DNA of 28,444 bases from assembly GCA_043737175.1 (NCBI GenBank), contig JAYTBF010000043.1, positions 1-28,444 on the forward strand, given 5' to 3'. Within the stretch, counting starts at the first letter, position 1; each line of letters begins with the position of its first letter. The position numbers and the translations under genes are program-made. Source of the DNA: Burkholderiales bacterium (GTDB lineage: Bacteria; Pseudomonadota; Gammaproteobacteria; Burkholderiales; Usitatibacteraceae). Positions 1-28,444 of this stretch are shown here, one piece after another. The notes beneath the pieces were generated by a model. The model was given only the letters and a program-made list of their open reading frames with translations. It searched no databases and was not told where the DNA came from.

Positions 1-1185
1 CAACACCTGAAACTCCTCGGCAATGTGATCACCTTTGAGCGTGACCGCCTTTTCGCCATCGATATACACGGGTGCCACCGGTCGCTCGCCGGAACCCGGC
101 AGAGAAATACCGATGTTCGCCAATTTTGATTCGCCCGGGCCATTAACAACGCAACCCATCACGGCAACATGCATTTCTTCCACGCCGGGGTATTGGTTTT
201 TCCAGACCAGCATTTGGTCGCGCAAATAGGTCTGGATTTTATCGGCGAGCACCTGAAAATAAGTACTGGTGGTGCGCCCGCAACCCGGACACGCCACCAC
301 CATCGGCGTGAATGCCCGTAACCCCATGGTCTGCAAAATCTCCTGCGCAACAATCACCTCGCGGCTGCGATCACCGCCCGGTTCGGGCGTTAATGAAATG
401 CGAATGGTGTCGCCGATGCCTTCCTGAAGCAACACCGCCAGCGCGGCAGTCGAGGCGACAATTCCCTTGGAACCCATGCCAGCTTCGGTTAATCCCAAAT
501 GCAGCGGGTAATCACAACGTTTGGCCAAATCACGGTAAACCGCAATCAAATCCTGCACCGCACTGACTTTGCACGATAAGGTAATTTTATCGCCGGCCAA
601 ACCAAGCTCTTCCGCCTTGGCGGCACTTTCCAGTGCCGACACAATCAACGCTTCGCGCATCACCGCATCGGCCTCTTTGGGCTGCGGCAGGGCGGCGTTT
701 TCGTCCATCATGCGCGCGATCAACTCGGGATCGAGTGAACCCCAATTCACACCAATACGAACCGGTTTGTTAAATTTGATCGCCGCTTGAATCATCGCGC
801 CAAATTGATCATCGCGTTTGCTGCCGTGGCCGACGTTGCCGGGATTGATGCGTAACTTGGCCAACGCTTCGGCACAGGCCGGCACTTCGGTCAATAACTT
901 GTGGCCATTAAAATGAAAGTCGCCGATTAACGGTGTATTCACCCCCATCGCATCCAACTGTGCGCGAATTTGCGGCACGGCCCGGGCGGCGGCCAGGGTA
1001 TTAACGGTAATGCGCACCACCTCGGATCCGGCTCGCGCCAATGACGCGACCTGGGCCACGGTGGCAGCGATGTCCTCGGTGTCGGTATTGGTCATGGATT
1101 GCACCATGATTGGCGCACCACCACCGACCAACACATGACCTATTTTGACTTGCCGTGAAACACGGCGCGGGAGATTAGTCATCAT
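1..1185 (-). CDS. ispG: (E)-4-hydroxy-3-methylbut-2-enyl-diphosphate synthase, 3' end runs off the window
   Basis: Not in the ORF track (no stop in window). Manual translation from ATG at 1185: [36 protein letters not shown]...[10 protein letters not shown]...RINPGNVG...[10 protein letters not shown]...HLGLTEAG...ACPGCGRT...[12 protein letters not shown]. These are IspG motifs including the 4Fe-4S cysteines. Frame is open to base 1. Confidence 0.97.
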
Positions 1186-1250
1186 GGAAATTTTCTAAGC
1201 TGAGCAAGGAAAAAAAACAACGAAGCAACTACGATGCGAATATTCGCGCT

Positions 1251-2315
1251 CTATTTGACCGTCACACGGGCAACGGTTCCATTGGCACGGGTGTGCGGGG
1301 CCAAATCAAATTCGCGACCGTTGTAGGCCATACGTGTGACCGACGAATTGCCCACAACAATCGAAAAGGGTCCGCGACCCGACACTTCATCAAAGTCACC
1401 CTGGTTGTAACGTCGCGACAGAATTGAGCGGCCGGTGCCGTCCAGCACTTCCACCCAGGACTGCCCGGAAAATGTAAAGCCAATCACGCCGGTATCACCC
1501 GCCGCGCGCACTGTTTTGGGCGCGATCACTGCGCCGGCAGCGGCAGCGGGACTGGCTGGGACAACAATCGGATCGGCGGCCTTTACCAGCGGCGGCTGGA
1601 CCGGCACGGTTGAACCGCCAGCGACAGCCGTTGCAGGTGCGCCCCCAACGGCTGCATCGGCGCCGGGTTTTGCTTCAGGCTCCGCGAGCGTGGGTTGTAA
1701 CACCACCTGTGGCTGGGTGGTTGCGACCACATCTACAGTTGGTGGACGTCCGCCCCCGGCAAGGTGTGGACGGACAAACGCCCACCAATACCAAATGGCG
1801 GCGGCCAGCAACAAGATGACCCCGGCAACGATGAATATTCTTGCCTTCGGTGTTGAAAATATTTCGGTTCTCGAATGCATTCGCAGCGGCGTCGCCGCTG
1901 TGGGTGCCACCACCTTGGTCGCGGCCACCGCCAAACCGTCTGCGTGGGTTCTTTCCAGCGTTGCCAAGGCATCGTCGATATTGATGCCCACCACCTTGGC
2001 GTAATTGCGAATAAAACCACGTAAAAATATGCCCTGCGGCAACACGGAATAATCGGCGCGCTCTATTGCATCAACTTGTTTAACGCCCATGCGCAGGCGA
2101 TTGGCAATTTCACCAACTGAAAATCCGGCGCTTTCGCGGGCGGCGCGCAGCAGTTCCCCGACTGATTCCGGCTCGTGTGGCACCGCTTCAGGATGGGTCA
2201 ACATAAAATTATTACCCATCACGGCATCGGCTGGCGGCGCGGTTTTAGAATCGCGGGAATCCACGCCGGGGTTCACCGGGTTCAACTTATCAGGCGTTTT
2301 CAAATGTGCTTGCAT
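1251..2315 (-). CDS. rodZ: Cytoskeleton protein RodZ (N-terminal HTH, TM helix, DUF4115 C-terminus)
   Basis: VGELLRAARE...IERADY...RGFIRNYAK HTH, one TM helix, Pro/Ala linker, SWVEVLD...GPFSIVVGN C-domain; lies between pilW and ispG. Confidence 0.9.
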   Translation of the reverse strand: MQAHLKTPDKLNPVNPGVDSRDSKTAPPADAVMGNNFMLTHPEAVPHEPESVGELLRAARESAGFSVGEIANRLRMGVKQVDAIERADYSVLPQGIFLRGFIRNYAKVVGINIDDALATLERTHADGLAVAATKVVAPTAATPLRMHSRTEIFSTPKARIFIVAGVILLLAAAIWYWWAFVRPHLAGGGRPPTVDVVATTQPQVVLQPTLAEPEAKPGADAAVGGAPATAVAGGSTVPVQPPLVKAADPIVVPASPAAAAGAVIAPKTVRAAGDTGVIGFTFSGQSWVEVLDGTGRSILSRRYNQGDFDEVSGRGPFSIVVGNSSVTRMAYNGREFDLAPHTRANGTVARVTVK

Positions 2316-2351
2316 GAATTTTGTCCGCGTTGGGTCTGTTTAGGCCAGAAA

Positions 2352-3137
2352 TTATCGGGTGGTTGCTTCGCGGGTTTGCGGCGCATCCGGGAAACGCCGC
2401 CGCAACTGGGACACATAACCGGCCTCACTGTTACGATCACCCATTGCGCGGGAAATTTTAGCGCCGAGCAACAGGCCGTTGGCGTCCGGCTCCCGCACCA
2501 TCGCGCTAAATCTTGCAAATTGTGCATCGGCTTCTTTATAACGCGTCTGCGAAAACGCTATATCGGCCAACTCGTACAACGCCGGCGCCAATTGCGGATC
2601 GCGCACCAATGCCGCACGCAAATTGGTTTCGGCCGTGGCGTTGTCACCAGCGCGCCGGGCGCAAACACCGGCATTGTAAAGCGCGCGCTCGGGTGTCGAG
2701 TACAAAGGATTGCGCAATGCCTTTGTGAAGTATGGCAACGCGCGTTTTGGATCCTGCCGTTCACAAATAAACCAACCGTAATTGTTGAGTGTGAAGGAGT
2801 CGTTCGGGGCAAGTCGGACCGCCCGCTCAAACGCCGCCTGCGCCTTTTCGTTGTCACGCAATTCCATATAGATCAGCGCCACCATGTTGTGCGCCGGCGC
2901 ATATTTTGCGTCCGCGGCTACCGCCTGTTGTGCCGCTTCCAATGAAGTTGCCAGGCGACCAAGCCGAAAATACTCGGCCGACCGTTCGGTATGAATTTGT
3001 GCGCGTTGTGTTGGCTCAACCTTGGTGGCCATATCCGCGGTCTTGGTTTCGGTGGTGGTGGTGGTCGAACAACCACTCATAAGCACCACGGTGCCCAACA
3101 ATACCGCCACAACCAATCCAACATTTACTCTATTCAT
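2352..3137 (-). CDS. pilW: Type IV pilus biogenesis/stability TPR lipoprotein PilW/PilF
   Basis: Lipobox LMSGC, TPR repeats, LNNYGWFIC and ALRNPLY motifs; conserved position after rlmN. Confidence 0.9.
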   Translation of the reverse strand: MNRVNVGLVVAVLLGTVVLMSGCSTTTTTETKTADMATKVEPTQRAQIHTERSAEYFRLGRLATSLEAAQQAVAADAKYAPAHNMVALIYMELRDNEKAQAAFERAVRLAPNDSFTLNNYGWFICERQDPKRALPYFTKALRNPLYSTPERALYNAGVCARRAGDNATAETNLRAALVRDPQLAPALYELADIAFSQTRYKEADAQFARFSAMVREPDANGLLLGAKISRAMGDRNSEAGYVSQLRRRFPDAPQTREATTR

Positions 3138-3179
3138 ATCGGTCTCCTCGGGAATTGCGTCGGTTTGATCACAATGATG

Positions 3180-4292
3180 TCACGTGGTCGCACGGATGGC
3201 GATGGTTTTGGTTCGCTGTGATTTGTCGACTACCTGCCCGGCCAACTGTCCACAGGCCGCATCAATATCATCACCGCGTGTTTTACGGATGGTGACGATC
3301 AATCCCGCCTCTTGTAATACCTTGCGAAAGCGGTGAATGGCGTTGTTACTGGAGCGCGCATACGGCGCGTTCGGGAACGGATTCCACGGAATCAAATTAA
3401 TCTTGCACTCGATTTGATCGACCAGTGCAACCAACTCATGGGCTTGTTGCACCGAGTCGTTGACCCCATCCAACATCACATATTCGAAGGTGACAAAATC
3501 GCGCGGCGCCGCCGTCAAATAATCCTTGATGGTTTCGAATAATTCGGCGAGCGGATATTTTTGATTAATCGGCACCAGCACATCACGCAACGCATCATTC
3601 GGTGCGTGCAGCGAGACTGCGAGTGCCACTGGGCAGCGATCTTTCAAGCGTTTCAGATTCGGCACAATACCGGACGTTGACAAGGTCACGCGGCGGCGCG
3701 ACAGGCCATAAGCGTGATCATCGAGCATGATGTCCATGGCATTGGTGACCGGGTCAAAATTGGCCAGTGGTTCACCCATGCCCATCATCACCACATTGCT
3801 GACAATACGTTCATTTTTGGGGTTGTAGCCCATCGCTTTATTGGCCCACCACAACTGGCCGATGATTTCGGCAGCGGATAGGTTGCGATTAAAGCCTTGT
3901 TTGCCGGTGGAACAGAAGGTGCAATCGAGTGCACAACCGACCTGTGATGACACACACAAGGTGCCACGATCGTCTTCGGGAATAAAAACAACTTCGATGC
4001 CGTTGCCGGTACCAACATCCAGCAACCATTTGCGCGTGCCGTCTTTTGACGCCTGTTCGGTCATCAGCTTGGGCGCGGCAATCACCGCCACCCCGGGCAA
4101 CTTTTCGCGCAGTGACTTCGCCAGATCCGTCATGGCGTCGAATTGATCAACTCCAAAATGATGAATCCAGCGAAATACCTGCTTGGCGCGAAACGGCTTT
4201 TCCCCCATATCGGCAAAAAACGTCGTCATCTCTGGCAAAGTCATGCCCATCAGATTCGGTTTGTTGCCCAATACGCTTTGAGGAACTGCCAT
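3180..4292 (-). CDS. rlmN: 23S rRNA m2A2503 / tRNA m2A37 radical SAM methyltransferase
   Basis: [13 protein letters not shown] (CxxxCxxC), [14 protein letters not shown]. Confidence 0.97.
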
Positions 4293-4302
4293 CTTTATTT
4301 TC

Positions 4303-4728
4303 TTAGCGGGAAACCACGTTCATGCCAGGAAAGAAGAAACCGATTTCCTGTTTGGCCGTTTCCGGGCTATCCGAGCCATGCACCGAATTGGCGTCGATCG
4401 AATCAGCAAAATCGGCGCGAATCGTACCAGCGGCCGCCTTTTTCGGGTCGGTGGCACCCATCAGATCACGATTGGTGGCAATGGCGTTTTCGCCTTCGAG
4501 CACTTGCACCATGACCGGACCGGAAACCATAAATGCAACCAAGTCCTTGAAAAACGGGCGCTCACGGTGAACACCGTAAAACTCTTCGGCATTTTTTTGC
4601 GACATATGCAGCATCCGTGCTGCGATAATTTTTAATCCAGCGCCTTCAAAGCGGGCGTAAATTTGGCCGATCACGTTCTTGGCGACTGCGTCTGTCTTGA
4701 TGATGGAAATGGTGCGTTCGACTGCCAT
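4303..4728 (-). CDS. ndk: Nucleoside diphosphate kinase
   Basis: [27 protein letters not shown] with the phospho-His; 141 aa. Confidence 0.97.
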
Positions 4729-4820
4729 TTGAAACTCCGTAAATGTTTGATAAAAAATTGTAATAAGTTGGCTAAGTCGATGATTTTTTTAGAAAAAAGT
4801 CATCCAAAACCGAGCCGTTG

Positions 4821-4829
4821 ATTATATCA
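4821..4829 (-). promoter_or_regulatory. Candidate extended -10 sigma70 promoter for the ndk-rlmN-pilW-rodZ-ispG run
   Basis: Minus strand reads TGaTATAAT (perfect TGn + TATAAT) about 90 nt upstream of the ndk ATG; no clear -35. Confidence 0.5.
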
Positions 4830-4948
4830 CGCAGCGTCATATGGCGGTGGACTGATTGAGCCGGTTGGCTGATCAGTCGGCCGTCGTTTACAAATTCATG
4901 GCGCGGGCCCAGCCCGCGCAGCCATAGGTGTCGCCCGCCTGGCGGAAG

Positions 4949-5959
4949 TTATTTCAGCGGCGGCGGCGTTTTGATTTCAAAACTCAGCTGGTCAACTTTG
5001 CGCCGAATGACAAAATCGTGACCGCCGGCAAAATGTGGCTTGTCGGTCGGACTGGCACGAAATAGTTGCCGCGCCCACTCTTCGATCTGAGTCTGTGACG
5101 GCGTGCTGGCGTGGTGCCACTTCAGCCAGTGGTACAGGGCATTACATTGACGGACCAATCCAAGGTCGTCCAATAAACCGACTTCGGCAAGTTGTCCATC
5201 CCATCGCAAATCGATTCTGGCCAAATCCTCCAGCATTTGCGAACTGTCGGCGGCGTGTTTGGCGCTGCGCGTGAGTGACCCGACATAGTGCGGGAAACGG
5301 CTCGCGATCAAAGGGGTCAATTCATGGCGAATAAAATTTCGCATATAGATGGTGTCGGCATTGGATTCGTCATGGATCCACTCCAGCTTATGGGTAATCG
5401 CGTAAGCTTCAATTTCGGCGCGCGACACGTTCAGAAAGGGGCGCAGCAATTGTTGGCCATCATTGAGTCTTCGAACCGCACCCATCGCCGCCAATCCTGC
5501 CAGCCCGGTGCCACGCAGCAATTGATGGAGAACAGTCTCGGCCTGATCGTCGGCGTGTTGCCCAAGCAGAATAAAAGGCGCGCCATCGACTTGCAAGACG
5601 GCATAACGTGCCCGTCGGGCGGCACCTTCGACGCCCAGACCATCGGTGTGGTCACGACTGATGTTGACCCGCACAATAGTCAGCTTGATATGGCGTTGAT
5701 CACATTGGCGCTGGCAAAATTCAGCCCAAGCATCAGCGTCGCTACTCAGCCCATGATGAACATGCAGGGCCCGCAACTCGAAATTGCCCATCACATTGCC
5801 GGGTGTTGCCGTGGTGGCCCGCCAAAACCGATGTACAGCGTCGAGTAACACCATCGAATCGACGCCGCCAGATAAGGCTATTAAAACTGCCGACGTGCCA
5901 TCGCGGCCACGGCGCGCCGCGAGCAATGTTTCGGCGATCGTTTGATCAAGCAAAAGCAC
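4949..5959 (-). CDS. tilS: tRNA(Ile)-lysidine synthetase (short, 336 aa form)
   Basis: SGGVDS PP-loop, HVHHGL, EGAARRARY, QHADDQAET, DESN, RNFIR; directly downstream of accA; GTG start. Confidence 0.93.
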   Translation of the reverse strand: MLLLDQTIAETLLAARRGRDGTSAVLIALSGGVDSMVLLDAVHRFWRATTATPGNVMGNFELRALHVHHGLSSDADAWAEFCQRQCDQRHIKLTIVRVNISRDHTDGLGVEGAARRARYAVLQVDGAPFILLGQHADDQAETVLHQLLRGTGLAGLAAMGAVRRLNDGQQLLRPFLNVSRAEIEAYAITHKLEWIHDESNADTIYMRNFIRHELTPLIASRFPHYVGSLTRSAKHAADSSQMLEDLARIDLRWDGQLAEVGLLDDLGLVRQCNALYHWLKWHHASTPSQTQIEEWARQLFRASPTDKPHFAGGHDFVIRRKVDQLSFEIKTPPPLK

Positions 5960-5992
5960 GAAGGTTGACCATTTGTTCCGGCCGCGCGCGGA

Positions 5993-6976
5993 TTATTCGG
6001 ATAACTCTTTAAATTTGCCAAGCTGCAACAATTTGGCCTGCCGTTGCTGCACCAATTTATCCGGCGATAAATCCTTCAGCTCCTTGAGTGCTTCCGCAAT
6101 CGCCTTTTTTACGGTGGCAGCCATCGCCTTATGGTCACGATGCGCGCCGCCCAAGGGCTCACTCAATATTTTGTCGATCAATCCGAGCGCCTTTAATTTC
6201 GGCGCGGTAATGTTTAACGCTTCTGCCGCCTCCGACGCCTTGGCCGCGTCTTTCCACAAAATGGCCGCGCAGCCTTCCGGCGAAATCACCGAGTAGGTGC
6301 TGTATTGCAACATAAAAGTCACGTCGCCGACGGCAATCGCCAGCGCACCGCCCGATCCACCCTCACCGATGACCGTACAAACCACCGGCACCTTTAGACC
6401 TGCCAATACATATAAATTTTGGCCGATGGCTTCCGATTGCCCGCGCTCCTCGGCACCGACACCGGGATAGGCACCGGGTGTGTCGATAAAGGTAATTAAT
6501 GGCACAGCAAACTTTTCCGCCAACTTCATCAGCCGTAATGCTTTGCGATAACCCTCCGGGCGTGGCATACCAAAATTCCGATACTGCCGGTCTTTGGTGT
6601 CGCGGCCTTTTTGATGACCAATCACCATTACCGATTGACCGTTAAAACGCGCCAATCCGCCGACAATGGCGGCGTCGTCGGAATAACTGCGATCACCATG
6701 CAACTCCTCAAAATCGGTCATCAATAACTTGATGTAATCGAGGGTATAGGGCCGCTGTGGATGGCGGGCCACTTGTGAAATTTGCCAGGCGTTGAGCTTG
6801 CCGTAAATATCTTTGGTCAGCGACTGACTCTTTTTCGACAGCTTGTCGATTTCCGCGGAGATGTCCACGGCGGAATCGTCCTGCACATAGCGCAGCTCTT
6901 CGATCTTGGTCTCAAGCTCGGCGACCGGCTGTTCAAATTCGAGAAACGTCAATTTTGGTGGTGTCGAGGCGGTCAT
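5993..6976 (-). CDS. accA: Acetyl-CoA carboxylase carboxyltransferase alpha subunit
   Basis: [47 protein letters not shown]. Start moved from track 7027 to ATG 6976 ([16 protein letters not shown]), which fits the family N-terminus. Confidence 0.97.
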
Positions 6977-7017
6977 TGGTGGGAATTTTATCTGTCTATG
7001 CCAAAGGCCAAGATCGC

Positions 7018-7026
7018 ATGATACCA
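7018..7026 (-). promoter_or_regulatory. Candidate extended -10 promoter for accA-tilS
   Basis: Minus strand TGgTATCAT about 40 nt upstream of the accA ATG. Confidence 0.35.
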
Positions 7027-7223
7027 ACTTCGCTCGATATAATCGGTTTTACGGGGTTTTGCAAAACCCCTTGACCACCTCAGCGTGAATCTACACAACA
7101 TCCGTACAGCGGGTTCGATGCAGGCAAGTCGCAGCAATTTTGGCTTTATTGCAGCTATTTGTAATGATCTCCCGTCTAACTTGCCCGCCAATCCCACTTA
7201 TTACCCTCACCACCTTCCCCACC

Positions 7224-7781
7224 ATGGCCAATCGACTTTCAAAAATTACCACCCGCACCGGCGATGATGGCAGCACCGGCCTCGGTGACGGTTCGCGGGT
7301 TAAAAAATCGCATCAGCGCATCGCCGCATTGGGCGAGGTCGATGAATTGAGTTGTTTTATTGGCGTGTTGTCCACTGCCAACATCGCCGACCAGCACCGG
7401 CAGATGTTGGTGAACGTCCAAAACGCCCTGTTTGATCTGGGCGGCGAATTGTCGATCCCGACTTTTCGAGCGGTGACTGAAAAACATATCCTTTTCCTGG
7501 ATGGGTTGATTGACGACCTGAATACCAGCCTGCCGCCGCTCAAGGAATTTATTTTGCCGGGCGGATCGGTGGCGGCAGCACATTGCCATGTTGCGCGGGC
7601 GGTGGCGCGCCGCGCGGAACGCAGTGTCGTGAGCCTGAGTGAAAGTGAAGACGTGTCGGCTTTCGCCATACAATATCTCAACCGTTTGTCAGACCTACTG
7701 TTTATTCTGGCGCGCGTCATCAACCGTGACCAGGCTGTCAGTGATGTCTGCTGGACACGTGACGACAAGCCATCCCAATAA
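7224..7781 (+). CDS. PduO-type ATP:cob(I)alamin adenosyltransferase
   Basis: SKITTRTGDDGSTGLGDG, GEVDEL, QNALFDLGGEL, EFILPGG, RRAER, YLNRLSDLLFILAR. Start moved to ATG 7224 (MANRLSKI). Confidence 0.93.
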   Translation: MANRLSKITTRTGDDGSTGLGDGSRVKKSHQRIAALGEVDELSCFIGVLSTANIADQHRQMLVNVQNALFDLGGELSIPTFRAVTEKHILFLDGLIDDLNTSLPPLKEFILPGGSVAAAHCHVARAVARRAERSVVSLSESEDVSAFAIQYLNRLSDLLFILARVINRDQAVSDVCWTRDDKPSQ

Positions 7782-7794
7782 AACGATAGATCAA

Positions 7795-8376
7795 ATGATC
7801 CCTACCCCGTCCAACGATCACCTCGCCACCCTGCTTGCCCGCGCCGGTTTGGGCGATCGTCAGGCCTTCAACGATCTATATGAAGCGAGCAAATCGAAAC
7901 TGTTTGGCGTCTCGCTACGTATAGTTCGTGAGCGGCATATTGCCGAAGAAGTATTACAGGATAGTTTTGTGAAAATTTGGCACCACGCCGCCGATTATGC
8001 AGTCGCCAAATCCGCGCCGATGACGTGGATGACCGCTATTGTGCGCAATCGCAGCCTCGACATCGTGCGCCGACCGGTACACGAAATTGCCGATGAAAAT
8101 GATTATTTCGCGCTGAATATGCCTGACGACAGTCCGTCACCGGCTGAGCAACTCGCCAGCAAACGCGACCATGCGGAAATCGTGCGTTGTATGAAAGCAC
8201 TCGACGACGAACAAAATTCAGCGATTTTGTTGGCGTTTTTCCAGGGCCTGTCACACAGCGAAGTCGCCGACAAATTAAATAAACCACTCGGCACGGTCAA
8301 AACCCATATTCGGCGCGGTTTGCTCAAACTCAAGGATTGTCTGGAAGGGCAAGTCAATGCAGGAGCGGGGGCATGA
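7795..8376 (+). CDS. ECF sigma factor, SigK-like
   Basis: GDRQAFNDLY...AEEVLQDSFVKIW...TWMTAIVRNRSLD (region 2) and GLSHSEVA...PLGTVKTHIRRGL (region 4). Start moved to ATG 7795, just after the upstream stop. Confidence 0.92.
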   Translation: MIPTPSNDHLATLLARAGLGDRQAFNDLYEASKSKLFGVSLRIVRERHIAEEVLQDSFVKIWHHAADYAVAKSAPMTWMTAIVRNRSLDIVRRPVHEIADENDYFALNMPDDSPSPAEQLASKRDHAEIVRCMKALDDEQNSAILLAFFQGLSHSEVADKLNKPLGTVKTHIRRGLLKLKDCLEGQVNAGAGA

Positions 8377-9143
8377 GACTCGACCATCCTGAATTGCAAA
8401 GTCGGCTCGCCGCCGAATATGTACTCGGCACCATGCAGGGCGGCGCACGGCGGCGCTTCGAAGAATACCTGCGGGACAGTCAATCATTGCGTACAGCGGT
8501 ATCACAATGGGAAATCCGCCTGATGCCGATGGCCGACCAGATTCCGTCGGTCACGCCGCCGGACCGGGTGTGGCAAAAAATTATTGGCCGTGTGCATGGA
8601 AACCAAACACCAGCATTGGCGGGCATCAACAAGCAAAATGCCGCCAATCGCCCCACTGGCTGGCGACTTTTTGATAGCTTGATTTTCTGGCGCAATCTCG
8701 GCCTCAGCGCCTCCACATTGGTGGTGGTGCTCACTGTTGGCCTGTTTGCCGGCAACACCTGGCAGGCACACGATCCGATGATGACAGCGGTATTGGCAGA
8801 AGACGGTGTCGCACGTATGGTGGTTGAGCAACCCAAATCAGACTTGTTAATGGTCAAAATGGTCAAGCCATGGAAAACAGCATCCACCAACAGCCTGCAA
8901 CTTTGGGTGATGCCAAAAGACGGCCCGCCGCGCTCAATCGGCATCATCAATCAAGACGGTTCAACCAAAATACGCATGCAGGATTTGCCGAGCATGCTCG
9001 ATAACGGCTTGTCGTTTGCAGTGACCAAAGAACCAGTCGGCGGATCCCCGACCGGCCAACCAACCGGCATGGTGATATGCAAAGGTGTGATTGCCACCAT
9101 GCCACCGAAACCATCAAAACGCGCACCGGCACCGCTGATTTAA
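8373..9143 (+). CDS. RskA-type membrane anti-sigma factor
   Basis: ATGA overlap with the sigma stop; LAAEYVLG N-terminus, one TM helix, C-terminal LQLW...FAVTKEPVGGSPTGQPTG typical of RskA. Confidence 0.88.
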   Translation: MRLDHPELQSRLAAEYVLGTMQGGARRRFEEYLRDSQSLRTAVSQWEIRLMPMADQIPSVTPPDRVWQKIIGRVHGNQTPALAGINKQNAANRPTGWRLFDSLIFWRNLGLSASTLVVVLTVGLFAGNTWQAHDPMMTAVLAEDGVARMVVEQPKSDLLMVKMVKPWKTASTNSLQLWVMPKDGPPRSIGIINQDGSTKIRMQDLPSMLDNGLSFAVTKEPVGGSPTGQPTGMVICKGVIATMPPKPSKRAPAPLI

Positions 9144-9168
9144 GCGGCGACACTCGAAATTCCGCACC

Positions 9169-9903
9169 ATGACCCAGGCCGTTTTATTGGTGGATCAACT
9201 GAAACGCGAATTAAAGTCGCGCGGCATCACCTATGCCCAGCTTGCCAAATTGATCGGCATGTCCGAGGCCAGTGTCAAACGCATGTTTTCACAACGCAAT
9301 ATGACACTAGACCGGGTCGATGAAATTTTGGCGGCAACCGGCATTGAGTTCGCCGAATTAACCCATCACTTTGATCGCGAGCAACAACGGCTCGCCAAAA
9401 TGACCTATAAACAAGAAGAACAGGTGATCAACGACCCGCTGCTATTTTTGGTTGCGGTTTGTGCGCTCAACCTGATGAGCGCCGAAGAAGTGTTGGCGAC
9501 CTACTCGATCACCAAGGCCGAGCTGGTGGCGACACTGGTCCGACTCGATCATTTGGGTTTAATCGATTTATTGCCCAACAATCGATTCAAACTCAAAGTC
9601 GCCCGCACCTTTGCCTGGCTGCCCAACGGACCGATTATGCAGGCGTTTAAAAATAACGCCGCCGATTTTTTTGACAGTGAATTTGCCAACACCGGCGAAG
9701 CACTGTTGCTGTTGAACGCCCGGCTCACCCCTGCGTCGCGATTGGCGCTGGTGGATCGGCTCAAACGCGTAGCGCGGGAGTTTTCCGAGCACCAATTTGA
9801 AGAGGCCCACCTACCCACCGGCCAACGCGAGCCGGTGAGTTTGTTGATTGCCACGCGCAGTTGGCACCTCAAAGCAGTCGAACCATTTTTGCGGAAAAAA
9901 TAG
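9169..9903 (+). CDS. XRE-family HTH transcriptional regulator with long C-terminal domain
   Basis: LKRELKSRGITYAQLAKLIGMSEASVKRMFS HTH at the N-terminus; 244 aa. Confidence 0.82.
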   Translation: MTQAVLLVDQLKRELKSRGITYAQLAKLIGMSEASVKRMFSQRNMTLDRVDEILAATGIEFAELTHHFDREQQRLAKMTYKQEEQVINDPLLFLVAVCALNLMSAEEVLATYSITKAELVATLVRLDHLGLIDLLPNNRFKLKVARTFAWLPNGPIMQAFKNNAADFFDSEFANTGEALLLLNARLTPASRLALVDRLKRVAREFSEHQFEEAHLPTGQREPVSLLIATRSWHLKAVEPFLRKK

Positions 9904-9911
9904 AGGCCCTT

Positions 9912-10508
9912 ATGATTCGTCGCCAACCATTTTGCGTTCAATGCCCAGCGCAGCCGCATGCGGATGGCACCACTTTCCGTAATGCGCGCGTTTTGATTCT
10001 CACGGCGGCCGTTTTTCTATCGGGATGTGCCACACAAAAATTCAGCCAAGAGCACATTCCTGTGCCATTAAAAGTGCCGGGCGGGCATGCCGCCACCATG
10101 GAAACCGCCGCAGCGGGCAACATGATGTTCCAGTGCCTCGCAAAAATTGATGGGATTGGTTTTGACTGGTCGCTGACTGACATTGACGCCAGCCTAAAAA
10201 ACCGCGACGGCAAAGTCGTCGGACGTTTTGTCGGACCGCCCGCGACTTGGCAGGCAAGTGATGGCTCCATATTGACCGCGACACGACTGGCCACAGCACC
10301 GGCCATAAATCAACCGTCCGGCGCCCTGCCGCTGGCGTTATACCAAGCCAAACCGGCGACCGGGAGGGGCGTGATGACCGCAGTCACATATATCCAGCAG
10401 CTTGCCACCATCGGTGGCACTGCACCAGCAGGGTGTGATCAAACTCTGCTCAACAAAAAACACAAAGTGGCTTTTCAATCCGACTTTATTTTTTATAAAG
10501 CAAATTAA
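9912..10508 (+). CDS. DUF3455-like lipoprotein
   Basis: Lipobox FLSGC; VPGGH...FQC...GPPATW...DGS...VTYIQ...GGTAP...C...DFIFY matches my recollection of DUF3455, which often lies near ECF/RskA pairs. ATG 9912 chosen because it lies after the upstream stop. Confidence 0.75.
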   Translation: MIRRQPFCVQCPAQPHADGTTFRNARVLILTAAVFLSGCATQKFSQEHIPVPLKVPGGHAATMETAAAGNMMFQCLAKIDGIGFDWSLTDIDASLKNRDGKVVGRFVGPPATWQASDGSILTATRLATAPAINQPSGALPLALYQAKPATGRGVMTAVTYIQQLATIGGTAPAGCDQTLLNKKHKVAFQSDFIFYKAN

Positions 10509-11383
10509 TTTGTTTTGTTGCGGCGAATGCGTTCCAACACCCCGCATATTTGTTCGGCCGCATCGATCAACCGTGGACCGGGTCGCATGACCCAATCGGC
10601 TGTCAGCGAAATAATTTGTCCGGACTGTTCGGCACGTGAACCGGCATAGGCCGAATTATCGCGGGAAGGGTCTGCCGCCGCGTGCGGCTTGCCACCATAC
10701 AGCACCACCTGTGGATTTTTAACCAGCAACATTTCGCGCGACGGCGTAAACACCAATGGTGCGACGTCGGCAAAAACATTTACTCCGCCGCAGATTCGTA
10801 GTACCTCGGAAATAAAATGCCGGCCATTAATCGTCATCAGCGGCACCCGGCTGATTTCAAAAAAAACCGGCAAAGATGCGGAGTTTGAAAATTGGTTTTG
10901 CAGCTTGCTGAAGCGTCGCTCGAAATCTGCTGCAGCGGACTCGGCTTGCATCCCGGAACCCCCCCATTGACCAATCTTGCGCAATACCAACGGCACATCC
11001 ACCATTGTTGTGACCGTGATCGATTCAACACGTATACCCAACGCCTGCAGGCGCTGAATATCATTTAAGCGGGTACCACTGGCCCACACCAGCACCAAGT
11101 CCGGCTTGACCGCCAATAACGCCTCAATATTGATGCCACTCGCGTCCGCAACCTGCGGGATTTTTTTCGCCTGTAGTGGAAAGTCGCTAAACGCTGAACT
11201 GGCGACCAGCTTGCCGCCCGCCCCCGCCGCAAACACCAGCTCGGTGAGCGCCGGTGAGGTGCTGACAATACGTTGCGCAGGCGCGGCAGTGGCCACACCT
11301 GATGCATGCGCCACGACCGCAAACCATGCCAGCCCAACAATGGCCATCAGCAACCGGCTAACCACCCTAACCAATACGGCCAT
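10505..11383 (-). CDS. btuF: Cobalamin-binding periplasmic protein (BtuF-like)
   Basis: Signal peptide, RIVSTSPALTELVFAAG, EALLAVKPDLVL, CGGVNVFAD, MRPGPRLIDAAEQIC. Confidence 0.8.
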   Translation of the reverse strand: MAVLVRVVSRLLMAIVGLAWFAVVAHASGVATAAPAQRIVSTSPALTELVFAAGAGGKLVASSAFSDFPLQAKKIPQVADASGINIEALLAVKPDLVLVWASGTRLNDIQRLQALGIRVESITVTTMVDVPLVLRKIGQWGGSGMQAESAAADFERRFSKLQNQFSNSASLPVFFEISRVPLMTINGRHFISEVLRICGGVNVFADVAPLVFTPSREMLLVKNPQVVLYGGKPHAAADPSRDNSAYAGSRAEQSGQIISLTADWVMRPGPRLIDAAEQICGVLERIRRNKTN

Positions 11384-11385
11384 TT

Positions 11386-12315
11386 TTAAGCCGCGGGTTT
11401 CGTGGACGCGGTGGTCGCTTGAAAGCGCGCCGCCAACAACAGGCGCTGTTCGTAGGCGGCACGGGCGATGGCAACATCTTCCAGAAAATACGGCAACTCT
11501 TCGAGTGTGATCGCCTGTGCGGCGTCGACCAATGATTTTTTCGGCAGCGGGTGCATATCCACCAACAACATATTGGCACCGGCAATCACGCCTTGTGCCG
11601 CCACGTGGAAAATATCCAAAATGCCGTCCGGTGATGCGCCACGCGCACCAACCGAGTGGGAGGGATCAACACAAACCGGCATACGCGTAAGGCGATGCAC
11701 CACCGGCACATGGCCAAAATCAACCAAATTGCGATGTGGGTCACCCAAATTCGTTTTCATGCCGCGCAGACCAAACATGATTTTGGTGTTGCCTTCGGAG
11801 GCGCAATATTCCGCGGCCATGAGTGATTCATCGAGAGTGATACCAAAACCACGTTTGAGCAAAATCGGAAATTCATTCTGGCGGCCAACGGCTTTCAACA
11901 ACTCAAAATTTTGCGTGTTGCGCGTGCCGATTTGCAACATCACACCGGTTGGGCTTCCGGTCTGATGCAAGGCCTCATTGATTTCATTCAGATGCGCCTC
12001 GCGGGTGATTTCCATGGAGATCACCTTGATGCCATATTTTCCGGCCAGCTCAAACACCCACGGCAAACACTCCCGTCCCATGCCTTGAAACGAATACGGA
12101 CTGGAACGCGGTTTGTACGCTCCCATACGCGCGCACACCTGGCCGTGTATGCGCAAACAGGCAAAGGTGGCCTCAACATATTCACGGGTATCAACGGCGT
12201 TGAGCCCGGCAAACGTGTGCAAATTATGTTGGTTGAAGGTCACACCGTTATAGGTAAAACCAACATCGTGTTCATCGGCCTGGTGGCGGCCGAGTATGCG
12301 TAATTCAATGGCCAT
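11386..12315 (-). CDS. Class I-beta DAHP-synthase-like protein, catalytic barrel only, atypical metal site
   Basis: RMGAYKPRSSPYSFQG, QIGTRNTQNFELLK, LKRG, DPSHSVG motifs. AGLN sits where metal-dependent enzymes have AGPC. Starts 5 nt after the aroG stop. Confidence 0.85.
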   Translation of the reverse strand: MAIELRILGRHQADEHDVGFTYNGVTFNQHNLHTFAGLNAVDTREYVEATFACLRIHGQVCARMGAYKPRSSPYSFQGMGRECLPWVFELAGKYGIKVISMEITREAHLNEINEALHQTGSPTGVMLQIGTRNTQNFELLKAVGRQNEFPILLKRGFGITLDESLMAAEYCASEGNTKIMFGLRGMKTNLGDPHRNLVDFGHVPVVHRLTRMPVCVDPSHSVGARGASPDGILDIFHVAAQGVIAGANMLLVDMHPLPKKSLVDAAQAITLEELPYFLEDVAIARAAYEQRLLLAARFQATTASTKPAA

Positions 12316-12320
12316 GATGG

Positions 12321-13436
12321 TTACTCCACGTTCAGCAAACGACGCTCACGCACCGCTTGCGCCAATTGCCGCAACAATTTTTCGGTGTCGTCCCAATTGA
12401 TGCAGGCATCCGTGACCGACACGCCGTATTGCAACGGTTTGCCGACTTCGATGTCTTGGCGGCCGGCATTCAAATGACTTTCCACCATCACCCCCACCAC
12501 GCGCTGATCACCACTAACAATTTGCGCGGCCACATCGGTCGCCACGTCCATTTGTTTTTGGTATTGTTTGGACGAGTTGGCGTGCGAAAAATCAATCATC
12601 ACCCGTTGCGCGAGCCCCGCCTTGGCCAATTCCTGACACGCCGAATCGACATTCACCGCATCGTAGTTGGGCGTTTTACCACCGCGCAAAATAATGTGGC
12701 AGTCTTCGTTTCCGGCAGTGGAAACAATCGCCGAATGCCCGCCTTTGGTGACCGACAAAAAGTGATGTGGTGCCGACGAAGCCTTGATGGCATCGACAGC
12801 GATTTTGATATTGCCGTCGGTGCCGTTTTTGAAGCCAACCGGACAAGACAAGCCGGACGCCAACTGGCGGTGGGATTGTGATTCGGTGGTGCGCGCACCA
12901 ATAGCGCCCCAGGCAATCATGTCGGCAAAATATTGCGGCGAAATCAAATCCAAATATTCTGTACCGGCCGCCAGACCAAGCTCATTAATATCCAACAGTA
13001 ACTTGCGCGCCAGCCGTAGGCCCTTATTGATATCGTGGCTCTCATCCATATCCGGATCGTTGATGTAGCCCTTCCAACCGACCGTGGTACGGGGCTTTTC
13101 GAAATAAACCCGCATCACAATAGTCAAATCCGGCTCAAGGCTGATCCGTAGCGCCTGTAATCGGCGGGCATATTCCATGGCCGCGTCGTAATCATGAATC
13201 GAGCACGGGCCGATGATGACCAGCAATCGTGAATCACCACGATGCATGATGCGATGAATTTCTTCACGGGCGCGAAACACCGTCGCCGAAGCCTGTTCAC
13301 TCAATGGAAATTCACGCATTAAATGCGCCGGCGGCGTTAATTCCTTGATGCCACGAATTCGTAAGTCATCGGTGTTATAGGGCATGGCAGATTCCGGTTG
13401 CGGTTTGGATACGACGGTCAGATTGGCTTTGGTCAT
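12321..13436 (-). CDS. aroG: Class I-alpha 3-deoxy-7-phosphoheptulonate synthase
   Basis: GPCSIHD, MRVYFEKPRTTVGWKG, IGARTTESQ, ASGLSCPVGFKN, DFSHAN, MVESHL, TDACI; all four metal ligands present. Confidence 0.95.
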   Translation of the reverse strand: MTKANLTVVSKPQPESAMPYNTDDLRIRGIKELTPPAHLMREFPLSEQASATVFRAREEIHRIMHRGDSRLLVIIGPCSIHDYDAAMEYARRLQALRISLEPDLTIVMRVYFEKPRTTVGWKGYINDPDMDESHDINKGLRLARKLLLDINELGLAAGTEYLDLISPQYFADMIAWGAIGARTTESQSHRQLASGLSCPVGFKNGTDGNIKIAVDAIKASSAPHHFLSVTKGGHSAIVSTAGNEDCHIILRGGKTPNYDAVNVDSACQELAKAGLAQRVMIDFSHANSSKQYQKQMDVATDVAAQIVSGDQRVVGVMVESHLNAGRQDIEVGKPLQYGVSVTDACINWDDTEKLLRQLAQAVRERRLLNVE

Positions 13437-13511
13437 TTTAGTCGCCTTGCGGGTAAAGGTAGGGGCACATCAAATCGAACGCCGGCCAGCGGTGAAACAA
13501 TGCTGGTCGGC

Positions 13512-13547
13512 AAAAAAAAACCGCCGAATTTTCGTTCGGCGGTTTTT
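13512..13547 (-). terminator. Intrinsic terminator (attenuator 3:4 hairpin) in the aroG leader
   Basis: Minus strand AAAAACCGCCGAA-cgaaaa-TTCGGCGGTTTTTTTTT: perfect stem followed by a 9-U tract, 75 nt upstream of the aroG ATG. Confidence 0.88.
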
Positions 13548-13575
13548 AGAATTTTGGTTAGTTTTCAAAAGCAAA

Positions 13576-13644
13576 CTAACCCTTCTCCGCCGGTGGCATG
13601 GAAAAGGACCAGAAATAAAAATAGGAATTGGCGCGAATGTTCAT
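13576..13644 (-). CDS. Putative attenuator leader peptide, MNIRANSYFYFWSFSMPPAEKG (22 aa)
   Basis: Manual translation ATG(13644)-TAG(13576); six aromatic codons within residues 8-14; overlaps alternative hairpins ahead of the terminator. Confidence 0.82.
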   Translation of the reverse strand: MNIRANSYFYFWSFSMPPAEKG

Positions 13645-13651
13645 GGAACAA

Positions 13652-13679
13652 ATAGTAACAGGGGAATAAGGGGTGTGAA
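13652..13679 (-). promoter_or_regulatory. Candidate sigma70 promoter of the aroG leader
   Basis: Minus strand TTCACA-N16-TACTAT with an extended TG; the -10 ends 7 nt before the leader ATG. Confidence 0.55.
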
Positions 13680-13786
13680 CAAATTGCAAAAATCGTTATC
13701 TGGCGCGGCGTTTGAAACAAAAACTTCTGAAAAATGGCGTCAATAAAGGAGTTTTATTTATTTAACACCTTTATCATAAACCGGCG

Positions 13787-14335
13787 TTACGAGGCAGTGG
13801 CTTTAAAAATCAGTGCCGCACCATTGTTACACCAGCGTTCACGGGTTGGTGCCGGACCGTCCTTGAAGATATGACCATGATGGCCACCGCAGCGGGCGCA
13901 GTGATATTCGGTGCGCGGCAAAATCAGTTTGAAATCGGTTTTTTTATTGAATACACCCGGCAGGGTCGTAAAAAAACTCGGCCAGCCGGTGCCACTTTCA
14001 AATTTCATTGCCGAGCTAAACACCGCCAGATCACAACCGGCGCAATGAAACAAACCCTGGCGTTTTTCGTCATTGAGCGGGCTGCTTCCCCCGCGTTCGG
14101 TACCTTCGTTGCGTAGCACCTCAAACTGCGCGGGTGTCAGGCGTTTTTTCCATTCGTTATCGGCCAGTTCCAACTTGTCTATTTTTGGCTTTGGTCCGTT
14201 GGCCTGATCAAGCGCAATTTTGACCATTGAAGCGTCCGGCGCCTCCGGTCCGCGACGTTGTGCAAATACACCCTTAAACATGGTTAGTCCTCCTGCAGTG
14301 CCAAATAGTGCGGTGAGAAATGTACGTCGTTTCAT
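13787..14335 (-). CDS. msrB: Peptide-methionine (R)-S-oxide reductase with twin-arginine signal
   Basis: MKRRTFL Tat-like motif, LRNEGTE, CAGC/CARC zinc pairs, GTGWPSF, GHHGHIF, RWCNNG. Confidence 0.93.
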   Translation of the reverse strand: MKRRTFLTALFGTAGGLTMFKGVFAQRRGPEAPDASMVKIALDQANGPKPKIDKLELADNEWKKRLTPAQFEVLRNEGTERGGSSPLNDEKRQGLFHCAGCDLAVFSSAMKFESGTGWPSFFTTLPGVFNKKTDFKLILPRTEYHCARCGGHHGHIFKDGPAPTRERWCNNGAALIFKATAS

Positions 14336-14403
14336 TATTTATCCAATCCATAACTGGCATTCATTTGCTGCGCACCCAGACTGATCACGCGCAGTATGTT
14401 GTT

Positions 14404-14432
14404 GATACGCCGCCATCGTCATTTTAGATTCA
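14404..14432 (-). promoter_or_regulatory. Candidate ECF-sigma promoter upstream of msrB
   Basis: Minus strand TGAATC-N17-CGTATC. A CGT(A) -10 is typical of ECF promoters; the cognate sigma is unknown. Confidence 0.35.
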
Positions 14433-14436
14433 CCGA

Positions 14437-14979
14437 TCATTTTTTTATAGATCGCCGCGCCCGGCGATTGGCCCGCATCAGCGCCCACGCCTCGCCGTTA
14501 AAGTGCGTAGTGGGCAGCACCATCCAGCCGCCGTTACCGGTTTCGAGCAACCAAAAACGATTTCGTTCCACCACCCGTCGAAATTGGCTCCAGGCCATCT
14601 TGAATTTTTTGTCGGCCGCTTCGCCGCCCACGCCATCCGCGTCAAGTGTTAACCAAGCACCTCTTGAATGGTCTTTGGCAAATTTGTCGAGTGACTCTTT
14701 GGCCGTCCACGCGATCAACACCGCGAAAAAAACCGTGGCGGCGGCGAGCACATACAACACCGTGCAAATCACACTGTCGCAACTGCGCCACCACAAATAA
14801 CCAACCATGCCACCGACCATGACCGCGATCCGTAATCCGCGCAGGCCAAACTTCTCGGCCATCACCGCCGCAATCGCCTGCCACGCAAAATTTCCAGAAA
14901 ACACCAACGGAATACGCGCCGATGGCAACACCTCGGCAGTGTCCGTGTTGATGTTGTTCGATGTGGTCGGCGTACTCAT
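14437..14979 (-). CDS. Hypothetical two-TM membrane protein with YcxB-like C-terminal domain
   Basis: Two hydrophobic segments, then ...KMAWSQFRRVVERNRFWLL...WMVLP..., resembling YcxB-like domains. ATG directly abuts the tldD stop. Confidence 0.6.
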   Translation of the reverse strand: MSTPTTSNNINTDTAEVLPSARIPLVFSGNFAWQAIAAVMAEKFGLRGLRIAVMVGGMVGYLWWRSCDSVICTVLYVLAAATVFFAVLIAWTAKESLDKFAKDHSRGAWLTLDADGVGGEAADKKFKMAWSQFRRVVERNRFWLLETGNGGWMVLPTTHFNGEAWALMRANRRARRSIKK

Positions 14980-16428
14980 TTAACCGGTCCCGCCGACGGT
15001 TAATCCTTCAATCCGCAACGTCGGCTGGCCCACCCCCACCGGCACACTTTGACCTTCCTTGCCACACACACCAACACCCGAATCGAGCTTCATGTCATTG
15101 CCAATCATCGTCACCTGTTTTAACGATTCAATGCCGTTGCCAATCAAGGTTGCCCCCACCACCGGATAGGCGATTTTGCCGTTTTCAATGATGTAGGCTT
15201 CCGACGCGGAAAAAACAAATTTGCCGCTGGTGGTATCAACCTGTCCACCACCAAAATTGGCGGCATATAAACCGTGTTTGACACTGGCGATAATTTCTTC
15301 CGGGGTTTTGTCGCCGGCCAACATATAGGTATTGGTCATACGCGGCATTGGAATATGCGCATAGGATTCACGGCGGGCATTGCCGGTGACGGGCACATTC
15401 ATCAAGCGGGCATTCAAGGTGTCCTGCATATACCCCTTCAAAATGCCGTCTTCAATCAACACATTTTTTTGCGTGATATTGCCCTCGTCATCAATATTCA
15501 GGGAGCCGCGTCGATCGGGCAGGGTGCCATCGTCAATCACCGTCACACCTTTGGCGGCAATACGTTCACCAATTTTTCCGGAAAAAACCGAGCTGCCCTT
15601 GCGATTAAAGTCACCCTCCAAACTGTGGCCGACCGCCTCATGCAATAAGATGCCCGGCCATCCGCCGCCTAACACCACCGTCATCGGCCCGGCCGGTGCC
15701 GGTCGGGCATCCAGATTCACCAACGCCTCACGCACGCCCTGTTGTGCCACGGCTTGTAAAACCTCGTCGGTAAAATAAGCGTAATCGTGACGACCGCCAC
15801 CACCGGTATGCCCCTGCTCGCGACGGCCATTTTGTTCGGCAATCACTGTCAGGCCAATATGCACCAACGGCCGCACATCCGCCGCCAGCGTGCCGTCGTG
15901 ACGCGCCACCAAAATCACTTCGTACTCACCCGACAATCGCGCCATGACTTCCTTGACCCGCGGATCAATGGCACGGGCAAATTGTTCCAGCCGCTCAAGA
16001 ATGCGCACTTTTTCCGCATCCGAAAAACCCGACACCGGATCAAGCGGTTGATACAAATGGCGACCAGTTGTTTCCCGAATTTGATTCACCTTGCCGGCAC
16101 TACCCGACCCACCAACACGGGCAATGCTGCGGGTGGCGAGTGCGGCGTCGTTCAAACTGGCCACACCAATATCGTCGGAGTAGGCAAACGCGGTTTTTTC
16201 ACCAGACACCACCCGCACGCCGACACCCTGATCAATATTAAAACTGCCGGACTTCACCCGCCCTTCTTCCAAGCTCCAACCTTCGGAGCGGGCGTAATGA
16301 AAATACAAATCAGCATAGTCGGCGTCGTGTTTCATGATGGTGCCGAACACCCCCTCCAGCGACGCATCGGTCAGATTGTAAGGGGTGAGCAAGGCGCGAC
16401 GTGCGACCGAAAGGTGGGACTCATTCAT
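14980..16428 (-). CDS. tldD: Metalloprotease TldD
   Basis: [36 protein letters not shown] (HExxxH), [27 protein letters not shown]. Confidence 0.96.
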
Positions 16429-16436
16429 AACAAAAC

Positions 16437-17312
16437 CTAAACATTTTTTAAGGTACGGTGACTCAAAGCAGGCAAATTTTTGCGCACAGTTTGTTGGTAT
16501 TGCGGGTTCACGCCGGCCACCACCACCCCCGAGCCGCGTGGCAGGCGGTCCAATACCGCGCCCCAGGGGTCAACAATCATCGAGTCACCATGGGTTTCGC
16601 GGCCGTTGACGTGATAACCACCTTGGGCTGAGGCAATCACAAAGGCCATATTTTCAATCGCACGGGCGCGAATCAATGGCTCCCAATGGGCCTTGCCGGT
16701 GGTGGCGGTAAACGCAGACGGAATAACAATAATATCCACGTCGCCCATCGCCCGATAAAGCTCTGGAAAACGCAGATCATAACAAATCGACAAACCAATA
16801 CGGCGGTAGGGGGACGCAACCACTTCGACACGGTTACCCGCCTCGATGGTGCGTGCCTCATTAAACTGATCCTGCCCAATCGACAAACTGAACAAATGAA
16901 TCTTGTCATAACGCGCCACACGTTTACCGTGTTTGTCGTAAACCAGACAGGCATTACGCACTTTTCGTGGCTCGGCGGTGGCAATTGGCACCCCCGCACC
17001 GATCAACCATAAACCGTGTTTGGCGGCGGTGTCTGCCATCCAATCCTGAATCTGCCCGGCACCGTCCGGCTCACAAATTCCGACCTTGTCGGTATCGTGC
17101 ATGCCCATGATGGCGAAATACTCGGGCAACACCACAATGCGTGCCCCGGTCGAGGCCGCCAATGCCACCAATCTTGTCGCCTCTTGTAAGTTCGCATCGA
17201 CCTGTGGGCCCGACGCCATTTGAATCGCCGCCACCCGATAAAACGATTGGGTTGATTGCGCCACATTGACAATGTCGTCAGGCAACGAAGGAGAATTTTT
17301 GGTAATGATCAT
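16437..17312 (-). CDS. Carbon-nitrogen hydrolase (Nit1/deaminated-glutathione amidase-like)
   Basis: Catalytic triad in [21 protein letters not shown]; ARAIEN; conserved position between yhdP and tldD. Confidence 0.92.
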
Positions 17313-17323
17313 GGCAAAAAAGA

Positions 17324-20300
17324 TTAAGGCTTTTTCGGAGCGGTTGTTTTAGGTTTGGTATCGGTCGGTTTGGATGGGACGGATGCGGGCGGGGCCATCT
17401 TGGCTGGCACTGTAGCAGCATCTTTCGCCGGCTCAATGACTGCCGCCTTGGCCGGACCCGCCACCGGCTCGACCACTCTTGCGGTCTTTTCAATCACCGG
17501 ATTATCCCATGTGCCCGTGACGTAATATTGCACCGACAGGACCTTCTCAATCGGCGCGCGCAACATCTCCCCCCCCAGCAACACACCCAAACCAACCAAG
17601 GGATTCACCAAAACCGCAGTACCAACTGCTGCCACACCACTGATACGCGGAACGACCGTGACCACCAAATTTTGCCGTTCGGCGGGCAACGACACGTCGC
17701 CACTCATTCTGACGTCGGTAGCCGGCCCGGAAATATCAAATTTTTTGGCGAACATAATGCCGTCGGTGATGGTGAGATCACCGTCAATTTTGTCGAACGC
17801 CAAACCTTCACTAAACAAATCGCGAAAATCAAACGTCAACCGACGCGGAATCGATTGCAAACTGATGAGTCCTAATAATTTGCCGGCACCGGCTTCAATT
17901 TTGGCAAACTGGCCGCGCTCGGCATGCACCTTAAATGCACCCGATAGATTCACCAATTGGAATTGATAGGTATGACCCGGCCAAACCAGGGTGCCTTCAA
18001 GACTGCCACGCCCACCCTTCATATGATCACCATGGCCAAATTGGGTAAACAGTGCGTTCAGATTTGAAGACTCTAATTTGACATTCATGCTGGTGACCGA
18101 TTTCACCGGCCCGGTACGGGGCGGCGCAAACGGATCGCCAAATCGGTGCCAAATGCCATTCATATCCACTTTGAGATGGCCATTGGAAATGGTCATCTGA
18201 TCAATTTTCCAATTGGAAACTTGCGGTGTGGCGATCAACTCGAGTTTGCCCAGCCATCGCCCTCTAAAAGTAAAATCATCTGCCACAATATCAAGCGCCG
18301 GCAGGTCACCTTCGTTTTGCGCCAATTCGGTCATCGGTGTGGGCACGGGCGGGGGGGCAGATGCAGGCAAACCCGGCTTGGCATTGGTAGGCGCAACCTC
18401 ACCGGCGTGCTCGTCAATCACCACCAATTTTTTTAGACGCGCCCTGACCGCACCACGTTGGTTAAATGCGGATGCCCGCCAGGTAAAGTCGCCCTCGACT
18501 TCCTTGCTGGACACGGTCATTGCCCACGAATCTGCCGCCCGTCGCCCCTTGATTTTTACGTCTTCAAAATTACGGCCATAAGCAAACAATTGCCCGCTGC
18601 GGAAATCAATTCCGGCCAGCGGGCTATCTGGCTTTGGTGCAAGACTGTCGGCCGCCGGGTCGGACGACTTGGGATAAAAGTTATCGGTTGCCTTGAGCCA
18701 TTGGTCAAAATTGAGCTTTGCCAATGTTCCTGTTAACCAAATGCCTTCCGGGATGGCCGCGTCGCCCGACGACTCACCCACCGTGGCAATGCCACCATAA
18801 AACTTCATGTCACCCGCTGCATCCGGCCGCCGTTGAAAACGCGCGTCAATGCGGGTTGCGGTGCTGCTGGCGGCGCTGCTGGCGGCGCTGCCTGCCGCAC
18901 TATTTCCCACCATGGCAGCATTTCCCAATATGGCAATATTTCCCAACATGGAAATACGAATTTTTTCTTCCGCTTTGCCAACCGCAGTGAACGACACTTT
19001 CACACGCCGCGCTTCATCAGCACGTTTGTTGAGCGGTGCCGGCAATGCCACCGTCACCCCGACCATGGAGGCGTCAACGGTAATATCGACCGCGCCGTTT
19101 TTTGGCGCAATTCGTCCGGAAAAATCGGTGGAACCGGAAACTTGTTGCGGCATCACAAACGGCAACACATCACCCAGCTTTTGCACATCTGCCCGACCGG
19201 AAAAATCAGTGACGACACCTGTTTCGCCGTCACCGGCAATATTGATGTTCATCGGCTGCCCATATGCAATACCGTTAATTGCCGTGCTTTTTACACTGGT
19301 CTCCGTAAAGGCAATGCTGCCGGACAAATTGGAAATCAGCGGACCGACGATCGGTTTGGCACTGCTTTTCATCAATTTGTAATCACCCCTGATGCGAAAT
19401 TTTGGTGTTTTGGGATTGCCAGCCATACTCGCATCCACGCCCAGTGGAATCGACAGATTCAGCGCCAGTTTGCCGGGCCCCTCCATTTTCACCACCTTGG
19501 TAAAAGCACCGATGCCGTCAATCATCGGACTCTCGCGTAAATAGCGGGACACATCCTCGGCGCGGGCATCGGCCTCGCCGACAATCGTCAACACCGACGG
19601 ATGTTCATTAAAATCGGCCACCGCCAATGTCGTGTTCTGAATGCGCGCTCCAAAAATCATCGCCGATTCGATAGCGGCTTTCATCGCGGTGTTTTCAAAC
19701 GCAAGGGTGCCATTTATTTTATTTGCCTGCGGCCAACCTTCGGTATAACGGAAATCAACATCTTTTAACTTGGCATTAACGCTGAACCTTCCACCCTTGC
19801 CGTGATGAAAAGGAAAATCGTAAATATTGCCATTAATGGCGAAATCAGCGCCATCCACCACACCCCCGCGTGTCGCCCACTCGACATACTTACGGGTTTG
19901 GTCCATACCAATCGGTAGATATTTCGCCACCGCCACGGCATTGGCATGACGCAATTTGCCGGTCACCTCCAAGCGTCCCGGTTGTACCTCAATCGCCAAC
20001 TGCGTGCCGGCCGCGGCACGCGGTCGCGAATAATTGCCGGCGAGCTCAAGCGACAAATCCGCATTGGTCGCGGTCAGCGTGCTCAAGTCGATCAAAATTT
20101 GCTGCTCAGTGACCGCCCATTTGCCTTTGCTGTCAACACTGTCAAATCGCAGCGGCGCACGATAATGCGTGGGCAGGTCAACAACCAGCCCTTTTGAGCT
20201 GACAGTAAACACACCGCGTTTATGGTCACCGTCGATGGTTCCGCTCAAACCGGCAATGCCGGGACTTTTTTCGCTTGCCGATACGCCAAAATCGGCCAGT

Positions 20301-21694
20301 GTCCCTTTGATTTGGTACGAAGTCGGTTTGTCGAGGGATCCCTGCCAGGCATAACGCGACGCCTTGACTTCGCCGCGCATGCCGAACTTGGTCACCAACT
20401 GTCGTATATCTTTACCAATCGGGAAATAACCGATTAACGCCGTCATCACCTTCAAGTCGATACCATTGGCGGTAATCTCACCGCCGGCACCACCCACACT
20501 CTTGTCCGCGACCACACTGCTCAAAATCGATTTTTTACGCGTGGTTTTTGTAAATTGTGAAAACGAAAAATCAGCCGGCGGTGACGTCACCCCCTCGGCG
20601 GTGCGAAACTCCAACTTCTTGCTGCCGACCGTAAACCCATTCTCGTGCCGAAAAAACTCCAAACGTCCAGCCAGTTTGGCAATATTGAGCGGCGCGACAT
20701 CCTCAGCCAATTGCGCCTTTGCGTGAATGATGTGAACGTCGGCGGTTACGGACTGAATCGGATTCACAAACGCTTTGGCGGCCACCGTGGCATTGTTCTG
20801 GTTGTTCTCGGCGTCGAGCGTCGAGTTGTCAATGTCAATCCAAACACGCACTGATCCAACCCCCGCTTGCAAGGTGTCCGGCACGTTTAAATAACGACGC
20901 AACTCCGTCAAATTGGCATCGGCCACATTGCCAAATAATGTTCCGGTCGCACGCAAGTGACCATCCGCATGGTCGGATGTGGCCAATTTGACACGGCCAC
21001 TGACGCTGATTTTTTTTGCCAGGCGAACCGGCGGCGTGGCGGCAAATCCAATGGTATGACTACCAAAAGTTTTATCGATTTGAATGCCCACATCCGTCAA
21101 TTTTAATTCGACGTCTGGCCGGGACTCGTCAACCCAGGTCAGAGTCGCGCGATGAATTTGAATGCCCGGCTGGGCAATCAACCAATCTAGAAAGCGACCG
21201 TCGTCCGGCTCATCGGTTTTTTTATTGATGGCGTGACCGGCAAAATAGATAAAGCCATCAAGACGACGTGTTAACGACAGTTGTGGTTCAAACACCGCTA
21301 ACTCGACCAGCCGAATTTGCCCAATAAACAGATGCGGAATTGAAACCGCGCCGCGCACCAGTGGTAAAACCAAGGCGGTTGCGCCTGGCGTTCGTGTCAC
21401 CGACTTGACATTGGGCGGCTCACGAAAGGTCACCTCTTCCATTTCCACAAAGGGCGTAAAGCCGGACCAACCACCACGCATTGTTTTGGCATTCACATCC
21501 ATGCCCGAAGCTGCTGATACACGGCTGAGAATATCGGCTCGATATTCCGCCACTTTTGGCATCACGCCGTACTTAACCGTGGCCAGGCCCGCCGCCAACA
21601 AGAGTCCAAATGCCACGGCGAACCAATACGCGGTTCGCACACAAAAATTGCTGAATATTTTTAGGACTGAAAAAATGTTGCCCTCTATGATCAA
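17324..21694 (-). CDS. yhdP: YhdP / AsmA-like phospholipid transport protein
   Basis: 1456 aa, N-terminal TM anchor, C-terminal KLLGLISLQSIPRRLTFDFRDLFSEGLAFDKI and YYVTGTWDNPVI; yhdP-nitrilase-tldD order. Confidence 0.9.
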   Translation of the reverse strand: MIIEGNIFSVLKIFSNFCVRTAYWFAVAFGLLLAAGLATVKYGVMPKVAEYRADILSRVSAASGMDVNAKTMRGGWSGFTPFVEMEEVTFREPPNVKSVTRTPGATALVLPLVRGAVSIPHLFIGQIRLVELAVFEPQLSLTRRLDGFIYFAGHAINKKTDEPDDGRFLDWLIAQPGIQIHRATLTWVDESRPDVELKLTDVGIQIDKTFGSHTIGFAATPPVRLAKKISVSGRVKLATSDHADGHLRATGTLFGNVADANLTELRRYLNVPDTLQAGVGSVRVWIDIDNSTLDAENNQNNATVAAKAFVNPIQSVTADVHIIHAKAQLAEDVAPLNIAKLAGRLEFFRHENGFTVGSKKLEFRTAEGVTSPPADFSFSQFTKTTRKKSILSSVVADKSVGGAGGEITANGIDLKVMTALIGYFPIGKDIRQLVTKFGMRGEVKASRYAWQGSLDKPTSYQIKGTLADFGVSASEKSPGIAGLSGTIDGDHKRGVFTVSSKGLVVDLPTHYRAPLRFDSVDSKGKWAVTEQQILIDLSTLTATNADLSLELAGNYSRPRAAAGTQLAIEVQPGRLEVTGKLRHANAVAVAKYLPIGMDQTRKYVEWATRGGVVDGADFAINGNIYDFPFHHGKGGRFSVNAKLKDVDFRYTEGWPQANKINGTLAFENTAMKAAIESAMIFGARIQNTTLAVADFNEHPSVLTIVGEADARAEDVSRYLRESPMIDGIGAFTKVVKMEGPGKLALNLSIPLGVDASMAGNPKTPKFRIRGDYKLMKSSAKPIVGPLISNLSGSIAFTETSVKSTAINGIAYGQPMNINIAGDGETGVVTDFSGRADVQKLGDVLPFVMPQQVSGSTDFSGRIAPKNGAVDITVDASMVGVTVALPAPLNKRADEARRVKVSFTAVGKAEEKIRISMLGNIAILGNAAMVGNSAAGSAASSAASSTATRIDARFQRRPDAAGDMKFYGGIATVGESSGDAAIPEGIWLTGTLAKLNFDQWLKATDNFYPKSSDPAADSLAPKPDSPLAGIDFRSGQLFAYGRNFEDVKIKGRRAADSWAMTVSSKEVEGDFTWRASAFNQRGAVRARLKKLVVIDEHAGEVAPTNAKPGLPASAPPPVPTPMTELAQNEGDLPALDIVADDFTFRGRWLGKLELIATPQVSNWKIDQMTISNGHLKVDMNGIWHRFGDPFAPPRTGPVKSVTSMNVKLESSNLNALFTQFGHGDHMKGGRGSLEGTLVWPGHTYQFQLVNLSGAFKVHAERGQFAKIEAGAGKLLGLISLQSIPRRLTFDFRDLFSEGLAFDKIDGDLTITDGIMFAKKFDISGPATDVRMSGDVSLPAERQNLVVTVVPRISGVAAVGTAVLVNPLVGLGVLLGGEMLRAPIEKVLSVQYYVTGTWDNPVIEKTARVVEPVAGPAKAAVIEPAKDAATVPAKMAPPASVPSKPTDTKPKTTAPKKP
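18863..18956. repeat. In-frame tandem repeats inside yhdP (3x12 nt and 3x18 nt, imperfect)
   Basis: gctgctggcggc x2 plus one variant, then tttcccaccatggcagca / tttcccaatatggcaata / tttcccaacatggaaata. Confidence 0.8.
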
Positions 21695-21813
21695 AATTAC
21701 ATGTTATTTTAACGGGCATTCAGCCCTCATAGACGACACTGTCACCTGAAGTCGCTGAAATCATCATTGTTGCCGTCCACCACCGCTGCCGCCCCCCATT
21801 CCGCCATCCAATC

Positions 21814-24567
21814 GTGAAACCCACCCCCGAATCCAACCACCCGCTCCTCGACAGGCACAGCAGCGTGACAGACAGCCAATTGGCGCGTTTGTTTCGTGGC
21901 TCGCGATACGCCGAGCGCATTTTGCAAAAACACCCCGAATGGCGCGCTTGGCTGGACCAACCCAGCCGGCAATCCGCCGTGCAAACCGTGTCGGCGCTGC
22001 CGATTCCGCTGGTGGATAGTGTTGACGCGCTCAACCACAGCTTACGCATTAGCCGCCAACAGGTCATGCTCGCCATCCTGTTTCGTGACCTGAATCAACT
22101 TGCCGACCTCAACGAGGTGGTCACGGCGATTTCAAAATTTGCCGACTATGCCACCCGCGCGGCGGTGTTGTTTCATCATCCCGCCCTATGTAAGCAGTTT
22201 GGACTGAGCGAGGCCATGGCGCAGTCACACCTGAGCGACCTGGTGGTGATTGGCATGGGCAAACTCGGTGGTGATGAATTAAATGTATCGAGCGACATTG
22301 ATTTGATATTCGTGCACGCTGAAGACGGCGAAGCCAATGCCCAAAAAAGTTGGCATGAATTCCACAGCCAACTGGGCCAGCGGGTGATGCGTTCCATCGA
22401 TCACGCCGATGCCAATGGATTTGTGTTTCGTGTCGATATGCGCCTGCGGCCGTTTGGGGCCAGTGCCCCGCTGGTCACCTCTCTCGCCGGACTCGATGAT
22501 TATTTCCGCAAACACGCCCGGCCGTGGGAGCGTTACGCCTGGCTGAAGGGCCGCGCCCTGACCGGCCAAGCGGCCAATATCACGGCGTTGGATGCACTGG
22601 TCAAACCGTTTGTGTTTCGCCGTTATCACGACTACGCGGCGATCGATGAAATGCGCTCCTTACACGGACAGATTCGCGCCGAAGCCACCAAACGCGGCAA
22701 ACACGATGACATCAAAGTCGGCTCGGGCGGCATCCGTGAAATCGAATTTGTCGCGCAAATGCACCAACTCATTCGTGGTGGGCGCGACGTCAAATTACAA
22801 ACCCGGTCGACACGCGCTGCACTCGATGAAATTGCCCAACAGCAAATTATGCCGGTCCAGCAAGTTGATCAGTTGAAAGACGCTTACCAGTTTTTACGCA
22901 ATCTTGAACATCGTTTGCAATACTTGGACGACGCGCAAACACAAATGTTGCCGACCAACCCGGACGACCAGCAACGTATTGCCGAAGCCATGTTGTTCGC
23001 CGATTGGCCGACGTTTTTGGTTGCGCTTGATGCGCATCGGGCGATGGTGACCAATGAATTTGAGTCAATATTTGGTGACACGCGCGCCAATGGAATTAAA
23101 CAACAAACACCAGAAAACACGACCTCTTCCGGACAAAATAGCCCGGAAAGTGGCGTCGATATTGCACTTTTCAATATCGACGTGCAGCCGGAAATCTCCC
23201 GTCGATTAAACCTCTGGACGAGCAGCAATCGCATGGCGAATCTGTCGCCAAAGTTGCGTGATCGATTGACCACGCTGCTCCCGATTGCCATGCGCGCGTG
23301 TGCGGCGGTCGATACGTCGACCATCACCCTGTTTCGCGTTTGGGATTTACTCGAAGCCGTCGACAAACGTGAAACCTACCTGGCGCTGCTGATTGAGTTT
23401 CCCAACGCCCTCAACCGCGTGGTGCGTATTGCCAGCAAAAGTGCCTGGGCGGCTGATTTTTTACGATTACATCCGGTGTTGTTGCACGAATTGGTGCAAC
23501 CTCCCGCCGCCCAATCGGGGCTTGATTGGCCGGCTGAACGCGCCGCATTACAAGCCGCCTGCGACGCCGCCGAAGGTGATGTTGAACAGCAATACGAATT
23601 GTTGCGCCACGCCAAACAAGTCGCCACCCTCAAACTCAACATCAACGACATCGAAGGTCGTTTGAGTGTTATGTCATTGTCGGATGAATTAACCGCACTC
23701 GCCGACATGTTGCTCGACATCACCTTGGTGCTGGCATGGCGGGCGCTGTCGCCTTCGTTAGGGCTGGAAAAACCCACTGGCTGGTCATCACCACCGGGGT
23801 TTGCCATCATCGGATACGGCAAACTTGGCAGCAAAGAGTTGGGTTATGCATCGGATCTCGACCTGGTGTTCATCTATGACGACGCCGTCAAACGCGGTGG
23901 TGAACACTTTTCCAAACTCGCACAGCGCTTGAGCAGTTGGCTCAATACCATGACTGCGGGCGGCTTGTTGTACGAAACCGATTTGCGCCTGCGACCGGAT
24001 GGTGCCGCTGGTTTGTTGGCCTCGAGTATGAGTGCCTTTCGTGACTACCAAACCAAACGCGCCTGGACTTGGGAACACCAAGCCCTTACCCGTGCCCGCT
24101 GGTGCGCCGGTGATCGTGCCCTGGCTGCACCGTTTGATGCCATTCGTGAACAGGTTCTCACCCATTCGGACATCAGCGCCCTCAAAACCAAAATCATCGA
24201 TATGCGCGAAAAAATGCGCGCCGAGAAAAAAGACCGGGCCGACGCCGTCAATCTCAAACACACCCGCGGTGGCATTGTTGATGTCGAATTCATCGTGCAA
24301 TTTTTGATCCTCGCCTATTCACGGGAACATCCGGAATTTCTGCAAAATCTAGGCAACTTTGCGCTGCTCAGCCGCGCCGCGGCGCTCGGCATAATTGATG
24401 AAGAACTCGCCGCCATTGTCGGCAAGGACTACCTCGCCTATCGCAAACGGCAACATCGTGCACGCACCAACAACGAAGCCGACACCTGGCTGGCCCCCAC
24501 CGAAATGGTGGACGAACGCAACGCGGTCATTGCCGTGTGGGAAAGTTTGTTTGGCAAACCCGCGTAG
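21814..24567 (+). CDS. glnE: Bifunctional glutamine synthetase adenylyltransferase/adenylyl-removing enzyme
   Basis: Two nucleotidyltransferase domains: GMGKLGGDELNVSSDIDLIF...VDMRLRPFG...WERYA and GYGKLGSKELGYASDLDLVF...TDLRLRPDG...WEHQAL. Confidence 0.96.
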   Translation: MKPTPESNHPLLDRHSSVTDSQLARLFRGSRYAERILQKHPEWRAWLDQPSRQSAVQTVSALPIPLVDSVDALNHSLRISRQQVMLAILFRDLNQLADLNEVVTAISKFADYATRAAVLFHHPALCKQFGLSEAMAQSHLSDLVVIGMGKLGGDELNVSSDIDLIFVHAEDGEANAQKSWHEFHSQLGQRVMRSIDHADANGFVFRVDMRLRPFGASAPLVTSLAGLDDYFRKHARPWERYAWLKGRALTGQAANITALDALVKPFVFRRYHDYAAIDEMRSLHGQIRAEATKRGKHDDIKVGSGGIREIEFVAQMHQLIRGGRDVKLQTRSTRAALDEIAQQQIMPVQQVDQLKDAYQFLRNLEHRLQYLDDAQTQMLPTNPDDQQRIAEAMLFADWPTFLVALDAHRAMVTNEFESIFGDTRANGIKQQTPENTTSSGQNSPESGVDIALFNIDVQPEISRRLNLWTSSNRMANLSPKLRDRLTTLLPIAMRACAAVDTSTITLFRVWDLLEAVDKRETYLALLIEFPNALNRVVRIASKSAWAADFLRLHPVLLHELVQPPAAQSGLDWPAERAALQAACDAAEGDVEQQYELLRHAKQVATLKLNINDIEGRLSVMSLSDELTALADMLLDITLVLAWRALSPSLGLEKPTGWSSPPGFAIIGYGKLGSKELGYASDLDLVFIYDDAVKRGGEHFSKLAQRLSSWLNTMTAGGLLYETDLRLRPDGAAGLLASSMSAFRDYQTKRAWTWEHQALTRARWCAGDRALAAPFDAIREQVLTHSDISALKTKIIDMREKMRAEKKDRADAVNLKHTRGGIVDVEFIVQFLILAYSREHPEFLQNLGNFALLSRAAALGIIDEELAAIVGKDYLAYRKRQHRARTNNEADTWLAPTEMVDERNAVIAVWESLFGKPA

Positions 24568-24571
24568 GGTT

Positions 24572-24655
24572 TGTTGGGTGTTGGGTGTTGGGTGTTGGGT
24601 GTTGGATGTTGGATGTTGGATGTTGGGCGTTCGGCGTTCGGCGTTCGGCGTTCGG
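24572..24655 (+). repeat. Heptamer tandem array (12 units)
   Basis: (TGTTGGG)4 (TGTTGGA)3 TGTTGGG (CGTTCGG)4, read directly. Confidence 0.97.
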
Positions 24656-24679
24656 TATCGTCCGTTGTGCGAAGGGATG

Positions 24680-24794
24680 GGATTCCTCGTCGCGCAAAAA
24701 ATGAATGCGCGCTCTGTCGGAATGACAACTTTTTTTCGGAACGACCACACTTAATAAAACTCTGTCATTCCGAACGGCTTTTTGTGAGGAATCC
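24680..24794. repeat. REP-like inverted pair, GTCATTCCG/GAGGAATC type
   Basis: GGATTCCTC(24680-88)...TCGGAATGACA(24717-27) mirrored by TGTCATTCCGA(24763-73)...GAGGAATCC(24786-94). Confidence 0.8.
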
Positions 24795-24815
24795 GGTGAT
24801 ATTAGGTAGACAGCC

Positions 24816-24974
24816 GTAGGGTGGGAAAAGCGGCCTTTAGCCCCGGCAGGAAGTAAGCCGGGGGTGCCCACAAACATTGATCATTATCCGCGTGGGCAGA
24901 TCAACCCTGCCCACCCTACAAATCTGCGGAAATACCATTATCCGCGTGGGCAGACAGCCTAGCCCACAAATCTG
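24816..24974. repeat. GTAG-type REP doublet plus duplicated unit
   Basis: GTAGGGTGGG(24816-25) inverted to CCCACCCTAC(24910-19); GTGGGCA...TGCCCAC palindromes; 19-nt direct repeat CATTATCCGCGTGGGCAGA at 24882 and 24936. Confidence 0.78.
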
Positions 24975-25070
24975 AAAGATTAAGTTTTATTCAATTTGTC
25001 CAATACGCACAGCCTGCCCGTAAAATGGCACGTCCCCGCAATTTTGCACCACGCCTTTTTTGGAGATCGC

Positions 25071-26723
25071 ATGTTTGCCGTCCATTTTGTTCGTTTTGCC
25101 CGCCGCAAATTTGCGACGTTGATGCTGGTCTCGTTGCTGTCTGTATTTGCAGAAGCAAACGCCACGACCGTGCGTTTACAGACCACACAAGGTGTCATTG
25201 AAATCGCCCTATATGATCAGGCCACGCCGATAACGGTTGCCAATTTCATGGCCTATGTGCGCAGCGGTGCGTATAACGATTCAATGTTTCACCGCAGTGT
25301 GCCAGGGTTTGTCATTCAGGGTGGCGGGTACACTTGGAATAGCACCACTAACCTGCCGGTGGAAGTCCCATCACGCGGACCCATTAAAAATGAATTCAAT
25401 GTCGCACGGTCAAATTTGCGCGGCACCATTGCCATGGCCAAACTCGGCGGCGATCCGGACAGTGCCACATCACAGTGGTTTATCAACCTCGTTGACAACT
25501 CGTCGACCTTAAATATTCAAAACGGCGGTTTTACAGTTTTTGGACAAGTCGCCCCCGCCAGCATGGCGGTGGTCGATGCGATCGCCGCCTTACAAATCGT
25601 CAACGAAGGCAGCCCGTTTGACGCCCTGCCCATCACCAGCCCACGCTCAGGTAACAATTACGTCAAAGCCAATCTGTCATTGGTGAATTCGATTGCCATC
25701 ACCGCCGGCGCCGCACCCGCAGGCGTGATTGATATTGATGGCAGTGGCCGCCACAACGTTGTGCTGCGATCGACTAGCGGCACGCCACAAATGCGCGTCG
25801 GCCGTTTGGTCGGCAATCAATTCCAATTCACCACGCAGGACGATCCGGGTGCCAACTTCCGATTGGCCGCCGTGGCCGATCTGGATGGCAATGGCAAATC
25901 GGATTTGGTGTTTCTCAACACCACGCAGGGTGAATTCGGCGACGTGCGCATCTGGACGGATTTTCAGCGCAGCACCGAACGCTTGTGGCGGCAAGTAAAA
26001 CAGGTATGGGATGTGCAAGTCGTCGGCGATCTGGATGGGGATGGTTCGGCCGATCTGGTGTGGCGTTATCTGGCAGCCGACCCGCGTGACACCGGTGTAT
26101 CGTATGTTTGGTTTTATAACGGGGCAAATGTACCCGTGGTACGCAAACGTGGCGGCGCACCACTCGACTGGACCTTGCTCGGTGCGGCCGATCTAAACGC
26201 CGATGGTTCGGCCGACATGGTGTACGTCAGCCCGGCCAATGACATCCGCGTATTGATGGCGACACCCAATCGGACTTGCGCCAATTTAAGTGCCGGCACC
26301 GTTCCAGCTGGTTATCGTGTGGTCAGAATGGCCGACTTTAGTGGCAACGGCCGCAGCGGCATATTCATTCGCAATAACACCACCGGGCAAAACGCGTATT
26401 TAAGTTTGAACGCGACCGGACTGGTGCTGCCATCTTTCACCGGCAACCCCGATGACCCGAACGCATCGTGCACCTCATCCTCACTCACACTAACGGTTAC
26501 CCCGTTGGGACTCGAACAAACCGATCCAACCTGGAAGTTTTATGCAGCGGGTGACTTTAACGCCGACGGCCGCAGCGACATTGTCTGGCTCAAACCGGAC
26601 GGCACCTTGACTTTATGGTTGTTTAATACCGGCTTTCTCGCCCCAACCGTTATTAACAATGCGGGCAGCGCCCCTGCTGGATTCACGGTGTATCAAGCTG
26701 GTGGTGGTGGTGCGAGTTATTGA
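25071..26723 (+). CDS. Secreted cyclophilin-type peptidyl-prolyl isomerase fused to FG-GAP/VCBS-like repeats
   Basis: ATG 25071 follows GGAGA; signal peptide ending AEANA; FHRSVPGFVIQGGG, GTIAMAK, SATSQWFIN; then six DxDGxGxxD-type repeats. Confidence 0.88.
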   Translation: MFAVHFVRFARRKFATLMLVSLLSVFAEANATTVRLQTTQGVIEIALYDQATPITVANFMAYVRSGAYNDSMFHRSVPGFVIQGGGYTWNSTTNLPVEVPSRGPIKNEFNVARSNLRGTIAMAKLGGDPDSATSQWFINLVDNSSTLNIQNGGFTVFGQVAPASMAVVDAIAALQIVNEGSPFDALPITSPRSGNNYVKANLSLVNSIAITAGAAPAGVIDIDGSGRHNVVLRSTSGTPQMRVGRLVGNQFQFTTQDDPGANFRLAAVADLDGNGKSDLVFLNTTQGEFGDVRIWTDFQRSTERLWRQVKQVWDVQVVGDLDGDGSADLVWRYLAADPRDTGVSYVWFYNGANVPVVRKRGGAPLDWTLLGAADLNADGSADMVYVSPANDIRVLMATPNRTCANLSAGTVPAGYRVVRMADFSGNGRSGIFIRNNTTGQNAYLSLNATGLVLPSFTGNPDDPNASCTSSSLTLTVTPLGLEQTDPTWKFYAAGDFNADGRSDIVWLKPDGTLTLWLFNTGFLAPTVINNAGSAPAGFTVYQAGGGGASY

Positions 26724-27024
26724 TATTTGCGGATCAATGGTTTCAGAATCTCCGCAGTGACATCTGCGGGGAAATGAATGGGTTGTCACCATTGTTAACA
26801 CCTGCATGCGCTAAAACTTGCCCGCAACCATTGTTTTATTGTGGGCAAGTTTGCATACTGGCCCGTCGTTTTAGAAACACGCATCCTGAGTGGTGAACTC
26901 TGGCAATGCTCAGGTGATTTATACCCCTCACAGCAGCGACCAACATATTCATAGAATGGCCTTGCGTTTAGCCCGCGCATTTGCTCGCTTTTCGTTACCA
27001 ATTGGCTAAAACATTAAGGCAGCA

Positions 27025-27165
27025 ATGATTAAAAAATTGATCGACTCCATCAAAAGCACAGACGGCAAGGGGCACAAAAAAGTTGCCCTTGTCGGTGTTG
27101 CTTTTGTAGCCGCGTATATTGTTGCCACTGTTGCGGTGGTGTACGCGTTGTTTAAGTTTCTCTAG
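27025..27165 (+). CDS. Putative 46-aa single-pass membrane protein (not in ORF track)
   Basis: MIKKLIDSIKSTDGKGHKKVALVGVAFVAAYIVATVAVVYALFKFL; AAGG upstream; Lys-rich N-terminus, then an uninterrupted hydrophobic stretch. Confidence 0.6.
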   Translation: MIKKLIDSIKSTDGKGHKKVALVGVAFVAAYIVATVAVVYALFKFL

Positions 27166-27174
27166 GCTCTGGGC

Positions 27175-27193
27175 TCACCACTTCGGTGCGTGA
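27175..27193. terminator. Hairpin with C(UUCG)G tetraloop between the convergent small ORF and recN
   Basis: TCACCAC-TTCG-GTGCGTGA, one bulge; no U tract, so a termination role is uncertain. Confidence 0.35.
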
Positions 27194-27196
27194 CGG

Positions 27197-28444
27197 CTAC
27201 ACCTTGGCATGCACCAACGCCAACATTTCCTCGGCGGCTTTTTTGGTCGCAGCGGTTATGGTAATGCCGCCCAACATGCGGGCGATTTCATCGACCCGCG
27301 CTGCATGGTCGAGTGGTTTGATGGCGGTGGTAACGACACCATCCTGAGCGGTCTTGGCAACCTGCAACTGATGGACCGCACAGGCCGCGACTTGTGGCAG
27401 GTGTGTGACCGCCAACACTTGATGGGTTACGCCTGCGCCGTTTTTGCCATCGCCCATTTTTTTATCGCCGAGTGCGCGCAATAGTCGCCCAACCACCTCG
27501 GCGACCCGACCACCGATACCGGCATCAACTTCGTCAAAAATCATGGTGGTGACCCCACCCTTGGCGGACGCCATCATTTGAATGGCGAGTGACACACGTG
27601 ACAACTCACCGCCCGAGGCGATTTTAGCGAGCGGGCCGAGGGTCTGGCCTTCGAATGCCGCCACCTGAAATTCACAACTTTCCAAACCACTCGCCGAGGC
27701 GTCACGCACGGTGAATTCCACGGCAAATTTGCCACCGGGCATGGCAAGGGTTTGCAACGATTTGCTGACTTCGGCCGAGAATTTTTTGGCGGCCGCTTGA
27801 CGGGACTTGGTGAGTTTTTTGGCAACATCCAAAAATTCCGCTTCGGCGGCTCGTTCTTTGGCGATCAATTCGTCGAGTGATTGGCCGCCACCGAGTGCGG
27901 CGAGGCGGTCGCGCTTTTGCTGAAGAAATTCCGGAAACCGCGCCGGCTCGATACGAAATTTACGGGCGACTTCATGCACATCACTGATCGAGCGATCCAA
28001 CTCGGCGAGGCGCGCGGGATCAAGATCAAGCCGACGCAAATAATGACGCAGACCGGAAACGGCTTCACGCAATTCCACACTGGCGCTGTTAATCAGCGCC
28101 ACGGTTTCATTCAGCGCCGGGTCGGTTTCAGCGGCGTGATTGAGATCATTGGCGAGGGCTTCAATTTGGCCGATGGCGGCGTTGTCGGCCTCGGCCAAAC
28201 CATCAATGGCGGCTTCGGTCGAGCTGATCAGTGCGGCTGCGTTGGCGAGGCGGCGCTGATCGGCGAGGGTTTCTTCCCAATGACTCAAACTGAAATTGAG
28301 ACGTTCGACTTCGCCGATTTGCCAGCTGAGATCTTCGAATTCTCGGACGATGGCCGCTTCGTTGGCCTCACGGGCGGCACGAATATTGGCGAGTTGTGAC
28401 CAGCTGTGATGGGCCGCGGCGGTGTCGGTGAGCAACCCATCATT
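27197..28444 (-). CDS. recN: DNA repair protein RecN, 5' part outside the window
   Basis: LAKIASGGELSRVSLA, MIFDEVDAGIGG, VLAVTHLPQVAA, RVDEIARMLGG. The frame stays open to the window end, so the track start at 28435 is artificial. Confidence 0.96.
   Translation of the reverse strand, partial: NDGLLTDTAAAHHSWSQLANIRAAREANEAAIVREFEDLSWQIGEVERLNFSLSHWEETLADQRRLANAAALISSTEAAIDGLAEADNAAIGQIEALANDLNHAAETDPALNETVALINSASVELREAVSGLRHYLRRLDLDPARLAELDRSISDVHEVARKFRIEPARFPEFLQQKRDRLAALGGGQSLDELIAKERAAEAEFLDVAKKLTKSRQAAAKKFSAEVSKSLQTLAMPGGKFAVEFTVRDASASGLESCEFQVAAFEGQTLGPLAKIASGGELSRVSLAIQMMASAKGGVTTMIFDEVDAGIGGRVAEVVGRLLRALGDKKMGDGKNGAGVTHQVLAVTHLPQVAACAVHQLQVAKTAQDGVVTTAIKPLDHAARVDEIARMLGGITITAATKKAAEEMLALVHAKV

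What the first reader, a model, noticed from the sequence alone, without database searches (positions are those of the whole stretch)
11386..12315. DAHP-synthase-like enzyme with a Cys-to-Asn metal-site swap: possibly metal-independent or repurposed
Seen: residue 39 is Asn (AAC, 12199-12201) in FAGLNAVD, where I-beta DAHP synthases have the metal-ligand Cys (AGPCSVE). The Glu ligand position is Asp (LVDMHP). The KPRS aldose-binding motif, GTRN, KRG, DPSH and the last Asp are kept. Established: this Cys/Asn exchange separates metal-dependent (Aquifex) from metal-independent (E. coli) KDO8P synthases, whereas characterised DAHP synthases need a divalent metal. KPR(S/T) rather than KANRS marks the DAHP branch. 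Inference: a natural metal-independent DAHP synthase acting as a backup under metal limitation or oxidation, an enzyme with another aldose substrate, or a pseudo-enzyme.
Basis: partly seen in the sequence, partly recalled or inferred. Interest (0 to 1): 0.8.

Follow-up and report, generated by a model that had tools for sequence, protein, structure and literature searches.

The report
DAHP synthase lacking its metal cysteine
This gene is a well-conserved second copy of the enzyme that starts aromatic amino-acid synthesis, in which asparagine replaces the cysteine that normally holds the essential metal, so it may be the first natural metal-free form of an enzype thought always to need a metal.

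Summary
ORF 11386-12315 (-) encodes a 309-aa type I-beta DAHP-synthase barrel. Asn39 (AAC, 12199-12201) aligns with the metal-ligand Cys102 of the Thermotoga enzyme, and Asp253 aligns with its Glu298. His, the last Asp, KPRS, GTRN and KRG are kept.

It is not an error or a decaying gene. Asn is found in 12 of 12 species of the genus (AAC or AAT) and in 10 of 10 sampled genomes from seven genera of the family. dN/dS is 0.04, as low as the adjacent aroG.

The gene lies in a conserved unit: aromatic leader-peptide attenuator, aroG (I-alpha), this gene, then a btuF-like gene. It has lost the N-terminal regulatory domain that its Cys-type relatives carry.

A related Asn-type group is the only DAHP synthase found in five genomes of an order labelled Francisellaceae. 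Those five are the only genomes of 41 in that order with a full chorismate synthase. So Asn-type enzymes very probably make DAHP.

Metal independence is inferred by analogy with Asn-type KDO8P synthases and is untested. The Glu-to-Asp change is shared with Cys-type relatives, so it is unrelated to the swap.

This scan has met Cys-to-Asn I-beta offshoots before, but those had also lost the KPRT arginine and sat with sugar-activation genes. This protein is not one of them.

The parts
13576..13644 (-). 22-codon leader peptide rich in aromatic codons (SYFYFWSF core)
   Evidence: Read directly. Already noted by an earlier scan entry, e1-5305500.
13512..13542 (-). Intrinsic terminator of the attenuator: a GC-rich hairpin followed by nine T
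   Evidence: Sequence. It lies between the leader and the aroG start.
12321..13436 (-). aroG, a type I-alpha DAHP synthase of 371 aa
   Evidence: NCBIfam AroG equivalog scores 598 bits against a cut-off of 568. Pfam PF00793 scores 318 bits.
11386..12315 (-). Asn-type, domain-less type I-beta DAHP synthase paralogue (P0001, 309 aa). It starts 5 nt after the aroG stop.
12199..12201 (-). Asn39 codon (AAC) at the position of the metal-ligand Cys
12103..12114 (-). KPRS motif (residues 68-71), the DAHP-synthase-type aldose-phosphate motif
   Evidence: K68, P69 and R70 are invariant in alignment A2.
11656..11658 (-). His220 in DPSH, aligned with metal ligand His272 of 1RZM
11557..11559 (-). Asp253 in VDMHP, aligned with metal ligand Glu298 of 1RZM. 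This is a trait of the whole subfamily.
11524..11526 (-). Asp264, aligned with metal ligand Asp309 of 1RZM. It is followed by Ala-Ala where Cys-type relatives have Gly-Pro.
10505..11383 (-). btuF-like periplasmic binding protein. It starts 2 nt after the I-beta stop and keeps this position across the family.

Best explanation
P0001 is a catalytically active type I-beta DAHP synthase isozyme, condensing PEP with erythrose 4-phosphate. It has lost two things. One is the N-terminal ferredoxin-like allosteric domain of its closest relatives. The other is the thiolate metal ligand, Cys changed to Asn. It is co-transcribed with the feedback-regulated I-alpha enzyme AroG, behind a leader-peptide attenuator rich in Tyr, Phe and Trp codons, so both enzymes would be made when aromatic amino acids run short.

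By analogy with KDO8P synthases, where this same Cys/Asn exchange separates metal-dependent from metal-independent enzymes, the Asn amide would take over the orienting and polarising role of the metal. The enzyme would then work without a bound transition metal. It would therefore be insensitive to metal scarcity and to the oxidative loss of Fe(II) that poisons ordinary DAHP synthases.

Shown here: the anatomy, the conservation, the operon structure, and the phyletic link of Asn-type enzymes to the shikimate pathway. Inferred: catalytic activity of this particular copy (my estimate about 0.75) and metal independence (about 0.5).
For: - Fold and family. Pfam PF00793 scores 130 bits. The best sequence matches in the PDB are I-beta DAHP synthases at E about 1e-42, against 1e-7 or weaker for KDO8P synthases. 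The AlphaFold model has pLDDT 93.7, and its top 23 Foldseek hits are all I-beta DAHP synthases, with TM 0.90-0.92 normalised to 1ZCO and 4C1K.
- Catalytic motifs. K68, P69, R70, Q128, G130, R132, N133, K154, R155, G156, R184, D217, S219, H220, H255, D264 and Q267 are invariant across 50 Asn-type and Cys-type sequences.
- Selection. Median pairwise dN/dS in the genus is 0.041, against 0.050 for aroG and 0.22 for btuF. The Asn codon varies synonymously, AAC in 8 species and AAT in 4.
- Distribution. The gene is present in 94 of 106 genomes of the family that are at least 85% complete. All 10 loci sampled from other genera have Asn and the aroG / I-beta / btuF order.
- Aromatic context. The gene starts 5 nt after aroG and lies behind an aromatic leader peptide and terminator. 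The nearest Cys-type relatives carry the DAHP-synthase ferredoxin-like domain PF18152 or a fused chorismate mutase.
- Phyletic profile. In the order of G044 (41 species genomes), the five genomes with an Asn-type I-beta gene hold, within PF00793, only KdsA plus that gene. They have no type II enzyme. They are exactly the five with a full-length chorismate synthase.
- Precedent. In KDO8P synthase, Cys to Asn is the required switch to metal independence, with accompanying changes in the loop that carries the Asp ligand (PMC3052366). Here the same loop differs too: VDGPQ in Cys-type, VDAAQ or VDAKQ in Asn-type.
- Possible benefit. H2O2 oxidises the Fe(II) of E. coli DAHP synthase and causes aromatic auxotrophy (PMC8115020).
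Against: - No Asn-type DAHP synthase has been assayed. All characterised DAHP synthases share the metal site, and a 2025 paper still describes an absolute metal requirement (PMC6435475, PMC12531865).
- In DAHP synthase the metal is thought to bind the aldehyde oxygen of E4P more directly than in KDO8P synthase, so the analogy may fail.
- In this family AroG is always present, and the I-beta gene has been lost in some genomes. One is the complete genome G005, where only a 5' remnant is left. So the gene is dispensable here and necessity cannot be argued.
- Asn, His, Asp and Asp could still hold a hard metal such as Mn2+.
- The protein scores below the curated NCBIfam cut-offs for I-beta DAHP synthase: 208 against 335 and 190 against 268.
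- The five genomes in which it is the sole enzyme are MAGs of unstated completeness and are not independent lineages.
Confidence: 0.5

Rival explanations
1. It is an active DAHP synthase that still needs a divalent metal. The metal would be held by Asn (amide oxygen), His220, Asp253 and Asp264. The swap would change metal preference towards hard ions such as Mn2+ or Mg2+ and remove an oxidisable thiolate, without abolishing the metal requirement.
For: Three of the four ligand positions keep metal-binding side chains and are invariant or nearly so. All characterised DAHP synthases are metal-dependent (PMC6435475, PMC12531865). The evidence that the protein is active fits this reading equally well.
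Against: Asn-type KDO8P synthases also keep His, Glu and Asp, yet bind no metal (PMC3052366). The loop after the Asp ligand has changed together with the Cys, as it did on the path to metal-free KDO8P synthase.
Confidence: 0.25
2. It is a neofunctionalised aldolase. With AroG covering DAHP synthesis in this family, the paralogue would now condense PEP with another aldose and feed a different product.
For: It is redundant with AroG and has been lost in several genomes of the family. It scores below the NCBIfam cut-offs. This scan has found another I-beta offshoot with Cys to Asn that probably makes a surface sugar acid.
Against: The KPR(S/T) motif and every other substrate motif are kept, whereas that offshoot has lost the Arg. 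No sugar-activation or secondary-metabolite genes are nearby; the neighbours are aroG, btuF, msrB and tldD. The gene is co-transcribed behind an aromatic attenuator. Asn-type relatives 54-62% identical, with the same invariant residues, track the shikimate pathway. A separate kdsA exists in the genome.
Confidence: 0.1
3. It is a non-catalytic or weakly catalytic partner of AroG, a pseudo-enzyme subunit that modulates the I-alpha enzyme. This would explain the tight gene linkage kept across the family.
For: The aroG / I-beta adjacency, with gaps of a few bases, is kept across at least seven genera. The protein has lost both its own regulatory domain and the metal Cys.
Against: The second Asn-type group occurs without any AroG, and next to lolCDE. 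Conservation is concentrated on the catalytic motifs. No I-alpha/I-beta heteromer is known (my knowledge). No complex prediction was run.
Confidence: 0.1
4. It is a sequencing or assembly error, or a decaying pseudogene.
For: The window comes from a fragmented MAG: 407 contigs, 83% complete.
Against: Asn is found in every orthologue examined, with both Asn codons in use. Cys to Asn needs two base changes. The frame is intact and dN/dS is 0.04.
Confidence: 0.01

Closest known systems
Unregulated and regulated type I-beta DAHP synthases: Pyrococcus furiosus 1ZCO/4C1K, Aeropyrum pernix 1VS1, Thermotoga maritima 1RZM/3PG8
   Same: The barrel is the same, with TM 0.90-0.92 normalised to the target and about 33-35% identity. 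It shares KPR(S/T), GxRN, KRG, DPSH and the final Asp. Like 1ZCO and 1VS1 it is a bare barrel with only an N-terminal hairpin.
   Different: Asn replaces the Cys ligand, Leu replaces the preceding Pro, and Asp replaces the Glu ligand. There are two insertions, of about 8 aa after strand 3 and about 7 aa after DPSHSVG. It scores below the curated family cut-offs.
The Cys-type 'GLCAVD / VDxHP' subfamily of I-beta DAHP synthases, with an N-terminal ferredoxin-like domain (PF18152) or a C-terminal chorismate mutase. It occurs in records labelled Gallionella, Nitrosomonas, Acidithiobacillus ferrivorans, Ca. Berkiella, Oleiphilus and others. I know of no characterised member.
   Same: It is 63-73% identical and has the same insertions, the same Leu before the ligand and the same Asp at the Glu position. 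In sister families of the same order it sits next to tldD. In this family the Asn-type gene also lies a few genes from tldD.
   Different: Those proteins keep the Cys and the roughly 72-aa regulatory domain. Besides position 39, this protein differs from them at T62A, H79M, N166M, F254M, G265A and P266A.
Metal-independent (Asn-type) KDO8P synthases such as E. coli KdsA 1D9E, and the engineered Aquifex aeolicus path from metallo to non-metallo enzyme (2NWS, 2NXG-2NXI, 2EF9)
   Same: It belongs to the same superfamily. It has the same Cys-to-Asn exchange at the same strand-1 position, and accompanying changes in the loop that carries the Asp ligand (PMC3052366).
   Different: Identity is only 16-23%. 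It has KPRS where those have KANRS. The KdsA models score 44 bits against a cut-off of 242. The genome has its own kdsA on another contig. It resembles this group in the metal-site change but is not a member.
The I-beta-derived 'KPLS' offshoot with Cys to Asn, found earlier in this scan in sugar-activation operons (e1-5226560, e1-4351215, e1-5252890, e1-2072794, e1-2967945)
   Same: It has a I-beta barrel with Asn at the metal-Cys position.
   Different: That offshoot has lost the phosphate-binding Arg of KPRT and travels with sugar-activating genes. P0001 keeps KPRS and travels with aroG behind an aromatic attenuator. I did not compare the sequences directly.

Membership tests
Type I-beta DAHP synthase (PF00793; TIGR01361 / NF006421) | (beta/alpha)8 barrel of the DAHP_synth_1 family | tested here: met
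   Pfam scores 130 bits against a cut-off of 25.5. The AlphaFold model has pLDDT 93.7, and its top 23 Foldseek hits are all I-beta DAHP synthases.
Type I-beta DAHP synthase (PF00793; TIGR01361 / NF006421) | KPR(S/T) aldose-phosphate motif, where KDO8P synthases have KANRS | tested here: met
   KPRS lies at residues 68-71. K, P and R are invariant in 50 aligned sequences.
Type I-beta DAHP synthase (PF00793; TIGR01361 / NF006421) | PEP-binding and catalytic motifs: QIGxRN, LKRG, the RG of strand 6, DPSH | tested here: met
   Q128, G130, R132, N133, K154, R155, G156, R184, G185, D217, S219 and H220 are invariant.
Type I-beta DAHP synthase (PF00793; TIGR01361 / NF006421) | Metal site made of Cys, His, Glu and Asp | tested here: not met
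   The aligned positions hold Asn39, His220, Asp253 and Asp264.
Type I-beta DAHP synthase (PF00793; TIGR01361 / NF006421) | Score above the curated NCBIfam cut-off | tested here: not met
   NF006421 scores 208 against 335. TIGR01361 scores 190 against 268.
Type I-beta DAHP synthase (PF00793; TIGR01361 / NF006421) | Catalyses PEP + E4P to DAHP as the entry to the shikimate pathway | not testable with these tools
   Only indirect evidence exists. The gene is in an aromatic-attenuated operon with aroG. Asn-type relatives are the sole DAHP synthase found in the five genomes of an order that keep a full chorismate synthase.
Regulated I-beta DAHP synthase (T. maritima type) | N-terminal ferredoxin-like (PF18152) or fused chorismate-mutase regulatory domain | tested here: not met
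   The protein starts at the domain boundary, 5 nt after the aroG stop. Sister proteins carry about 72 extra residues that match PF18152.
Metal-independent KDO8P synthase | Asn at the position of the metal-ligand Cys | tested here: met
   Asn39.
Metal-independent KDO8P synthase | KANRS motif and KdsA-level sequence similarity | tested here: not met
   The motif is KPRS. The KdsA models score 41-44 bits against cut-offs of 242-314. A separate kdsA lies on contig C229.
I-beta 'KPLS' sugar-acid offshoot (earlier scan notes) | Loss of the KPRT Arg and linkage to sugar-activation genes | tested here: not met
   Arg70 is kept. The neighbours are aroG, btuF-like, msrB and tldD.

The most novel reading that the evidence does not exclude
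There is a natural, old and widespread clade of DAHP synthases that work without the canonical thiolate-bound metal. It would repeat within the aromatic pathway the Cys/Asn, metal/non-metal split known only from KDO8P synthase. In some bacteria labelled Francisellaceae it would be the only entry into the shikimate pathway. In a family of soil Burkholderiales it would serve as an unregulated, oxidation-proof and metal-sparing partner of AroG.
Probability: 0.45. Interest if true: 0.8.

Novelty: new variant of a known kind. Interest (0 to 1): 0.66.

Why it matters
[quoted passage not shown] The sister enzyme KDO8P synthase became a model for metal/non-metal switching because nature made both forms.

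A natural Asn-type DAHP synthase would give the same experimental handle for the aromatic pathway: reciprocal N39C and C-to-N mutants, and structures with and without metal. It would also be a candidate oxidation-resistant, iron-independent enzyme, which is relevant because H2O2 poisons the Fe(II) form in E. coli (PMC8115020). It would matter for inhibitor design that targets the metal site, and could be a useful feedback-free part for shikimate-pathway engineering.

If the protein instead proves metal-dependent through Asn, it would still define a new ligand set for this enzyme class.

Tried and rejected
- Literature searches for a metal-independent or Asn-type DAHP synthase found nothing relevant. 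The library is limited to open-access papers, so this is weak evidence of novelty.
- The scan of genome contigs with an Asn-type alignment returned mostly Cys-type loci. The second Asn clade was not among the best 80.
- Several loci of the second Asn clade (L023, L025, L107, L109) are not held as genomes and could not be searched.
- Number of origins of the Asn. The free tree needs two changes, but the AU test does not reject a single Asn clade (p 0.57; the constrained tree even had the higher likelihood). I therefore make no claim of convergence.
- Six further columns differ between Asn-type and Cys-type proteins. At three of them the Asn-type residue matches canonical I-beta enzymes, so they may reflect ancestry and not co-adaptation. 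Only the Gly-Pro loss after the Asp ligand is offered as a parallel to KDO8P synthase.
- Sequencing error and pseudogene: rejected.
- I did not run a complex prediction for AroG plus P0001, because I do not claim that they bind.
- I did not lay reads on the window, because cross-species conservation already settles the codon.

Full report
**1. What is there**

The minus-strand ORF 11386-12315 encodes a 309-aa protein, P0001. Pfam places it in DAHP_synth_1 at 130 bits. The NCBIfam models for I-beta DAHP synthase are its best matches but fall well below their curated cut-offs: NF006421 scores 208 against 335 and TIGR01361 scores 190 against 268. The KdsA models score only about 41-44 bits.

Against the PDB, the best sequence matches are the I-beta DAHP synthases of Thermotoga, Pyrococcus, Aeropyrum, Listeria and Geobacillus, at E about 1e-42 to 1e-37. 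KDO8P synthases follow at 1e-7 or weaker. An AlphaFold model built on a 50-sequence alignment is confident (pLDDT 93.7, pTM 0.92). Its first 23 Foldseek hits in the PDB are all I-beta DAHP synthases, with TM 0.90-0.92 normalised to the 262-residue Pyrococcus enzyme.

**2. The observation**

In the HMMER alignments FAGLNAVD pairs with IAGPCSVE. Counting along the 1RZM alignment gives these pairs:
- Asn39 with Cys102
- His220 with His272
- Asp253 with Glu298
- Asp264 with Asp309

That these four are the Thermotoga metal ligands is from my memory of the 1RZM paper. The aligned positions themselves are a tool result. Codon 39 is AAC at 12199-12201. KPRS, GTRN, KRG, R184 and DPSH are all present.

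**3. It is not an error and not a decaying gene**

- In 12 species of the genus the residue is always Asn. Eight use AAC and four use AAT.
- 117 of the 119 closest metagenomic clusters (85-92% identical) show G[LV]N[AS]VD. The motif pattern did not match in the other two.
- Ten loci sampled from other genera of the same family all carry Asn.
- The gene is found in 94 of 106 family genomes that are at least 85% complete. This tally includes one unpublished genome, G146. No claim here depends on it.
- Median pairwise dN/dS in the genus is 0.041 for this gene, 0.050 for the adjacent aroG and 0.22 for the downstream btuF-like gene.

The protein is thus at least as constrained as the housekeeping enzyme next to it.

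**4. Surroundings**

The gene starts 5 nt after the stop of a 371-aa AroG-type (I-alpha) DAHP synthase, whose NCBIfam AroG equivalog scores 598 bits against a cut-off of 568. It ends 2 nt before a btuF-like periplasmic binding protein.

Upstream of aroG lies a 22-codon leader peptide with the run SYFYFWSF, followed by a hairpin and a run of nine T. This agrees with an earlier scan note that reads it as an aromatic attenuator. No convincing terminator separates the three genes.

The order (tldD, msrB) aroG, I-beta(Asn), btuF is kept through the family. Most genera have two tandem aroG copies. Titles of related loci name Usitatibacter sp. and unclassified Burkholderiales MAGs.

The window's genome has three PF00793 members, which are aroG, this gene and a kdsA, and no type II DAHP synthase.

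The gene is dispensable here. The complete genome G005 of the same genus keeps aroG and btuF, but only a short 5' remnant of the I-beta gene. About a dozen other family genomes lack it.

**5. Relatives**

An exhaustive HMMER search and two word-based searches show that P0001 belongs to a distinct I-beta subfamily. The subfamily is marked by Leu where canonical enzymes have Pro before the ligand, by Asp after it, by VDxHP where they have VExHP, and by two short insertions.

Most members keep the Cys (GLCAVD). They carry an N-terminal domain of about 72 aa that matches the DAHP-synthase ferredoxin-like domain PF18152, or a C-terminal chorismate mutase. They occur in records labelled Gallionella, Nitrosomonas, Acidithiobacillus ferrivorans, Ca. 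Berkiella, Oleiphilaceae, Competibacteraceae, Acidobacteriota and others. In a Ca. Berkiella genome the Cys-type protein is the only DAHP synthase found. So the subfamily is a genuine aromatic-pathway enzyme, and the Glu-to-Asp change is a subfamily trait unrelated to the Asn.

In sister families of the window's order, the Cys-type gene with its regulatory domain sits next to tldD. In the window's family, tldD is a few genes from the Asn-type gene. This suggests that the Asn-type gene descends in place from such an ancestor, after aroG arrived upstream and the regulatory domain was deleted exactly at its boundary. That is an inference.

**6. A second Asn-type group, and the key functional evidence**

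About 20 further clusters have GLNAVD, GLNAID or GLNTVD. Most are short (303-322 aa) and some carry an N-terminal extension. They lie next to lolCDE with no aroG nearby, and one cluster is labelled Francisellaceae.

The free tree places them apart from the window's clade, which implies two changes. However, an AU test does not reject a single Asn clade (p 0.57), so I do not claim independent origins.

In the order that contains one of these genomes (G044; 41 species genomes) the pattern is as follows:
- Five genomes (G044, G072-G075) carry an Asn-type gene.
- In those five the only PF00793 members are KdsA and the Asn-type gene.
- None of the five has a type II enzyme.
- They are exactly the five genomes with a full-length chorismate synthase. 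G044 also has a dehydroquinate synthase.
- Thirty-five genomes have KdsA only or nothing from PF00793, and no chorismate synthase.
- One genome (G076) has a second PF00793 hit that looks like a I-alpha enzyme (210 bits, 374-aa frame), plus a chorismate-synthase fragment.

This phyletic profile is strong circumstantial evidence that Asn-type enzymes supply DAHP. There are caveats. These are MAGs of unstated completeness, and relatives are not independent. The window's protein is 54-62% identical to the short forms of that group and 46-49% to its long forms. It does share all their invariant catalytic residues.

**7. Mechanism**

In KDO8P synthase the Cys-to-Asn substitution is the change absolutely required to pass from metal-dependent to metal-independent catalysis. 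Further changes in the loop carrying the Asp ligand are needed for good activity (PMC3052366).

Here the same loop differs between the types: VDGPQ in Cys-type proteins, VDAAQ or VDAKQ in Asn-type ones. Positions 62, 79, 166 and 254 differ as well. Some of these Asn-type residues match canonical I-beta enzymes and may simply be ancestral.

The most likely reading is that Asn39 replaces the metal in orienting and polarising the reacting groups, giving a DAHP synthase with no thiolate-bound metal. Equally compatible with my data is a harder metal such as Mn2+ held by Asn, His, Asp and Asp.

Either way the enzyme loses an oxidisable Cys-Fe(II) centre. That centre is the known weak point of E. coli DAHP synthase under H2O2 stress (PMC8115020). 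Lacking any allosteric domain, the enzyme would be controlled only at the level of transcription, by the shared attenuator.

**8. Comparison and novelty**

All characterised DAHP synthases share the divalent-metal site (PMC6435475), and a 2025 paper still lists the metal requirement as absolute (PMC12531865). My searches of the open literature found no report of an Asn-type DAHP synthase.

This scan has previously followed up a different I-beta offshoot that also has Cys to Asn. That offshoot has lost the KPRT arginine and sits in sugar-activation operons. P0001 keeps the arginine and sits in an aromatic operon, so it is not that family.

I file P0001 as a new variant of a known kind. It is a I-beta DAHP synthase by fold, motifs and context, but it fails the family's metal-ligand criterion and the curated score cut-offs. 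At the metal site it resembles the Asn-type KDO8P synthases without being one of them.

**9. Verdict**

- My probabilities are:

| Reading | Probability |
|---|---|
| Active and metal-independent | about 0.5 |
| Active but still metal-dependent | about 0.25 |
| Shifted to another substrate | about 0.1 |
| Non-catalytic partner of AroG | about 0.1 |
| Artefact or pseudogene | about 0.01 |

- The deciding experiment is a simple enzyme assay with and without chelator and metals, plus the reciprocal N39C and C-to-N mutants.

Noticed in passing
L019 (G005:C1:2567000-2580000), about 6290-6470 in locus coordinates: In a complete genome of the same genus, the I-beta gene has been deleted between aroG and btuF. 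Only a remnant matching residues 1-53 is left, with a stop codon. The btuF-like gene there appears split into two ORFs.
   Followed up: partly
window 10505-11383 (-), and the same position in L005-L015, L028, L030, L094, L095, L115-L124: A btuF-like class III periplasmic binding protein always follows the Asn-type DAHP synthase across the family. It scores below the BtuF equivalog cut-off (189 against 234 bits). It evolves much faster than its neighbours (35-74% identity, dN/dS 0.22). I see no functional reason for the linkage. A PduO-type cobalamin adenosyltransferase lies at 7140-7781.
   Followed up: partly
L030, L094, L095, L115, L116, L118, L119, L121-L124: Most genera of the family carry two tandem aroG (I-alpha) genes upstream of the Asn-type gene, giving three DAHP synthases in a row. 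The window's genus and two other genera (L117, L120) have one.
   Followed up: partly
window 13512-13644 (-): An aromatic leader peptide (22 codons, core SYFYFWSF) and an intrinsic terminator lie upstream of aroG. An earlier scan note had already followed this up. I only re-read the sequence.
   Followed up: partly
L016, L018 (G027, G034) and L041 (Ca. Berkiella, G041): The Cys-type GLCAVD / VDxHP subfamily, with a ferredoxin-like domain, is widespread in records labelled Gammaproteobacteria and Acidobacteriota, and I know of no characterised member. It is adjacent to tldD in two sister families. It is the only DAHP synthase found in a Ca. Berkiella genome.
   Followed up: partly
G045-G084 (order of G044): Most genomes of this order, including eight of only 0.3-0.4 Mb, have no chorismate synthase and no DAHP synthase. 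They are presumably aromatic auxotrophs or host-dependent. The five that keep the pathway all use the Asn-type enzyme.
   Followed up: partly
window 13787-14335 (-): An MsrB (SelR) protein with an N-terminal twin-arginine-like signal sequence lies just upstream of the attenuated operon, and keeps this position across the family.
   Followed up: no
L118 (G113:C52): One family member has GRNAVD, with Arg where the others have Leu before the Asn.
   Followed up: no

Follow-up and report, generated by a model that had tools for sequence, protein, structure and literature searches.

A putative ribosome-stalling attenuator with a mixed Tyr, Phe and Trp leader precedes the DAHP synthase gene aroG in Burkholderiales

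We analyzed a 28,444-nucleotide window (contig JAYTBF010000043.1, positions 1–28,444, assembly GCA_043737175.1) from a Burkholderiales bacterium of the Usitatibacteraceae. All window features described below lie on the minus strand. Reading along this strand, the msrB stop at 13787 is followed by a promoter-like site, a leader ATG at 13644 with its TAG at 13578–13576, a hairpin with a U9 tract at 13547–13512, and the aroG ATG at 13436. The aroG gene (12321–13436) encodes a class I-alpha DAHP synthase of 371 aa and is the presumed target of the attenuator. It is single-copy in the genus, and its product passes the NCBIfam equivalog NF006723 with 597.9 bits versus a cut-off of 568.

An I-beta-like DAHP-synthase paralogue of 309 aa (11386–12315), lies 5 nt behind aroG, is probably co-transcribed with it, and would hence fall under the same attenuator. 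This paralogue scores 208 bits against a cut-off of 335 and passes none of the curated cut-offs for DAHP or KDO8P synthases. Of the 22 same-genus loci surveyed, 18 have it downstream of aroG; it was detected in none of the other families sampled, and a PF00793 search did not find it in the complete genome G005. Within the genus, the paralogue is more conserved than AroG (86–95% versus 78–96% identity), and it may have a function other than plain DAHP synthesis. Beginning 2 nt past its stop is a gene for a BtuF-like periplasmic binding protein (10505–11383), which may be translationally coupled to the attenuated aroG operon, an odd partnership; an Rfam search found no cobalamin riboswitch within the window. 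On the other side of the leader, msrB (13787–14335) runs on the same strand and ends 143 nt upstream of the leader. A twin-arginine-like motif (MKRRTFLTALFG...) in an N-terminal extension of the encoded protein suggests an exported methionine-sulfoxide reductase B. As msrB itself lacks a convincing terminator, that of the aroG attenuator probably ends msrB transcripts too.

The leader ORF (13576–13644) consists of 22 codons plus TAG and encodes MNIRANSYFYFWSFSMPPAEKG. Its codons 8–14, TAT TTT TAT TTC TGG TCC TTT (Y F Y F W S F; 13603–13623), form the putative regulatory run, in which six of seven consecutive codons specify Tyr, Phe or Trp (two Tyr, three Phe, and one Trp). The first-pass annotation had proposed this ORF together with a 1:2 helix, an antiterminator, an enclosed hairpin and a terminator; the ORF proved correct to the base, and the four RNA elements were exact in both letters and coordinates. 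We scanned both strands of the 2.73-Mb assembly for a short ATG ORF with at least five of seven aromatic residues, followed by a terminator. The scan returned the leader ORF (6/7 aromatic) and one doubtful 5/7 case, and no further convincing aromatic leader ORF, for example before pheA or trpE, was found in the whole assembly. Outside the window, a short ORF on contig C134 of the same genome (G000; 3062–3249, minus strand) contains seven His in ten residues (…RRPHHHHLRHHHP…) and is followed by a terminator-like hairpin, making it a candidate his-operon leader.

The RNA downstream of the codon run can be drawn in mutually exclusive helices. Helix 1:2, the predicted anti-antiterminator (13580–13608), pairs UCCUUUUCC (13608–13600) with GGAGAAGGG (13588–13580) and has an inner GCC:GGC; its core, as first noted, joins CCUUUUCC (13607–13600) to GGAGAAGG (13588–13581). 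This helix is worth −14.0 kcal/mol, and its 5′ strand takes in the last Phe codon. The antiterminator 2:3 (13537–13592) pairs CGGCGG (13592–13587) with CCGCCG (13542–13537) and is extended, beyond the earlier claim, by 4 bp between AGAA (13586–13583) and UUCU (13551–13548). The whole segment folds at −22.5 kcal/mol and shares CCGCCG with the 5′ arm of the terminator. Enclosed within it, hairpin B (13556–13581) forms between GGUUAGUUU (13581–13573) and AAACUAACC (13564–13556) and carries the leader stop UAG (13578–13576) in its 5′ arm; in relatives, hairpin B is present, with variable sequence. The intrinsic terminator 3:4 (13512–13547) has a 13-bp stem (A5-CCGCCGAA / UUCGGCGG-U5), a 6-nt loop and the U9 tract, is worth −18.2 kcal/mol, and ends 75 nt upstream of the aroG ATG. 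A simple terminator scanner called no terminator at the locus, likely because the A5/U5 stem extension consumes part of the U tail it seeks. Straight after the U tract, a second imperfect hairpin (13480–13511; GCCGACCAGC...GCUGGCCGGC) is found, lacking a U run. In relatives, this spacer contains another hairpin (CCAGUC...GACUGG), near the aroG ribosome-binding site, and the spacer hairpin could have an effect on translation or mRNA stability.

Left free, the RNA folds at −46.2 kcal/mol (z = −4.6 versus 200 shuffles) into a structure that holds the 1:2 helix, hairpin B and the terminator. We masked the mRNA up to 10 nt past the A-site Tyr, Phe or Trp codon and folded the RNA as made, before the 3′ arm of the terminator emerges. 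With the ribosome placed at each of the six aromatic codons, the modelled nascent RNA goes to the antiterminator. When the ribosome sits at the stop codon, the terminator alone can form in the model, and with no ribosome, helix 1:2 forms first and the terminator follows. The same outcome under ribosome masking was obtained for most relatives; six sequences with an internal mismatch in the terminator stem were judged from folds of isolated segments. For the complete RNA at equilibrium, the terminator remains the lowest-energy state whether or not a ribosome is stalled, so that the choice of structure has to be made kinetically, as it is in trp and phe attenuation.

A predicted sigma-70 promoter (13652–13679) is the only promoter-like site between 13300 and 14000. 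It consists of a −35 element TTCACA (13679–13674), a 16-nt spacer and a −10 element TACTAT (13657–13652) with a TG just 5′ of it. The −10 element ends 7 nt before the leader ATG, and no Shine–Dalgarno (SD) sequence was found upstream of this ATG; both features would fit leaderless translation of the leader ORF, which we consider likely. Without an SD sequence, the leader would have to be translated through leaderless or unstructured-leader initiation. Just 4 of the 103 collected leaders have an SD-like 4-mer. In 40 of the 103 distinct leaders, spread over several families, a TANNNT hexamer, mostly with an extended −10 TG, ends 6–8 nt before the leader ATG, against a background of 0–2 per nearby position. 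In Burkholderia, Paraburkholderia and Janthinobacterium/Oxalobacteraceae (L047, L074, L085, L110, L113, and others), the hexamer lies 25–35 nt upstream of the leader ATG, also without an SD sequence. The aroG-leader family seems to use two promoter layouts, both SD-less. Two relatives (L015 and L143) have GTG starts. Precedents for a leaderless leader ORF are S. meliloti trpL (PMC7298713) and the mycobacterial polycysteine ORFs (bioRxiv 10.1101/834739). No RNA run was found to contain the window. When four metatranscriptomes were compared with the same-genus locus L014, few short contigs were recovered, one of which spans the terminator, with DNA carry-over possible. One L014 contig, for which carry-over is also possible, runs 93 nt upstream of the leader ATG; if it derives from RNA, some transcripts start further upstream.

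Starting from AroG, we surveyed loci in 22 same-genus genomes and in eight other families. At 20 of the 22 same-genus loci, a 20–25-codon ORF with an aromatic run is followed by a CCGCC...GGCGG-U terminator 30–119 nt before aroG, and the other two loci are cut by contig ends. The leader ORF of relatives measures 20–28 codons overall. Comparison of aroG upstream regions among relatives, as the first-pass annotation had recommended, found the aromatic codon runs conserved and compensatory changes in all three helices. The msrB gene was detected upstream at 15 of the 22 same-genus loci and in none of the other families of the order. Because the leader and terminator accompany aroG whatever gene is upstream, the element belongs to aroG and not to msrB. 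In genome G003 (L002 / L063; contig JANPNU010000184.1, bases 1–156), AroG is 96% identical to that of the window. The upstream DNA at this locus diverges ~90 nt before the aroG ATG, at the start of the contig, and has neither terminator nor leader; this divergence is either an assembly chimera at the contig end or a real rearrangement that deleted the attenuator.

We then extended the search with a covariance model, R1, built from 23 leaders. The model scores 114.8 bits on the window, a value obtained by construction, as the window is among the 23 training sequences. In an even sample of 151 genomes from the order, R1 matches 32, each with one copy, covering 26 of 96 genera. Twenty-nine of the 30 best matches outside the contigs of the window's genome are directly upstream of aroG, all 29 with an in-frame aromatic ORF. 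The remaining match (L060, in genome G083) was rejected as an ordinary gene-end terminator, with no aromatic ORF and no aroG, and two weak matches in the window's own genome (L061 and L062) were set aside as plain gene-end terminators lacking the same two features. A sample of the rest of the class yielded three more matches, one of them a confirmed aroG leader. At E ≤ 0.001, R1 gave 95 matches in 98 loci, and the arrangement is conserved in ~100 other genomes. A scan of named genomes placed the leader at 56 of the 80 closest AroG loci, with hosts in Burkholderia, Paraburkholderia, Caballeronia, Cupriavidus, Achromobacter, Bordetella, Pandoraea, Janthinobacterium, and Massilia.

The layout of these leaders points to constraint on the RNA. 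GGCGG (region 2, inside the ORF), CCGCC (region 3), and GGCG with a U run (region 4) follow one another in 85 of 103 non-identical leaders. The region-2 GGCGG falls in frame 2 in 70 leaders and in frame 0 in 14, with a single leader having it in frame 1; among same-genus leaders, one type reads it as -AE- and another as -GG-. The motif is invariant while its reading frame differs, which argues for a constraint on the RNA and not on the peptide. Between the end of the last aromatic codon and GGCGG lie a median of 11 nt (range 5–17). This spacing fits a ribosome footprint, such that a stalled ribosome would just uncover region 2.

Covariation was examined in an alignment of 95 sequences fitted to helix 1:2 and the terminator; the antiterminator played no part in making it. 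In helix 1:2, all six modelled pairs have changed on both sides, with 84% of cells paired. In the terminator, 99.1% of cells are paired, and two pairs exchange A-U for G-C in a compensatory manner (65 vs 25). Together, these two helices give a covariation score of 0.371, versus 0.210 when shuffled (none of 500 reaches the observed value) and at most 0.158 with slid partners, in controls that ignore relatedness. The five core pairs of the antiterminator are 88–100% G-C. Its three flanking pairs are 65.3% paired, versus 54.9% when shuffled (maximum 59.9%) and 17–41% when slid, again in controls that ignore relatedness; the flanks hold 35 double changes, and U-A, C-G, and U-G types all occur. The bases before GGCGG, after CCGCC, and before the 3′-arm GGCG covary as U/A/U (47) or C/G/C (12). 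The inner antiterminator helix takes a different form by lineage (AGAAA:UUUCU, UGAAA:UUUCA, GGAA:UUCC, CUGGAAA:UUUCCAG, GUCGA:UCGAC, CGAGA:UCUCG), and its strands pair better with their own partners than with swapped ones (−5.69 versus −4.70 kcal/mol; none of 2000 permutations as low, uncorrected for relatedness). All three helices thus appear to covary, which we take as support for the switch and not as proof, given that shared ancestry remains in the controls.

From these sequence comparisons, the element is very probably a classical ribosome-stalling transcription attenuator controlling aroG. The association with aroG and the covariation of the helices bear out the original proposal of a four-region leader-peptide attenuator in place of an msrB terminator alone. 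In the mechanism we propose, the transcript would begin at the leader AUG or no more than two bases from it, and a ribosome would translate the 22 codons alongside ongoing transcription of the leader by RNA polymerase. A shortage of charged Phe-, Tyr-, or perhaps Trp-tRNA would stall the ribosome in YFYFWSF, where it would cover region 1 and free GGCGG-AGAA (region 2). Ahead of synthesis of the terminator's 3′ arm, the freed region 2 would pair with region 3 (UUCU...CCGCC), allowing the polymerase to continue into aroG. Under good supply, the ribosome would reach the UAG inside hairpin B and block region 2, leaving the CCGCC...GGCGG-U9 terminator to form. An untranslated leader would also lead to termination, with helix 1:2 sequestering region 2. 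We infer both the translation of the leader and the rise in readthrough upon starvation, the folds themselves being computed.

The first-pass annotation had further claimed that one leader senses all three aromatic pools. Its Phe and Tyr part is the better supported, these codons being universal to the family (at least two Phe codons in 103 of 103 leaders, Tyr in 102), and its Trp part is less so, with Trp in only 63 of the 103; joint sensing of Phe, Tyr, and Trp is, on codon content, a reasonable hypothesis. Phe makes up 19% of leader residues, Tyr 10%, and Trp 3.1%, and the leader codons vary synonymously within the genus (TTT/TTC, TAT/TAC). The same attenuator could effectively be a sensor of Phe, or of Phe and Tyr, to which the single Trp codon adds little and in which three pools are not integrated. 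We regard this as a real possibility, if not the probable case: Trp is absent from the run in 40 of the 103 leaders and has been lost twice inside the genus (TGG to GGG and TGG to CGG), AroG scores as the Phe-sensitive AroG equivalog, and transcription of C. glutamicum aroR-aroF, with its Phe-Tyr-Phe motif, is raised by Phe limitation only (PMC11802643). However, 21 of 23 genus leaders retain their single Trp codon, mostly at a fixed place (FYFW), and a 3.1% share with presence in 63 of 103 leaders is far above chance for a rare residue in a 7-codon run. AroG is also the only class I-alpha DAHP synthase, so a Trp input would be physiologically sensible. The retention of so rare a residue argues for selection and makes a Trp input to the attenuator plausible here.

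The suggestion that attenuation acts in place of TyrR/TrpR-type repression fits the gene content. TrpR (PF01371), the TyrR HTH domain (PF18024), and class II DAHP synthase (PF01474) were not found in the window's own genome or in three 99–100% complete genomes of the genus, and control genomes responded to the same searches. In those four genomes, PF00793 identified only aroG, a kdsA-sized gene, and the I-beta-like paralogue (the latter missing in G005). The PF00793 and PF01474 results leave AroG as the one standard (class I-alpha) entry enzyme.

A broader picture can be put forward tentatively. In much of the Betaproteobacteria, a single leaderless mini-gene, transcribed from the first base of its AUG, may govern the first aromatic step without a repressor. 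The RNA would be loaded with a 70S ribosome as soon as it appears, and that ribosome would sense the charging of Phe, Tyr, and Trp tRNAs jointly; the terminated ~133-nt RNA would be released as a free small leaderless mRNA/sRNA, as for S. meliloti trpL. That this terminated leader transcript, or its peptide, also acts in trans like rnTrpL/peTrpL of Sinorhizobium meliloti strikes us as improbable. The S. meliloti attenuator RNA starts at the trpL ATG and works as both an sRNA and a small leaderless mRNA (PMC7298713); the transcript predicted here would have the same form as rnTrpL, and the leader peptides of the genus share a C-terminal P-x-AEKG motif. The RNA helices encoded by these C-terminal codons, however, account for their conservation; GGCGG is kept while the frame changes. 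Least credible of all, and in our view very nearly dismissible, is that the hairpin is a mere msrB terminator with a fortuitous aromatic ORF and an aroG promoter downstream: msrB does precede the leader by 143 nt in the same orientation and lacks a convincing terminator, and one RNA-library contig on L014 does span the msrB-leader spacer, but the ORF and terminator stand before aroG in families with other neighbours and at same-genus loci without detected msrB, no promoter-like site lies between 13512 and 13436, and covariation backs helices 1:2 and 2:3, for which a plain terminator would have no need. Stopping msrB readthrough may well be an extra role of the terminator in the aroG attenuator, not a rival one.

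An attenuator of this kind would explain how bacteria seemingly without TrpR and TyrR set the level of a single class I-alpha DAHP synthase. It would add to the classical attenuators a widespread family, found among others in Burkholderia, Cupriavidus, Bordetella, and many uncultured Burkholderiales, which merits an Rfam model and small-ORF annotation. Metabolic engineering of Cupriavidus or Burkholderia for aromatic production could target the aroG leader or use it as a tool. Its conserved layout, SD-less and with a −10 element beside the ATG, offers a natural system to study the coupling of leaderless initiation and transcription in Proteobacteria.

No Rfam family reached its gathering score anywhere in the window or in the loci of eight relatives. 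Phe_leader (RF01859) scored 22.7 bits against a gathering score of 55 (E = 0.47), a terminator-driven match that does not make the element a member, and at relaxed thresholds STnc240 gave 28.5 of 55 bits, also sub-threshold and terminator-driven. The first-pass annotation knew of no characterized betaproteobacterial aroG example, and our full-text literature search likewise found none; nor did the full texts searched describe any proteobacterial aroG leader, an earlier prediction in subscription journals being possible. The aroG aromatic-leader family seems to be widespread and uncatalogued in Rfam and searchable papers. Its mechanism is classical, and DAHP-synthase attenuators have already been described in other phyla.

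Among these, C. glutamicum aroR-aroF is the only experimentally tested DAHP-synthase attenuator found in the literature searched. There, Phe limitation acted and Tyr availability did not (Neshat et al. 2014, as summarized in PMC11802643 and PMC4046766). Compared by description only, it resembles the present element in placing a leader-peptide attenuator with mixed Phe and Tyr codons before a DAHP synthase gene, and differs in its actinobacterial host and its Phe-Tyr-Phe motif without Trp. Upstream of Acholeplasma aroF, the predicted uORFC-13-1 motif (PMC8632094) similarly combines a uORF with Phe codons and a terminator before a DAHP synthase gene; it belongs to Mollicutes, has a ribosome-binding site and another sequence motif, and is a prediction only. 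Leader-peptide control has also been suggested for Shewanella aroF/aroH (PMC2659441). S. meliloti trpL (PMC7298713) shares with the aroG leader a proteobacterial host, a transcript running from the leader ATG (predicted here), and the lack of an operon repressor, whereas it contains Trp codons only, controls trpE(G), and has trans roles that were shown for trpL (PMC7298713). Enterobacterial pheL-pheA (and pheM-pheST) likewise has a leader peptide with an aromatic codon run, four regions, an intrinsic terminator, and a kinetic choice between 2:3 and 3:4, and in pheL-pheA, as here, the U-rich Phe codons themselves form region 1. Unlike the Phe-only pheL, to which it is not a sequence relative, the aroG leader mixes Tyr, Phe, and Trp codons and has no SD sequence, and its target is the first common step, catalyzed by DAHP synthase, whereas that of pheL-pheA is the Phe branch.
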